Shown piece by piece: positions 1 through 64,000 of a stretch of 64,000 bases of DNA. Numbering within the stretch: the first letter of the stretch is position 1; every line of letters begins with the position of its first letter. The DNA is from Zoogloea sp. GTDB taxonomy: Bacteria; Pseudomonadota; Gammaproteobacteria; Burkholderiales; Rhodocyclaceae. The translations under genes were made by a program, and so were the position numbers. Location of the stretch: assembly GCF_009026175.1 (NCBI RefSeq), contig NZ_WBTZ01000002.1; one strand, given 5' to 3'. The notes beneath the pieces were generated by a model, which did no database searches, had not been told where the DNA came from, and saw only the letters and a program-made list of their open reading frames with translations.

Positions 1-446
1 GCGCCGTTCGGGCTCACGACGGTGTTCACGTCGCCGATCTTCACCTCGCCGATCTCGGTCCACGCGTTGCCGACCAGCTCGCCTTCGACAAAGCGGTTGA
101 ACCACAGGGAGCGCTGGGGCGACGGAGGTGCGTTGAGGCGGTCCTCGACAAAGGCAAAATGGCCGCGCAAGGCTTGCGGCAGATTGGAGTCTGCCTCGGC
201 CAGTTCGATCAGCAGGCGCACCCACTGGGGCAGCGAGGCGCCGCCGCCGCCGAACTCGCGGGGCACGCGGATCGCGCCGAAGCCGGCCTTCTTGAGCCAT
301 TCGATGGGTTCGTAAGGTAGCCGGCGCGTGCGCTCGCGCTCGACGGCGCCTTCCGCGATGCGTTGGAAGATGGGCCGGAAGCGTGTTGCCAGCGCCTCGT
401 AGTCGGTGCCGGTGGACAGCGGGTTGTCCTTGCGGTTGTCGCTCAT
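1..446 (-). CDS. Acyl-CoA dehydrogenase-fold flavin-dependent monooxygenase (DszC/SfnC-like), N-terminal part; runs off the left edge
   Basis: Manual translation from ATG at 446 (not in ORF track): MSDNRKDNPLSTGTDYEALATRFRPIFQRIAEGAVERERTRRLPYEPIEWLKKAGFGAIRVPREFGGGG...ELAEADSNLPQALRGHF, a typical DszC-like N-terminus; lies directly downstream of sfnG. Confidence 0.85.
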   Translation of the reverse strand, partial: MSDNRKDNPLSTGTDYEALATRFRPIFQRIAEGAVERERTRRLPYEPIEWLKKAGFGAIRVPREFGGGGASLPQWVRLLIELAEADSNLPQALRGHFAFVEDRLNAPPSPQRSLWFNRFVEGELVGNAWTEIGEVKIGDVNTVVSPNG

Positions 447-479
447 GATGACTCGTCCTTTCTCGTCCAGGCCGCGCCT

Positions 480-1580
480 TCAGGCGGCGGCGAGTTCCTT
501 CTGACGGGCGGCCTCGAGCTCGCGGACCAGGGGGATGACGTGCTTGCCGAAATACTCGACCTCCTCCTGGAAATGCAGGAAGCCGGTGAGCACCAGGTCA
601 ACCCCGACGGCCTTCAGCGCGACGATGCGCTCGGCCACCTGGCGCGGCGTGCCGATGAGGTTGGTCTTGAAGCCGTCGTTGTACTGGACGAGATCCTCGA
701 AGCTGGATTTGGCCCAGTTGCCCTCCCCTTCCGGGCTGGCCTTGCCGGCCTGGGTCACCGCATCGCCGAAGGCGCGCACGGCTTCCGGATCAGCCTTGTC
801 GATGATCTCCTGCACCACTGCGCGGGCTTCCTCCTCGGTGTCGCGGACCACCACGAAGGCATTCACGCCGATCTTCACCTGGTGGTTGTTGCGCGCCGCC
901 TTGGTACGGATGTCATCCACCTGGGCCTTCACACCCTCGACGGTATTGCCATTGGTGAAATACCAGTCGGACACACGAGAAGCCATGTCGCGCGCCGCGC
1001 GGGAGCTGCCGCCCTGGAAGATCTCAGGGTGCGGCTTCTGCACGGGCTTGGGCTTGAGGGTGTAGTCGTGGAAGCGGTAGAAGTCGCCCTTCAAGGTGAA
1101 GTTGTCCTCGGTCCAGATGCCCTTGAGGGCCTGGATAAACTCCTCGGAGCGACGGTAGCGCTCGTCGTGTTCGAGCCACGGCTCACCGATTGCAGTGAAC
1201 TCGCCCTTGAACCAGCCACTCACGATGTTGACCGCGATCCGGCCCTTGGTGAGGTGGTCGATGGTCGCGATCTGCTTGGCCAGCACGGCCGGATGCCACG
1301 GCCCCGGCAGCACGGCCGCGATCACCTTGAGCTTGGTGGTGGCAGCCAGCAAGGCATGGGAAAAGGACACCGACTCGTGCTGGTATTCGGCACCGTAACC
1401 GGCCGTGAAGCGGATCTGCGACAGGGCGTAGTCGAAGCCCGCGTCTTCAGCGATCTGGGCCAGGCGGCGGTTGTAGTCGATGTCCCAGCTGGTGCGCTGT
1501 TCGATCTTGCTGACGACGAGGCCACCGCTGACGTTGGGAACCCAGTAGGCAAATTTGACGGGGTGGATGGATTGAGTCAT
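480..1580 (-). CDS. sfnG: Dimethylsulfone monooxygenase (luciferase-like, FMNH2-dependent)
   Basis: KFAYWVPNVSGGLVVSKIEQRTSW...ALSQIRFTAGYGAEYQHESVSFS signature; adjacent FMN reductase. Confidence 0.93.
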   Translation of the reverse strand: MTQSIHPVKFAYWVPNVSGGLVVSKIEQRTSWDIDYNRRLAQIAEDAGFDYALSQIRFTAGYGAEYQHESVSFSHALLAATTKLKVIAAVLPGPWHPAVLAKQIATIDHLTKGRIAVNIVSGWFKGEFTAIGEPWLEHDERYRRSEEFIQALKGIWTEDNFTLKGDFYRFHDYTLKPKPVQKPHPEIFQGGSSRAARDMASRVSDWYFTNGNTVEGVKAQVDDIRTKAARNNHQVKIGVNAFVVVRDTEEEARAVVQEIIDKADPEAVRAFGDAVTQAGKASPEGEGNWAKSSFEDLVQYNDGFKTNLIGTPRQVAERIVALKAVGVDLVLTGFLHFQEEVEYFGKHVIPLVRELEAARQKELAAA

Positions 1581-1622
1581 GGCGATTTACTCCCAGGCGA
1601 TAGGAAAAGTGAGCGTTTGAAT

Positions 1623-2198
1623 TCAGGCCGCGGCGCGGGTCTCGGCATCCCCGATCGCCTGGCGTTTCTGGATGAAGGGCAGCGCCCGGCGGGTGGCCAG
1701 CTCGATGCGGGCCTTGAGCAGTTCGCTGGACACCCGGTAGTTGCTGAAATCGGCTTCCGAGGCGTACACGCCGATGGGCAGGGTCAAGGCCTGGAAGAAG
1801 CTGAACAAGGGGCGGAATTGATGATCGATGACCAGGGCGTGGCGTTCGCTGCCGCCGGTCGCGGCAAACAGCACCGGCACATCGATGAGGGCCTCGTGAT
1901 GCACGAAGTCGAACAGGTGCTTGAACAGGCCGGTGAAGGTGGCCCGATAGACCGGACTACCGACCACCAGGAAGTCGGCGTTCTCGATGGCGCGGATATG
2001 GGCCGCGATATGCGGCGGGAGGTCGGCCGGATTGACCACGCTCCCGAGTTCGGCGGCGATGTCGGCGAGTTCGATCACATGCAGGTCGAACTGCACCTGC
2101 TGGCCCAGCGAGGCCACGATCTCGTCCACCAGGACGCGGGTACGGGAGGGCTTGTAAAGGCCGCCGGAGACGGCAACGATCTTGGGCTTATTGCTCAT
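1623..2198 (-). CDS. msuE: NAD(P)H-dependent FMN reductase, MsuE/SfnF subfamily
   Basis: VAVSGGLYKPSRT, VGSPVYRATFTGLFKHLFD and ATGGSERHAL motifs; start moved to ATG 2198 because the longer ORF start overlaps the promoter. Confidence 0.9.
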   Translation of the reverse strand: MSNKPKIVAVSGGLYKPSRTRVLVDEIVASLGQQVQFDLHVIELADIAAELGSVVNPADLPPHIAAHIRAIENADFLVVGSPVYRATFTGLFKHLFDFVHHEALIDVPVLFAATGGSERHALVIDHQFRPLFSFFQALTLPIGVYASEADFSNYRVSSELLKARIELATRRALPFIQKRQAIGDAETRAAA

Positions 2199-2268
2199 GG
2201 TGATTCTCCAGGGAATTGGTTTGCGGAGGATTTGAATTCGGCCGGTGGGGCGCGGGCAATTGATTGAT

Positions 2269-2284
2269 AGCAGCTTCCGTGCCA
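2269..2284 (-). promoter_or_regulatory. Sigma54 -24/-12 promoter for msuE-sfnG operon
   Basis: Minus strand TGGCACGGAAGCTGCT vs consensus TGGCAC-N5-TTGCW; 71 bp upstream of msuE ATG. Confidence 0.85.
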
Positions 2285-2431
2285 CGCCTTTATTTATCTC
2301 GTTAATTCACGAAAAGGCCGTTTTATTGCCAGAACATATGAATGAAACGGGGGATTCTTTTGAAATAAGGCTGCCTGACGGCCCTTTTTTCGATATGGCC
2401 CGGACGCCGGGAGGGGAGCTCGCCTTCAATC

Positions 2432-2531
2432 TGCTGCCCAGGAAGCACTCATCAAGCAATTGCTGCTTCCTGGGAGGCGCTTTCATTCAGGTGGGCATTT
2501 GATTGGTCATCGATGTGCTTCCTGATAAGCA
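2432..2531. promoter_or_regulatory. Two TGCT-N8-AGCA palindromes (2432-2447, 2516-2531); candidate enhancer sites
   Basis: TGCTGCCCAGGAAGCA and TGCTTCCTGATAAGCA; same motif found upstream of the other sigma54 promoters. Confidence 0.65.
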
Positions 2532-2577
2532 AATGCTCTTTTCCGATAAGGCGTCCATTTCCGGAAAATGCGTCTTC

Positions 2578-3261
2578 TCAGGCAAGATCGAGAAGCGCTT
2601 CACTGGGTGCGCGCTGGCGCGGGCGGGCCTCGAGTTGCTGGCGATATTCGATGAGCTGGGCGATGGTGATGATGGGAAGTGCGTGTTCCCTGGCAAAGCG
2701 CAGCAGGTCAGGACGGCGTGCCATGGCGCCATCGTCGCGGACGATCTCACACAGCACACCGCCGGGTCGAAGGCCGGCCAGGCTCACCAGATCGTGAGCC
2801 GCCTCGGTGTGCCCCGGACGCACCAACACCCCACCCTCCCGGGCGCGCAGCGGGAAGATGTGACCGGGGCGTGCAAAATCATCAGCCTCCACGGCGGGGT
2901 CGCTCAGCGCGCGCAGGGTGGCGGCGCGGTCGGCTGCAGAGATGCCGGTGGATGTGCCATGGCGATAGTCGACGGTGATGGTGAAGGCGGTACGGTGGGA
3001 TTCCGTGTTGTCGCGCACCATCAGGGGCAAGGCCAGGGCGTCGAGGCGCGCGCCCGGCAGGGCCACGCACACCACACCGCTGCTGTGGCGGACCAGGAAG
3101 GCCATTTGTTCCGGGGTGATCTTCTCCGCGGCGATGATGAGATCGCCCTCGTTCTCACGATGGGTGTCGTCCACCACGATGACGAACTGACCGGCACGAA
3201 TGGCCGCGATGGCGTCGCTTACGCGGCCGAAGCCGGCGGCGTGATCGATGATGTTCTGCAT
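2578..3261 (-). CDS. ribB: 3,4-dihydroxy-2-butanone 4-phosphate synthase
   Basis: DD..RENEGD, VCV, TGISAADR, RPGHIFPL, RPGHTEA and CE catalytic motifs all intact. Confidence 0.93.
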   Translation of the reverse strand: MQNIIDHAAGFGRVSDAIAAIRAGQFVIVVDDTHRENEGDLIIAAEKITPEQMAFLVRHSSGVVCVALPGARLDALALPLMVRDNTESHRTAFTITVDYRHGTSTGISAADRAATLRALSDPAVEADDFARPGHIFPLRAREGGVLVRPGHTEAAHDLVSLAGLRPGGVLCEIVRDDGAMARRPDLLRFAREHALPIITIAQLIEYRQQLEARPRQRAPSEALLDLA

Positions 3262-3275
3262 GATGAAAGTTGGGT

Positions 3276-4484
3276 TCAGGAGTAGAAGGAAGGTGTCGGA
3301 TGACTGCCGTTGAGCGCCCAGTCGCCAAGCTCGCGGACCTTGTAGGCCACCGGGTCGTGCAGGGAATGGGTCCGCAGGTTGCGCCAGTAGCGGTCAAAGC
3401 GCAGGGATGCCGTGGTGGCCCGGGCCCCTGCCACCTCGAACATGCGGCTGGTCAGGTCGAGCCCGACGCGGGTGGTCGCCACCTTGGCGCTTGCCACATG
3501 CACGGCCACCTCACCACGCTCCGCTTCCTTCAGATCCAGGTCGCGGACCCAGGCGGCATCCAGCGCGTGGGCTGCCCGGTCGGTCAGCAGGCGGGCCCCC
3601 TCCACGCCGACCCAGAACTCACCGTAGGTCGACAGCACGTAGGGATCCTTGCCCGCCGAGTCGACCCCGGCGGCGGGCCAGGCCCGGCTCTGGCCCAGGG
3701 TGTAGCGGCGGGCTTCCTCGAGGGCGCCCTCGGCGATCCCCAGGTAGATGTTGGAGAGGATCAGCTGGGCGATGAGCGGACGCAGGCAGGCGAAGGGAGA
3801 GCTGAGGGGGCCCGGCTCGGCCAGCACTTCGCTGCGGGCGATGCGCACCCGGTGGAAGGCGGCACTGCCGCTGTCGGTCTGGCGTTGCCCCATGTTGTCC
3901 CAGTCCGGGAAGAGCTCGATGCCGGCGCGGTCGGTGGGGAGTGCCGCGATGATCAGCTTGCCGCTTGCCGGGTCGACCCCGGAAGCGATCAACATGTCCG
4001 AATCAATCGCCCCGGAGCAAAAGCTCTTCCTGCCATCGAACTCGAATCCGCCGTCGTCCTGGCGTGTTGCCACGGTGCGGGTGTCCAGCGGATTGAGCGC
4101 ATTCCCCCAGAACCAGTCCTTCCCGGCAGTCTGCTCGAAGAGCGGGCGCCACTGGGACGGGTTGCCAAACAGGCGAATCGTGGCCAGCAGCAGGTGCTGA
4201 AAGGCAAAGACGTGGGCGACCGAGCTGTCTGCACGGGCAATCTCACGGACGATCTGCAAGGTATCGGCCCATGTCGCCCCAAGGCCGCCCAGTTCGCGCG
4301 GCACGATCAAGCCGAGCAGGCCGCTCTGGCGCAAGGCATCGCGTTCGGCCTTCGGGGTTCCACCGGTCTTGTCGCGCTCGACGGCGCTTTGAGCGAAGTG
4401 CTCGGCCAGTGCGCGGGCGATCGCCAGCGGGCTGGCGGCGGCACGGGCGTACTTCGCCTCCGGGACTTCTAGCAGGCTGTGCAT
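3276..4484 (-). CDS. Acyl-CoA dehydrogenase-fold flavin-dependent monooxygenase (DszC/SfnA-like)
   Basis: [42 protein letters not shown] and [14 protein letters not shown] motifs. Confidence 0.88.
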   Translation of the reverse strand: MHSLLEVPEAKYARAAASPLAIARALAEHFAQSAVERDKTGGTPKAERDALRQSGLLGLIVPRELGGLGATWADTLQIVREIARADSSVAHVFAFQHLLLATIRLFGNPSQWRPLFEQTAGKDWFWGNALNPLDTRTVATRQDDGGFEFDGRKSFCSGAIDSDMLIASGVDPASGKLIIAALPTDRAGIELFPDWDNMGQRQTDSGSAAFHRVRIARSEVLAEPGPLSSPFACLRPLIAQLILSNIYLGIAEGALEEARRYTLGQSRAWPAAGVDSAGKDPYVLSTYGEFWVGVEGARLLTDRAAHALDAAWVRDLDLKEAERGEVAVHVASAKVATTRVGLDLTSRMFEVAGARATTASLRFDRYWRNLRTHSLHDPVAYKVRELGDWALNGSHPTPSFYS

Positions 4485-4567
4485 GGTGTTCTTTCTGTTG
4501 TGAGCATGTCGGTTGGCATGAGCACGCGGCGGGTGTGGGACCGCGATACAGCGCTCTGCCCGTCTTC

Positions 4568-4583
4568 AGCAGATTGCGTGCCA
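4568..4583 (-). promoter_or_regulatory. Sigma54 promoter for monooxygenase-ribB operon
   Basis: Minus strand TGGCACGCAATCTGCT; 84 bp upstream of ATG 4484. Confidence 0.85.
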
Positions 4584-4624
4584 CTGCCGGAGTCCGTCAA
4601 AAGACGGCCCGATGCCTGCGCACA

Positions 4625-4817
4625 TGCCTTTCCATGAGCAGCGCTGCGGATGTAGTGCTTGTAGAGCAGCACCTCATGCGGATGAACAGCGAAAGCCATG
4701 TCAAATCCGTGAGAGGGCACTGGTCAGCGGGTGGTCTGGCCCTGAACTGCTCCCCGGCAAGCACAACTGCCCGGCTTTTGCTGCGCATGTAGCAATGAAG
4801 ATGCTGCCTGGCCAGCA
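4625..4817. promoter_or_regulatory. Cluster of TGCT-N8-AGCA sites between divergent sigma54 promoters
   Basis: Perfect sites at 4656-4671, 4748-4763, 4779-4794 and 4802-4817; one-mismatch site at 4625-4640. Confidence 0.75.
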
Positions 4818-4846
4818 GAACGTTGCTCCCGGGTACGTTTTGGGTA

Positions 4847-4862
4847 TGGCACGCTTTCTGCA
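4847..4862 (+). promoter_or_regulatory. Sigma54 promoter for monooxygenase-sfnR-ribB-like operon
   Basis: TGGCACGCTTTCTGCA. Confidence 0.85.
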
Positions 4863-4900
4863 GAGGGTCTCCGTGTCACCCTGATCGCGGAGCCTTTGCC

Positions 4901-6111
4901 TTGACCCAAGTCTTGAACACGCTGCTCGACCTGCCCGGCGGCACGGTTTCACCGGAACCTCCTGAGCAGATCGCCCGGCGCCTCGCCGAACAATTCGCTG
5001 CCACGGCGGCCGAGCGGGATAGCCTGGGCGGAACGCCCAAGGCGGAGCGGGATGCGCTGCGCCAGAGCGGGCTGCTGGCCCTGTCCATTCCAGTCGAGTA
5101 CGGTGGCCTGGGCGCAAACTGGCGCGAGACCCTGGATGTCGTGCGCATCCTGTCCAGCGCAGACAGCTCCATCGGACATGTCTTCGCCTTCCAGCATCTC
5201 ATGTTGGCAACGGTGAGGCTCTTTTCCCGGCCGAGCCAGTGGGAAGCCTGGTTCGAGCAGACGGCCCGCCACAACTGGTTCTGGGGGAATGCCGTCAATC
5301 CGCTGGACCGTCGCACCGTCAGCCGGAGCCAGGACGGCTGGTACGAGTTTTCCGGGAAGAAGAGCTTCTGCTCCGGTGCGCTCGATTCAGAGATGCTGGT
5401 TGTTTCAGCCTATGCCCAGGACACGCCGCAACAGCTCGTCATCGCCGCGGTGCCGACCGCCCGCAGCGGCATCAACGTGTTGCAGGACTGGGACAATTTC
5501 GGCCAGCGGCAGACCGACAGTGGCAGCGTGAATTTCGAAAGGGTGCGCATCGAGGAGAAGGAGATCCTCGCCGATCCGGGACCGCTGAGCACGCCCTTTG
5601 CCTGCCTGCGCCCGCTCATTGCGCAGCTCATCCTCACCAACATCTACGCCGGCATTGCCGAGGGTGCCTACACGGAGGCCCGTCGCTACAGCCTCCATGA
5701 GGCACGGCCCTGGCATCGCTCCCCGGCCAAGCGTTTCGAGGACGACCCCTATGTGCTGCATCACTACGGAGAGTTCTGGGCGGCGCTCGACGCGGTGCGG
5801 GTGATGACCAACCGGGCGGCGGACCTGCTTGACGCGGGCTGGAACAAGGGAGGGCGCCTGACCGAGGACGAGCGGGGAGACATTGCGCTGGCGATCTCCT
5901 CGGCCAAGGTGCTGGCGACGCGGACAGGGATGGACCTCTGTACGCGCATGTTCGAGGTGACGGGCGCACGTGCCACCCATGCCGGGCTGGGGCTCGACCG
6001 CTATTGGCGCAATCTGCGCACGCACACCATGCACGACCCGATCGATTACAAACTTCTGGAGCTAGGTGAATGGGCCTTGAAGCAACACTACCCGAAGCCG
6101 ACTTTCTACTC

Positions 6112-6115
<4 letters not shown>
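4901..6115 (+). CDS. Acyl-CoA dehydrogenase-fold flavin-dependent monooxygenase (DszC/SfnA-like), paralog of 3276-4484
   Basis: [33 protein letters not shown] and [14 protein letters not shown] motifs; TTG start at 4901 after GGAG, since the ORF-track start lies upstream of the promoter. Confidence 0.88.
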
Positions 6116-7272
<1,157 letters not shown>

Positions 7273-7324
7273 ATGGCCCGAAGCGGCCACTCTCTTGATA
7301 ACCCCCAGACATGAATGGTGCGAC

Positions 7325-7948
7325 ATGGTGACGCTATCCAGCCCCGCGCAATCCCGCCTTCCCGATCCTGGCGCGGCCCTCGCCGCCTACCGGGACGGAG
7401 CGGTGACCGTGCTTGCATCCGATCCGCTGCGTCCGGGCAGCGCCTGCCTGCTCGCTGCCCTGGAAACCCTGCGGCCTGAAACCCTGAGCCAGTTGCGGAG
7501 CCTGACCCGTGGGCTGATCAGCGTACTGCTGCCTGATCGTCAGAGGTATGGCGTCCGGCTCTTCCTGTCCTGTGAGGGCCAGGCGGCGGATCTCTCCAGC
7601 CATTCCGGCGCGGAGCCCGGCGTGGGCAGCAATGCCGCCCTGTGTCCTCTCCTGCATGGGCTTGTCTGCAATCCCTGCGAGGCGGAACGCCAGGCAGCAG
7701 CCTTCGGTGATCCCTTTGTCACCCTGAGTGGCGCCGGCACCCTGAGCTGGCCGGATAGCGAACGTGTGGTGAGTACGCTCGCCGTCCGCTTCGCTCTGGC
7801 CGACGCAGCCCTGATCTGTTCGCTGCACGATTCCCGGGGGCGCTGTCTCCACGGCGACGAAGTGAGTGAATTCGCAGCCGCCCACGGCCTCCCTCTTCTC
7901 TACCCTGACGATGTCCTCCGCGGTGTGCGCCTGCACGCAGCAGGGTAA
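7325..7948 (+). CDS. RibB (DHBP synthase)-fold protein lacking catalytic residues; probable pseudoenzyme
   Basis: Colinear with RibB 2578-3261 (ALAAYRDGAVTVL ~ AIAAIRAGQFVIV; ALICSLHDSRG...FAAAHGLPLL ~ VLCEIVRDDG...FAREHALPII), but RENEGD, GHTE and CE are absent; uninterrupted 207-aa ORF. Confidence 0.65.
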   Translation: MVTLSSPAQSRLPDPGAALAAYRDGAVTVLASDPLRPGSACLLAALETLRPETLSQLRSLTRGLISVLLPDRQRYGVRLFLSCEGQAADLSSHSGAEPGVGSNAALCPLLHGLVCNPCEAERQAAAFGDPFVTLSGAGTLSWPDSERVVSTLAVRFALADAALICSLHDSRGRCLHGDEVSEFAAAHGLPLLYPDDVLRGVRLHAAG

Positions 7949-8004
7949 GTGACTGCTCCTGCTGGTAACTCTCCTCCGCGCGGGGGGGACCCGGTCCTTT
8001 CATC

Positions 8005-8032
8005 AGGCGCCTGCTATGGCGCCTTTTTATTT
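8005..8032 (+). terminator. Rho-independent terminator
   Basis: AGGCGCC-TGCTAT-GGCGCCT followed by TTTTATTT. Confidence 0.75.
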
Positions 8033-8060
8033 GTTGAGAGTGCTTCCCCATGCCACGGGT

Positions 8061-8076
8061 TGCTGCCTCAAAAGCA
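8061..8076. promoter_or_regulatory. TGCT-N8-AGCA site
   Basis: TGCTGCCTCAAAAGCA, 80 bp upstream of the sigma54 promoter. Confidence 0.65.
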
Positions 8077-8156
8077 CTTGTCCAGCATGGGTGTGTCTGG
8101 GCCCGCAACAAGCACCGGATTCAGCAATATACAAAAGGGGATTTTGGCGAAAATCC

Positions 8157-8172
8157 TGGCCCGCTTTATGCT
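8157..8172 (+). promoter_or_regulatory. Sigma54 promoter for ABC operon 1
   Basis: TGGCCCGCTTTATGCT with correct GG/GC spacing. Confidence 0.7.
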
Positions 8173-8298
8173 TATTGAAGCTGAAGGGGTTCGGTAAATG
8201 AATTCCAGAATAGAAAGTCCGGAATGAAATGAAATTTCGAAAATGGAATTTCGAATAAGGATTTTCGTTTCGTTGCATATGAACAGGAATTGCCAAGA

Positions 8299-9450
8299 AT
8301 GCACACCTTGAACAAGGCCCTTTCCTCCAGCAATAGCCCCGACACGCTGCCGGCCCATTTGTGCGAGCAGGCGCGACTGCAGCCCCGGACTGTCGCCCTG
8401 CGCTTCAAACGGCTGGGCATCTGGCACGAGAAGCGCTGGCCGGATCTGCTCGCCGAGGTGGCAGGCGCAGCCGCGGCGCTGCAGACCGACGGTTTCGGCA
8501 ATGGAGACGTGCTGGCCTTGCTTGGCCAGCCCTCGCCCGAGGCCGTGGTCATGTTGCTGGCCGCCCAATGGCTGGGAGGTGTCGTTGCCCCCCTCGCTCT
8601 GGATGCCGAACCCGAGGCCCTGGCGTCGGCGCTCATCGGACTGCGGCCCTGCATCGCCTTTGGCGACGACCAGGAGCAGGTGGATCGCCTGCTGGCGGCG
8701 GGCTTCTCCGGCAAGAGGCTGATCTATGCCGATGCCCGCGGCCTGCATGCCTACCGGCAGACGGTGTTGGCCAGTTACGGTGAGTGGCTGGCAGCTGCGC
8801 CCGACGGGTCTGCGTACCCACACTGCGTGGCCCGGGATGTTGCGCTGCGCTACCACGTCGCAGGTGGGTGGGACGACGGGCCGGTGTGCCGCATCACCCA
8901 CGCCGAGATCCTGGACGGCGCCCGCCGGCTGATCGCGGCAAGCGGGCTGAACGTCGGTGAGGAGGCTTTCGCCGGGAGGCGTTTTGCGCCGGCGGGCGTG
9001 GTTCGCTACCTGCTCGCCCCCTGGTTGCTTGCAGGCTTCACCCTCAATATCGCCGAAAGCCCGGAGAGCCGCGATCCGGATCGACGGGAGATCGGCCCGA
9101 GCCTGATCCTCGGATCGGCCGAGACCTACGCCCGGCTGCGCAGCCGGATCCAGGCCCGTCTGCCGGCTTCCCGGGACGGTTGGCGCGGACGCCTGGTGTC
9201 TGCGGCGCTCCACTCCCGGAGTGGGCTTTTGGCGCGCATCCTGGTGCGGCGCCCCCTGGCCGAGGTGGCCGGGCTGGGCCGGGTGCGTCACGCCCTGGTG
9301 GTCGGCCCGGCGCCGGATGCCGACCTGACCGAGTTCTTTGCCCGTCTGGGCGTGAGCCTGAGACGCTGGCCGGACGCGGCCTGCCTGCCGCAGAACAGGC
9401 CGCCCGAGCATGATCTGGCCAGCCTCCTGAACGTATGGGTGGCGCCATGA
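8299..9450 (+). CDS. Truncated, degenerate long-chain acyl-CoA ligase-like (AMP-binding fold) protein
   Basis: N-terminus VALRFKRLGIWHEKRW and ESPESRDPDRREIGP are typical of ABC-associated ligases; the P-loop region reads YHVAGGWDDG instead of YTSGTTGxPKG; ends where the YGxTE motif should be; 383 aa. Confidence 0.75.
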   Translation: MHTLNKALSSSNSPDTLPAHLCEQARLQPRTVALRFKRLGIWHEKRWPDLLAEVAGAAAALQTDGFGNGDVLALLGQPSPEAVVMLLAAQWLGGVVAPLALDAEPEALASALIGLRPCIAFGDDQEQVDRLLAAGFSGKRLIYADARGLHAYRQTVLASYGEWLAAAPDGSAYPHCVARDVALRYHVAGGWDDGPVCRITHAEILDGARRLIAASGLNVGEEAFAGRRFAPAGVVRYLLAPWLLAGFTLNIAESPESRDPDRREIGPSLILGSAETYARLRSRIQARLPASRDGWRGRLVSAALHSRSGLLARILVRRPLAEVAGLGRVRHALVVGPAPDADLTEFFARLGVSLRRWPDAACLPQNRPPEHDLASLLNVWVAP

Positions 9451-10229
9451 GTGCGTTATCCGCCTCAGCACTATTGCTGGCGGTCGAACACGTGTCCCTG
9501 TCCTTTGGCGGCGTCAAGGCGGTCACCGACATCTCCTTCTCGGTCCCGCGTGGCGAGATCTGCGCCCTGATCGGCCCCAATGGTGCCGGCAAGAGCTCCC
9601 TGCTCAATGTGATCAACGGGGTCTATCGGCCGCAGGGCGGGCGCGTGGTGTACGACGGCCTGGTGACCTCCCGATCGGCCCCTCGCCAGGCAGCCCTCGG
9701 AGGCATCGCGCGAACCTTCCAGAACGTGGCCTTGTTCAAGGGCATGAGCGTGCTCGACAACGTGCTGACCGGCCGCAACGTGCGGGTCGGGGCGGGTTGG
9801 ATCGAGCAGGTGCTGGGCCTGCCCCGCGCCCGCGCCGAGGCGGATCTGCATCGGCACAGGGCCGAGGAAATCCTGGCCTTCCTGCACATCCAGGCGCATC
9901 GCGACACACCTGTCGGCAAGCTGCCCTACGGTCTGCAGAAGCGTGTCGAACTGGCCCGGGCCATCGCCTCAGAGCCACAACTGCTCCTCCTCGACGAGCC
10001 GATGGCCGGCATGAACCTCGAGGAGAAGATGGACATGAGCTGCTTCATCCTCGACATCAACCGCGACCTGGGGACCACGGTGGTCCTCATCGAGCACGAC
10101 CTGGGCGTGGTGATGGACATTTCAGACCACGTGGTGGTGCTCGATTACGGCCGCAAGATCGCCGACGGCCCGCCGGCCCGGGTACGCGACGATCCGCAGG
10201 TCATCGCCGCCTACATCGGCGCCCACTGA
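9447..10229 (+). CDS. LIV-type ABC transporter ATPase (LivG-like)
   Basis: GPNGAGKS, LPYGLQKRVELARA and LLDEP motifs; ATGA overlap with the upstream gene. Confidence 0.93.
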   Translation: MSALSASALLLAVEHVSLSFGGVKAVTDISFSVPRGEICALIGPNGAGKSSLLNVINGVYRPQGGRVVYDGLVTSRSAPRQAALGGIARTFQNVALFKGMSVLDNVLTGRNVRVGAGWIEQVLGLPRARAEADLHRHRAEEILAFLHIQAHRDTPVGKLPYGLQKRVELARAIASEPQLLLLDEPMAGMNLEEKMDMSCFILDINRDLGTTVVLIEHDLGVVMDISDHVVVLDYGRKIADGPPARVRDDPQVIAAYIGAH

Positions 10230-10245
10230 ACGCTGGAGTCAAGAC

Positions 10246-11127
10246 ATGGATTTTTTTCTCGAAGTGCTGATCGGCGGCCTCCTGGCCGGGATCATGTATT
10301 CAATGGTGGCGATCGGCTTTGTACTGATCTATAAGGCCTCGGGGGTGTTCAATTTCGCCCAGGGGTCGATGGTGCTGTTTGCCGCCCTGACCTTCGTCAG
10401 CCTTGTGGAGCGGGGCTTCGCCTTCTGGAGTGCCTTCGCCACCACCCTCGGGGCAATGCTGGCCCTCGCCTGGGCGATCGAGCGTGGGGTCTTGCGCCCC
10501 CTCGTCAATCGGCCGCCCATCACGCTCTTCATGGCGACCCTGGGGGTCAGCTTCATCATCGAAGGCCTGGCTCAGCTCCTGTGGGGTGCCCAGGTGCACG
10601 GCCTCGAACTGGGCATCAAGGATGAGCCCATCGATCTTGGCGGCATTCTGCTGTCCCGCTTCGATCTCTTCGCGGCCGGCATAGCCGCGCTGCTGGTGCT
10701 GGCCTTGTCCCTGCTGTTCTCGCGGACCCGCATCGGCCTGTCCCTGCGTTCGGTCGCCAGCGACCCCTTGGCTGCGCTGGCCACGGGTATCCGCGTGCAG
10801 CGCATCTGGGCCGTGGTCTGGGCAGTTGCCGGCTTTGTCGGGCTGATCGCCGGACTGCTCTGGGGCGCCCGTCTCGGAGTCCAGTTCTCACTTTCCCTGG
10901 TCGTCCTGAAGGCCTTGCCGGTGCTGATCATCGGCGGCTTCTCGTCGATCGGCGGCGCCATCGTCGGCGGGCTGATCGTCGGCGCCGGGGAGAAGCTGGC
11001 CGAGGTGTATGCCGGCCCGGTGATCGGCGATGGCCTCGAGAACTGGTTTCCCTATGTGCTCGCGCTGCTTTTCCTGCTGGTACGTCCTGCGGGCCTGTTC
11101 GGCCAGCGCACCATCGAGAGGGTCTGA
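10246..11127 (+). CDS. LIV-type ABC permease (LivH-like)
   Basis: GFVLIYKASGVFNFAQG; hydrophobic multi-TM protein. Confidence 0.92.
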   Translation: MDFFLEVLIGGLLAGIMYSMVAIGFVLIYKASGVFNFAQGSMVLFAALTFVSLVERGFAFWSAFATTLGAMLALAWAIERGVLRPLVNRPPITLFMATLGVSFIIEGLAQLLWGAQVHGLELGIKDEPIDLGGILLSRFDLFAAGIAALLVLALSLLFSRTRIGLSLRSVASDPLAALATGIRVQRIWAVVWAVAGFVGLIAGLLWGARLGVQFSLSLVVLKALPVLIIGGFSSIGGAIVGGLIVGAGEKLAEVYAGPVIGDGLENWFPYVLALLFLLVRPAGLFGQRTIERV

Positions 11128-11129
11128 TC

Positions 11130-12197
11130 ATGCTTTTATCCGAGACCGGGCAGTTCAGCACGTGCTATGCCCATGACCGCCGTGCCTTCCGCCTCCGCCA
11201 GGAGCGTGTCGGCCTGGGCCTGGTGCTGGCCTTTGCCTTCCTGGTAGTGCCTGCCTGGGCCAGCGACTACTGGTTCAGCGCCATCCTGATTCCCTTCCTG
11301 ATCCTGTCCCTGGCAGGTCTGGGGCTCAATCTGCTGACCGGCTATGCGGGGCAGTTGTCCCTGGGGAGCGCCGCCTTCATGGCGGTGGGCGCCTTTGCGG
11401 CCTATAACTTCCAGCTGCGGATCGAGGGCCTCCCCTTCTTGGTCAGCCTCGCCCTGGGCGGACTTGTGGCAGCGCTGGCCGGCGTGGTGTTCGGCCTGCC
11501 GAGCCTGCGCATCAAGGGCTTCTACCTGATCGTCTCGACCCTCGCCGCCCAGTTCCTGGTGCAGTGGGGGCTGACCAAGTTCGGCTGGTTTTCCAACTTC
11601 AATCCTTCGGGCGTGATCACCGCACCTCCGCTGACGATACTCGGGCAGGACCTGTCCTCTCCGGCGGGGCGCTATCTGCTCACGCTGCTGGTGGTGACCG
11701 CCCTCTTCTTCCTGGCCGGCCGCATCGTGCGCTCGGACCTGGGCCGCAACTGGATGGCCGTGCGTGACATGGATTCCGCCGCGGCGGTGATCGGCATCCC
11801 GGTTGCCCGCAGCAAGCTCCTGGCCTTTGCGGTGAGTTCCTTCTACTGCGGCGTGGCCGGCTCCCTGTGGGCCTTCACTTACCTGGGCACCGTCGAGCCC
11901 CATGGCTTCGATCTGAATCGTTCATTCCAGGTGCTCTTCATCATCATCATCGGGGGCATGGGCAGCATCCTCGGTAACTTCCTCGGCGCCGCCTTCATCG
12001 TCTTGCTGCCCCTGTTGCTGAGCAACCTGGGCGGCTCGCTGCTCGCCGGAGTGATCGACCAGGGGCACATCGAGAACCTCCAGAAGATCCTTTTCGGGCT
12101 GTTGATCATCCTCTTCCTGATCCGCGAGCCCGATGGGCTGGCGAGTCTGTGGCGCAGCCTGCGGGCCCGCGCCCGAGTGTGGCCCTTGCGCGCCTGA
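11130..12197 (+). CDS. LIV-type ABC permease (LivM-like)
   Basis: LGLNLLTGYAGQLSLG, LRIKGFYL and IIIIGGMGS motifs. Confidence 0.92.
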   Translation: MLLSETGQFSTCYAHDRRAFRLRQERVGLGLVLAFAFLVVPAWASDYWFSAILIPFLILSLAGLGLNLLTGYAGQLSLGSAAFMAVGAFAAYNFQLRIEGLPFLVSLALGGLVAALAGVVFGLPSLRIKGFYLIVSTLAAQFLVQWGLTKFGWFSNFNPSGVITAPPLTILGQDLSSPAGRYLLTLLVVTALFFLAGRIVRSDLGRNWMAVRDMDSAAAVIGIPVARSKLLAFAVSSFYCGVAGSLWAFTYLGTVEPHGFDLNRSFQVLFIIIIGGMGSILGNFLGAAFIVLLPLLLSNLGGSLLAGVIDQGHIENLQKILFGLLIILFLIREPDGLASLWRSLRARARVWPLRA

Positions 12198-12305
12198 GCC
12201 TTCCCTTACCTCAACCTGATCCCTGTCATGGAACGGCCTGGCCAGCCGATCCAGGGCAGCTCACGGGGCTACGCCCCCCAATCATCCCCACAGGAGTCTT
12301 GCTTC

Positions 12306-13643
12306 ATGACCACATCGCGCTTTTCCCCGCGCCGCCTGACGGCCGCTTTCAGCCTCGGCCTTGCGCTTGTCAGCGGCAGCGCCACAGCCGCCGGCGAGCA
12401 GTATTTTCCCCTGCAAAGCTACCGGGTCGGCCCCTACGCAGCCGGCGGCACCGGCTTCTTCGGTGGTTTCATCGACTACATGCAGCTCGTCAATGCCCGT
12501 GATGGCGGGGTCAATGGCGTCAAGCTCACCTGGTCCGAATGCGAGACCGAGTATGTCGTCGAAAAGGGGGTTGAATGCTACGAGCGCCTGAAGAAGGGGC
12601 TCAACGGTGCGCCGGCAGCCGCCACCAACCCGCTCAGCGTCGGCATCGCCTACGCAACCCTGGAACGCTCCACCGCCGACCGGATTCCGCTGATCACCAT
12701 CAACCACGGGCGCACCGACTCGACCGACGGCAGCGTCTTCCCCTACGTCTTCCCCTTGCAGCTCAATCCCTACAGCGAGGTGTCGGCGATCGTCAATTAC
12801 ATCGGCCAGCGGGAAGGTGGTCTCGACAAGCTGAAGGGCAAGAAGATCGTGACGCTCTATCACGGGTCGCCCTACGGCAAGGAAACCATCCCCATCCTGG
12901 ACATCCTGTCGAAGAAATACGGTTTCGCCATCAGTCACATCGAAGTTCCCCACCCGGGCACCGAGCAGCAATCCCAGTGGCTCAACATCCGCCGCATCAA
13001 GCCTGACTGGGTGATTCTGCGGGGTTGGGGGGTGATGAACCCGGTGGCGCTGAAGACCGCCGCGAAGACCGGCTTTCCGGCCGACCATGTGATCGGCAAC
13101 ATCTGGAGCAACTCCGAAGACGACGCCGCACCTGCGGGCGATGCCGCCAAGGGCTTCATCTCCATCACCACCCACCCGGCCGGCACGGATTTCCCGGTGC
13201 TCAAGGACATCGAGAAGGTGGTGGTCAAGGCCGGCAAGGGCAATCTCCAGGATCCCAAGCGCTTCGGCAGTGTCTATTACAACCTGGGCGTGGTGAACGG
13301 CATCCTCAACGTCGAGGCGCTACGGATTGCCCAAGCCAAGTTCGGCAAACGGCCGCTCAGTGGTGAGGAAGTACGCTGGGGCTTCGAGCATCTCAAGCTT
13401 GATGCCAAACGCCTGCAGGATCTCGGCGCGACCGGCCTGGTCCAGACCCTCACGCTCTCCTGCTCCGATCACGAGGGCGGTGGTGCCGTGCGCTTTCAGC
13501 AATGGGATGGAGCCAGCTGGAAGGTGATCAGCGACTGGGTGCAGGCAGACCGCGGCCTGCTGCGTCCGATCATCGAGAAATCCGCTGCGGCCTACGCCAA
13601 GGAAAAGGGCATCACCCCGCGCAACTGCGCCAAGGAGAGCTGA
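12306..13643 (+). CDS. LIV-type ABC substrate-binding protein (PBP1 family)
   Basis: Signal peptide ending ATA-A; YRVGPYAAGG...DGGVNGVKL..ECETEY; start set at ATG 12306 after GGAG. Confidence 0.9.
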   Translation: MTTSRFSPRRLTAAFSLGLALVSGSATAAGEQYFPLQSYRVGPYAAGGTGFFGGFIDYMQLVNARDGGVNGVKLTWSECETEYVVEKGVECYERLKKGLNGAPAAATNPLSVGIAYATLERSTADRIPLITINHGRTDSTDGSVFPYVFPLQLNPYSEVSAIVNYIGQREGGLDKLKGKKIVTLYHGSPYGKETIPILDILSKKYGFAISHIEVPHPGTEQQSQWLNIRRIKPDWVILRGWGVMNPVALKTAAKTGFPADHVIGNIWSNSEDDAAPAGDAAKGFISITTHPAGTDFPVLKDIEKVVVKAGKGNLQDPKRFGSVYYNLGVVNGILNVEALRIAQAKFGKRPLSGEEVRWGFEHLKLDAKRLQDLGATGLVQTLTLSCSDHEGGGAVRFQQWDGASWKVISDWVQADRGLLRPIIEKSAAAYAKEKGITPRNCAKES

Positions 13644-13702
13644 AATCAAACGTCCGCGCAGGCTGCAAGGCCTGCGCCCACATCAACAACGGACTCTTGC
13701 CC

Positions 13703-14509
13703 ATGACGACTTCCTCCATCCTCCGAGTCGATAACATCCACGTGATCTACGACCAGGTGATCCTCGGCGCCCGCGGCATCAGCCTTGAGCTGCCGGAGGG
13801 ACGCATCCATGCCCTGCTCGGCGCCAATGGCGCCGGCAAGACGACGACGCTCAAGGCCATCTCGGGTCTGATCAGGGCCGAGCGTGGCGAAGTGACCTGC
13901 GGCAGCATCCATTTTGCCGGTCATGATGTGCTCAAGAGTGATCCGGCGGCACTGGTGAGCCAGGGGCTGGTGCAGGTCCTGGAGGGGCGCCATTGCTTCG
14001 CCGAGCTTGATGTGGACGAGAACCTGCGGGTCGGCGCCTTTGTGCGCACCCCCTCCCGCGCTGATCTGCGCCGGGGGCTGGAACGCATCTACACCTACTT
14101 TCCGCGCCTCGCCGAGCGACGCCGGAGTCGCGCCGGTTATCTGTCGGGCGGTGAGCAGCAGATGCTGGCCATCGGACGTGCGTTGATCGCCTCCCCCCGC
14201 CTGGTCCTGCTCGACGAACCGTCCATGGGGCTTGCCCCGCAGATCGTCATCGAGATCTTCGAGATCGTGCGCCGCCTCAACCATGAGGAAGGAGTGAGCT
14301 TCCTGCTCGCGGAACAGAATGCGGCGATCGCCCTTCGCTATTCGGATCACGCCCATATCCTGGAGAACGGCCGCATCGCGGGTAGCGGTCCTTCCGCCGA
14401 ACTGGCCGAGCGGGACGATGTACGGGCTTCCTATCTGGGAATCGGCGCCGAGGGCCGCCGCAGTTTTCGTGAAGCCAGGCATTACCATAGCCGCCGCCGC
14501 GAACATTGA
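13703..14509 (+). CDS. LIV-type ABC ATPase (LivF-like)
   Basis: GANGAGKT, LSGGEQQMLAIGRAL and LDEPSMGLAP motifs. Confidence 0.92.
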   Translation: MTTSSILRVDNIHVIYDQVILGARGISLELPEGRIHALLGANGAGKTTTLKAISGLIRAERGEVTCGSIHFAGHDVLKSDPAALVSQGLVQVLEGRHCFAELDVDENLRVGAFVRTPSRADLRRGLERIYTYFPRLAERRRSRAGYLSGGEQQMLAIGRALIASPRLVLLDEPSMGLAPQIVIEIFEIVRRLNHEEGVSFLLAEQNAAIALRYSDHAHILENGRIAGSGPSAELAERDDVRASYLGIGAEGRRSFREARHYHSRRREH

Positions 14510-14544
14510 TCTCCTCATCCTCGAGGTTTTTCCTCAGGAACTTT

Positions 14545-14573
14545 AAGCCGCACCTCGGGGTGCGGCTTTTTTT
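14545..14573 (+). terminator. Rho-independent terminator
   Basis: AAGCCGCACC-TCGG-GGTGCGGCTT followed by a T tract. Confidence 0.88.
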
Positions 14574-14631
14574 GGCCTCCATGAATATGTCGGATGCTTA
14601 TTCAATGAATATTTTATTCAATTGATTTAAT

Positions 14632-14647
14632 TGCTGGAACAGAGGCA
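14632..14647. promoter_or_regulatory. One-mismatch TGCT-N8-AGCA site
   Basis: TGCTGGAACAGAGGCA; a weaker partner TGCC-N8-CGCA lies at 14664-14679. Confidence 0.45.
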
Positions 14648-14739
14648 TGCAAATAGCAGGCTATGCCTCCATGGCCGCATCCGGAATGTCTTGATCAGCT
14701 TTCAAGGCCACTTTCTCCCTAGTTTTTCATTATTTGCCC

Positions 14740-14755
14740 TGGCACGCGAACTGCT
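14740..14755 (+). promoter_or_regulatory. Sigma54 promoter for porin-ABC operon 2
   Basis: TGGCACGCGAACTGCT. Confidence 0.85.
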
Positions 14756-14792
14756 AATAGGAGGTGCCAACAACCGTAATGGAAATCCAAAA

Positions 14793-15920
14793 ATGAAAAA
14801 TACCAACGTCCTTGCCCTGCTTCTTGTTGCAGCGAGCACGTCCGTCCTGGCGCAGAGCAATGTCACCATTTTCGGCACCGTCGACATGGGCTACCGCTGG
14901 AGCGACAGGAACGTCGATCCCCGCATCGGCAGCCAGTCACGCACCGACTCGGGAACCAGCGTGCCCAGCCGGCTTGGTTTCCAGGGGATCGAGGACATCG
15001 GCAATGGGCTCAAGGCCAGCTTCATCCTTGAAGCCGCCATCGATACCTCCACCGGTGAATTGCCGGGTGGGGGTGGATTCAGCCGCCAGGCCTTTGTTGC
15101 CTTGGGGGGCGCGTTCGGGAAGGTGGCACTGGGGCGGCAATACACGCCCGGCTACTTATTCACTTCCGAGGTCGATCCTTTTGGTAGCGTCACTGTCGGT
15201 CAATATAACAATGTGTACCTGACCGAATACCGCTGGAACAATCAGATCACTTATTTCTCTCCCGAGAAGGAAGGCCTCTCCTTCTCTGCGGCTTATTCCC
15301 TGAACGGCTACGGGCAGGAGTCCATCGGTAATCGGGGCAATGGCACGACCGGCGATGTGGAGGCGCTATCGGTGCAGCCTCAGTACCGCAAGGGTCCGCT
15401 TCTGGTGGGCGCGCACTTTCAGGAATTGCGCTCGCGCAGCACGGGCCGGGACGATGCCGGCAATGTGCTGACGGCCACTTACGACGGCAAGAAGATCAGG
15501 GCCTACGACGTGGGTGCGACCTACGACCTCGGCGTTGCGAAGCTGGCTGCGCTATACGGCATCCGTCGCTCCGACAGCGCCGATTTCAGCCCCGACACGG
15601 GTGCCAGCACGGTCAAGGACAGCCGCCAGTGGTTGCTCGGCGCGACCTTGCCGCTTGGGGCAGATGGCAAGCTGCTTGCCTCTTACGTGCGCCGCAGCAG
15701 CGAGCTTGCGTCCGGCCACGGCGATGCCAAGGCTGGTCAGTGGGCGCTCGGCTACGAACATGCCTTGTCCAGACGCACGGTTCTCTACACCACCTACGCC
15801 AGCGTCAATAACAACGGGGTGGGCCGTGATGCGGGCTTCGTGAGTTCTGTTGGTGCGGGGTACAACCCAGGCAATGGCTACCAACGCAGTGCTGCGGTCG
15901 GCATCCGTCATTCCTTCTGA
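14793..15920 (+). CDS. Gram-negative (betaproteobacterial) trimeric porin
   Basis: Signal peptide VLA-Q; SNVTIFGTVD, SRLGFQGIEDIGNGLKASFILE and YEHALSRRT motifs; C-terminal GIRHSF. Confidence 0.9.
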   Translation: MKNTNVLALLLVAASTSVLAQSNVTIFGTVDMGYRWSDRNVDPRIGSQSRTDSGTSVPSRLGFQGIEDIGNGLKASFILEAAIDTSTGELPGGGGFSRQAFVALGGAFGKVALGRQYTPGYLFTSEVDPFGSVTVGQYNNVYLTEYRWNNQITYFSPEKEGLSFSAAYSLNGYGQESIGNRGNGTTGDVEALSVQPQYRKGPLLVGAHFQELRSRSTGRDDAGNVLTATYDGKKIRAYDVGATYDLGVAKLAALYGIRRSDSADFSPDTGASTVKDSRQWLLGATLPLGADGKLLASYVRRSSELASGHGDAKAGQWALGYEHALSRRTVLYTTYASVNNNGVGRDAGFVSSVGAGYNPGNGYQRSAAVGIRHSF

Positions 15921-15939
15921 GCCCTGGGAGGATCACGCG

Positions 15940-16866
15940 ATGAACCAGCGACTGCCTGTGGCGAGCGATCCAGTGGGCCACCTCGATACCTGGGCAGCGG
16001 CGCGTCCCGGAGCCCTGGCACTGCTGCACAAGCGTCGGGGGCGCTGGATGGCCTGGCGTTGGGCGGACGTCCGTCGCGAAGTGGCCGAGCTGAGCGCCGC
16101 CCTCGCCGCCCGTGGCTTCGGTCCGGGTGAGCGGCTGGCCTTGGCGGGCCCGTTCGAGCCCACCCTGGTCCTGCTGGCGCTGGGCGCCCGGAACGCCGGC
16201 GGCGAGGTGGTAGCGGTTTCTCCGGACCTGTCCGGCCAGGCCCTGCTCGATGGCCTCTCTGCAGCGGGCGCGCACCATCTCTTCGTGGCCAGCCGCGACG
16301 GGGCAAGCCGTGCCATTGCGGCCTATGCAGGCGCCCGGGCAGCACCGCGCCTGTACCTGCGCGAAGCGCCGGCGCAGCGCAGCGCCGGCTTGTCCGTGAC
16401 CCCGATCGCGGAACTGTTCGGAGAGCCCCGCCCCATGCCGGAACGTATCGAATGGGATCGGCTGCGCAGCAGCCGCAGTGCGTGGGTCGAGGAAGGCAGT
16501 GAATGGGCTGAGGGGCTCGGCCTGATCCTCGAGCGCCTCCTCACCCACGGGCAAGCCTTCGCTTTTCCTGAAAATGCGGAATCCGCGTCTCGCGACCGGT
16601 GCGACATCGCCCCCGTCATGCTGCTGCTGTCGGCGGCCCGGGCCGGTGCGCTTCACGACAAACTCGACCAGCGCCTGGCCCCCTCTGGCAGCCTGGGCCG
16701 CCGCCTGTGGGACTGGGCCCAGCGTCATGCCGGACGGCCCGGAGCCCATCGGCATCTGCGCTCCCATGTACGCCGGATTGCCGGCTTGCATCGGGTGCGC
16801 GCAGTCGAGCCCGCTGCGCTTGTCGCCTCGGCATGGCTGGGCACAGGCCGGGAGGAGCTGCCATGA
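15940..16866 (+). CDS. Second truncated, degenerate acyl-CoA ligase-like protein
   Basis: LALLHKRRGRWMAWRWADVRREVAELSAAL N-terminus and FAFPENAESASRDRCDIAP; no recognisable P-loop; 308 aa; ATGA overlap with the ATPase gene. Confidence 0.7.
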   Translation: MNQRLPVASDPVGHLDTWAAARPGALALLHKRRGRWMAWRWADVRREVAELSAALAARGFGPGERLALAGPFEPTLVLLALGARNAGGEVVAVSPDLSGQALLDGLSAAGAHHLFVASRDGASRAIAAYAGARAAPRLYLREAPAQRSAGLSVTPIAELFGEPRPMPERIEWDRLRSSRSAWVEEGSEWAEGLGLILERLLTHGQAFAFPENAESASRDRCDIAPVMLLLSAARAGALHDKLDQRLAPSGSLGRRLWDWAQRHAGRPGAHRHLRSHVRRIAGLHRVRAVEPAALVASAWLGTGREELP

Positions 16867-17666
16867 ACGCGCCCCAAGCGGCCGATCCGATTCTGGAAGT
16901 TCAGGATGTTTCCTTGTCCTTCAAGGGTGTAAAGGCGATTTCAGGGCTCAGCTTCGTGGTGCGGCGGGGCGAGATCTGCGCCCTGATCGGCCCCAACGGA
17001 GCGGGCAAGAGTTCCCTGCTCAACGTGCTTAACGGGGTGTACAGGCCGGATTCCGGCGAGCTTGTCTTCGAGGGCATCCACTACCGGGGGATCACCCCGC
17101 TGGAGGCCGCCCGCCGGGGCATTGGCAGAACCTTCCAGAACAACGCTCTGTTCAAGCGCATGGGTGTTCTCGACAACGTGCTGTCGGGGCTGTCCCGGCA
17201 TGCCCGGACGGGCTTTTTCGCCCAGGCCTTGGGCCTGCCTGCCGCCCGCGGCGAAGCCCGCGCCTTTCGCGAGCTGGCGGAGCACACCCTGGAGTTCCTT
17301 GAGCTCCAGGCCTGGCGGGATACGCCGGTGGGCAGCCTGGCCTATGGCCTGCAGAAACGGGTCGAACTGGGCCGTGCCTTGATCGCCGGGCCACGCCTCC
17401 TGTTGCTCGACGAGCCGATGGCCGGCATGAACGCCGATGAAAAGCGCGAGATGAGCCGCTTCGTCACGGAGATCAACCGCAGCTTCGGGACCACCGTGGT
17501 GTTGATCGAGCACGACATCGGGGTGGTGATGGGCCTCTCGGCCCACGTGGTGGTGCTCGATTACGGGCGCAAGGTCGGCGACGGCACGCCGGCCGAGGTG
17601 AAGGCCAATCCGGACGTCATTGCGGCTTATCTGGGAGCCGTCCAACAAGAGGGCGCAAGAACATGA
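16863..17666 (+). CDS. LIV-type ABC ATPase (LivG-like)
   Basis: GPNGAGKS and LAYGLQKRVELGRAL motifs. Confidence 0.93.
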   Translation: MNAPQAADPILEVQDVSLSFKGVKAISGLSFVVRRGEICALIGPNGAGKSSLLNVLNGVYRPDSGELVFEGIHYRGITPLEAARRGIGRTFQNNALFKRMGVLDNVLSGLSRHARTGFFAQALGLPAARGEARAFRELAEHTLEFLELQAWRDTPVGSLAYGLQKRVELGRALIAGPRLLLLDEPMAGMNADEKREMSRFVTEINRSFGTTVVLIEHDIGVVMGLSAHVVVLDYGRKVGDGTPAEVKANPDVIAAYLGAVQQEGART

Positions 17667-18544
17667 ATTTTTTCCTCGAGACCCTCATCGGTGGCCTGCT
17701 TGCCGGGACAATGTACTCGCTGGTGGCGATCGGCTTCGTGCTGATCTACAAGGCCAGCGGGGTATTCAACTTTGCCCAGGGCGCCATGTTGCTGTTCGCG
17801 GCCTTGAACTGCGTCAGCCTGCAGGAGGCCGGCCTGCCCTTCCCCGCTGCAGTGTTGGCAAGCGTGTCGATCATGATCGTGCTGGCCCTGGCGATCGAGC
17901 GTGCGGTGCTGCGCCCATTGGTCGGGCGCTCGCAGATCACCCTGTTCATGGCCACCCTGGGCCTGAGCTTCATAATCGAGGGACTGGCCCAGGGGCTCAT
18001 GGGCGCTGAGGTCCGCGCCCTCGACCTCGGCATCGAGGACGTCCCGATCACCATCGGCGACATCATGGTGAGCCAGTTCGACCTGTTCGCGGCGGCCACC
18101 GCGGGGATCCTCGTGCTGGTGCTGGCGCTGCTCTTCAACAAGACGCGGATCGGCGTGTCGCTGCGGGCTGTGGCCGACGATACCCGCGCGGCCCTGTCGA
18201 TCGGCATCAACCTCAATCGTATCTGGCAGATCGTCTGGGCCGTGGCCGGCATCGTCGGTCTGGTTGCCGGCCTCTTGTGGGGCGCGCGCCAAGGTGTCCA
18301 GTTCGCCCTCTCCCTGGTGGTCCTCAAGGCGCTGCCGGTGCTGATCATCGGCGGCTTCACCTCCATCGGCGGGGCCATCGCCGGCGGGCTCATCGTCGGT
18401 GCCGCGGAGAACCTTGCCGAGGTCTACGCCGGCCCCTTGCTGGGCGGCGGGATCACGCCATGGTTTGCCTATTTCCTTGCGCTGGCCTTCCTTTATGTGC
18501 GGCCCGCCGGGCTCTTCGGCGAACGCGCCATCGAAAGGGTGTGA
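17663..18544 (+). CDS. LIV-type ABC permease (LivH-like)
   Basis: Paralog of 10246-11127. Confidence 0.92.
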   Translation: MNFFLETLIGGLLAGTMYSLVAIGFVLIYKASGVFNFAQGAMLLFAALNCVSLQEAGLPFPAAVLASVSIMIVLALAIERAVLRPLVGRSQITLFMATLGLSFIIEGLAQGLMGAEVRALDLGIEDVPITIGDIMVSQFDLFAAATAGILVLVLALLFNKTRIGVSLRAVADDTRAALSIGINLNRIWQIVWAVAGIVGLVAGLLWGARQGVQFALSLVVLKALPVLIIGGFTSIGGAIAGGLIVGAAENLAEVYAGPLLGGGITPWFAYFLALAFLYVRPAGLFGERAIERV

Positions 18545-18547
18545 AGC

Positions 18548-19624
18548 ATGTCGAGTCAATCCCAGCCTCTCTCCCCGTCTTTCTCCCGGCCCTTCGAGCA
18601 CGCTTTGCTCGAGGTTGCCGCCCGGCCCTTTCCGTGGGGCCCTGGCGCCCTTCTTGTGGTGGCTTTCGGCCTGCTGCCCTGGCTCGCCGATGACTATTGG
18701 CTCAACGCGATCCTGATTCCCTTCCTGGTGCTGTCCCTGGCCGGGTTGGGACTCAATCTGCTGACCGGCTACACCGGGCAGACCTCGGTCGGTTCGGCCG
18801 GCTTCATGGCGGTGGGGGCCTTTGCGACCTATGCCTTCCTGCTGCGCGTGCCAGCCCTGCCCTTGCCCCTGGCTTTGCTTGCCGGGGGCGCCATCGCAGC
18901 GGGCGCGGGCTTTGTCTTCGGCATTCCGAGCAAGCGCATCAAGGGCTTCTACCTGATGGTGACCACGCTGGCGGCGCAGTTCTTCCTGGAATGGGTGTTC
19001 ACCAAGTTTCCGTGGTTCTACAACCATGCTTCGTCCGGAACCATTTCCGCTCCCCGGCTGGAGGTGTTCGGTCATGACATTTCGGGGCCCGGTGGGCGCT
19101 ATGTGTTGACGCTGTCGGTGGTGGCGCTGCTGACCTGGATCGCCCATAACCTGGTGCGTGGCCAGGTGGGGCGCAACTGGACGGCGATCCGCGACATGGA
19201 TACCGCGGCGGCCGTGATCGGCATCGAGGTGGACCGCTACAAGCGGCTGGCTTTCGCGGTGAGCAGCTTCTACCTCGGGATCGCCGGTGCCCTGTGGACC
19301 TTTGCCTACCTCGGCACGGCAAGCGCCAGCAGCTTCGATATCAATCGATCCTTCCAGATCCTCTTCATCATCATCATCGGCGGCATGGGCAGCATTGCCG
19401 GCAACTTCATCGGTGCCGCCTTCATCAGCCTGCTGCCCCTCTTCCTGAGCCAGGCGGGCCAGGCCCTGCTGGGCAGCAGTGTCGATCCGGGCCAGATCCA
19501 GAACCTCCAGAAGATCATTTTCGGGGCTTTGATCATCGCCTTCCTGATCAAGGAACCCGAAGGCCTGGCCCGCATGTTGCGGCGCTTCGCCGCGCGCCTG
19601 GCGGTCTGGCCCCTGCGCTTCTGA
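18548..19624 (+). CDS. LIV-type ABC permease (LivM-like)
   Basis: Paralog of 11130-12197. Confidence 0.92.
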   Translation: MSSQSQPLSPSFSRPFEHALLEVAARPFPWGPGALLVVAFGLLPWLADDYWLNAILIPFLVLSLAGLGLNLLTGYTGQTSVGSAGFMAVGAFATYAFLLRVPALPLPLALLAGGAIAAGAGFVFGIPSKRIKGFYLMVTTLAAQFFLEWVFTKFPWFYNHASSGTISAPRLEVFGHDISGPGGRYVLTLSVVALLTWIAHNLVRGQVGRNWTAIRDMDTAAAVIGIEVDRYKRLAFAVSSFYLGIAGALWTFAYLGTASASSFDINRSFQILFIIIIGGMGSIAGNFIGAAFISLLPLFLSQAGQALLGSSVDPGQIQNLQKIIFGALIIAFLIKEPEGLARMLRRFAARLAVWPLRF

Positions 19625-19686
19625 AACACCGTTGTATTGAACCCTCCGTTCCCGTCTTCATTTGCCCCCTGACTAGAGAAACGAAA

Positions 19687-21015
19687 ATGCGCAACATCCT
19701 CAAGCGAACCGTCCTGGCAGCCACCCTGGCCGCCGCCCTCATGGGCACAGCTCCGGTGACCCAGGCTGCAACCAACGAGCAGTTCATCCCCCTGCCGACC
19801 TATCGGGTGGGCCCCTATGCGTCCAGTGGCATTCCCTGGTGGGCCGGGGTGATCGACTATCTGCGCTATATCAACGAGGTAGAGGGCGGCGTCGACGGCG
19901 TCAAGCTGGTGTGGAAAGAGTGCGAGACCGAGTGGAGCACCGATCGCATCGTCGAATGCTACGAGCGCTACAAGAAGGGCTACAACGGTGCTCCCACGGC
20001 CTTCTTCTTCACCCACAGCACACCGGCCTCCTACGCCCTGATGGACAAGGGTGTCGCCGACCGCATTCCGCTGGTCGACCCGGCGGGCGGGCGCACCGAA
20101 TCCACCGATGGCAGTGTCTTCCCCTACGCATTCCCACTGCTGCTCAACTACTACAGCCAGGCCTCGGTGGGTATCAATTACATCGCCCAGAAGGAAGGTG
20201 GCTTCGAGAAGCTCAAGGGCAAGAAGATCGTCACGGTATTCCATGATTCCGCCTATGGCCGTGAGACCCAGGCACCGATGGAGTTGCTGGCGAAGAAGTA
20301 CGGTTTCGAGAACATCCAGATTCCGGTGGCCGACCCCGGTAATGAACAGTCGGCCCAATGGCGCCAGGTTCGCCAGATCAAGCCCGATTGGGTCTTCCTG
20401 CGCACGTGGGGGGTGTCGACGCCGGTCGGCATCAAGACTGCCGCCCGCTTCGGAATACCCGTGGATCGCCTCATTGGTGATGTGTGGGCCGGCTCGGAGG
20501 CGGATGTGCTGCCTGCCGGTGCGGCCGCCAAGGGCTACCAGGCCTTGGCGCCCTTCCCCGGCGGGGCCGACTTTGAAATCCACAGGCGCCTGCGGAAGTT
20601 CATCCTCGACGCTGGCAAGAGCGACCTCAAGGATCCAAAGTTCTTTGGCAGCGTGTACTACAACATTGGTCTGATCAACGCGGCCATGGCCGTGGAAGCC
20701 TTGCGCACGGGCCACCGGAAGTTCGGTAATCGTCCGCTCAACGGGGAGGAAGGTGGCTGGGCCTTCGAGCACCTCGACATCAGCGACGCCCGATTGAAGG
20801 AAATCGGCTTCTTCGGCCTGCTCCAGAAACTCAAGCTGTCGTGCAACGAGCATGAGGGCGGCGGTGCCGCACGGGTCCAGCAGTGGGACGGGAAGAAGTG
20901 GGTCCTGGTGACAGACTGGGTCCAGGCCGACCGGAAGGCCCTGCGCCCGTTGATCGATGCCAAGGCCGCGGCCTACGCCCGGGAGAAGAACATCAAGCCG
21001 CGCGATTGCAGCTAA
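19687..21015 (+). CDS. LIV-type ABC substrate-binding protein
   Basis: Signal peptide ending TQA-A; paralog of 12306-13643; ATG 19687. Confidence 0.9.
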   Translation: MRNILKRTVLAATLAAALMGTAPVTQAATNEQFIPLPTYRVGPYASSGIPWWAGVIDYLRYINEVEGGVDGVKLVWKECETEWSTDRIVECYERYKKGYNGAPTAFFFTHSTPASYALMDKGVADRIPLVDPAGGRTESTDGSVFPYAFPLLLNYYSQASVGINYIAQKEGGFEKLKGKKIVTVFHDSAYGRETQAPMELLAKKYGFENIQIPVADPGNEQSAQWRQVRQIKPDWVFLRTWGVSTPVGIKTAARFGIPVDRLIGDVWAGSEADVLPAGAAAKGYQALAPFPGGADFEIHRRLRKFILDAGKSDLKDPKFFGSVYYNIGLINAAMAVEALRTGHRKFGNRPLNGEEGGWAFEHLDISDARLKEIGFFGLLQKLKLSCNEHEGGGAARVQQWDGKKWVLVTDWVQADRKALRPLIDAKAAAYAREKNIKPRDCS

Positions 21016-21088
21016 GAGACGCAAGCCTCAACGGGGCACCCCACCTGGCGGAGCCCCGGGCATTCCATTCTTCCTTTCCGGAGTTCTC

Positions 21089-21865
21089 ATGGCGATATCC
21101 GTACCTTCCATTGCTGAGCCCCCTGATCTGCTCGTGGTGGACGACATCGAGGTCGTCTACGACGGGGCCATCCTGGCCGTAAGCGGCATCTCGCTGAAAG
21201 TCGCTGATGGGGCCATCGTGGCCTTGCTCGGTGCCAACGGTGCCGGCAAGAGCACGACCCTCAAGGCGGTTTCCGGCATCGTCCAGGCTGATCGCGCGCG
21301 CATCAGCCGGGGGTGCATCCATTTCGACGGCCGGGATGTCACCGGTCTGGCCCCCAATCTCCTGGCGCACCAGGGCGTCGTCCATGTGCTCGAGGGGCGG
21401 CATGTGTTTCCCCAACTCAGCGTAGAGGACAACCTGCGCAGCGGCGGCTTTCTGCGCAAGCTCGGGCGGCGGGAGATGAATGCCGCGCTGGAGCGTATCT
21501 ACGCCTGGCTTCCCCGCCTCAAGGTCAAGCGCCAGACCGCGGCCGGGCTGACCTCGGGGGGCGAGCAGCAGATGCTGGCGCTCGGACGTGCCCTGATGAC
21601 GGGGCCACGCCTGGTGCTGCTCGATGAGCCTTCGATGGGCCTGGCCCCCATTCTCGTGGAAGAGATCTTCGGGATCATCAGCCACCTGAATGCCAGCGAG
21701 AACATCGGCTTCGTGGTCGCCGAGCAGAACGTCAACGTCGCCCTGCGCCACGCCCATTACGGCTACGTCATCGAGAACGGCCGGGTGGTCGACGAAGGGC
21801 CGGCTCAACGCCTTGCCGAACAAGAAAACATCCATCACTACTACCTTGGCGGCACAGTCGCCTAG
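21089..21865 (+). CDS. LIV-type ABC ATPase (LivF-like)
   Basis: GANGAGKS and TSGGEQQMLALGRAL motifs; ATG 21089 after GGAG. Confidence 0.92.
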   Translation: MAISVPSIAEPPDLLVVDDIEVVYDGAILAVSGISLKVADGAIVALLGANGAGKSTTLKAVSGIVQADRARISRGCIHFDGRDVTGLAPNLLAHQGVVHVLEGRHVFPQLSVEDNLRSGGFLRKLGRREMNAALERIYAWLPRLKVKRQTAAGLTSGGEQQMLALGRALMTGPRLVLLDEPSMGLAPILVEEIFGIISHLNASENIGFVVAEQNVNVALRHAHYGYVIENGRVVDEGPAQRLAEQENIHHYYLGGTVA

Positions 21866-21869
21866 GGGG

Positions 21870-21916
21870 TGCTGCCCTGTCAGCGCCCTATCCGCAGCCC
21901 TGCTCCTTCATCAGCA
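21870..21916. promoter_or_regulatory. Pair of TGCT-N8-AGCA sites 31 bp apart
   Basis: TGCTGCCCTGTCAGCG (21870, one mismatch) and TGCTCCTTCATCAGCA (21901). Confidence 0.65.
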
Positions 21917-21956
21917 GTTCTTGTCCCGACGGGACGGTAGTGTGCGGGCTGCGCGT

Positions 21957-21972
21957 TGGCATGCTTCCTGCG
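21957..21972 (+). promoter_or_regulatory. Sigma54 promoter for the LLM monooxygenase
   Basis: TGGCATGCTTCCTGCG. Confidence 0.8.
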
Positions 21973-22065
21973 AAAAACACTTTACCCCGCCATGTCCCAG
22001 CGCTCCGTCCGGACCCGCCTTTCTGCAGTCTCCGGTCCACCGGAGTGCCCTTCAAGGAAACCCCA

Positions 22066-23481
22066 ATGAGCAAGACCATCCGCTTCAACGCCTTTGAAAT
22101 GAACTGCGTGGGCCACCAGTCTCCCGGGCTGTGGACCCATCCCCGCGACCGCTCGTGGCAGTACAAGGACCTGGACTACTGGACCGACCTCGCGCGCACC
22201 CTTGAACGGGGCTTCTTCGACGCCGTATTCATCGCCGATGTGGTGGGCTACTACGACGTGTACAAGGGCAGCAACTACCACGCTCTTCACCAAGGGGTGC
22301 AGATTCCGGTGAACGATCCGCTCCAGCTCGCGGCGCCCATTGCGATGGTGACCGAGCACCTGGGCATCGGCATCACGGCCTCCACCTCCTTCGAGCATCC
22401 CTATACCTTCGCCCGTCGCCTCTCCACCGCCGACCACCACACCAAGGGACGCGTCGGCTGGAACATCGTGACCTCTTACCTGGAAAGCGGTGCCAAGAAC
22501 ATCGGCGAGGGCGGGCTGCGGCGCCATGACAACCGCTACGAAGTGGCCGCCGAATATACCGAGGTTCTCTACAAGCTCTTCGAAGGCAGCTGGGAGGAAG
22601 GGTCGGTGCTGCGCGACAAGGACCGGGGGGTCTTCATCGACCCTGAGAAGGTGCACGAGATCGGTCACAAGGGTAAGTACTTCGAGGTCCCCGGCTACCA
22701 TCTCTGCGAGCCCTCCCCCCAGCGCACACCCGTACTCTTCCAGGCCGGCGCCTCTGGGGCCGGGAAGGCTTTTGCCGCCGAGCATGCCGAGTGCGTCTTC
22801 GTCTCGACGCCGGCTCGCTCCACCCTCGGGCAGTATGTGTCGGACATCCGTCGCCAGGCCGCCGCCGCGGGCCGCGATCCGTCGAAGGTGCTGGTCTATG
22901 CGTTGGTGACCGTGATCGTTGACGAGACCGACGAGAAGGCCTGGGCCAAGTTCGAGGAGTACAAACGCCATGTCTCCTACGACGGTGCCCTGGTGCTGTT
23001 GTCCGGCTGGAGCGGTATTGATTTCGGCCAGTACGCCCCTCAGGACCCTGTGCGAGCGGTAGAGACCAATGCGATTGTCTCGGTGGTCGAACACCTGGCC
23101 AACGGCGACAAGGAGTGGACCATCGACGAGCTGGCCCGATGGGCGGGTGTTGGTGGGCTGGGGCCCGTCTTCGTCGGATCGCCGGCCAGCGTGGCGGACA
23201 CCCTGCAGAAGTGGGTGGAGGAAACCGATGTGGACGGCTTCAATCTGGCCTATGCGCTGGCCCACGAAACCTTTGAAGACGTTGTGGAGCACCTTGTGCC
23301 CGAACTGCAGCGCAGGGGTGTCTATCCCACGGCCTATAAGCCGGGCACCTTGCGCGAGAAACTCTTCGGTCAGGGCCCCCTGCTCCCGGACACCCACCCG
23401 GCTGCACGCTATCGGGACATCGAGCGCATCAAGCGTGAGGGCCGCCCTGCCCGCTGCCGGGAGAATCTGGCCCCCGCGTAA
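22066..23481 (+). CDS. NtaA/DmoA/DszA-family FMNH2-dependent monooxygenase
   Basis: FNAFEMNCVGHQSPGLWTHP, FIADVVG, GRVGWNIVTSY, CEPSPQRTPVLFQAGAS and DVDGFNL motifs; ATG 22066 after AAGGA. Confidence 0.9.
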   Translation: MSKTIRFNAFEMNCVGHQSPGLWTHPRDRSWQYKDLDYWTDLARTLERGFFDAVFIADVVGYYDVYKGSNYHALHQGVQIPVNDPLQLAAPIAMVTEHLGIGITASTSFEHPYTFARRLSTADHHTKGRVGWNIVTSYLESGAKNIGEGGLRRHDNRYEVAAEYTEVLYKLFEGSWEEGSVLRDKDRGVFIDPEKVHEIGHKGKYFEVPGYHLCEPSPQRTPVLFQAGASGAGKAFAAEHAECVFVSTPARSTLGQYVSDIRRQAAAAGRDPSKVLVYALVTVIVDETDEKAWAKFEEYKRHVSYDGALVLLSGWSGIDFGQYAPQDPVRAVETNAIVSVVEHLANGDKEWTIDELARWAGVGGLGPVFVGSPASVADTLQKWVEETDVDGFNLAYALAHETFEDVVEHLVPELQRRGVYPTAYKPGTLREKLFGQGPLLPDTHPAARYRDIERIKREGRPARCRENLAPA

Positions 23482-23488
23482 AGGCGCT

Positions 23489-23531
23489 GCGAGCTGGAGC
23501 TGCATCTGAGGATGATGCAGTTCCAGCTCGC
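23489..23531. terminator. Long hairpin between convergent genes (probable bidirectional terminator)
   Basis: 18-bp stem GCGAGCTGGAGCTGCATC / GATGCAGTTCCAGCTCGC with one G-T pair and a 7-nt loop; only a short T run follows. Confidence 0.6.
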
Positions 23532-23593
23532 TTTAAGGGCTCAGAAGAGTTGAACTGCCCCGGGATCAGATCGGCATCACCGGAAACCCTGGC

Positions 23594-24190
23594 TTATTCA
23601 TCAAACACAAAACGTCCGTCGGCCACCAGTTCGGAGAGGGGGCGGCGCGCATTGGGAAATTCCCGTGCTTGCAGCGCTTCGGGGAGCGTTGCCTTGTCAC
23701 CGAGCTTGCCTATCGCAATGACAGCTTCAATCGCATAGTCCTCAGGAATGCCCAGGGCATGGCGCAAGCCATCAGGGTTGAATCCACCAAGGCCATGGGC
23801 GTGCCAGCCAGAGAGTGTCACCTGAAACGCAAGGCTTGCCCAGGCAGCTCCAGCATCAAACGAATGCGAGCTGTTTTCCTGGCTTTCCGTGGCACCGGGT
23901 GCCAGGTAACGCTTCTTGGAAAGGACCACGATCAGCGCGGCGGCTCGGTGTGCCCACCCACGGTTGAATTCAACCAGATTGTCGAAGATCGGTTGCCAGC
24001 TTGGCGTATCGCTCCGGCCATAGATGAATCGCCAGGGCTGGGCGTTGAAGGCAGAGGGCGCCCAACGTGCCGCCTCCAGCAAGCTCAGCAACGTGCTTTC
24101 CTGAATATGTTCCCCCGTGAAGGCACGGGGCGACCAGCGCCGGGTAAAGAGCGGATCGATCGGGTAATCGGACTGGCGAGACTGGGACAT
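23594..24190 (-). CDS. Nitroreductase-family flavoprotein
   Basis: RRWSPRAF, EAARWAPSAFNAQPWRF and HGLGGF motifs; GGAG RBS. Confidence 0.9.
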   Translation of the reverse strand: MSQSRQSDYPIDPLFTRRWSPRAFTGEHIQESTLLSLLEAARWAPSAFNAQPWRFIYGRSDTPSWQPIFDNLVEFNRGWAHRAAALIVVLSKKRYLAPGATESQENSSHSFDAGAAWASLAFQVTLSGWHAHGLGGFNPDGLRHALGIPEDYAIEAVIAIGKLGDKATLPEALQAREFPNARRPLSELVADGRFVFDE

Positions 24191-24388
24191 AGGAACTCCG
24201 GAATGCGTGATGTCTAGGGTCGAACTTCGTGACAGGCCTGTGTTGCCATCAAGGCCATGTCCGGCATTCTTTCAGGACAAGACCCCGGTCAGGACCGGCA
24301 GCAGGTTCTTCCATGATGCGTGCAAAGGCCGTCCAGCCAAAAGAAGGAATACTTCAATGCTTGTGAGGCGAAAATCATATCGCTGAGG

Positions 24389-25432
24389 CTAAAGCGACCT
24401 CTTTCTCAACTGAGCCAGCTCAGCCAGTGCTTCCGCCAAGGACGCCTCGGCTTTCTGGGCCCTGACAGTCTCAGCCAGACGAACCTCTTCCACGGCCCGC
24501 GCCCGCGCCTCGGCGGCTGCCACGGCCGACTCCTTGCCGTGGGCGGCTTCGCTGGCCACTTTGAGCTGGGCCTGAAGCCGCTCGATCCGTCCCTCGGCCG
24601 CAGCCAGGGAGGTTTCAGTCTGCCGGGAACGCGAGACAGCCTCCCGCAGCGCGGCCTTGGCCTCCTCGGTCTGCTCCCGCAGGCGGGCCTCCCGATCTTC
24701 CCGGTTGGCCAGTTGCTGGCGCATGGTGGTGATCTCTCCCAGCTTCTCCTGGCGGACCTGATCGATCTGCTTCAGCAGCATGTCGCGATCGAGGGCGCTG
24801 CGTTCCTGCTCTTCCTTGATCGCCGCGCTGTAGCGGTCGCGATCGCTCTGCAGCAGGCGGGTGAGGCGTTCGGACTCTGCAGCGAATTTCTGCTCCCGTT
24901 GCTCGGCAGCTTCATCGAGCAGCTTGACCCGGGTTTCCAGCCCTTCGCGCTGGCGCAGGAACTCCAGCGCCTGATTGCGCAGGTCGCTGATCGTCACGTC
25001 GCGACTCTGCACTGCGGCCTCGAAGGCCTCTATCCTGGCCGCGGCGGTGCTCGCCTCCGCCTCCATGCGACCGATCTGTTCCAGCGCATCGGCCAGCCGG
25101 GCCTCGATGCTCTTCCGCTCCCGCTCCAGCTCCTCACGCTGGCTGGCGAAGAGCTGCTCGGCGTGCTGCAGGGACAAGGACCAGACCTTGCTCATCAGGG
25201 TGTCAGCCGACGAGACGAGCTCGTCCGGCATGCCGGGAACGCTTCGCTGGCGGAAGAACGCGGCGCCCGTCTCACGCCGCCACTGGTCAATGTAGCGCTG
25301 GACGATCTCGCTGGAGCCCTTGTTGCCGAGCTCGGCATAGACAAGGTTGAAAGACGGATTCTCACCGGCGGCCAGCAACTGGAAACAGATCTGTTCTACC
25401 GCTTCGAACGTGACGCTACTACTGCGAGCCAT
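24389..25432 (-). CDS. KfrA_N-type DNA-binding protein with long coiled coil (TnpT/KfrA-like)
   Basis: N-terminal TFEAVEQICFQLLAAGENPSFNLVYAELGNKGSSEIVQRYIDQWR matches the KfrA_N pattern; the remainder is E/R/A/Q-rich heptads. Confidence 0.78.
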   Translation of the reverse strand: MARSSSVTFEAVEQICFQLLAAGENPSFNLVYAELGNKGSSEIVQRYIDQWRRETGAAFFRQRSVPGMPDELVSSADTLMSKVWSLSLQHAEQLFASQREELERERKSIEARLADALEQIGRMEAEASTAAARIEAFEAAVQSRDVTISDLRNQALEFLRQREGLETRVKLLDEAAEQREQKFAAESERLTRLLQSDRDRYSAAIKEEQERSALDRDMLLKQIDQVRQEKLGEITTMRQQLANREDREARLREQTEEAKAALREAVSRSRQTETSLAAAEGRIERLQAQLKVASEAAHGKESAVAAAEARARAVEEVRLAETVRAQKAEASLAEALAELAQLRKRSL

Positions 25433-25567
25433 GGAACATCCCTCTGTTGCACGATGACATCAAATTTCACATCCGAAAAATAACATACGTGTACGTTCGT
25501 ATAACGTTTAATTTGTAACGGTAAGACGAAGCCACTTCCCTGTGGGCTGTTGTGCCCCGGAGGACTG

Positions 25568-26803
25568 TCAGTCCGGCTTGCTGCCAGCCCACGGCAGGCG
25601 CTGCTTCTGGGACTCGTCGTGCCAGCGCTCTTCCTCTTCGTGAATGTAGCGCTGGGTGGTGCGGGCATCCGTATGCCGGGCATCCTTCTGCACGAAGCGC
25701 TCGTCGATGCCACTATCAAGCTTTGCCGTGATGCCGGTATGACGCCCCCAGTGGGCCGAGGCGGCGCGCAGCTTTTCCTTCTTGTGTTCGGCATCCGGGG
25801 GCAGGAGCTCGGCGGCTGCGAAGAAGATCTTCTTGAGGATCTGGTTCAGGCGCCGGGCCGTGATCGGACTTCCATCCTTCACCGAGACCAGGATTGGCGT
25901 GGTGTCGTCCCGGCGGGGTACCGCGCTCAGCCCCAGGTACTTCCGGTAGCGGATGAGCGCCTGCAGCATGTCGTCAGCCACAGGAACCTTGGCCTTCTTG
26001 CCCCCCTTCCCCACCACATGCCACCACCAGCGCCCCCGCTCTTCACGGAAGCTGTTCATGCGATGGCTTTCCAGTTCGCCGGCGCGGGGGGCGAGCATGT
26101 ACAGCGTGGCAGCGAGAAAGCGGGCTCGCTCGTACTCGTCCCGACCCCGCTCCGCGTCTCGGGGCATGGCCTCGATTGCGGCGGTCACGGCCTGCCACAT
26201 CTGCTCATCCAGGAAGCGCTCGATCTTCTCCACCTCGTCCGTGGAGGCCACGGCACGCAAGGGACCGGCAGCTTCGGCGGACATCTTGCGGCGGCGCTGA
26301 CGGATCAGGCCCAGCGGGTTGCCCATCAGGTAGCCGGCATCGACGAGATAGCGCATCAGGGAGTTGATGGCGGCCATGGCGGTCAGCACCGCGCTCTCGC
26401 TCAGCGGTCCCACGAAAGGACGCCAGCGCTCGGAGACCCGCTCGACCTTGGGGCCGCACCACAGGCTGGCTGGCTGGGGGTCGGCGAGAAAGTTGAGGTA
26501 GCCCTCGAAATCCTGGCGATTCAGGCTGGACAAGGGCTTGCTGCAGTCGATCAGCGCCCACAGGAGCAGGCGTTCGCACTCCCGCTGGTAGATCCGGTAG
26601 GTACCGGGCGAACGGTCGTATTCGGTGAGAAAACAGCGGATGGCCTCCGCATCCGTCCGGGCGGAAATCTGCAGTCGGGCAGGATCGGCCCGATTCTCAC
26701 CGCGACTGCCGTCGAGGTCTGCAGGGATAAGCACCTCGTCGAGCGGGCGAACCGGAATGACGGGAGTCGGAACGGTATTGGGGCTGGGGCTGGGCGAATT
26801 CAT
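25568..26803 (-). CDS. Tyrosine recombinase/integrase with SAM-like N-domain
   Basis: Complete R-K-H-R-H-Y catalytic set: APRAGE, VVGKGGK, AHWGRH, ARHTDARTTQRY; N-terminal TYRIYQRECERLLLW core-binding region. Confidence 0.9.
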   Translation of the reverse strand: MNSPSPSPNTVPTPVIPVRPLDEVLIPADLDGSRGENRADPARLQISARTDAEAIRCFLTEYDRSPGTYRIYQRECERLLLWALIDCSKPLSSLNRQDFEGYLNFLADPQPASLWCGPKVERVSERWRPFVGPLSESAVLTAMAAINSLMRYLVDAGYLMGNPLGLIRQRRRKMSAEAAGPLRAVASTDEVEKIERFLDEQMWQAVTAAIEAMPRDAERGRDEYERARFLAATLYMLAPRAGELESHRMNSFREERGRWWWHVVGKGGKKAKVPVADDMLQALIRYRKYLGLSAVPRRDDTTPILVSVKDGSPITARRLNQILKKIFFAAAELLPPDAEHKKEKLRAASAHWGRHTGITAKLDSGIDERFVQKDARHTDARTTQRYIHEEEERWHDESQKQRLPWAGSKPD

Positions 26804-26847
26804 GCCCGGCAGTTTAGCCGGAGGACCTACCTCGCACGCAAGGGGGC

Positions 26848-26875
26848 TTGCCTCTCATTGGTTACTGTATATAAT
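26848..26875 (+). promoter_or_regulatory. Sigma70 promoter overlapped by the LexA box
   Basis: TTGCCT (26848-26853), 16-bp spacer, TATAAT (26870-26875). Confidence 0.65.
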
Positions 26876-26882
26876 CACAGTC
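26863..26882. promoter_or_regulatory. LexA (SOS) box
   Basis: TACTGTATATAATCACAGTC: CTGT-N8-ACAG core, 16/20 identical to TACTG(TA)5CAGTA. Confidence 0.88.
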
Positions 26883-26976
26883 ATGGCATTCCTGAGCCCG
26901 GGCAGGGAGGAACGCCAGCATTATCTGGCGCAAGAAATGCAAGGCGCCTCAACTGCTTATCTGGAAGGAGTCCAGC

Positions 26977-27150
26977 ATGGAAACCCTGATTTGTCGCATC
27001 CTCATGGCAAGTGGTCTGGTCGTTGGCGTTCTGCTGGCAGGCGGTCAAGGCATGCAGGCGGTGGTTCCGGCCCTGCTTGCCCTGGTCGGTGTCGCCCTGC
27101 TCCGCCGTGTGGCGCCGTCGCTGCCCTGGCGTCTGGGCCGTCACTTCTGA
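26977..27150 (+). CDS. Small 57-aa predicted two-helix membrane protein (not in ORF track)
   Basis: AAGGAG RBS 6 nt before ATG; METLICRILMASGLVVGVLLAGGQGMQAVVPALLALVGVALLRRVAPSLPWRLGRHF; fills the gap between promoter and convergent ankyrin gene. Confidence 0.7.
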   Translation: METLICRILMASGLVVGVLLAGGQGMQAVVPALLALVGVALLRRVAPSLPWRLGRHF

Positions 27151-27183
27151 CCCGGCGGGTGGGCCGCTTGCGGGCCTGTTCTT

Positions 27184-27852
27184 TCAACGCCCTTTGGCCG
27201 CCCGCGCCTTGCGCTCCGCCTGGATGAGGCCAGCAATGTCCGTGTTCCGGCTCTTGATGGCCCAGCTCTCGGCGCTTTCCTTCTGGTCATTCAGCAGGTC
27301 GAGATCGGCGCCCGCCTTGAGCAGGCGGATCACGACCTCCTCGTGCCCGTTACGCGCAGCAAACATCAGGGGCGTGGCCTGGTTGGGGGCCTTGGCGTTC
27401 GGGTTGGCGCCTTTGGTCAAGAGCAGGTCAACAATCGCCAGGCGGCCTTCGAAGGCTGCATACAGCAAGGGGTTCCAGCCCTCGTGGCGGAAATCGGCAC
27501 CGGCCCCGAGCAGCAGACTGGCTACTTCGGTATGCCCCTTCAGGCTGGCCAGCATCAGTGCGCTATCGCCGGCCGCGTTGCGTGCATCAAGCTTGATGCC
27601 GCGCTGGCGCAACAGTTCCGCCACCACCTTGGGCTGGTCCTCACGGGCCGCCAGGATCAGCAGGCTGTTGCCGTTCTCGTCGGTGGAGTTCACATCCATG
27701 CCCTTGGCCACCTGGCGGGAGACTTCCCTCGCATCCCCCAGCTTGGCGGCATTCAGAAGATCGTCGAGGGTGTCGGCACTGACGGGCAGGGACAACTGCA
27801 TCGCCACCAGGGCGGTGAGCAGGTGGCGGAAGCGGGGTCGGGGTGAGTTCAT
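27184..27852 (-). CDS. Ankyrin-repeat protein with signal peptide
   Basis: Repeated GNSLLILAA / GDSALMLAS / GWNPLLYAA / QATPLMFAA ankyrin motifs; overlaps the tatD stop. Confidence 0.9.
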   Translation of the reverse strand: MNSPRPRFRHLLTALVAMQLSLPVSADTLDDLLNAAKLGDAREVSRQVAKGMDVNSTDENGNSLLILAAREDQPKVVAELLRQRGIKLDARNAAGDSALMLASLKGHTEVASLLLGAGADFRHEGWNPLLYAAFEGRLAIVDLLLTKGANPNAKAPNQATPLMFAARNGHEEVVIRLLKAGADLDLLNDQKESAESWAIKSRNTDIAGLIQAERKARAAKGR

Positions 27853-28622
27853 GACGGTCTGGCGTCCTTGAATAACCTGAAGAAATTGTTCGTGGTGGCC
27901 TCTGCGATGGTGGGCAGATTCGCGCCACGGGCATTGGCCACAGCCTCCGCTACATGGCGTACGTAAGCGGGCTGGTTGGTCTTGCCCCGGAAGGGCATGG
28001 GAGCCAGGTAGGGCGCGTCGGTCTCCACCAGCAGCCTGTCGAGGGGAACAAAGCGCGCGACATCCCGCAGAGCTTCAGCGTTCTTGAAGCTGACGATGCC
28101 CGAGAACGAGATGTAGAACCCCAGGTCCAGGGCTTGTTCAGCCACCTCACGGCTTTCGGTGAAGCAGTGCATCACGCCACCCGGCTGATCGGCCCCCTCC
28201 TCCTTCATCAGGCGCAGGGTGTCTGCTGCGGAGTCGCGGGTGTGGATGATCAGGGGCTTGTTACAACGCCTTGCCGCACGGATATGAGTGCGGAAGCGTT
28301 CGCGCTGCCACTCGGGAGCATCCTTATGCCAGTAGTAGTCGAGCCCGGTCTCGCCGATGGCGATCACTTTCGGGTGTGCGGCAAGCTCGAGCAGGCGCGC
28401 TTCGTCGGGCTCTTCCACCTCGGCATTGTCCGGGTGCACGCCGACCGAGGCGAACAGGTTGGCATGGCGTTCGGCGAGGCCGATCACGCCGGCCAGGGTC
28501 TCGAGCTTCACGCTGACGCACAGGGCGTGGGTGACGCCTTTTTCGGCCATGTTGGCCAGCATGGCGTCCTCGTCGGCGATCAGGTCGGGAAAGTCGAGGT
28601 GGCAGTGGGAGTCAACGAGCAT
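27849..28622 (-). CDS. tatD: TatD-family DNase
   Basis: DSHCHLD, IGETGLDY and ETDAPY motifs. Confidence 0.95.
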   Translation of the reverse strand: MLVDSHCHLDFPDLIADEDAMLANMAEKGVTHALCVSVKLETLAGVIGLAERHANLFASVGVHPDNAEVEEPDEARLLELAAHPKVIAIGETGLDYYWHKDAPEWQRERFRTHIRAARRCNKPLIIHTRDSAADTLRLMKEEGADQPGGVMHCFTESREVAEQALDLGFYISFSGIVSFKNAEALRDVARFVPLDRLLVETDAPYLAPMPFRGKTNQPAYVRHVAEAVANARGANLPTIAEATTNNFFRLFKDARPS

Positions 28623-28631
28623 TGCTGGAGA

Positions 28632-29003
28632 TCAGATGGTATGAGTGGGACGGGCTGAGCCGAGGTGGCCGGCGAGGATCTGCTCGATGCGGTTGCGGAG
28701 CACCTGCCCCGCTTCGTCACCGCCGAACTGCACGCCGATGCCCTGCGTCTTGTTGCCCTGTGCGCCGGCTGGCGTGATCCAGGCGACGGTGCCCGCCACC
28801 GGGTGCTTGGTGGGGTCGTCCATGATCTGCAGCAACATGAATATTTCGTCGCCGAGCTTGTAGCCGCGGGTTGTCGGCACGAACAGCCCCCCGTTACGGA
28901 TGAAAGGCATGTAGGCCGCGTAAAGGGCCGACTTCGACGTGATGTTGAGGGACAGGACGCTGGGTCGTGCCGCCACGGGTCTTCTGGGTGTCGGTTCGTT
29001 CAT
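28632..29003 (-). CDS. pilZ: Type IV pilus assembly protein PilZ
   Basis: LYAAYMPFIRNGGLFVPT and GIGVQF motifs; holB-pilZ-tatD synteny. Confidence 0.95.
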   Translation of the reverse strand: MNEPTPRRPVAARPSVLSLNITSKSALYAAYMPFIRNGGLFVPTTRGYKLGDEIFMLLQIMDDPTKHPVAGTVAWITPAGAQGNKTQGIGVQFGGDEAGQVLRNRIEQILAGHLGSARPTHTI

Positions 29004-30061
29004 TTGCGCACCGCAGTTGCGGCCGCCTGGAGGTTCCGGGCATACCGCAGCAGCATGTCTTCAAGAAATAGCCGGGGATTCAGAGGATGTTGCGCCACTC
29101 GCCGCGACTGGGTGATTTCATTGTAACAGCCGAGCGCAGTGTCCAAAGACATCCGCCCTGCCAGGATGGTCAGCGTGTCCCGGCAGTCCGGGAAAAAGCG
29201 CAGCGTGCCCCCCAGGCGCAAGGCGGACAGGTCGGCGACCCATCGTTGCATCCAGCTCACCAGGGTTGGCAGATCGAAGCCGACCGCAATCGATTCCTTG
29301 GACTTCAGCCAGGCCTCCCATTCACCAGCGAGGCGCATGGGCGGCTTGTCGGGAAGCTTTGAAATGTCACTGATGAAGCGTTTGCGCGCAGCGCCCACGC
29401 CGCCTTCGGCCATGTCTGCCGCCGCCAGCGGCATGCCTCCGCAGAAGGCCAGCAGGGCCTCCGCCTCGGGCAGCTTGCGCGCCTCCAGCCAGCGGTGGGC
29501 CTGATCTGCCGGTGGGCGGGGAAAGGTCCAGGTCTGGCAACGGCTGCGAATGGTGGGCAGCAGCCTTTTCGGTGACGAGGATACAAGCAGGAACTGGGCG
29601 TTGGTGGTGGGCTCCTCGAGCAGCTTGAGCAAGGCATTGGCGGTGAACGGATTCATCGCTTCGGGAGGATCCACGATGACGACACGCTGCCCTCCCCGAT
29701 GGCCGCCGGTGGTGAGGGCGTGCTGCAGGTCGCGGATCTGGTCGATCACGATCTGGCGGCTGGCGGTCTTGCCGCCTTCGGCCTTGTCCCCGGGGCTGTC
29801 CCCCCGCTCTTCCTGGTCAGCCTCCGGAATGACCCGGATCAGGTCCGGGTGATTGCCGGCCAGTCGCCACAGGCAATCCTCGCAGGCACCGCAGGCGTGC
29901 CCGCCGGCCCCCGGCTGGCTGCACAGGATGCGGGCGGCCAGCGCCTCGGCAAACAGTCTTTTGCCGCCACCTGCCGGCCCCGCGAAGAGCAGGGCATGGG
30001 GCATCCGCCCTGCGTTGTCGAGGACCCGCTGCCACAACCCGGACTGCCACTCGAAGATCAT
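29000..30061 (-). CDS. holB: DNA polymerase III delta' subunit
   Basis: [13 protein letters not shown], zinc-binding [18 protein letters not shown] and PTIRSRC motifs. Confidence 0.95.
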
Positions 30062-30675
30062 TGGAAGCAGGTCTCCAGGATGATGTTCTCCACCTCGCGG
30101 CGGATGGCGTCCGGGGTCTGCGCCGCGTCGATGATCTTGATCCGTGCCGGGTCGGCCGCAGCGCGACGCAGATAGGCATTGCGGACGCGTTCGAAAAAGT
30201 CGGCCTTTTCACGCTCGAAACGATCCGGCGCGTCGCCCGTGCCGGCCAGGCGGCGGGCTGCCTCCATCGGGTCAAGATCGAAGAGCAGGGTCAGGTCGGG
30301 CTGCAGGTGGGGGTGGACCCATTGCTCCAGCGCCGCAAAACGTGCTTCGTCCAGCCCCCGTCCGCCGACCTGGTAGGCATAGGTGGCGTCGGTGAAACGG
30401 TCGGACACCACCCATCTGCCCTCACCCAGCGCCGGTTCGATCACCGCGGCCAGATGCTCGCGGCGGGCGGCGAACATCAGCATCGCCTCGGTCTCGAGGT
30501 GCATTGCGTCGTGCAGCAACAGAGCCCTGAGCTTTTCGGCGAGGGGCGTGCCTCCGGGTTCGCGGGTCTGCACGACATTCAGGCCGCGGGATTCGATGAG
30601 GGCAACGGCAGCGGCGATCTGGCTGCTCTTGCCGGCGCCATCGATGCCTTCGAAGGTGATGAAACGGGATTTCAC
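30058..30675 (-). CDS. tmk: Thymidylate kinase
   Basis: [19 protein letters not shown] and SDRF motifs. Confidence 0.97.
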
Positions 30676-31673
30676 GGCGACGGTTTCCGGATGTAGCGGG
30701 CAACGGCCCGGTTATGTTCTTCCAGGGAACGGGAGAAGGCGCTGGAGCCATCGCCCCGCGCCACGAAATAGAGATAGTCGGTTGGTTCCGGATTGAGCGC
30801 CGCCCGCATTGCGGCGACCCCCGGCATGGAGATCGGGGTGGGGGGCAGGCCCATGCGCAGGTAGGTGTTGTAGGCCGAATCGGCCAGCAGGTCGCGCTTG
30901 CGCAGGTTGCCGTCAAACGCCGTACCCAGTCCGTAGATGACCGTGGGATCGGTCTGCAGCAGCATTCCGGCGCGCAGGCGGTTCACGAAGACGGAGGCCA
31001 CCAATGGTCTGTCGGCCGCCAGTCCGGTCTCCTTCTCGACGATGGAGGCCATGATCAGGGCTTCGTAAGGGTCTTTGTAGGGCAGTCCGTCGGCCCGCTT
31101 CTCCCATTCCCGCTGCAGGACCCGTTGCTGGTTGCGATAGGCCCGGCGCAGCACATCCAGGTCGCTGGACTGGCGGGCAAACAGATAGGTGTCGGGGAAG
31201 AACAGCCCCTCAGGGTGCCGCGCGGCAGCGCCGATGCGTTCGAGGACCTGGGCATCGCTGAGGCCTGCGCTGTCATGCCGGAGGTCGGGATGCCGATCCA
31301 GGGCGGCGCGGAACTGGCGGAAGCTCCATCCCTCGATCAGGGCCACATCGCCCTGGGTGGTGTCGCCGCGGCTGAGCTTGTCGAGCAGGCGGAGAGGCGT
31401 CACGCCGTTTTCGATCTGGTAGCTGCCTGCCTTGATGGCGTTGGCCTGGCGGGTCAGGCGCGACAGGGTGACCAGCAGGAAGGGCTCCACATCGATCCCC
31501 GAATCAACAAGCTGGCGCGCCACCTGGCGCATCGACGAGCCGGGTTCCACGGTGAAGTCGAGGGGGCTTTGGCGTAAACCGACCGGACTTTGTGCGAACC
31601 ATGCCAATCCCCCCGCGATGAGTAGAGCTGCCATGAGCACCATTGCACACAGACGAAAAAACAGGCGCTTCAT
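30672..31673 (-). CDS. mltG: Endolytic transglycosylase MltG
   Basis: [25 protein letters not shown] and YNTY motifs; N-terminal TM; start at ATG 31673. Confidence 0.95.
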
Positions 31674-31846
31674 CGGGGAACTTGAGGCTTTCGGGAAGAA
31701 CGAAGGAACGAGGAAAGGAGGAAGATCCAGCAAAAACTGAGGGCTTGGTTCTTGCTTTGACCGAGCAGGACAGCCCCCGTGCGGCGACGCCCCTATAATA
31801 GCGCAAACCGCTTTGAGACTCGTTTTTGCGACAGGACCCCAAACTG

Positions 31847-32878
31847 ATGAACGCTACATGGCAATCCCACCTCGGCGCCAAGGGCGCCCGGTTCACCGAT
31901 TTCTCCGTTCAGTTCAATGACGATGCCCGGCAGGACGTGGTGCTCGCGTCCCAGGGGACGGTCGTGGTACCGCTGCAGCACCTGGGGACGATCCGCGCCA
32001 CCGGCGAGGACGCCGCGGTGTTCCTGCACAACCTGTTTTCCAACGATGTGAAGAAGCTCGGCCCGAATGAAGCCCAGCTGACCAGCTTCAATACGGCCAA
32101 GGGGCGCATGCTCGCCAGCATCGTGCTGTGGCGGGAGGGCAGCGACTACCTGCTGACCTTGTCGGCGGACATCCATGCGGCCATGCTCAAGAAGTTGTCC
32201 ATGTACGTGCTGCGCTCCAAGGTGCGCCTGATGGACGACAGCGGCGACTGCGTGTTGATCGGCCTGGCCGGCCCCCAGGCGGGCGCGGCCCTCGAGGCCG
32301 CCGGCCTGCACATTCCCGGCACGCCCAGGGCCACGGCTTCCGGGGTGGCCACCGTGGTGCGCCTCGAAGGCGCCCGCTTCATCGTTTCGGCCCCCCTCTC
32401 CGAGGCCCTGGGCCTGTGGGACAAGTTCGTCGCCAGCGGGGCCGTCCCGGCCGGCACGGCGGCCTGGCAGTGGGCCGACATCGTGCAGGGGCAACCCACC
32501 GTCACGCAGCCGATCCAGGAGGAGTTCGTCGCCCAGATGCTCAATTTCGACCTGATCGGTGGAGTCAGCTTCAACAAGGGCTGCTATCCCGGCCAGGAGA
32601 TCGTCGCCCGCACCCACTACCTGGGCAAGCTCAAGAAGCGCATGTTCCGCGTGCATATCGATGTGGCGGACGCGCCAGCCCCTGGTGCCGACGTCTTCTC
32701 GCCCGAATTCGGCGAACAGTCCGCCGGCAAGGTGGTGATGGCGGCCCCCGCGCCAAGCGCCGGTTTTGATGCGCTCATCGTGCTGCAGACTTCCAGCGCA
32801 GACTCCACCGAGGTGCACCTGGGGTCGCCGCAGGGGCCGTCCGTGAGCTTCCTGCCCCTGCCCTACGCACTGGCCTGA
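31847..32878 (+). CDS. ygfZ: Folate-binding Fe-S cluster repair protein YgfZ
   Basis: GVSFNKGCYPGQEIVAR signature. Confidence 0.93.
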   Translation: MNATWQSHLGAKGARFTDFSVQFNDDARQDVVLASQGTVVVPLQHLGTIRATGEDAAVFLHNLFSNDVKKLGPNEAQLTSFNTAKGRMLASIVLWREGSDYLLTLSADIHAAMLKKLSMYVLRSKVRLMDDSGDCVLIGLAGPQAGAALEAAGLHIPGTPRATASGVATVVRLEGARFIVSAPLSEALGLWDKFVASGAVPAGTAAWQWADIVQGQPTVTQPIQEEFVAQMLNFDLIGGVSFNKGCYPGQEIVARTHYLGKLKKRMFRVHIDVADAPAPGADVFSPEFGEQSAGKVVMAAPAPSAGFDALIVLQTSSADSTEVHLGSPQGPSVSFLPLPYALA

Positions 32879-32888
32879 GTTCGCGCAT

Positions 32889-33179
32889 TTGACACTGTCC
32901 CACTACTACATCTACTACCCGGTCCGGATCGGCATGGAAGCCGATCTGGCCCACACCCTCTACAACCTGCAGGACGATCTCCGTCACCGGACGGGCATCG
33001 CCGGGCGCTTTCTGCGCAAGGCTGACGACCCCTGGACGTGGATGGAGATCTACGAGAACGTGGCCGATCCGGTTGTCTTCGATGCCGCGCTCGAGCAGGC
33101 CGTGGAGTGCCATGGCCTCGATCGTTTTCTCGACGAGGGTGGGCGCCGCCACATCGAGCGCTTCGTCCCATGTGCCTGA
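32889..33179 (+). CDS. DUF4936-like small protein
   Basis: YYIYY...TWMEIYE pattern; position between ygfZ and the NRDE gene. Confidence 0.65.
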   Translation: MTLSHYYIYYPVRIGMEADLAHTLYNLQDDLRHRTGIAGRFLRKADDPWTWMEIYENVADPVVFDAALEQAVECHGLDRFLDEGGRRHIERFVPCA

Positions 33180-33937
33180 TCCTCGTCGCCTGGCAGGCGC
33201 ATCCGGATTTTCCGCTGGTGGTCGCCGCCAACCGGGATGAGTTCTTTGCCCGCCCGGCCGCGACCGCGGCATGGTGGACGGATCATCCCGACATCTTCGC
33301 CGGCCGCGACCTGGAGGCCGGGGGAACCTGGCTGGGACTCAGCCGCTCGGGGCGCTTCGCCGGGCTGACCAACTTCCGTGACCCGGGCCGGCAGCGGGCT
33401 GGCACGCCATCCCGCGGCGATCTCGTCGCAGATTTCCTGAGGAGTTCAGAGACAACGGCTGCTGCACTGGAGCGCCTGCAGAGGGAGGGGCCACGCTACA
33501 ACGGTTTCAACCTGATGGTCTCCGACGGTGCAAGCCTGGGCGTTCACGAAAGCGTCAGCGGTGTATCGCACCTGCTGGAGCCGGGGCTCTACGCCTTGTC
33601 CAACGATCTGCTCGACACGCCCTGGCCCAAGGCCGTGGCCGGCAAGTCCCGCCTGTCGCGGGCGCTGACCGCCCTGCCCGACGACACCCCGCTGCGCGAA
33701 CTCCTGCGCGACGACCGGCCGGCTCCCGACGAACTCCTGCCCCGTACCGGCGTCAGCCTGGCCTGGGAGCGCATGCTCTCCAGCGCCTTCATCCGCGCCC
33801 CCGGGTATGGCACCCGCTGCTCCACGGTGATCCGCCGCAGCCGGCGCGGCTGGACCCATGTCACCGAATCCACCTGGAACGAGGTCGGCCAGGAAGCCGA
33901 CCGGGTCACTGAGACCTTCCAGATCGCCCGGCCCTGA
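33170..33937 (+). CDS. NRDE-family (TANGO2) protein
   Basis: MCLI...AANRDEF, GGTWLG, LTNFR and YGTRCST motifs. Confidence 0.92.
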   Translation: MCLILVAWQAHPDFPLVVAANRDEFFARPAATAAWWTDHPDIFAGRDLEAGGTWLGLSRSGRFAGLTNFRDPGRQRAGTPSRGDLVADFLRSSETTAAALERLQREGPRYNGFNLMVSDGASLGVHESVSGVSHLLEPGLYALSNDLLDTPWPKAVAGKSRLSRALTALPDDTPLRELLRDDRPAPDELLPRTGVSLAWERMLSSAFIRAPGYGTRCSTVIRRSRRGWTHVTESTWNEVGQEADRVTETFQIARP

Positions 33938-33988
33938 ACCGGGCTGCGCCTATAATCCTGTCCTTCGCTTTCTGTTGCACGCAGCCGC

Positions 33989-36900
33989 ATGTCCGCCTCC
34001 CCCCGCTTCAGCGCCCTCCTTCCCGCCCTCGATGCCTTTGCCCGGGCCAAGCCGGGGCAGCGCCTCGACCTGCCCGCCCTCGCCGGCTCAGCCGACGCAC
34101 TGGCAATCGCCCGCCTGGCCCGGGAGGGAAGCATGCTGGTGGTCATCACGGCCAATCCGCTCGATGCCCAGCGGCTGTCCGACGAGATCGCCTGGCTGGC
34201 CCCCGGCCTGCGCACCCACCTCCTGCCGGACTGGGAGACCCTGCCCTACGACAGCTTCTCGCCCCACCAGGACCTCATCTCCGAACGTCTGTCCACCCTC
34301 TACGCGATCAGCCGCGGCGAGGCCGACATTGCCCTGGTGCCCGCCTCCACCGCCTTGTACCGGCTGGCGCCGCCGGCCTTCCTGGCGGCCTACACCTTCT
34401 TCCTGAAGCAGGGCGAAAAGCTCGATGTGGAGCGCCTGCGCAACCAGATGACGGTGGCGGGCTACGCCCATGTCACCCAGGTCATGACCCCCGGCGAATA
34501 CAGCGTGCGCGGCGGCCTGGTGGACCTCTTCCCGATGGGTGCCGCCCTGCCCTACCGGATCGACCTGTTCGACGAGGAAGTCGAGAGCATCAAGACCTTC
34601 GATCCGGACACCCAGCGCACGGTTTTCCCCGTCAAGGAAGTCCGGCTGCTGCCGGCCCGCGAGTTCCCCATGGACGAAAAGGGCCGCACCCGCTTCCGCG
34701 GCCGTTTTCGCGAGGCCTTCGAAGGCGATCCGTCGCGCTGCATGGTCTACAAGGATGTCTCCAACGGCATCGCGCCATCCGGCATCGAGTACTACCTGCC
34801 CCTCTTCTTCGACGAGACGGCCACCCTCTTCGATTACCTGCCGGACAGCGCTCCGATCCTGCTGCACCGGGACGTGCCCGGGGCGATCGAGGCCTTCTCG
34901 AAGGACGCGCGCAGTCGCCACAAGCTGCTCGGCGGCAACAAGACGCGCCCCATCCTGCCACCGGATCAGCTCTTTCTGTCGGAAGAGAGCTTCTTCGTGG
35001 CCCTCAAGGAGCGGATCCGCCTGGCCCTGCCCCCGGGCGGCAGTGACGGCCCGGCCCGCCCCCTCCCCGACATCTCGGTGGAGCGCAAGGCCAGCGACCC
35101 GCTGCACCGCTTCAAGGCGTTCTGCGCCAGCTTTCCGGGACGTGTCCTGGTGCTGGCCGAATCCGCCGGCCGCCAGCAGACGATTGCCGAGTTCTTTGCC
35201 GAATACGGCCTGAAGCCCGAGGCCAATGGCGACTTCGACGGCTTCGTGGGGAGCACGGCGCGGCTGGCCCTGGGCACCGGCCCCCTGGCCGGCGGCTTCA
35301 TTCTGGAGCAGGCCGGCCTGGCGGTGGTCACCGAGTCCGAGCTCTATGCCGCCACCGCACGCACCCGCACGCGCCGCGACAGCCGCAAGGCGGCAACGGT
35401 GGAGGGCTGGCTGAAGGACCTGTCGGAGCTCAAGCAGGGCGACCCGGTCGTGCATTCGAGCCACGGCATCGGCCGCTACATGGGCCTGGTGCACATGGAC
35501 CTGGGCGAAGGCCATACCGAGTTCCTGCACCTCGAATACGCCAACGGCGACAAGCTCTACGTGCCGGTGTCCCAGTTGCATGTGATCACCCGCTACGCCG
35601 GCGCCGATCCGGAGGCCGTCCACCTGCATACCCTGGGCTCCGGCCAGTGGGAGAAGGCCAAGAAGAAGGCCGCCCAGCAGGTCCGCGACACCGCCGCCGA
35701 ACTGCTCGCCCTGTATGCCCAGCGCGCCGCCCGCAAGGGCCACAAGTTCGACTTCAAGCAGCACGACCTGGAGGCCTTCGCCGACGGCTTCGGTTTCGAG
35801 GAGACTCCCGACCAACTGGCGGCGATCGAGGCCGTGATTGCCGACATGAAGTCCGGCAAGCCGATGGACCGCCTGGTCTGCGGCGACGTGGGCTTCGGCA
35901 AGACCGAAGTCGCCCTGCGCGCCGCCTTCATTGCGGTGGCCGACGGCAAGCAGGTGGTTGTCCTGTGCCCTACCACCCTGCTGGCGGAGCAGCACTATCA
36001 GACCTTCGCCGACCGCTTCGCCGACTGGCCGATCAAGGTTGCCGAGCTGTCCCGCTTCAAGAGCGCCAAGGAGCAGGCCGAGGCCATCCAGCAACTCGGT
36101 GAGGGCAAGGTGGACATCCTGATCGGTACCCACCGCTTGCTGCAGAAGGACGTCACCTTCAAGCGCCTGGGTCTGGTCATCATCGACGAGGAACACCGCT
36201 TCGGGGTGCGCCAGAAGGAAGCCCTCAAGGCCTTGCGCAGCGAGGTGGACATCCTCACCCTCACCGCCACGCCGATTCCCCGCACCCTGGGCCTGGCCCT
36301 GGAGGGCTTGCGCGAGTTCTCGGTGATCGCCACCGCACCGCAAAAGCGACTGGCCATCAAGACCTTCGTCCAGCCGCACAGCAAGGGCATCGTGCGCGAG
36401 GCGGTGCTGCGCGAATTCAAGCGCGGCGGGCAGGTGTATTTCCTGCACAACGAGGTGGAGACCATCGAGAACGTGCGTGAATCCCTCGAGGAGCTGCTGC
36501 CCGAGGCGCGCATCGTCATCGGCCACGGCCAGCTGCCCGAGCGGGAACTCGAACGGGTGATGCGCGACTTCACCACCCAGAAGGCCAATCTGCTGCTGTG
36601 CACCACCATCATCGAGACAGGCATCAACATCCCGACCGCCAACACCATCATCATCAACCGGGCCGACCGCTTCGGCCTGGCCCAGCTGCACCAGCTGCGC
36701 GGACGGGTCGGCCGCTCCCACCACCAGGCCTACGCCTACCTGCTCACCGATGCCAACGCCAAGCCCACCGCCCAGGCCCAGAAGCGCCTGGAGGCCATCA
36801 CCATGATGGAAGAGCTCGGTTCCGGCTTCTACCTGGCGATGCAGGATCTGGAGATCCGCGGCGCTGGCGAAGTGCTCGGCGAGAATCAGTCCGGCGAGAT

Positions 36901-37432
36901 CCAGCAGGTCGGGGTCAGCCTTTACACCGAGATGCTCAAGCGCGCCGTGCGCGACCTGCAGCAGGGCAAGGAGCCCGACCTCAGCCAGCCCCTGGAGGTC
37001 GTCTCCGAAATCAATCTCCACGCCCCCGCGCTGCTGCCCAATGACTACTGCAGCGACGTACAGGAGCGCCTGACGCTCTACAAGCGCCTGGCCAACTGTG
37101 ACAGCGAGGAGGAACTGCAGGCCCTGCAGGAGGAATTGATCGACCGCTTCGGCGAGTTGCCGCCGCAGACCCGCAGCCTGCTCGAAACCCACCGCCTGCG
37201 CATGCTCGTCAAACCCTACGGAGTGGCCAAGATGGATGCATCCGAGAGCCAGATCACCGTGCAGTTCGGCCCGAATGCACCGATCGATCCGGTCAAGGTC
37301 ATCATGTTGATCCAGAAGGACCGCAACATCCGCATGTCGGGCCAGGACAAGCTGGTGCGCAAGTTCGCCGCCCCCGACCTGAAGGCACGTGTGCAGGCCG
37401 TGCGCGAACTGCTCGAGGCGGTCAAGGCCTGA
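33989..37432 (+). CDS. mfd: Transcription-repair coupling factor
   Basis: LPDWETLPYD, CarD/RID domain, CGDVGFGKTEVA, DEEH, QLRGRVGR and TRCF C-domain. Confidence 0.98.
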   Translation: MSASPRFSALLPALDAFARAKPGQRLDLPALAGSADALAIARLAREGSMLVVITANPLDAQRLSDEIAWLAPGLRTHLLPDWETLPYDSFSPHQDLISERLSTLYAISRGEADIALVPASTALYRLAPPAFLAAYTFFLKQGEKLDVERLRNQMTVAGYAHVTQVMTPGEYSVRGGLVDLFPMGAALPYRIDLFDEEVESIKTFDPDTQRTVFPVKEVRLLPAREFPMDEKGRTRFRGRFREAFEGDPSRCMVYKDVSNGIAPSGIEYYLPLFFDETATLFDYLPDSAPILLHRDVPGAIEAFSKDARSRHKLLGGNKTRPILPPDQLFLSEESFFVALKERIRLALPPGGSDGPARPLPDISVERKASDPLHRFKAFCASFPGRVLVLAESAGRQQTIAEFFAEYGLKPEANGDFDGFVGSTARLALGTGPLAGGFILEQAGLAVVTESELYAATARTRTRRDSRKAATVEGWLKDLSELKQGDPVVHSSHGIGRYMGLVHMDLGEGHTEFLHLEYANGDKLYVPVSQLHVITRYAGADPEAVHLHTLGSGQWEKAKKKAAQQVRDTAAELLALYAQRAARKGHKFDFKQHDLEAFADGFGFEETPDQLAAIEAVIADMKSGKPMDRLVCGDVGFGKTEVALRAAFIAVADGKQVVVLCPTTLLAEQHYQTFADRFADWPIKVAELSRFKSAKEQAEAIQQLGEGKVDILIGTHRLLQKDVTFKRLGLVIIDEEHRFGVRQKEALKALRSEVDILTLTATPIPRTLGLALEGLREFSVIATAPQKRLAIKTFVQPHSKGIVREAVLREFKRGGQVYFLHNEVETIENVRESLEELLPEARIVIGHGQLPERELERVMRDFTTQKANLLLCTTIIETGINIPTANTIIINRADRFGLAQLHQLRGRVGRSHHQAYAYLLTDANAKPTAQAQKRLEAITMMEELGSGFYLAMQDLEIRGAGEVLGENQSGEIQQVGVSLYTEMLKRAVRDLQQGKEPDLSQPLEVVSEINLHAPALLPNDYCSDVQERLTLYKRLANCDSEEELQALQEELIDRFGELPPQTRSLLETHRLRMLVKPYGVAKMDASESQITVQFGPNAPIDPVKVIMLIQKDRNIRMSGQDKLVRKFAAPDLKARVQAVRELLEAVKA

Positions 37433-38249
37433 CCAGCAGATCGTTGAAGGCGCCGCGTGCCTTCAAACGCAGGAAGGCCTTGTTCAATCGTTCGATAGCC
37501 GGCTTCTTGCCGGCTGTCTTCAGGTACACGAGGTGCAGCGGATCACTGCGCACGGCCTTGGGCAGGACTGCAAACTGATCGATCCGGCCCTTCAGTTCAG
37601 GTTCAGCCTCCAGCATGTAACGCACTCCGTCCCGCCCGCTGCCGACGAAGACGGCGTCCACCCGCCCGGCCAGCAGCTTGAGCATGCGGCTCTGCTGGTC
37701 CGCATCCCGATCCACGGCGAAAACCCCCTGGGCGATGGCCTCATCCACGGCATCGCCGTACGATGAGCCGAGCCCCAGACCAATGACTTTGCCCTTCAGG
37801 TCCTGCAGGGTTTCGAAGGGGAACGCGTTGCCCTTCCTGACCACCAGCACAACTTCCGATAGGTACAGGGGTACCGAGTAGTCGTAGATCTCCGCCCGCT
37901 CCGAATTCCAGGAGATGTTCGCCGCTGCGCCCTCTCCGGCGGAGGCCATACGTATTACCCGAGCCCAAGGCACGAGACGGATGTCGTAGGTGTCGCCGGT
38001 TTCGGCCTGCAGGCGCTGCAGGATCCTGGGAAAGATCCCATCTGCCTTGCCTGCCTTCAGATACGAGATCGGCGGAAAGCGATCGCTCCCATACACGATC
38101 AGCGTCTCGGCATGGGCCACGCCGACCAGCAGGGCGACCAGAAGCGCGCCCATGACCCCTCGTCGCCGCCACCACGAAAAATGCCGGCCTGCATCGAGGG
38201 GGATGCGGTGACCGCAAGGACAGAACGGTCGGGTCTCGGCAAACTGCAT
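37422..38249 (-). CDS. Family-3 (polar amino acid type) periplasmic substrate-binding protein, copy A
   Basis: FPPISY...GIFPRIL, PWARV, DLKGKVIG and KLLAGRVDAV motifs; no permease or ATPase nearby. Confidence 0.82.
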   Translation of the reverse strand: MQFAETRPFCPCGHRIPLDAGRHFSWWRRRGVMGALLVALLVGVAHAETLIVYGSDRFPPISYLKAGKADGIFPRILQRLQAETGDTYDIRLVPWARVIRMASAGEGAAANISWNSERAEIYDYSVPLYLSEVVLVVRKGNAFPFETLQDLKGKVIGLGLGSSYGDAVDEAIAQGVFAVDRDADQQSRMLKLLAGRVDAVFVGSGRDGVRYMLEAEPELKGRIDQFAVLPKAVRSDPLHLVYLKTAGKKPAIERLNKAFLRLKARGAFNDLLVRP

Positions 38250-39141
38250 GAACAGACTCCTGGATCAATCCGTCCGCCACCGCGGGCCGCCTGCCAGCAG
38301 ATCGTTGAAGGCGCCGCGCGCCTTGAGGCGCAGGAAGGCCTTGTTCAGCCTTTCGATGGCCGGCTTTTTTCCGGCTCTCTTCAGGTAGGCGAGGTGCAAG
38401 GGGTTGCTGGATACAGCCTGAGGCAGAACCACGAACTGGTCTATCCGGCCCTTCAGCTCCGGTGCCGACTCCAGCATGTGGCGTACCCCTTCCCTTCCGC
38501 TGCTGACGAACACGGCATCCACCCGTCCGGCCAGCAGCTTGAGCATGCGGCTCTGCTGGTCCGCATCCCGATCCACGGCGAAAAGGCCTTTGGCAATCGC
38601 CTCGTCTGCGGCATTGCCGTAAGAAGAGCCCAGGCCCACGCCAATCAGCTTGCCCTTGAGATCCTGCAGCGTCTCGAAGGGGAACGCATTGCCTTTCCTG
38701 ACCACCACCACAACTTCCGATAGGTACAGGGGTACCGAGTAATCGTAGATCTCCGCCCGCTCAGAGTTCCAGGAGATGTTCGCTGCCGCGCCTTCTCCGG
38801 CGGAGGCCATGCGCATGACCCGTGCCCAAGGCATCAGGCGGATGTCGTAGGTGTCGCCGGTTTCGGCCTGCAGGCGCTGCAGGATCCTGGGAATGATGCC
38901 CTCCGCCTTGCCGGCCTTGAGATACGAGATTGGCGGGTAACGGTCGCTTCCATATACGATCAGCGTCTCGGCATGGGCCACGCTGGCCAGCAGGGCGGCC
39001 AGCAGCGCACCCATGGTCCCGCGTCGCCAGCACCATGAAAAACGCCTGCCTGCACCGAGATGGGTGGGGATGGCGCGGGAGTCGCAAGAACCGGGCAGTC
39101 GCGTTTCGGCAAGCTGCATGGATAAACTCCTGGATCAATCC
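37433..39141. repeat. Tandem duplication, unit of about 861-870 bp
   Basis: 37433-38271 aligns with 38294-39141; 58-bp identical run (37666-37723 = 38527-38584); identical 16-mer ACTCCTGGATCAATCC at 38256 and 39126. Confidence 0.9.
38265..39119 (-). CDS. Family-3 periplasmic substrate-binding protein, copy B
   Basis: Close paralog of copy A. Confidence 0.82.
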   Translation of the reverse strand: MQLAETRLPGSCDSRAIPTHLGAGRRFSWCWRRGTMGALLAALLASVAHAETLIVYGSDRYPPISYLKAGKAEGIIPRILQRLQAETGDTYDIRLMPWARVMRMASAGEGAAANISWNSERAEIYDYSVPLYLSEVVVVVRKGNAFPFETLQDLKGKLIGVGLGSSYGNAADEAIAKGLFAVDRDADQQSRMLKLLAGRVDAVFVSSGREGVRHMLESAPELKGRIDQFVVLPQAVSSNPLHLAYLKRAGKKPAIERLNKAFLRLKARGAFNDLLAGGPRWRTD

Positions 39142-39947
39142 TCCCGCTGTCGCAGGATGCCTGCCAGCAACTGCTGGAGTACCGTCGTATCGAAGGGTTT
39201 GTCGCAGATGCCCGACACACCTGCCTCTTCGACGGCGGCAAGCCGGCTCGTGTTGGACTCGCTGGTCACCATGAGGATCGGCACGCTCTGCTGCCAGCTG
39301 CGGGTACGCACGTATTCGACGAATTCCCGCCCGTCCATCTCGGGCATGTTGTAATCGGTGATGATCAGGTCCACCAGCGTTTCCGCCAGCATCACCACCG
39401 CCTCCTTGCCGTTCCCCGCCTCCATGAAGTGCCGCAGCCCGAGGCTTTCCAGCACCCGCCGGATGAAGCGGCGGGAATTGGGGCTGTCATCCACCAGCAG
39501 GACACGCAGGGACTCCACGTCCACGTCCTCCATGTCCAGGCTCTCAGGCATTTCCAGGGTACGGGACAAGGCCCTCGCCAGCTGGGACGCGGTAAAGGGC
39601 TTGGGCAGGATGCCACATGCGCCGGACTGGCGGACTGGTTCGAGTGCCTGGGGCCGGGTCTCGCTGGAGATCAGGACAAACGGCACATCCACCCAGCGGG
39701 GATCCCGCCTCATCCGCTCGACCAGTTCCGTGCCGGTGCCGTCGGGCAGATAAAGTGCCGAAATCACCACGTCGGCGCGACAGCCCTGCAGCCAGTCGAG
39801 CGCATCGGCGAGGCTGCCCACCACGTCGACATTGGAGGCACCGATTTCGGTGCATTCGCCAACAATGATCCGGCGCTGCAGCGCGGAAGGTTCCACCAGA
39901 AGAAGAGTGAGTTTCTCGAATCGATCCGTCTTTACCATCGTCGTCAT
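39135..39947 (-). CDS. Response regulator with two receiver domains and no output domain
   Basis: REC1 LLLVEPS...VVISALYLPDG; REC2 LLVDDS...IITDYNMPEMDG...KPF. Confidence 0.88.
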   Translation of the reverse strand: MTTMVKTDRFEKLTLLLVEPSALQRRIIVGECTEIGASNVDVVGSLADALDWLQGCRADVVISALYLPDGTGTELVERMRRDPRWVDVPFVLISSETRPQALEPVRQSGACGILPKPFTASQLARALSRTLEMPESLDMEDVDVESLRVLLVDDSPNSRRFIRRVLESLGLRHFMEAGNGKEAVVMLAETLVDLIITDYNMPEMDGREFVEYVRTRSWQQSVPILMVTSESNTSRLAAVEEAGVSGICDKPFDTTVLQQLLAGILRQRED

Positions 39948-40176
39948 GTGATCACATATTTTGGGCTACCCGAGGATTAGCGAACGATTCGCGGAAAGCT
40001 TGAGTGCTAATCGAGGCTAAATCACTTAGCGACTCCCGCCGGGCTGGTATAGGATCGCTGCGGAATGGTCGAGTGAGTGCCGGCACCCGAATTGCTGGCT
40101 TTCCGCGACCTGCTGGCAGCAATGGATTGCTTGCTGCGCCCAGGCCAGTGACACATTTCGGAGCCGGATACAGTCG

Positions 40177-43100
40177 ATGCAGAGATCGTCGGTCGTCGTC
40201 CCCACCAAGAGCACCCGGCTCAGCCGCCAATTGGCTGGTGCGACCTTTGTTTTTGCAATCCTGGTGTCCTTGCTGCTGACGGCGGAGGATTACAACCGGA
40301 CCCAGCGCCGGGATCGGGCAGACCTGGAGCACTGGTTCGAGTTGCTGGCCGACTCTTCCCTGCCGCCGATTGCCAATGCGGTCTGGAATTACAATCTCGA
40401 TGCCCTGCAGCTCTTCGTGGACGGCATCGCCCGTCAGCCGGATGTCGTCTATGTGGCGGTTCATGACGGACGCAGCAAGATGCTGTCGAAGGGCGAGTCC
40501 AACGAAACCACCCTGACCCGGGACCTGCCCCTCATCCATATCTTGCCCGCGGCTGCAGGCGCGGGGCGTAGCGAGGAGATCGGCAAGCTGGTCATCGGCA
40601 TCGACGACACGGCGAGCCGCAAGCGTGCCCTCGCGGCGGTCAGTCGCGGCCTGGTGTCGAACCTCGTGCTGGTGTGCTGCATCGCGGGCTTCCTCCTGCT
40701 GATCATCGAAAGACAGGTCATGCGTCATCTGCGCATGACCTCCCAGTTCGTGGTGGCGCTGAGCCGGAGCAATCTCCGCGACCACCTGCAGCTCGACCGC
40801 CCGGCGCGACACGGCCCCGACGATGAACTGGACCTGCTGGTGACCGGCCTCAACAAGATGCAGGACAGCCTGTGCCGCTCCATTGCCGATCTGGAGGACG
40901 ACATCCGGAAGCGTGAAGCGGCAGAGGCGGAGGTTCGCCGCCTCAACACGGATCTCGAGCATCACGTGGAGGAGCGCACCCACCAGTTGCAGCAGTCCCG
41001 CGCAGCCGCTGAGCAGGTGCTGGACCTCACCGGCAGCGCCCACTGGGTGCTCGAATGGAAGGATGAAGGCCCCCGCCTCCCCTCGAGTCCCCGCCTGGAG
41101 AAGCTCCTCGGCCTGCCACCCGCAGCAGAGCATCGCCTCGACCAGATCATCGAGAGCATCTCCACGCTGAGTCCTGCCGACGCGCGGCGTTTCGAATCGC
41201 TGATCCGCGAGTTGTACACCGGGAAGCGCCAGGAATCGCACATGACCTTTCCCTTCCGGCGCCCCATCGACAACGCCGAGATCTGGCTTGATGCCCTGGC
41301 AGTGCTGGCTACCGACGCAAGCGGCCAGCCCCGCATCACCGGCTCGCTGCAGGATGTGACACAGCAGAAGGCTACCGAATCGGCGCTGGAAGACGCCAAG
41401 GAGCAGGCAGAGGCCGCGATGAAGACCAAGTCGGAGTTCCTGGCCGACATGAGCCATGAGATCCGCACGCCCATCAACGCCGTATCCGGCATGTGCCACC
41501 TGATGCTGCGCACCAGTCTGACCCCCAGGCAGGAGGACTATGCGCTGAAGATCCGCCAGGCAGGCGACCACCTGCTGGGGATCATCAACAACATTCTCGA
41601 CCTGTCCAAGATCGAATCCGGCAAGCAGACGCTTGAGTCCACCGATTTCGAACTGGATGGCGTGCTCGACCACATGGCCAACCTGGTGGGCGACAAGGCT
41701 GCGCAGAAGGGCCTGGAGCTGATCTTCGAGATCGCACCGGAGGTGCCCCGCCAACTCTGCGGCGACCCCCTGAGGCTGAGCCAGATCCTGGTCAACTATG
41801 GCAACAATGCGGTCAAGTTCACAGAGCGCGGCGAGGTCCGTGTCCGGGTGGCCCTGGATCGGCAGAGCGCCGAACAGGTCGTGCTGCGCTTCACGGTCAT
41901 CGACAGCGGCATCGGCCTCGAGCCGGAGCAGATCGCGCGCCTGTTCGGCAGCTTTGAACAGGCCAGCTCCTTCACTACGCGCAAGTACGGGGGATCGGGC
42001 CTGGGCCTGGTCATCAGCAAGAGGCTGGCCGAGATGATGGGGGGGCAGGTCGGTGTCGAAAGCACGCCAGGCCAGGGCTCCAGCTTCTGGTTCACGGCCA
42101 GGCTGTCCCTTGCGCGCGCTGCCGAGCCTGGACCGACTCTTGATCCTGCATTGCGGTATTCGCGGATCCTGGTCGTGGATGACAATCGCGCGGCCCGCAA
42201 TTCCGTCCTCGAGGCATTGACCCAGCTGGAAATGCGCCCCGAGGTGGCAGCATCCGCCGATGAGGCCTTGAGGGGGCTGGAAAACTCCCTGGGTCAGGAC
42301 GATGCCTTTGCCGCAGTCCTGATCGACTGGGCCATGCCGGAAATGGACGGTCTCACCACGGCGCGCCGCATCCGGCGGCTGGGGCTCAATCCGGCGCCGG
42401 CGCTGGTCCTGCTGACGGCCCACGGCCAGGAGGATGTACTGCACGCTGCCGAAGAGATGCATCTCGACGGGATGCTGTTCAAGCCCATCCTGGCATCCGC
42501 CCTTCTCCAGGTGCTCAACCGGGTACTGGGAAGCGAACCGGAGAGCCGCCCCAGCGGGAGCCCGGATGCTGCGACGCTGCCGATGCAACTGCCGCGCTTC
42601 CCGGGACGCCGGATCCTGCTGGTCGAGGACAACCTCCTCAACCAGCAGGTGGCCACCGAGATGCTGGCCGATGCCGGCCTGATCGTCGATCTGGCCGAGA
42701 ACGGCGCGCGGGCCGTCGAATTGGCCAGCCAGCGTGACTACGATGCCATCCTGATGGATATCCAGATGCCGGTCATGGACGGGATCACAGCCACCCGCCT
42801 GCTGCGCGCAGCGCCGAAGACCCGGGAGCTGCCCATCGTCGCCATGACCGCCAATGTGATGCAGGAGGACAGGCACCGTTACCTGAAGGCCGGCATGACC
42901 GACTTCATCGCCAAACCCATCGAACCCGCAGCACTGTTCCGCACCCTTGCGGCCAACCTGTCGCCGGAGGGCATTCCGGAGGTGCTCACGGCGCCCGTAC
43001 TCCCGGAAGAAGACAAGCGCACGGCATTTCCGCAGTACATCGCTGGCATCGACCTGAAAGTCGGGCGCAGCCGCCTGATGGGGTCCGATAGCCGCTACGC

Positions 43101-43608
43101 CCGCTATCTACGCCTGTTTGCCGAGCATAGCGCCGAACTGCCGCTTCAACTGCAGGCCGCGCTCGACGCCAGGGATCTGGCTACCGCACAGCGCCTTGCC
43201 CATACGCTGAAGGGCAGCGCCGGCCAGATTGGCGCAGAGCAGGTCAGCGCTGCGGCCGAAGCGCTCGAAAAGGCCGTCACGGACGGCGCATCGACCGCCG
43301 CGCTGACCGAGATGGTATCGAGCATTACAGAAGTGCTCATTTTGACCGTCAACGGTATTTATTCTGCTTTCCCCACCCAGCCTGAGTCCTCCAGGCCGAA
43401 AGGAGACTCCGCTGGCGTGATCGCAGAACTATTGTCACTGATCGAAAACGACGATGCCAAGGCACTGGCAGTCTTCGACGGACATCGGGCGCTCCTCGAG
43501 GAGACGCTGGGGTCCGTCAGCTTCCAGACCCTGGCCGGGCAGCTGCAGCAGTTCGATTTCGACCAGGCATTGGAGACCTTGCGGAGACACCAGGAAAGAC
43601 AGGTTTGA
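40177..43608 (+). CDS. Hybrid sensor histidine kinase (2 TM, HAMP, PAS-like, HisKA, HATPase, 2 REC, Hpt)
   Basis: MSHEIRTP, NAVKFT, DSGIG, GGSGLGL, IDWAMP, MDIQMP and AHTLKG motifs. Confidence 0.95.
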   Translation: MQRSSVVVPTKSTRLSRQLAGATFVFAILVSLLLTAEDYNRTQRRDRADLEHWFELLADSSLPPIANAVWNYNLDALQLFVDGIARQPDVVYVAVHDGRSKMLSKGESNETTLTRDLPLIHILPAAAGAGRSEEIGKLVIGIDDTASRKRALAAVSRGLVSNLVLVCCIAGFLLLIIERQVMRHLRMTSQFVVALSRSNLRDHLQLDRPARHGPDDELDLLVTGLNKMQDSLCRSIADLEDDIRKREAAEAEVRRLNTDLEHHVEERTHQLQQSRAAAEQVLDLTGSAHWVLEWKDEGPRLPSSPRLEKLLGLPPAAEHRLDQIIESISTLSPADARRFESLIRELYTGKRQESHMTFPFRRPIDNAEIWLDALAVLATDASGQPRITGSLQDVTQQKATESALEDAKEQAEAAMKTKSEFLADMSHEIRTPINAVSGMCHLMLRTSLTPRQEDYALKIRQAGDHLLGIINNILDLSKIESGKQTLESTDFELDGVLDHMANLVGDKAAQKGLELIFEIAPEVPRQLCGDPLRLSQILVNYGNNAVKFTERGEVRVRVALDRQSAEQVVLRFTVIDSGIGLEPEQIARLFGSFEQASSFTTRKYGGSGLGLVISKRLAEMMGGQVGVESTPGQGSSFWFTARLSLARAAEPGPTLDPALRYSRILVVDDNRAARNSVLEALTQLEMRPEVAASADEALRGLENSLGQDDAFAAVLIDWAMPEMDGLTTARRIRRLGLNPAPALVLLTAHGQEDVLHAAEEMHLDGMLFKPILASALLQVLNRVLGSEPESRPSGSPDAATLPMQLPRFPGRRILLVEDNLLNQQVATEMLADAGLIVDLAENGARAVELASQRDYDAILMDIQMPVMDGITATRLLRAAPKTRELPIVAMTANVMQEDRHRYLKAGMTDFIAKPIEPAALFRTLAANLSPEGIPEVLTAPVLPEEDKRTAFPQYIAGIDLKVGRSRLMGSDSRYARYLRLFAEHSAELPLQLQAALDARDLATAQRLAHTLKGSAGQIGAEQVSAAAEALEKAVTDGASTAALTEMVSSITEVLILTVNGIYSAFPTQPESSRPKGDSAGVIAELLSLIENDDAKALAVFDGHRALLEETLGSVSFQTLAGQLQQFDFDQALETLRRHQERQV

Positions 43609-43609
43609 G

Positions 43610-44803
43610 ATGCATGAGAATGAAGAATCCCGCCCTGTCGTACTGGTCATCGACGACTCGCCGCAGAACCTGCTGTTGATCGACGAGCTGCTGTCCGGTG
43701 AGTATCGGGTCAAGGTGGCGGCCAACGGAAATCGCGGATTGGCGATTGCGCGACAGACTCCCGCACCAGACCTCGTCCTGCTCGATGTCCGGATGCCCGA
43801 CCCGGACGGATTCGAAGTGTGCCGGCAACTCAAGGCCGACCCGGCCACCAGCGACATTCCGGTCATTTTCCTGACCGCCCTCAACGACCCCGCCGACGAA
43901 GCACAGGGCCTGGTCCTCGGCGCAGTGGACTACATCACCAAACCTGTCAGTCCCCCCATCCTTTCGGCCCGCGTCCGCAACCACCTCCGCCTCAAGGAGG
44001 TGGCGAACTTTCTGCGCGACCGCAATGCCTTCCTCGAGTCCGAAGTCCAGCGCCGGACCGAAGAAAGTCGCAGGCGTGCCGAAGAGGCCCGGGTCGCCCA
44101 GGAAACCATCATGATCTCGCTGGCCTCCATCGCCGAGGCCCGCGACAACGAAACGGGTAATCACATCCTGCGCACTCAGCACTATGTGCGGGCCCTCGCA
44201 GAGCACCTCCGCACCCACCCACGCTTTGCAGGACAACTGAACGACGAGATGATCGACCTCCTCTTCAAGGCGGCGCCGCTTCACGACATCGGCAAGGTCG
44301 GCATCCCCGACCGCATCCTCATGAAGCCCGGCCGCCTCACCGACGAGGAGATGACGATCATGAAGACCCACACCACCATCGGTCACGACGCCATCGAAAG
44401 GACCATGAGGCGGGTGGGCGAGCGGGTGCCCGTGCTCGAAGTGGCCAAGGAAATCGCCTTGTCCCACCAGGAAAAATGGGATGGCGGCGGTTATCCCCTT
44501 GGGCTCGCGGGCGATGCGATTCCCCTTTCCGGCCGCCTCATGGCGGTTGCCGATGTGTATGATGCGTTGATCTCGCGACGAGTCTACAAAGACCCCATCC
44601 CTGTCCCGGAGACCATCGAGATCATGATCCGCGGTCGCAGCAGCCATTTCGACCCTGACATCCTCGATGCCTTCCTGGATCTGCGCGACCGCTTCCTGGA
44701 AATCCAGCAGCGCTTCATTGACCTCCCCGACGAACTCGACAGGCTGGAGGTCAATCGGCAGCTCAGCACCCCGCCAGGCCCGGCCGCACCCCGGACTTCC
44801 TGA
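43610..44803 (+). CDS. Receiver plus HD-GYP c-di-GMP phosphodiesterase (RpfG-like)
   Basis: LLDVRMP, APLHDIGK, HQEKWDGGGYP and AVADVYDAL motifs; start at ATG 43610. Confidence 0.93.
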   Translation: MHENEESRPVVLVIDDSPQNLLLIDELLSGEYRVKVAANGNRGLAIARQTPAPDLVLLDVRMPDPDGFEVCRQLKADPATSDIPVIFLTALNDPADEAQGLVLGAVDYITKPVSPPILSARVRNHLRLKEVANFLRDRNAFLESEVQRRTEESRRRAEEARVAQETIMISLASIAEARDNETGNHILRTQHYVRALAEHLRTHPRFAGQLNDEMIDLLFKAAPLHDIGKVGIPDRILMKPGRLTDEEMTIMKTHTTIGHDAIERTMRRVGERVPVLEVAKEIALSHQEKWDGGGYPLGLAGDAIPLSGRLMAVADVYDALISRRVYKDPIPVPETIEIMIRGRSSHFDPDILDAFLDLRDRFLEIQQRFIDLPDELDRLEVNRQLSTPPGPAAPRTS

Positions 44804-44868
44804 AGGCCTGACCCGAGGCCATGCCGGGCGTGGGACGCCACACGTGAATCCACTGCCGTACCGACCTC

Positions 44869-45570
44869 ATGCCAATGCGCCATCGCCACCGTGAGCACCA
44901 TCGTACCGATCGCATCGGCTGGCTGCGGGCCGCCGTCCTGGGGGCCAATGACGGCATCGTGTCCACAGCCAGCCTGGTGATTGGCGTCGCCGCCGCCGGA
45001 ACCAGCCCCAGGGAAATTCTCGTCACGGGGGTGGCCGGGCTGGTCGCCGGTGCCATGTCGATGGCCGCCGGCGAGTATGTCTCGGTCCACTCCCAGGCCG
45101 ATACCGAACAGGCCGACCTGGCCCAGGAAAACCTCGAAATCGAAACATCCCCGGAAGCCGAGCTGCGCGAACTGACCGCCATCTACGTAGGGCGAGGCCT
45201 GGACTATCCACTGGCCCTGCAGGTGGCCACCCAGCTCATGGCCCACGATGCCCTGGGCGCCCATGCCCGCGACGAGCTGGGCATCACGGACACCTTGAGC
45301 GCCCGGCCGGTGCAGGCGGCCCTGTCGTCTGCGGCGAGCTTCTCCGTCGGAGCCGTGCTCCCGCTCGTCGTGACTGCGGCTGTGCCGACAGCTGGCCTGA
45401 TCCCATGGGTGTCGGGTGCCTCGCTGGTATTCCTGGTCCTGCTCGGGGCCATCGCGGCCCGCGCCGGTGGTGCCAGTCCGCTTGTCGGCGCCGCGCGGGT
45501 CGGCTTCTGGGGCGCGCTGGCGATGGCGGCCACTGCCGGCGTCGGCGCCCTGTTCGGCGCTACCGGCTGA
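44869..45570 (+). CDS. VIT1/CCC1-family Fe/Mn transporter
   Basis: LRAAVLGANDGIVS and AMSMAAGEYVSV motifs. Confidence 0.93.
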   Translation: MPMRHRHREHHRTDRIGWLRAAVLGANDGIVSTASLVIGVAAAGTSPREILVTGVAGLVAGAMSMAAGEYVSVHSQADTEQADLAQENLEIETSPEAELRELTAIYVGRGLDYPLALQVATQLMAHDALGAHARDELGITDTLSARPVQAALSSAASFSVGAVLPLVVTAAVPTAGLIPWVSGASLVFLVLLGAIAARAGGASPLVGAARVGFWGALAMAATAGVGALFGATG

Positions 45571-45592
45571 ATCCTCCGGCCTGAGGCGACCG

Positions 45593-48500
45593 CTACCCGG
45601 CCCCCTGCTTCCTGCCCCTTTCGAGCTGCCACTGCTTGACCAGCGCATAGATCGCCGGGATGACCGCCAGGGTCAGCACCGTTGATGAAAGCATGCCGCC
45701 AACCATCGGTGCCGCGATGCGGCTCATGACCTCCGACCCCGTTCCCGAGCCCCACATGATGGGCAGCAGGCCGGCCATGATGGCGACCACCGTCATCATC
45801 TTGGGACGGACCCGCTCGACCGCGCCTTCCATCACCGCGGCGTAAAGATCTTCGACGCGGGGAGCACGCCCCTCAGCCTGGCACCGGGTCTTGAGCGCTT
45901 CCCAGGCGTGATCCAGGTATATGAGCATCACCACCCCGGTTTCCGCCGCGACCCCCGCAAGCGCGATGAACCCCACCGCAACCGCCACTGACAGGTTGTA
46001 GCCGAGCAGCCACATCAGCCAGACCCCGCCGACCAGCGCAAAGGGGACCGACAGCATCACGATGAGGGTTTCAGTGAGGCGCCTGAAGTTCAGGTAGAGC
46101 AGCACGAAGATGCTGAGCAGGGTGACAGGAATGACGACCTTCATCTTTTCGACGGCCCGCTCCATGTACTCGAACTGGCCGCTCCAGGTGACGTAGTAGC
46201 CCGCCGGGAACTTGATCTGGGCGGCCACGGCCTTCTTCGCATCGGCCACGTAGCCGCCGATGTCCCGATCGCGGATGTCCACGTAGATGTAGGCCGACAG
46301 CAGGGCGTTCTCGGTGCGGATGCCGGGTGTTCCCCTGGTCACCCCCACCTTGGCCAGTTGTCCCAGGGGCACCATGGCGCCCCCCATCACCGGCACCAAT
46401 ACCTCGCGCGCGATCTGCTGCGGATCGGAGCGCAGCTCACGCGGGTAACGCACCGTCACCCCGTAGCGCTCGCGGCCTTCCACGGTGGTTGTCACCATCT
46501 CGCCGCCGAGGGCGCTGGCGATCACGTCCTGCACTTCTCCAACCGCCAGGCCATAGCGGGCCAGTTGTTCCCGGTCGGGCTCGATGCCGAGGTAGAAACC
46601 ACCGGTGATGCGTTCGGCGAAGGCGCTGGTGGTGCCCGGTACGGTCTTGACGACCGCCTCGATCTGTTTGGCCAGCTTCTCCATCTCGTCCAGGTCCTTG
46701 CCGAAGACCTTGATACCGATGGGGGTGCGGATGCCGGTGGACAGCATGTCGGTACGGGCCTTGATGGGCATCGTCCAGGAGTTGGCGACACCGGGGAACT
46801 GCAGGGCCTTGTCCAGTTCGGCGATCAGCCCGTCGGTCGTCATGCCCGGCCGCCATTCGGACTGGGGCTTGAGGTTGATCACCGTCTCGAACATCTCGGG
46901 CGGAGCCGGATCGGTCGCGGTGTTGGCCCGGCCAGCCTTGCCGAACACTGATGCCACCTCGGGGAAGCTCTTGATGATCTTGTCCTGGGTCTGCATCAGC
47001 TCGGCGGCCTTGGTCATCGACATGCCCGGCAGTGAGGCCGGCATGTAGAGCAGCGAGCCTTCATTGAGGGTCGGCATGAACTCGGAGCCCAGGCGTGACG
47101 CTGGATACACCGACAGCGCCAGGACCAGGACCGCCAGGGCGATGGTGAGCTTCTTCCAGCGCATGACCCAGGCGATCACCGGCCGGTACCCCCAGATCAG
47201 GAGTCGATTGACCGGGTTCTTCGCCTCGGGGAGGATGCGGCCCCGGATGAACAGCAGCATCAGTACCGGCACCAGGCTGATCGACAGCAGGGCCGCAGCG
47301 GCCATCGAGAAGGTCTTGGTGTAGGCCAGTGGCGAGAACAGGCGGCCCTCCTGCCCCTCCAGCGTAAACACCGGGAGGAAGGAGACGGTGATGATCAGCA
47401 GCGAGAAGAACAGGGCCGGCCCCACCTCCTTGCACGCGCCCAGCATGGCCTCGAAGCGCTCCCGGCCGGAATGCCCTTCCGGCAGGCGCTCCAGGTGCTT
47501 GTGGGCGTTCTCGATCATCACGATGGCAGCGTCGATCATCGCCCCGATGGCAATGGCGATGCCGCCCAGGCTCATCAGGTTGGAGTTCATGCCCAGCAGG
47601 CGCATGGCGATGAAGGCCATCAGCACGCCCACCGGCAGCATCAGGATCGCCACCAGGGCGCTGCGCAGGTGCAGCAGGAAGACCACGCAGACAAGGGCGA
47701 CGATCAGCGACTCCTCGATGAGGGTTCGCTTGAGGGTCTCGATGGCCCGGTGGATCAGCTCCGAGCGGTCATACACCGTCTGCACCGTCACCCCCTCCGG
47801 CAGGCCGGGGCCGATCTCGGCGATCTTGTCCTTCAGGTTGTGGATCACCTCCAGCGCGTTCTGGCCGTAGCGGGCCATGGCGATGCCGGCCACCACCTCC
47901 CCCTCCCCGTTCAGTTCGGTCAGGCCGCGCCGTTCGTCGGGGGCCAGCTCGACCCGCGCGATGTCGCGGATCTGCACTGGCGTGCCGCCGGCCGTCTTGA
48001 CCACCAGCGCCCCGATATCTTCCCGGCCACGCAGATAGCCCTTGCCGCGCACCATGTATTCGGTTTCGGCCATCTCCACCACGCGGCCGCCCACATCCCG
48101 GTTCGAGTCGCGGATCACCTGGGCCACTTTCATCAGCGGAATGCCGTATGCACGCAGCTTCACCGGGTCCACCGTGACCTGGTAGGTCTGCACGAAGCCG
48201 CCGACCGAGGCCACCTCGGCCACGCCATGCGCCTTGGCCAGCTGGTAACGCACATACCAGTCCTGGATGCTGCGCAGCTCTGCGAGGGTCTTGTCGCGGG
48301 CCACCAGGGCGTACTGATAGACCCAGCCGACGCCGGTGGCATCCGGCCCGATCTGCGGCGTGACACCCTTGGGCATGCGTCCGGCGGCGAAGTTGAGATA
48401 CTCCAGCACCCGCGAGCGGGCCCAGTAGATGTCGGTGCCGTCCTCGAAAATGACGTAGACGAAGGACGCCCCGAAGAAGGAAAAACCGCGCACCACCTTC

Positions 48501-48736
48501 GACTTGGGCACCGACAGCATGGCCGTGGTGAGGGGGTAGGTCACCTGGTCCTCCACCACCTGCGGCGCCTGGCCGGGGTATTCGGTGTAGACGATGACCT
48601 GCACGTCCGACAGGTCGGGCAGTGCATCGATGGGGGTGCGCAGCACGGCGAAGATGCCCGCCACGATGATGAACAGGGTGGCCAGCAGGACCAGGAAGCG
48701 GTTCCGGCCCGACCAGTCGATGAGCTTGGCAAGCAT
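45593..48736 (-). CDS. cusA: CusA/SilA-type heavy-metal RND efflux pump
   Basis: DALPDLSDVQVI, GPDATGVGWV, AIGAMIDAAIVMIEN and ERVRPKMMT motifs. Confidence 0.93.
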   Translation of the reverse strand: MLAKLIDWSGRNRFLVLLATLFIIVAGIFAVLRTPIDALPDLSDVQVIVYTEYPGQAPQVVEDQVTYPLTTAMLSVPKSKVVRGFSFFGASFVYVIFEDGTDIYWARSRVLEYLNFAAGRMPKGVTPQIGPDATGVGWVYQYALVARDKTLAELRSIQDWYVRYQLAKAHGVAEVASVGGFVQTYQVTVDPVKLRAYGIPLMKVAQVIRDSNRDVGGRVVEMAETEYMVRGKGYLRGREDIGALVVKTAGGTPVQIRDIARVELAPDERRGLTELNGEGEVVAGIAMARYGQNALEVIHNLKDKIAEIGPGLPEGVTVQTVYDRSELIHRAIETLKRTLIEESLIVALVCVVFLLHLRSALVAILMLPVGVLMAFIAMRLLGMNSNLMSLGGIAIAIGAMIDAAIVMIENAHKHLERLPEGHSGRERFEAMLGACKEVGPALFFSLLIITVSFLPVFTLEGQEGRLFSPLAYTKTFSMAAAALLSISLVPVLMLLFIRGRILPEAKNPVNRLLIWGYRPVIAWVMRWKKLTIALAVLVLALSVYPASRLGSEFMPTLNEGSLLYMPASLPGMSMTKAAELMQTQDKIIKSFPEVASVFGKAGRANTATDPAPPEMFETVINLKPQSEWRPGMTTDGLIAELDKALQFPGVANSWTMPIKARTDMLSTGIRTPIGIKVFGKDLDEMEKLAKQIEAVVKTVPGTTSAFAERITGGFYLGIEPDREQLARYGLAVGEVQDVIASALGGEMVTTTVEGRERYGVTVRYPRELRSDPQQIAREVLVPVMGGAMVPLGQLAKVGVTRGTPGIRTENALLSAYIYVDIRDRDIGGYVADAKKAVAAQIKFPAGYYVTWSGQFEYMERAVEKMKVVIPVTLLSIFVLLYLNFRRLTETLIVMLSVPFALVGGVWLMWLLGYNLSVAVAVGFIALAGVAAETGVVMLIYLDHAWEALKTRCQAEGRAPRVEDLYAAVMEGAVERVRPKMMTVVAIMAGLLPIMWGSGTGSEVMSRIAAPMVGGMLSSTVLTLAVIPAIYALVKQWQLERGRKQGAG

Positions 48737-48748
48737 GGCGGCGTCCTG

Positions 48749-50317
48749 TCAGTGCCCCGTGTGGGAGCTGGCCGGTGTCACGGCGGTGATGACCCACTCG
48801 CCCGGCTGGCGCTCGACGAACTCGATCCCCACCCTGGCCCCCGGCTTGAGGGGCTTGAGCAGCGCCGGGTTGGCCACCTTGAACTCCATGGTCATGGCGG
48901 GCCAGTTGAGCGACGCGACGGGGCCGTGGCTGAGGCTGACGGTGCCTTCCTTCGCATCCACCCCGTCCACCGTTCCTTCCGCCTTGTGGCCCGCCGCCTT
49001 CGGAGCGGCCGCTGGCTGGGCCGCGCTGCCCTGCCCGGCACCGAAGCCGTTGACCGCTGCCTTCAGATTGCTCTCGGCATCGATCAGGAAGTTGGCGGAC
49101 ACCACGACCTGTTCACCGGCCTTCAAGCCGTCGAGAATTTCCACATGGCTGGCACTGCGCCCACCCGGCTTCACTTCGCGGGGCTCGAAGCGGCCTTCAC
49201 CCAGGGCGACCAGCACGATCTGGCGGGTGCCGCTGTCGATCAGCGCCGAGTCGGGCACCACAAGCACCGGCCGGCCGCCGCCGACGGGCAGTTCGAGCTG
49301 GGCGAACATCGATGGTTTCAGCAGTTGCCCGGGATTGGGCAGGTCCACCCGCACCGGCACCGTGCGGGTCTCTGGATTGAGGGTCGGATAGACGTAACTG
49401 ATGCGTCCTTCGAAGACCTTGCCCGGGTAGGCATTGATGCGCATGCGGGCTGGCGCACCGACGCGGATCTGGCCGATGTCCTGCTCGAACACATCGGCCT
49501 GCACCCACACCGAGGACAGGTCGGCCACCTGGTAAAGCACTTCGCCGGGCATGAAGCGCATGCCTTGCACGGCCTTCTTCTCGACGATGATGCCGGCCAC
49601 CGGCGAGCGGAAACTCAATGTCCTCTTGCTTGTGCCGGACTTGGCCAGGGCACGGATCTCGTCTTCCGGAATGTCCCAGTTGCGCAGACGCGACAGGCTC
49701 GATTCCGCCAGCTGGCGCATGCCAGCCTGGGCTTCGCTTCCCGCGTCCCTGAGGGCTTCCACGCCCTGCGCCGCGATGGTGTATTCCCGCTGGGCCGACA
49801 CCAGTTCGGGGCTGTACGCATCGAACAAGGGCTGGCCCTTGCTGACCGGCTGCCCGGTCACGTTGACATGCAGGCGCTCCACGTAGCCTTCGAACTTGGG
49901 GGCGATGGTGAAGCTGCGCCGCTCGTCGATCTCCACGCGGCCGGCCACGCGCAGGCTGCGCTCGAGGCTGCGCACTTCGGCGGCCTCGGTGCGCACGCCC
50001 AGCTTCTGGATCTTCTCGGTGCTGATTCTCAGGGCGCCGGCCGCAGTCGATGGCTCCTCGCCCTCGCCTTCATACACCGGGATGTAGTCCATCCCCATCG
50101 GGTCCTTCTTCGGGCTTGGCGAAGTGTCGGGCAGCCCCATCGGATTGCGGTAATACAGCAGCTTGCGTTCCGTCTTCACGACGCCGGAAGGTGCCTGCGC
50201 CTGGGGTACGCCGCCCTCTCCGTGGCCAGCCTGGGGCCGCTGGCCGAGCCAGTAACCCCCTCCCCCGGCCAGCGCCAGCGCCAGGGTGGCCACGGCAATG
50301 CCTGCGCCGGTCTTCAT
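48749..50317 (-). CDS. cusB: CusB-type membrane fusion protein with N-terminal metal-binding motif and C-terminal CusF-like domain
   Basis: YRNPMG...KDPMGMDYIPVY, SANFLIDAESNL, and C-terminal VSLSHGPVASLNWPAMTMEF. Confidence 0.9.
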   Translation of the reverse strand: MKTGAGIAVATLALALAGGGGYWLGQRPQAGHGEGGVPQAQAPSGVVKTERKLLYYRNPMGLPDTSPSPKKDPMGMDYIPVYEGEGEEPSTAAGALRISTEKIQKLGVRTEAAEVRSLERSLRVAGRVEIDERRSFTIAPKFEGYVERLHVNVTGQPVSKGQPLFDAYSPELVSAQREYTIAAQGVEALRDAGSEAQAGMRQLAESSLSRLRNWDIPEDEIRALAKSGTSKRTLSFRSPVAGIIVEKKAVQGMRFMPGEVLYQVADLSSVWVQADVFEQDIGQIRVGAPARMRINAYPGKVFEGRISYVYPTLNPETRTVPVRVDLPNPGQLLKPSMFAQLELPVGGGRPVLVVPDSALIDSGTRQIVLVALGEGRFEPREVKPGGRSASHVEILDGLKAGEQVVVSANFLIDAESNLKAAVNGFGAGQGSAAQPAAAPKAAGHKAEGTVDGVDAKEGTVSLSHGPVASLNWPAMTMEFKVANPALLKPLKPGARVGIEFVERQPGEWVITAVTPASSHTGH

Positions 50318-51591
50318 AGGTCTTCTCCGAGGATGCGTTCAATGTCAGCCAGGCGAAGCTGCGCTTCGGCCTGAGCCTTGATCTGGTTCTGGCGAGCCTG
50401 CCGGATCTGCCGCTGGGCATCGAGCAGGGTTGCGAAATCGACCTTGCCGGTCTCGTAGCCGGCCAGGGCCGCCTTGAACGTCAGCTCGGACTGCGGCAGG
50501 AGACTGGTTGACGCAAGGGCCTCGGTCCGGCGGGCCGCCTCGAGTCCTGAGAGGTTTTCGGCCAGCTCGCCGAGCACCTGATTGGTCGTTGCGTCACGGC
50601 GGGCCCTTGCCGCCAAGAGCATCGCTTCCGACTCCCGCTCCTGGGCGCGCCGGCTTCCCTGCTGCAGCGGCAGGTTGAGCTCGACCATCAGCTCCCACTC
50701 CTTGACGGAGCCCTGGTACTGGATCGGCGAGACCCCCAGCGTGAAATCGGGGTAGCGGTTCTTGTAGGTGAGTTCCCGGTTCTTCTCGGCAGACCGGATG
50801 CGGGCCTCCTCGGCAAAGAGCTGGGGGTTCCTTGAGCGGACCCGCTCTTCGAGGAGCGCAAGGTCGAGTTGGGCCGGCGCCGGCAAGGGGCGCAGGTGTT
50901 CCGGGGCGGCGAACGGCGATGTGCCGGGCCGTGCAAGAAGGGTGTTCAACCGGGTCTGGAGCTGCCGCCGCTCGTTCTCGAGGGCGACCAGCTCGCTCTT
51001 CATGCCGGTCTGCTCGACCTGAGCCCGGATCACATCCTGTTGCGGGGCGAGGCCCCCTGCGTAGCGGACCTGGGCGATCTTCTCGAGGCGTGTCACCAGA
51101 TCGAGAAGCTCGCGGGTCAACTGTTCGTTGCGATGGACGTACTGGAGTTGCGAGTAAGCGGCCTTGATGCGGGCCGCGAGCTCCGCCCAGGTGCCGCTGG
51201 CACGCCCGGCGGCCCCGCGCGCGTCGAGTTCGGCGATCTCGCGCTTGAGCTCACGTTTGCCGAGCCAGGGCACGTCCTGCATGACCAGATAGCGGGTGCT
51301 GCCCACACGCGCCGGCGCAAGGCTGGGGTTCTGCTCCCCCATGCGGGTGATGTCGCGCAGCTCGGTGCGCAGCTTCGGGTCCGGCAGGGCCCCGGCTGGC
51401 TCCACCCTCTCCGCAGCGGCCTCGGCTTCATGGCGCATGGCCGCGTACTCCGGGTTGCGGGTGCGGGCGTAATCAAGCAGGGATTCGAGGCTGCCGCCGA
51501 GGCCGGCATCACCGGCCTGGGCGGCCAGGCTGCTTGCGCCCAGAAGGAGTGCCCACAGCCAGCGCGTGGGGGGTTTGATCGAGGTACTCAT
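50314..51591 (-). CDS. TolC-family outer-membrane channel (CusC-like)
   Basis: ALPDPKL and YETGKVDFATLLDAQR motifs; signal peptide; start at ATG 51591. Confidence 0.88.
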   Translation of the reverse strand: MSTSIKPPTRWLWALLLGASSLAAQAGDAGLGGSLESLLDYARTRNPEYAAMRHEAEAAAERVEPAGALPDPKLRTELRDITRMGEQNPSLAPARVGSTRYLVMQDVPWLGKRELKREIAELDARGAAGRASGTWAELAARIKAAYSQLQYVHRNEQLTRELLDLVTRLEKIAQVRYAGGLAPQQDVIRAQVEQTGMKSELVALENERRQLQTRLNTLLARPGTSPFAAPEHLRPLPAPAQLDLALLEERVRSRNPQLFAEEARIRSAEKNRELTYKNRYPDFTLGVSPIQYQGSVKEWELMVELNLPLQQGSRRAQERESEAMLLAARARRDATTNQVLGELAENLSGLEAARRTEALASTSLLPQSELTFKAALAGYETGKVDFATLLDAQRQIRQARQNQIKAQAEAQLRLADIERILGEDL

Positions 51592-51637
51592 GGCGGGCTC
51601 CCAGGACCGGCGGCGCCGCGGACGGCCCGCCCGGTCT

Positions 51638-51973
51638 TCAGTTGCGTTCCAGGCGGGTGACGACCATTGCACCGTTGATCTGATCGGCGGCGAAACGGAT
51701 CTTGTCACCGGCCTTCAACTGCTCCAGCCAGGCCGCATCCTTGACCCCGAAGGCCATGGTCATTGCGGGCATTCCGTTGGGCAGCGGGCCGTGGGACAAG
51801 GTCAGCTTGCCAGCAGCCTTGTCCACCTTCTTGACGAGCCCATCAGTCAGCGGCTGGGCGGTGGCTGCGTTGCCGTGCATGGAAGCGTGACTTGCATGAT
51901 CGCTGGCCGCCATCGCGGGGATGGAAACAATGCTACCCAGGCAGAGGGCAAGAACAAGGACAGGAGCTTTCAT
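51638..51973 (-). CDS. cusF: Periplasmic Cu(I)/Ag(I) chaperone CusF
   Basis: GLVKKVD...LTLSHGPL..GMPAMTMAF (His/Met site); signal peptide. Confidence 0.9.
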   Translation of the reverse strand: MKAPVLVLALCLGSIVSIPAMAASDHASHASMHGNAATAQPLTDGLVKKVDKAAGKLTLSHGPLPNGMPAMTMAFGVKDAAWLEQLKAGDKIRFAADQINGAMVVTRLERN

Positions 51974-52182
51974 GGGAGTTTCCTTCAAGAATGGGGGGCA
52001 AATTCAGTGGCGGGCAAACACGCTGCTCGAGCCATCGGCCCTGACGAGCAATGTCTCATAGGGAACCGGCCGGGAGACTCAGGATGGACGACGCTATCAG
52101 TGCCTGGAGATTCATGGCGACGCCTTCAGTGATCGGAGGTTTCCATTGTGACGGCGGCTTCCCGACGGGAAGCTGTCCCGAA

Positions 52183-52200
52183 CATTACATCTCCGTAATC
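52183..52200 (-). promoter_or_regulatory. Cop box (CopR/CusR-type operator)
   Basis: Minus strand GATTACGGAGATGTAATG vs recalled Pseudomonas cop box GCTTACAGAAATGTAATC (14/18); candidate -10 CACAAT at 52150-52145. Confidence 0.65.
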
Positions 52201-52424
52201 TCGCTGCGGGCCCGGTGCCCGTCGCTGGACGCCACGCGTGCCGCACGGGCGTCGGCCGTCAGCTCCGGCAGTTACAGGGCCTCACGAAGTTTCCGGTTAC
52301 GAAATTCCGGCACCGGCAGGACCTCAAGCACGAACCCATTAGGGAAAATGCTGTCGACTGGTCTTCAAGAAGCATGTAGCTTCAGGCTCTTCGGTGTGAT
52401 CCCATGTACTTTGCGGAGTTTCGA

Positions 52425-54575
52425 GTGAAAAAGAGGTTGATCTGGGCCCTTGTTGTTGCAGTTTTCGCGGTACCGGCCCTGTCTGCCGAGTCCTCGGCGG
52501 CGCAGCGTCTGCAGCCTACCGTAGAGCAGGCCCAGACGGCCTATCTGAGCGCCCAGTTGCTGGGACGCTACCATTACAAGACCCAGCCCCTCGATGACAC
52601 CTTGTCGGAGAAGATCTTCGACCGCTATCTCAAGTCGCTCGACCCCGAGCGGCTGATCTTCACCCAGGCGGATATCGACGGCTTCGCCGATTACAGGACG
52701 CGCCTCGACGACGCAATCCAGCGTGGCAACCTGGCGATCCCCTTCACGATCTTCCAGAAGTTCGAGCAACGTACCGTGGAACGCCTGACCTATGCCCGGG
52801 AGCAGCTTCGCCAGGGCTTCGAGTTCGAGGCCCGCGAGAGCTACACCTACATGCGCGACAAGGCCCCCTGGCCCAAGGACGACGCCGAGGTGCGGGACCT
52901 GTGGCGCAAGCGGGTCAAGAATGACTGGCTGCGCCTGCGCCTCGCCGGGAAGGACGACAAGACCATCCGCGAGACCCTGGAGAAGCGCTACGACGGCTTT
53001 CTGACGCGGGCTACCCGCAACAAGAGCGAGGACGTGTTCCAGATCTTCATGAACGCCTTCGCCATGTCCATCGAGCCCCACACGAGCTACCTCGGGCGCA
53101 GCGCTTCTGACGACTTCGACATCTCGATGAGTCTCTCGCTGGTGGGGATCGGTGCGGTGCTGCAGGAGCGGGACGAATACATCACCATCCGCGAACTGGT
53201 GGCGGGGGGGCCGGCCATCCGCTCCGGCAAGCTTGCTGTCGGCGACCGGATCGTCGGCGTCGGTCAGGCGGAAGGGCCGCTCCAGGATGTGGTCGGCACC
53301 CGGGTGGACGAAGTGGTCAAGCTGATCCGGGGGGGCAAGGACACGCGTGTGGTCCTCGACATCCTGCCCGCCGACGCCGGGCCCGATGGCAAGCACCGCC
53401 AGGTGGTGCTCGTCCGCGACAAGATCAAGCTCGAGGAGCAGGCCGCCCGCAAGAGCATCATCAAGGTCGGCGAAGGCCCTGCCCTGCGCCGGATCGGCGT
53501 GATCACCCTGCCGGCCTTCTACGAGGATTTTGAAGGACGCCGGCGCGGCGACAAGGAATACCGCAGCGCCAGCCGCGACGTGGTGCGCCTGCTCGACGAG
53601 TTGCGCAAGGAGAAGGTCGATGGCCTGGTGGTGGACCTGCGCAACAACGGCGGTGGCTCCCTGCGCGAGGCGGTCGAGCTGACCGGTCTGTTCATCGACA
53701 AGGGCCCCGTGGTGCAGCAGCGACGCCCTGACGGCCGCATCGGGGTCGAGAGTGACGAGAACGCCGGGGTCGCCTGGGATGGCCCCATGGCCGTGCTGAT
53801 CAACCGGGGCTCCGCCTCGGCCTCCGAGATCTTCGCTGCCGCGCTGCAGGACTACGGGCGGGCCACCATCATCGGCGAGCAGAGCTTCGGCAAGGGAACG
53901 GTCCAGACCATGATCAATCTGGACGAGATCGCCAAGAACGACAAGCCCAAGTTCGGCGATCTGAAGATGACCGTGGCCCAGTTCTTCCGGGTCAATGGCG
54001 GGACGACCCAGCTGAAGGGCGTGATGCCGGACATCCGCTTCCCTTCGGTGGCGGATCCCGACGCTTATGGCGAGTCAAGCTACGACAACGCCCTGCCCTG
54101 GACCCAGATCGACTCGGCCAGCTTCCGCCCGGCCGGCAATCTCAAGGACACCATTGCCACGCTGCAGAGCCGCCACCAGGCCCGGGTCAGCAAGGACAAG
54201 AGCTTCCAGGCCCTCCTTGAGGACGTTGCCGAAGCCCGACGCCTGCGCGAAACCCGTAGCATTTCGCTGAACGAGTCCGAGAGGCGGCGCGAGAAGGAAA
54301 GTCGTGAAGCCCGTATCAAGGCCCGCGAGAAGATCGATGGTCGCGACAAGCTCACTGCCTTGCTCAAGGACGACGGCCTGCAAAGCGGAGAGCGCACTCT
54401 GGCTGCCGACCTGGCGGCCGAGAAAGCCAGGAAGGACGCAAAGGATATCCTGCTCGATGAAACGGCCCGGATCGTCGCCGACGATGTCGAGCTGCGACTG
54501 AGCCGGCCCCAGCTCGCCCTGCGGGACAAATTGAAGACGGTGCCGCCCGTGCCGGCGGGCACCGCGCTCCGCTAG
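52425..54575 (+). CDS. prc: Tail-specific (carboxy-terminal processing) protease
   Basis: IEPHTSY, GIGAVL, PDZ domain, DLRNNGGG, SASASEI and FGKGTVQ motifs; GTG start after GGAG (ATG 52404 is an alternative). Confidence 0.93.
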   Translation: MKKRLIWALVVAVFAVPALSAESSAAQRLQPTVEQAQTAYLSAQLLGRYHYKTQPLDDTLSEKIFDRYLKSLDPERLIFTQADIDGFADYRTRLDDAIQRGNLAIPFTIFQKFEQRTVERLTYAREQLRQGFEFEARESYTYMRDKAPWPKDDAEVRDLWRKRVKNDWLRLRLAGKDDKTIRETLEKRYDGFLTRATRNKSEDVFQIFMNAFAMSIEPHTSYLGRSASDDFDISMSLSLVGIGAVLQERDEYITIRELVAGGPAIRSGKLAVGDRIVGVGQAEGPLQDVVGTRVDEVVKLIRGGKDTRVVLDILPADAGPDGKHRQVVLVRDKIKLEEQAARKSIIKVGEGPALRRIGVITLPAFYEDFEGRRRGDKEYRSASRDVVRLLDELRKEKVDGLVVDLRNNGGGSLREAVELTGLFIDKGPVVQQRRPDGRIGVESDENAGVAWDGPMAVLINRGSASASEIFAAALQDYGRATIIGEQSFGKGTVQTMINLDEIAKNDKPKFGDLKMTVAQFFRVNGGTTQLKGVMPDIRFPSVADPDAYGESSYDNALPWTQIDSASFRPAGNLKDTIATLQSRHQARVSKDKSFQALLEDVAEARRLRETRSISLNESERRREKESREARIKAREKIDGRDKLTALLKDDGLQSGERTLAADLAAEKARKDAKDILLDETARIVADDVELRLSRPQLALRDKLKTVPPVPAGTALR

Positions 54576-54994
54576 TGCCTGGCGGCGGTCTCGGTTTCGG
54601 CCAGCCGCCCCAGGTAGCGCGACACTTCCCGGCGGGTGGCGGGTACCAGCACCCGCATGGCCTCCCACATCCGCGCCCGCCACTCCCGGGCCGGGCCAGC
54701 CTGCAACAGGCTGAGGGCATCCCAGGCCCGCCAGTCCACCGCGGGCATGCAGGCCCGGTCCTCCGCAGCAAGCGCGCGCGCACTGTCGCCCATCAGCGCC
54801 AGGCCTTCCACCAGTTCATCACGCAGTGCCGGAAAGGCGAAGACGGAGCGCATGTCGCGGCCGTCGGTGCAGCGCTCGATCGCCTCCGCGGCATCCTGGA
54901 GATTGCCCAGCAACACCTTGCGCACAATCCGGTTGCGGAGAGGCGCAGGCGACGAAATGTTGTGTTGCGGGTGGGTCCGTGAGATCTCGGACAT
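54572..54994 (-). CDS. HepT/DUF86-like HEPN-fold protein lacking the RX4-6H motif
   Basis: LQDAAEAIERCTDG...LALMGDSARAL...MPAVDW...W...VP pattern parallels DUF86; no RN..H present. Confidence 0.6.
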   Translation of the reverse strand: MSEISRTHPQHNISSPAPLRNRIVRKVLLGNLQDAAEAIERCTDGRDMRSVFAFPALRDELVEGLALMGDSARALAAEDRACMPAVDWRAWDALSLLQAGPAREWRARMWEAMRVLVPATRREVSRYLGRLAETETAARH

Positions 54995-55173
54995 GGCTGT
55001 GTTCCTGTCTTGAGTCCGGAAAGGCTCCGGGCGCAACGTGTTCATTCACTTGTCACGCGGGGCGGCATTTTAGCGCGCCGGAATGACAGGAAGAAGTCGC
55101 TCCTGCAACAGGATGTGACAGTAAACACAGCGGCATGAAATCAATGACAAATCCGTACCGGAGAGCCCGGCGC

Positions 55174-55202
55174 AAAAAAATGGCGACCCCGGGGGATCGC
55201 CA
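55174..55202 (-). terminator. Rho-independent terminator of hupB
   Basis: Minus strand TGGCGATCCCCCGGGGTCGCCA followed by T7. Confidence 0.85.
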
Positions 55203-55253
55203 CTTCTGATCGTGTTCCGGGGCAGGCCCCGGACACGGCCCGGATGACCGGAC

Positions 55254-55529
55254 TTACTTGTTCACCGCGTCCTTCAGCTTGGAGCCGGCGGAGAACTTGG
55301 GCTGCTTGGAGGCAGCGATCTGGATCTCGGCACCGGTCTGGGGATTGCGACCGACGCGGGCAGCACGTTCGCCGACAGCGAAGGTGCCGAAACCGACGAG
55401 GGTCACGCTCTCGCCCTTGGCCAGGGCTTCGGTGATGATTTCCATGACGCCATCCACGGCGCGGCCTGCGTCGGCCTTGGTCAGACCACTCTTGCCCGCC
55501 AGCGCATCGATCAGTTCAGTCTTGTTCAT
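55254..55529 (-). CDS. hupB: HU DNA-binding protein
   Basis: [25 protein letters not shown] and PKFSAG motifs. Confidence 0.95.
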
Positions 55530-55711
55530 AGCTCGTATTTGGTAGGTAAAAAAAATGGGTGGATACAGGAGCTGAGGCAGGTGACGCTTTGCGCCTCAAG
55601 CGCGCTACAACACCCGCGGACGCTAGCTTACCCTGCTCTTTTCCACCTGTGGCGCCAATCTCGAGGTTTTCCGCGGTTTTCCACCCACTTTGGGATCGAA
55701 ACGCATGAAAT

Positions 55712-57088
55712 TCAGCTGCTCGCCAGCTCCCGGATCTGCTCCAGCGCCTCTTCGATCCGCTCGACGGCGATCACCCGCATACCCGGGATGTCCTGCTTGG
55801 GCGCGTTGGCACGTGGCACCAGGGCCAGGGTGAAGCCAAGTTTTGCCGACTCCTTGAGGCGTTCCTGCCCCCTCGGGGCCGGCCTGATCTCTCCGGCCAG
55901 GCCGACCTCGCCGAACACGACGAGCTCCCGCGGCAGAGGCCGGTTGGTCAGCGAGGACACGATCGCCAGCAGCACGGCCAGGTCGGCCGCCGGCTCGGCG
56001 ATCTTGACGCCGCCCACCGCATTGACGAACACGTCCTGGTCGAAGCACACCACGCCGGCGTGGCGGTGAATGACCGCCAGCAACATGGCCAGCCGGTTCT
56101 GCTCCAGCCCCACCGACAGCCGCCGCGGACTCGGGCTGTGCGCGCTGTCCACCAGGGCCTGGATCTCGACGAGCAAGGGACGGGTGCCTTCCTGGGTCAC
56201 CAGCACGCAGGAGCCGGCCACCTGCTGGCCATGCTGGGACAGGAAGATGGCCGATGGGTTGGAGACACCCTTGAGCCCCTTCTCGGTCATGGCGAACACA
56301 CCCAGCTCATTGACGGCACCAAAGCGGTTCTTGAAGGCCCGCACCAGGCGGAAGCTGGAGTGCGTGTCGCCCTCGAAATACAGCACGGTGTCCACGATGT
56401 GCTCCAGCACCCGGGGGCCGGCCAGCGCTCCGTCCTTGGTCACATGCCCGACCATGATCAGGGTGCTGCTGCCCTGTTTGGCGAAGCGGGTCAGCTGGGC
56501 CGCGCACTCCCGGACCTGCGCGACCGAGCCTGGGGCTGAGCCCAGGGTTTCGGAATACACGGTCTGGATCGAGTCGATCACGGCCACGTCCGGCCGGACC
56601 TCCCGCAGGGTCGTGAGGATGCGTTCCAGGTTGATCTCGGGCAGCAGCTGCAGACCATGCGCATCCAATTGCAGGCGGGAGGCGCGCAGGGCGACCTGCT
56701 CGGCGGACTCCTCGCCGCTCACGTAGAGCGCCTTGAGGTGTCCGGAAAGCAGCGCCAGCGCCTGCAGCAGCAGGGTGGACTTGCCGATGCCGGGATCGCC
56801 GCCGATCAGGACCACACCGCCTGGAACCAGCCCACCGCCCAATACCCGGTCGAACTCGTCGATCCCCGTGGGAACGCGCGGTGACTCCCGCGGGCTGATG
56901 TCTGCCAGGGTCTGCAGCCGCCCGGTATCACCGGCCAGGGCGCTGAAGCGCTTGGCGACCGGCGCTTCCGGCTCGACCACTGATTCGACCAGGGTGTTCC
57001 AGGCCTTGCAGTGGGGGCACTGGCCCTGCCAGCGGGGAGATTTGCCGCCGCACTCGGAACAGACGTGCTCGGTCTTTGCCTTGGCCAT
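55712..57088 (-). CDS. radA: DNA repair protein RadA/Sms
   Basis: C4 zinc finger, GGDPGIGKST, KNRFG and Lon-like C-domain. Confidence 0.97.
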   Translation of the reverse strand: MAKAKTEHVCSECGGKSPRWQGQCPHCKAWNTLVESVVEPEAPVAKRFSALAGDTGRLQTLADISPRESPRVPTGIDEFDRVLGGGLVPGGVVLIGGDPGIGKSTLLLQALALLSGHLKALYVSGEESAEQVALRASRLQLDAHGLQLLPEINLERILTTLREVRPDVAVIDSIQTVYSETLGSAPGSVAQVRECAAQLTRFAKQGSSTLIMVGHVTKDGALAGPRVLEHIVDTVLYFEGDTHSSFRLVRAFKNRFGAVNELGVFAMTEKGLKGVSNPSAIFLSQHGQQVAGSCVLVTQEGTRPLLVEIQALVDSAHSPSPRRLSVGLEQNRLAMLLAVIHRHAGVVCFDQDVFVNAVGGVKIAEPAADLAVLLAIVSSLTNRPLPRELVVFGEVGLAGEIRPAPRGQERLKESAKLGFTLALVPRANAPKQDIPGMRVIAVERIEEALEQIRELASS

Positions 57089-57092
57089 GCGC

Positions 57093-58172
57093 CTACGCTC
57101 CCCGGACCTGTATCGGCACCCGGGCCGCCAGGGCGCAGAAGAGCTCGTAGCTGATGGTGCCCGCCGCCGCTGCCACCTCGTCGGCTGGCAGCCCTTCTCC
57201 CCACAGGGTGACCGGCGAGCCCACGCCGGCTTCCGGCAGATGGGTCAGATCACAGGCCAGCATGTCCATCGAGACGCGACCCAGGGTGCGGGTCCGTCGC
57301 CCTCCCACCAGGATCGGCGTGCCGGTGGGTGCGTGGCGAGGGTAGCCGTCGGCATAGCCGCAGGCCACCACCCCGACGCGCATCGGGGTCTCCGCCACGA
57401 AGCTGCCGCCGTAACCAACCTGCTCACCGGGGGAAATGTCCTGGACGCCGATGATCTCGCTGACCAGCGTCATCACGGCACGCAGGCCGAGCTGATCCGC
57501 GCTGGCGATGTCCGGCATCGGGGATCCGCCATAGAGCATGATGCCCGGCCGCACGAGCTGGGCCGCCGCCTCGGGGAAGCGCAGCAGGGCCGCCGAGTTG
57601 GCGAGGCTGACGGGCAGCTCGAGGTCGCCGGCAATCGCCCTGAAGCGGGCCAGCTGGGACGCGATGCCGGCTTCATCGTCGGCCCGCGCAAAATGGCTCA
57701 TCAGGGTGATGGTGCGCACGGCGGGGAGCGCCCGCAGGCGTGCCAGCGCGGCAGGGAAGCTGTCAGCCGTGAAGCCGAGGCGGTTCATGCCGGAGTTGAT
57801 CTTGAGTAGTACATCCAGCGGGGCCGCCGACCGTGCCCTTTCGAGCATGGCCAGCTGGGACTCGCTGTGGATGGTCGGAATCAGGCCCAGGCGCTCGACC
57901 TCGGGCAGATCGCCAGGCTCGAAGAAGCCCTCCAGCAGGGCGATCGGCTGGGTCAGCCCGGCTTCGCGGAGCTGGGCGGCCTCGCTGATGTCGAGCAGCG
58001 CGAATCCGTCGGCCACCGGCCCCAGGGCCTGGATGGCACGCTGCAGGCCATGGCCGTAGGCATTGGCCTTGACTACCGCGAAGGCGCTGGCGCTGCCGGC
58101 CTTGTTCTTTGCGAGGAGATAGTTGTGACGCAAGGCCTCCAGATCGATGGAGGCGCGAATCGGGCGAGGCAT
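57093..58172 (-). CDS. alr: Alanine racemase
   Basis: VVKANAYGHG, GMNRLG, RPGIMLYG and GYADGY motifs. Confidence 0.97.
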   Translation of the reverse strand: MPRPIRASIDLEALRHNYLLAKNKAGSASAFAVVKANAYGHGLQRAIQALGPVADGFALLDISEAAQLREAGLTQPIALLEGFFEPGDLPEVERLGLIPTIHSESQLAMLERARSAAPLDVLLKINSGMNRLGFTADSFPAALARLRALPAVRTITLMSHFARADDEAGIASQLARFRAIAGDLELPVSLANSAALLRFPEAAAQLVRPGIMLYGGSPMPDIASADQLGLRAVMTLVSEIIGVQDISPGEQVGYGGSFVAETPMRVGVVACGYADGYPRHAPTGTPILVGGRRTRTLGRVSMDMLACDLTHLPEAGVGSPVTLWGEGLPADEVAAAAGTISYELFCALAARVPIQVRGA

Positions 58173-58176
58173 GGTT

Positions 58177-59091
58177 TCAGGCTTTGCGGGTGGCGCTCAT
58201 GCGGCCGATTTCCTCGGTGACGAAATCGGCAAAGGTGTTGACGAGGCGGGAACGGAATTTGTCCTTGAGCAGGATGACCTCGAGCGGCGTATAGAGCTTG
58301 GGCTCGAGGGAGATGCCGACCAGGCGCCCGGCCTTGACCCCGCTGCGGATCGCTGCCGACGAGGCGACGGCGATGCCGAAGCCCTGGGCGGCCAGATGCT
58401 TGACGGTGGACAGGCTGCCCAGCTCGGCCGCCACGTTGAGGTCTTCGAAGGCGATGCCGGCGGCGGCGAAATACTGATCCACCAGGTCGCGGATGGCGTT
58501 GCCGGGCTCCCGGTGCAGCAAGGGGTATTCGGCAAGCTGCTCGGCCCGCACGGAGGTTTCACCGGCCAGCGGGTGCCCGGGGGCGACGATCAGCTGCAGC
58601 TCGTCCTGGCCTGCGCTCCTGCGGTCAAGGGTCGGCTGCTCGGTGACGATCTCGATGAGCCCGACATCCAGGTTGCGGTCCATCACGCGGCTCTCGATCA
58701 GCTGGGAGTTTCCCACCGAGACCCGGGGCACCACGCGGGGATATTTGCGCTTGAAGCCTTCGAGCAGGTAAGGCAGCCAGTAGCCGGCGATGGTTGTGCT
58801 GGTGCCCAGGTGCAGGATGCCGGACAACTCGTCGGTGAGCTCGGACACCCGCGACTCAAGCTCCTCGGTCAGCCCGAGGATGCGCTCCGCGTAGGCCATC
58901 ACCAGCTCGCCGGCGGCGGTCAGGGTGACCCGCCCGTGTCCTCGATCGAACAGCCGGGTATTGAACTGTTCTTCCAGCTGCTTGATCTGGAAGGTGACGG
59001 CCGGCTGGGTCATGAACAAGGCCTCGGCGGCCCGGGTGAAGGAGCCGTGTCGGGCTACCGCGTGGAAAACCTGGAGACGTCGATCCGCCAT
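58177..59091 (-). CDS. LysR-family transcriptional regulator (CysL-like)
   Basis: SFTRAAEALFMTQPAVTFQIKQLEE HTH. Confidence 0.93.
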   Translation of the reverse strand: MADRRLQVFHAVARHGSFTRAAEALFMTQPAVTFQIKQLEEQFNTRLFDRGHGRVTLTAAGELVMAYAERILGLTEELESRVSELTDELSGILHLGTSTTIAGYWLPYLLEGFKRKYPRVVPRVSVGNSQLIESRVMDRNLDVGLIEIVTEQPTLDRRSAGQDELQLIVAPGHPLAGETSVRAEQLAEYPLLHREPGNAIRDLVDQYFAAAGIAFEDLNVAAELGSLSTVKHLAAQGFGIAVASSAAIRSGVKAGRLVGISLEPKLYTPLEVILLKDKFRSRLVNTFADFVTEEIGRMSATRKA

Positions 59092-59217
59092 GGTTCATAA
59101 ATCCGGTTTATGCGTGTTGCCATTGAATCACAACATTGACGGGACCGCCAGAAGCGGCAACGCCTTCGTGGTATAAAGCGCGGTCCCCAAAATTCACCGA
59201 GCTTCCGATTCCCAGCG

Positions 59218-60480
59218 ATGCCCTTCGGTTTCTATATGATCATGGCCGCGCAGTTCTTCTCCGCGCTGGCCGACAATGCGCTGTTGATCGCTTCCATCTA
59301 CATGTTGAGGGAGATGCAGTCTCCCCAGGAGTATGAGCCGCTCCTGAAACTATTCTTCACCTTGTCCTATGTGCTGCTGGCGGCCTTCGTGGGCGCCTTC
59401 GCCGACTCGATGCCCAAGTGGCGGGTGATGCTGATCAGCAACACGATCAAGATCCTGGGGTGTTCGATGATGTTCTTCGGGGTGCATCCCCTGGCGGCCT
59501 ACGCCATGGTGGGACTTGGCGCGGCCGCCTACTCGCCGGCGAAGTACGGCATCCTCACCGAATATCTCCCCCATCGCCTGCTGGTGGTCGCCAATGGCTG
59601 GATCGAAGGCCTGACCGTGGGCGCCATCATCCTGGGGACTCTGGTGGGCGGCATGCTGATCAAGCCTTCCATCTCCCAGGCGCTGCTGGGGCTGGACCTG
59701 CCCTTCATTGAAACGGGTATCGACACCGTGCCGGAGATGGCCCTGTGCGTGGTCGGCCTGCTCTACCTGATTGCCGCCCTGTTCAACCTCAAGGTGCCGG
59801 ATACCGGGGTGGACCACAAGGCGCTCAAGTCGAATCCGATCTACCTCATCCACGACTTCAACCATTGCCTCAAGCTGCTGTGGCGCGACAAGCTGGGCCA
59901 GGTGTCCCTGGCCACCACGACCCTTTTCTGGGGCGCCGGCGCGACCCTCCAGTTCATCGTGATCAAATGGGCCGAGCAGGCGCTGCACCTGGATCTCTCC
60001 AAGGCCTCCATGCTGCAGGGGGTGGTTGCCGTGGGGGTTGCGCTGGGCGCCGTGCTGGCGGCCCGCCTGGTGAGCATGCGTTCGTCGGTGAGGGTGATTC
60101 CCCTGGGAATCGCCATGGGCGTGATTGTCAACGTGATGATCTTCGTCACCGACATGAACCTGGCCATGGCGCTGATGGTACTGATCGGCGGCCTGTCGGG
60201 CTTCTTCGTGGTGCCGATGAACGCCCTGCTGCAGTACCGGGGCCATATCCTGATGGGCGCCGGGCATTCCATCGCCGTCCAGAACTTCAATGAGAACCTG
60301 TCCATCCTGATCATGACCGGGCTGTACGCGCTGCTGATCAGCTCCGGGGTCTCGATCAACACCGTGGTGATGCTCTTCGGGTTGTTCGTGGCGGGGACCA
60401 TGTACATGGTCAAGCGTCGCCACGACGCGAATCAGCGGGAGTTTGACTCGGTCAGCGAACTCGAGGACATCCGGCACTGA
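59218..60480 (+). CDS. lplT: Lysophospholipid transporter (MFS)
   Basis: AQFFSALADNALL, YSPAKYGILTE and GHSIAVQNFNEN motifs. Confidence 0.92.
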   Translation: MPFGFYMIMAAQFFSALADNALLIASIYMLREMQSPQEYEPLLKLFFTLSYVLLAAFVGAFADSMPKWRVMLISNTIKILGCSMMFFGVHPLAAYAMVGLGAAAYSPAKYGILTEYLPHRLLVVANGWIEGLTVGAIILGTLVGGMLIKPSISQALLGLDLPFIETGIDTVPEMALCVVGLLYLIAALFNLKVPDTGVDHKALKSNPIYLIHDFNHCLKLLWRDKLGQVSLATTTLFWGAGATLQFIVIKWAEQALHLDLSKASMLQGVVAVGVALGAVLAARLVSMRSSVRVIPLGIAMGVIVNVMIFVTDMNLAMALMVLIGGLSGFFVVPMNALLQYRGHILMGAGHSIAVQNFNENLSILIMTGLYALLISSGVSINTVVMLFGLFVAGTMYMVKRRHDANQREFDSVSELEDIRH

Positions 60481-60498
60481 GCGCCGGCACACGGGCTG

Positions 60499-61134
60499 TC
60501 ACTCGCTGCCATCCAGGAGGCCATGCGCCTCCGCGTGGCGGTACATGTCGAGGACTGTGGCGAGCCCCGTTTTCTGCCGGATTCCGGTCTGGTAGTTGGC
60601 AACCGTCTTGATGCTCAGGAAGAGCCGCAGGGCGATCTCTTCGACGCTGCGGCCCGCGGCCAGCAGGCGGAATATCTCGAACTCACGGGGCGACAGCATC
60701 CCATGGACGTCCTCCCCGGCCGGCTCGACGGCGGAGGCCACGTCCGGCGAGAGCGGACGCTCGCCACGCGCCACCTGCCGCACCGCCTCGATCAGGGTAT
60801 CCGGCTCGCTGCTCTTGGTCAGGTAGCCGTCGGCGCCCGCCTTCAGCGCCTGGGCCACCATGGCCGGATTGTCGTGCATCGAGAAGATCAGCACCTTGAG
60901 GCCGGGCTGCCGCAGCTTGACCCGGGACAGGGTTTCCAGCCCTCCCCGTCCGGGCATGGACAGATCAAGCACCAGCACGTCGGCCTCATGTTCGGCCAGC
61001 CAGTGGCAGGTGGCGTCGCTGTCGCTGAAATCGGCAACCACCTGCATGTCGTCTTCGAGTTCGAGCAGGCGCCGGTAGCCCGTGCGCACCACGGCATGGT
61101 CATCCGCCAGCACGACCCGCAGGACTGCGCTCAT
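60499..61134 (-). CDS. NarL/LuxR-family response regulator
   Basis: LADDH, VLDLSMP and LSPREFEI...KTVANY HTH. Confidence 0.93.
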   Translation of the reverse strand: MSAVLRVVLADDHAVVRTGYRRLLELEDDMQVVADFSDSDATCHWLAEHEADVLVLDLSMPGRGGLETLSRVKLRQPGLKVLIFSMHDNPAMVAQALKAGADGYLTKSSEPDTLIEAVRQVARGERPLSPDVASAVEPAGEDVHGMLSPREFEIFRLLAAGRSVEEIALRLFLSIKTVANYQTGIRQKTGLATVLDMYRHAEAHGLLDGSE

Positions 61135-62462
61135 CCAGCCCTCCCGAGGGGCAGCCTTGCCGCCAGCCGGAGACCGGGCCGGGCTTGTCCGGGGGCCAGC
61201 GGGCTGACTTCGAGCTGGCCACCCAGGGCCCAGATGCGTTCCCGCAATCCGGCCAGACCGTTGCCGTGGCGGATGGCCGCCTCCGGGGCAAGGATCCCCA
61301 CCCCGTCATCGCAGACGCTCCAGTTCAGGGCCGCCGGATCACCGGCATCCACCTGCAGTTCGATGCGTATCGTCCGCGCGTCGGCATGACGGGCGATATT
61401 GGCGAGGGCTTCCTGGGTCATCCGATAGACAAAAAGGCTGGTTTCACGGGGCAGTTCGAGATCGCCGGGATGGATGCTCAGGCGGAAATCCCGGCCCGGC
61501 AGGCGTGCATCCTGCCAGCTTTTTACCAACTCTTCGAGCAGACCGCGAATGGGCAGCCGGTCGCCCGCGCCCTGCACCCCCGCAACGGGCTGGAGCTGAT
61601 GCAGGAGCCCGCGCAGGGACTGGTGGAGCGTCAGGGCCTGGGCCTCCATGTCGCGGACCGCCGCCTGCAGGGAAACGTCTGCAGCGGTGCGCCGCAGCAG
61701 GTAGGCCACATTGGCGCGTAGCGCGGTGAGGGCCTGACCGAGGTGTTCCTGTAGCGACAGGGCCAGTTGGGCCCGTTCGTCCTCCTGCAGGGTCATCAGG
61801 CGCACCGACAGCTGCTTCTGGCGTGCCTCGGCGGCGCCCAGGGCTTCGGCCAGGTGGTTCAGCGCGCCCGCCACATGGTCGAGTTCCCGCACTGGCAGGC
61901 GCGGCAGGCGGGCACTGAAGTCCTGCCGGCGGAAGGCGGCAATGGCGCCAAGAATGGCGCGCAAGGGGCCGAAGGCGCGGCGCACCACCCAGTAGGAGCC
62001 AAGCAGCATCGCCAGTCCGTAAACGAGGAACATCCCGGTCATGCCCAGGATGTCTGCAACGGCCTCCCGTTGTTCGCTCAGCGGGTCCGGAACCAGCACG
62101 GCGTTGAAGGTCTGCCCATCGTCCCTGCGCAGCACCAGCCGGGCGCCCCCCTCCCCCGTCCGGATGGGGTGGGCCGCCGGCACCAGGACCTGCCCTTGCC
62201 CGTCCTCTATCTGGAAGGTCAGGTGGCGCAGGGCCTCGCTCTGGCTGATGGCCTGCAAGACGGCCAGGTCCTGCGGCAGGGAGCCGGCATTGCCGCGCTG
62301 GAGACCGGACAAGGCTTCGAGCAACCGTGCGACTTCACGGGCACCGTGGTTCTCCTGCCGGATGTCTGTGCTGGCCCGCCAGCTGGCGAGTACGACGGCA
62401 ACGCTGAGGCTGGCCAGAAAGATCCACGCTGCACGCCGCATCAGCAGGCGGGTCAGGTCCAT
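61131..62462 (-). CDS. HAMP plus HisKA_3-type sensor kinase with atypical H-box
   Basis: 2 TM, HAMP, QEDER..LQEHLGQ, QEALANIARHA, DDGVG and GNGLAGLRER motifs. Confidence 0.88.
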   Translation of the reverse strand: MDLTRLLMRRAAWIFLASLSVAVVLASWRASTDIRQENHGAREVARLLEALSGLQRGNAGSLPQDLAVLQAISQSEALRHLTFQIEDGQGQVLVPAAHPIRTGEGGARLVLRRDDGQTFNAVLVPDPLSEQREAVADILGMTGMFLVYGLAMLLGSYWVVRRAFGPLRAILGAIAAFRRQDFSARLPRLPVRELDHVAGALNHLAEALGAAEARQKQLSVRLMTLQEDERAQLALSLQEHLGQALTALRANVAYLLRRTAADVSLQAAVRDMEAQALTLHQSLRGLLHQLQPVAGVQGAGDRLPIRGLLEELVKSWQDARLPGRDFRLSIHPGDLELPRETSLFVYRMTQEALANIARHADARTIRIELQVDAGDPAALNWSVCDDGVGILAPEAAIRHGNGLAGLRERIWALGGQLEVSPLAPGQARPGLRLAARLPLGRAG

Positions 62463-62516
62463 GAGGAGCGCTCCTGGTCAAACCGCCTGCCTCCGGGCAG
62501 GCGGGATCGGGTCAGG

Positions 62517-64000
62517 TCAGAGGCTGTAGCGCACGCCGACCCACACGGTGCGCGGTGCGCCCGGCGCATAGAAGGTGGAGCCGACCTGGGGAAACTCGCC
62601 ATTCACTGCACCAAAGGGACGTGCCACAAGGGCGCTGCCATCCGCGTTGAAGGCGGTCGAGCCCAGCTGGGCGCCGGTGGTGTATTGGCGATCGAAGAGA
62701 TTGTTGATCTGGCCGAATACCTGCAGGCGGCGATCCACCTGGTAGCGGGTATTCAGGTTGAACACCGCGTAGCCACCGGAACGGCCCGATCCGACGTAAT
62801 AGGTGCCATCCGGTTGATGCTGGTTGTTCTCGTTGCCCCGGGCGAAGGAGCCGGACACGCCGACCAGGTCGGTCCCCACGGAGAGTGCGTTGGTAATCCG
62901 GTAGGACGCGGACGCCTTGACCATGTGGCGGGGGATCAGCGGAATGCGGTCGCCCTTGTGGATGTCGATGGTGCCCTCCATGCCGGGCCCCGCGTCATTG
63001 GTGCTGTTGCCGGTGCCACCCACGGTTTCGGCCGACCGGTAGGTGGCATCCAGATAGGTGTAGGCCAGCGACAGGCTCAGCGGCCCGAAGGCCGTATTGG
63101 CCCCGGCCTCCACCCCCTGGCGGCGGGTTTCGCCGAAATTCTTGAAGTAGCCATAACCCAGCTGGTTGTCGGCGACGAACAGGATGTCGTCGTTGTTGGT
63201 GGCGCGGAACACTCCGAGGCTCCAGTGGGTGACCGGGTTCAGCTGGCCACGCAGGCCGAGATCCCAGGTCTTGGTGACGACCTGCTTGAGCGGAGGGTCG
63301 CCGGCCATGGCATTCGGCAGTTTGCAGGGGTTCTCAGGGTTGGCGCAGCCCAGCTCGATGGAGGTTGGCGTGCGGCTGCCTTCGCTGTAGCCGGCATAGG
63401 CGTTCCAGTTGCGGGACGGGGTGAAGGTCAGGCCCAGCGCCGGGTTGAAGCGGCTGAAGGTGTGATTGCCGTCGAGCGAGTCGTCCCCACCGCCGGGATT
63501 GAGATTGTCCCGGTTCTTCAGCACCGTGCGGTTATAGCGGCCGGACACGGTGGCGTGCCAGTGGTTGTTGAGGGACAGGGTGTCGGTGGCGAAAACGCTG
63601 TAAGTGCGGGTGCGACCGTTGATATTGACCCGGCTGTCGAGCGCGCTTTCGCCGGCACCGGCGTTCTGGGTGCCGTCCGCCCATGCGTCCACCGGCGTCA
63701 CGCTGCGATCCGGATTGATGTAGCCGTACTGGCCCGACTGCTGGAAGTGCAGGTTGCTCTGATCGTAGCCGGCACCGGCAATGAACAGGTTCTTGCGCCC
63801 ATCCAGCTGTCCGGTGATGGAGAGCTGCCCCGACATGCCGAAGTTTTCCTGGTCGGTCCGGGTCCGGTTGATCAGGCCGGAGCACTTTTCGTTGGGTTCG
63901 TCCGCCAGCAGGGCGTTGGCGAGGCAGCGCCAATAGGGGAAGGGTGTGTTCGACGCGTTCGCCCCGCTGGCGGGCACGCCGGTATAGCCCGCGGCAGCCA
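62517..64000 (-). CDS. TonB-dependent receptor, C-terminal barrel; 5' end lies beyond the window
   Basis: RFNPALGLTF, YSEGSRTP, ETRRQGVE, NNLFDRQY and terminal GAPRTVWVGVRYSL. Confidence 0.92.
   Translation of the reverse strand, partial: AAAGYTGVPASGANASNTPFPYWRCLANALLADEPNEKCSGLINRTRTDQENFGMSGQLSITGQLDGRKNLFIAGAGYDQSNLHFQQSGQYGYINPDRSVTPVDAWADGTQNAGAGESALDSRVNINGRTRTYSVFATDTLSLNNHWHATVSGRYNRTVLKNRDNLNPGGGDDSLDGNHTFSRFNPALGLTFTPSRNWNAYAGYSEGSRTPTSIELGCANPENPCKLPNAMAGDPPLKQVVTKTWDLGLRGQLNPVTHWSLGVFRATNNDDILFVADNQLGYGYFKNFGETRRQGVEAGANTAFGPLSLSLAYTYLDATYRSAETVGGTGNSTNDAGPGMEGTIDIHKGDRIPLIPRHMVKASASYRITNALSVGTDLVGVSGSFARGNENNQHQPDGTYYVGSGRSGGYAVFNLNTRYQVDRRLQVFGQINNLFDRQYTTGAQLGSTAFNADGSALVARPFGAVNGEFPQVGSTFYAPGAPRTVWVGVRYSL

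Follow-up and report, generated by a model that had tools for sequence, protein, structure and literature searches.

A 57-codon open reading frame (ORF) on the plus strand of Zoogloea sp. (26977-27150, with its ATG at 26977 and its stop codon at 27148-27150) is very probably a LexA-repressed gene that is translated into a small membrane protein. The gene lies in the window, the 64,000-nucleotide stretch of DNA that was analyzed, and its product, METLICRILMASGLVVGVLLAGGQGMQAVVPALLALVGVALLRRVAPSLPWRLGRHF, is a predicted helical-hairpin protein of the inner membrane. The ORF appears to be best explained as a monocistronic SOS gene, and direct control of its promoter by LexA is predicted from a conserved operator that overlies the -10 element in a design like that of lexA and recA. 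The protein family, its two-helix architecture and the conserved motif in its tail are new; LexA-controlled genes for small membrane proteins are already a known class, so the finding extends a pattern and does not overturn one. The complete explanation that we favor, in which LexA regulation and a membrane hairpin are joined to a role as division inhibitor, is put forward as a tentative proposal.

The promoter described in an earlier note on this DNA, in which TTGCCT (26848-26853, plus strand) is the -35 hexamer and a perfect TATAAT (26870-26875, plus strand), following a 16-nt spacer, is a -10 hexamer within a LexA box, was borne out in each of its elements. The LexA (SOS) box, TACTGTATATAATCACAGTC, is a 20-mer at 26863-26882 that was assigned from its PWM score and its conservation, and its palindromic core, CTGTATATAATCACAG (26865-26880), has the form CTGT-N8-ACAG; the 20-mer matches what we take to be the E. 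coli consensus at 16 of 20 positions. A promoter scan of 26600-27400 identified a single sigma-70-like site, with 10 of 12 matches, where 0.2 sites were expected. The bare pattern CTGT-N8-ACAG was found once in the 64 kb (0.72 expected), at this box. Since that occurrence is not significant alone, the case for an operator rests on the promoter scan, on the rank of the box within the genome, and on conservation. The box and the ORF, the joint conservation of which the earlier note had proposed to check, were kept together with the -35 element at all 32 Zoogloea loci examined, with the box 105-124 nt ahead of the ATG. The -10 element was TATAAT at 27 of these orthologous loci and TATACT at five, and the -35 element (genus consensus CTTGC followed by C, A or G) was found at a fixed spacing from the -10 element in 26 of the 27 TATAAT loci, the exception being a CTTACC. 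When the 32 loci were aligned as an ungapped stack anchored on the LexA box, CTTGC and the 16-bp box core were at least 90% conserved, as compared to 35-45% for the flanking columns.

LexA is encoded in the same genome, which contains only 27 CTGT-N8-ACAG sites in 5.44 Mb, and sites with an AT-rich spacer precede recA, dnaE2, a gene for a umuD-like S24 peptidase, a radical-SAM gene and a VOC/glyoxalase gene. Using a PWM built from six boxes, of which the small ORF's own box was one, this box scored 28.3 bits and ranked fourth of the seven genome sites with at least 18 bits; the others precede the same five genes, plus one further site. The box of lexA itself, CTGTATAAAATTACAC, has one mismatch, and the lexA promoter, CTTGCA-17-TAAAAT, also has its -10 element inside the box. 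Across the order, the operator CTGTATATAMTNACAG was identified in 48 of 401 genomes and a reversed control pattern in none. Where the gene downstream of this operator was read, it was usually lexA or recA (Burkholderiales), with TTGnnn about 17 nt upstream. Since the lexA and recA promoters across the order share the layout in which the box overlies the -10 element, the small ORF uses the promoter-operator design of the master SOS genes. Our literature searches returned nothing on the SOS response of Zoogloea; occlusion of the -10 element by LexA is the standard SOS mechanism. In the undamaged cell, a LexA dimer on the -10-containing palindrome of this near-consensus sigma-70 promoter would exclude RNA polymerase, and RecA-stimulated self-cleavage of LexA upon DNA damage would free the promoter. 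The derepressed mRNA would begin with a leader of about 94 nt and carry a strong ribosome-binding site; its translation product, of 57 aa, would enter the inner membrane folded as a hairpin of two helices.

The LexA box is located only 60 nt from the ATG of a divergent gene (25568-26803, minus strand) that encodes a 411-aa tyrosine recombinase with a PF00589 match, and in 27 of 32 loci an extended -10 element is found within the box on the minus strand (TGTGATTAT here and TGTAATTAT in most species). An operator that chiefly serves the recombinase (with its KfrA-like neighbor), or one that is nonfunctional, would leave expression of the small ORF independent of damage. Nevertheless, we consider this highly unlikely, since the -35 sequence CTTGC is held in fixed register with the plus-strand -10 element and is at least 90% conserved over the 32 loci, and since the box is located at differing distances from the recombinase start in different species but at a constant distance from the plus-strand -35 element. 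Furthermore, the recombinase has its own conserved -10-like element, TAAACT (26811-26816, 7 nt ahead of the ATG here) or TACACT, at 7-8 nt before the ATG, a position that suggests a leaderless recombinase transcript. Outside the genus, an SOS box was present at the expected upstream position in none of 27 recombinase homolog loci from the rest of the order, including that of a 72%-identical homolog, and the sole box-like match among them overlaps the start codon. Some LexA-dependent divergent transcription towards the recombinase may still occur. Two further readings that concern the recombinase were rejected: an SOS box that travels with the recombinase family is ruled out by the 27 extra-genus loci, and a recombinase that acts as the integrase of an island is ruled out by its identity (81-97%) and synteny throughout the genus. 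The recombinase is a core gene of the genus, found at every genus locus, and its conservation exceeds that of the ankyrin-repeat gene on the other side of the small ORF.

Read initially from one genome, the 57-aa ORF checked out at its coordinates and proved to be conserved and under purifying selection. An intact copy was present in 31 of the 33 Zoogloea species genomes (the source genome included), and a search with the ORF gave a single strong match in 31 of the 32 other genomes of the genus and no match outside it. In one species (G017) the ORF is truncated by a deletion that extends into the 3' end of the ankyrin gene, and in another (G024), the genome of which is 86% complete, it was not found, indicating that the gene is dispensable. 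The median pairwise dN/dS was 0.165, with dS averaging about 1.2; third codon positions varied at 52 of 54 sites as compared to 29 of 54 for second positions, and the other five reading frames contain stops in several or most orthologs. Together, these results indicate that the ORF codes for a protein and is under purifying selection. Present in a single copy, the gene is syntenic and is inherited vertically in the manner of a core gene, and synteny with the neighbors on the ankyrin side is kept at 31 of 32 loci. The ankyrin-repeat gene itself (27184-27852, minus strand) is convergent with the ORF and is the last gene of a holB-pilZ-tatD-ank cluster.

Among 1.84 billion representative proteins, a profile search identified only nine clusters, with no relatives beyond these. 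The most distant cluster member, P0041, is a 47-aa protein from a metagenome, and its gene is divergent to a gene for an SOS-response-associated peptidase (SRAP), with two SOS-like boxes, each with one mismatch, 55-80 nt upstream. These boxes suggest that the link between the peptide family and an SOS operator holds in a second genomic context. They could, however, belong to the SRAP gene, and to that extent the arrangement also favors the reading in which the box at our locus serves the divergent recombinase. As far as these searches extend, the gene does not occur outside Zoogloea except for one distant relative from a metagenome. Thus, the earlier description of a new betaproteobacterial gene stands in that the family is an undescribed one in a betaproteobacterium, but its confinement to Zoogloea means that this is not a general betaproteobacterial gene. 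Nor is it strictly unannotated, as had been supposed, since NCBI carries the orthologs as hypothetical proteins; the relatives retrieved for the ORF there all bear the label Zoogloea.

Structure prediction with AlphaFold2, using the family alignment, placed helices at residues 2-21 and 29-45 (pLDDT 66, moderate confidence), in agreement with the hydropathy profile (GRAVY 1.14). The two hydrophobic helices, the GxxxG motif (G13 and G17) and the basic tail, all of which had been noticed in the sequence initially, were confirmed, the helices as predictions and the tail with a net charge of +4. The N-terminus is neutral and the GGQGMQ loop uncharged, and, by the positive-inside rule, both ends of the protein are probably cytoplasmic and the loop, predicted to be only 6-7 residues, periplasmic. 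Twelve residues are invariant (G13, G17, A21, G23, P31, L34, R43, P47, L49, P50, W51 and R55), three of which, G13, G17 and A21, form a GxxxGxxxA zipper in helix 1. The basic tail, RRVAPSLPWR, is conserved and includes P47-x-L49-P50-W51, and the best-conserved segment of the protein is a juxtamembrane motif outside the membrane, which suggests a specific protein partner. Pfam, NCBIfam and PHROG yielded chance-level matches but no family at E<0.01; neither a known toxin family, nor the SulA profile (PF03846), nor a known SOS division inhibitor, nor a YneA-type LysM domain was matched.

The presence of a LexA-box gene for a small membrane protein with two helices upholds one part of the earlier proposal of an SOS toxin, persister factor or division inhibitor. 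Its other part, a likeness to TisB and DinQ, found no support in either leader structure or antisense RNA. In the toxin version, glycine-zipper oligomers of a TisB/DinQ-like peptide would dissipate the proton-motive force and lead to dormancy or persistence, and a long leader, an RNA antitoxin, or both would restrain translation. The gene resembles tisB/istR-1 and dinQ/agrB of E. coli in having a LexA box in the promoter, a long leader at the 5' end and, as its product, a very small, hydrophobic peptide of the inner membrane, and the invariant zipper is typical of self-associating helices. We nevertheless regard a toxin of this kind as somewhat unlikely. The Zoogloea protein has no sequence similarity to TisB or DinQ, and its 57 aa and two predicted helices contrast with the 27-29 aa and one helix of those peptides; its helices, unlike TisB, have no internal charged residues. 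A single-copy gene inherited like a core gene, the product of which matches no toxin family, also argues against a toxin.

The leader offers evidence on both sides of this question. From the position of the -10 element, a 5' leader of about 94 nt is predicted (26883-26976, plus strand), and in the 27 TATAAT loci the ATG follows the end of the -10 element by 92-111 nt, although the leader sequence is poorly conserved. That the leader keeps a length of about 100 nt is a trait seen more typically in the mRNAs of type I toxins, and it counts against a role in division inhibition. The Shine-Dalgarno (SD) sequence AAGGAG (26965-26970, plus strand), 6 nt before the ATG, provides a strong ribosome-binding site, and its core, AGGAG, is nearly invariant among orthologs. 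Both hairpins reported previously are present in the sequence at their positions, CGCCAG-CATTAT-CTGGCG at 26913-26930 and CTGGA-AGGAG-TCCAG, which surrounds the SD, at 26961-26975 (both on the plus strand), but their function as structures was not substantiated. The first is conserved only in the closest species, and the arms of the second exist only in the four closest species (L001-L004), where the hairpin sequence is identical and so provides no covariation. The minimum free energy (MFE) of the source genome's leader is ordinary relative to shuffled sequences (z = -0.26), RNAalifold found no consensus structure among 31 ortholog leaders, and no Rfam match was obtained in 26000-28000 at E<=1. 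In most orthologs a small GC hairpin precedes YCAA at -45 to -25; its stem sequence differs among them, and its stability does not exceed that of shuffles (mean z -0.39). The leader had also been likened to the translation-inhibiting leaders of tisB and dinQ, but opening the SD/AUG region took no more energy than in shuffled leaders (mean z -0.14 for 32 orthologs); thus, neither leader folding nor SD occlusion exceeds expectation, and an inhibitory leader lacks statistical support.

The 5' end of the transcript provides a weak signal in favor of a toxin. The first transcribed bases, (U/C)AUCG(A/G), are conserved and in about 18 orthologs could form a duplex with UCGAUG at the start codon. Such pairing of the 5' end with the start region was mildly enriched, with a mean duplex z of -0.53 and 13 of 32 orthologs below -1. 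In the MFE structure of the source genome's mRNA, UGGCAUUCCU at the 5' end is paired with the SD region, and in the close clade of the source genome a 5' UUCCU is able to pair with the SD rather than with the start codon. Control by such fold-back of the 5' end, as in type I toxin mRNAs, is possible on the basis of these predicted pairings.

The suggestion that a cis-antisense RNA may exist, and with it the analogy to tisB and dinQ, was not upheld. At the 32 loci, no positionally conserved sigma-70-type promoter was detected on the strand opposite the leader or the ORF, and no second locus complementary to the transcript was identified in the genome; the Zoogloea gene differs in this respect from tisB/istR-1 and dinQ/agrB, which have antitoxin RNAs, and both results weigh against a toxin, as does the lack of excess or conserved leader structure. 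The 33-nt spacer between the end of the ORF and the stop codon of the convergent ankyrin gene (27151-27183) contains no canonical terminator, leaving read-through from the ankyrin operon as the only obvious source of an antisense RNA.

As to function, a division inhibitor seems to us slightly more likely than a TisB-like toxin, in part because searches for SulA returned no match in this genome or in most of the genus, and we consider this role plausible but far from assured. The product would bind a membrane component of the divisome and delay division, acting as a lineage-specific SOS checkpoint effector that stands in for SulA. In addition to the absence of SulA, this role is favored by single-copy, core-like inheritance, by the conserved motif outside the membrane, and by the fact that known inhibitors are lineage specific. 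No SulA match was obtained for the source genome or for 25 of the 33 genomes of the genus, and the SulA-profile matches in the other eight lie within open frames of 261-317 aa that we take to be ImuA-like. Since SulA is commonly absent outside the Gammaproteobacteria, its absence here is weak evidence for such a role, and no sequence feature was found that ties the 57-aa protein to the divisome. The more specific proposition that this two-helix hairpin is the SulA-independent SOS division checkpoint effector of Zoogloea, with an architecture unlike that of known inhibitors, is more tentative still.

The SOS division inhibitors that are known are lineage-specific small membrane proteins (PMC6051672, PMC4211646, PMC13396833). 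In Caulobacter crescentus, SidA (and DidA) are SOS- or damage-induced division inhibitors of the inner membrane (PMC4211646). The Zoogloea protein shares with SidA a small size, hydrophobicity, LexA repression (predicted here), restriction to a lineage, a single chromosomal copy and the lack of a functional SulA equivalent in the genome. It has no homology to SidA, however, which is a 29-aa protein with one transmembrane (TM) helix that targets FtsW/FtsN. In Gram-positive bacteria, SOS-dependent inhibition of division is carried out by YneA (Bacillus subtilis), SosA (Staphylococcus aureus), ChiZ and DivS (PMC6051672, PMC13396833, PMC6851548). These are LexA-controlled, membrane-anchored small checkpoint proteins, as the Zoogloea protein would be, and are poorly conserved across lineages, but they have one TM helix and an extracellular domain (LysM in YneA), in contrast to the loop of 6-7 residues predicted for the Zoogloea protein. 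Each characterized lineage has its own small membrane protein as SOS division inhibitor.

To our knowledge, and as far as we found in the literature, no SOS-dependent division inhibitor has been identified for most betaproteobacteria. The gene is a testable candidate for such an inhibitor in Zoogloea, a key floc-forming genus of the activated sludge used in wastewater treatment, and its E. coli-type operator makes the regulation directly testable in E. coli lexA backgrounds. If it were a checkpoint protein, it would offer a first handle on division arrest after DNA damage in betaproteobacteria of the Rhodocyclaceae type; if it were instead a depolarizing toxin, it would be a two-helix counterpart of TisB that lacks an antitoxin. 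Either reading would place a new protein family in the core of an SOS regulon that has received little study.

The same regulatory and membrane evidence would also fit a non-toxic role at the membrane other than division inhibition, either as an MgrB-like protein that modulates a transporter, protease or sensor kinase, in line with the partner suggested by the conserved cytoplasmic motif, or as a holin-like protein for limited lysis and release of eDNA in this floc-forming genus. We judge such a role to be unlikely, since no candidate partner gene is linked to the ORF, and the genus-conserved neighbors, the core recombinase and the ankyrin/tatD/pilZ/holB cluster, include neither a lysis cassette nor any prophage context. 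With class II holins and pinholins such as S21 of phage 21, the protein has in common a comparable size (about 60-70 aa in the holins), two TM helices, cytoplasmic ends (predicted here), packing of the glycine-zipper type and a basic C-terminal tail. Unlike them, it has no endolysin or spanin gene beside it and no significant PHROG match, and it is predicted to be under direct control of LexA rather than of a phage repressor. The matches that bear on such a role were at chance level in both PHROG and Pfam, although one ortholog had a weak match to a holin PHROG (E = 0.09). Finally, a weak match to NBD_C (E = 0.049) may be the source of the JGI label 'YgbK (DUF1537)' that one ortholog carries.

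A search of Burkholderiales genomes for an operator that contains its own -10 element (CTGTATATAATNACAG; loci L065-L094) recovered this operator in 48 of 401 genomes of the order, and the reversed control pattern was found in none. As judged from sequence, the combination of CTGTATATAATNACAG operator and a TTGnnn motif about 17 nt upstream represents a lexA/recA promoter design that recurs within the order. A quick scan for a downstream ORF with a Shine-Dalgarno sequence revealed no obvious candidate at loci L065, L068, L071-L074, L080, L087 and L092-L094, and such loci might conceal more small genes. The predicted LexA regulon of the Zoogloea genome under study (sites at C196:10909, C284:5153, C173:56878, C177:22252, C293:10385, C93 (~11300) and C265:7286) comprises recA, lexA (box CTGTATAAAATTACAC), dnaE2, a umuD-like gene, a VOC/glyoxalase gene and a PA0069-like radical-SAM gene that is divergent from a KdpD-like kinase; these sites include one more predicted LexA box, TGCTGTATGTATTTACATTT.

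The distant homolog of the 57-aa peptide, P0041 (47 aa; L064 1290-1600), is flanked by an SRAP (PF02586) gene on one side and an apparent tRNA gene on the other, and the shared intergenic region holds two neighboring SOS boxes, CTGTCTATTTTTTCAG and CTGTATATCTGTACAT, with one mismatch each. Within Zoogloea, a deletion at L032 (G017:C154) leaves only the first 21 codons of the ORF, now joined to the 3' terminus of the ankyrin gene; nevertheless, the SOS box is kept. At L031 (G019:C1), from another species, a non-homologous tail lengthens the ORF to 106 aa. The 59-aa ortholog P0002 is named "uncharacterized protein YgbK (DUF1537 family)" in its JGI record. The window's own peptide matches NBD_C (PF17042) with E = 0.049, below the cut-off, and we suspect that the P0002 name derives from such a chance-level match, in which case the annotation would be spurious.

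The divergent 411-aa tyrosine recombinase, which together with an adjoining 347-aa KfrA_N coiled-coil protein occupies window positions 24389-26803 (- strand), is a core gene with synteny kept throughout Zoogloea (81-97% identity). Elsewhere in the order its homologs are only sporadic, some of them on small contigs that may be plasmids. The 411-aa protein looks like a domesticated recombinase. Its ATG is preceded at 7-8 nt by a -10-like TAAACT (26801-26816 including the start, - strand; TACACT in some species), an arrangement kept in nearly all orthologous loci. Since no Shine-Dalgarno sequence is present before this ATG, the proximity of the -10-like element suggests that the recombinase mRNA is leaderless.
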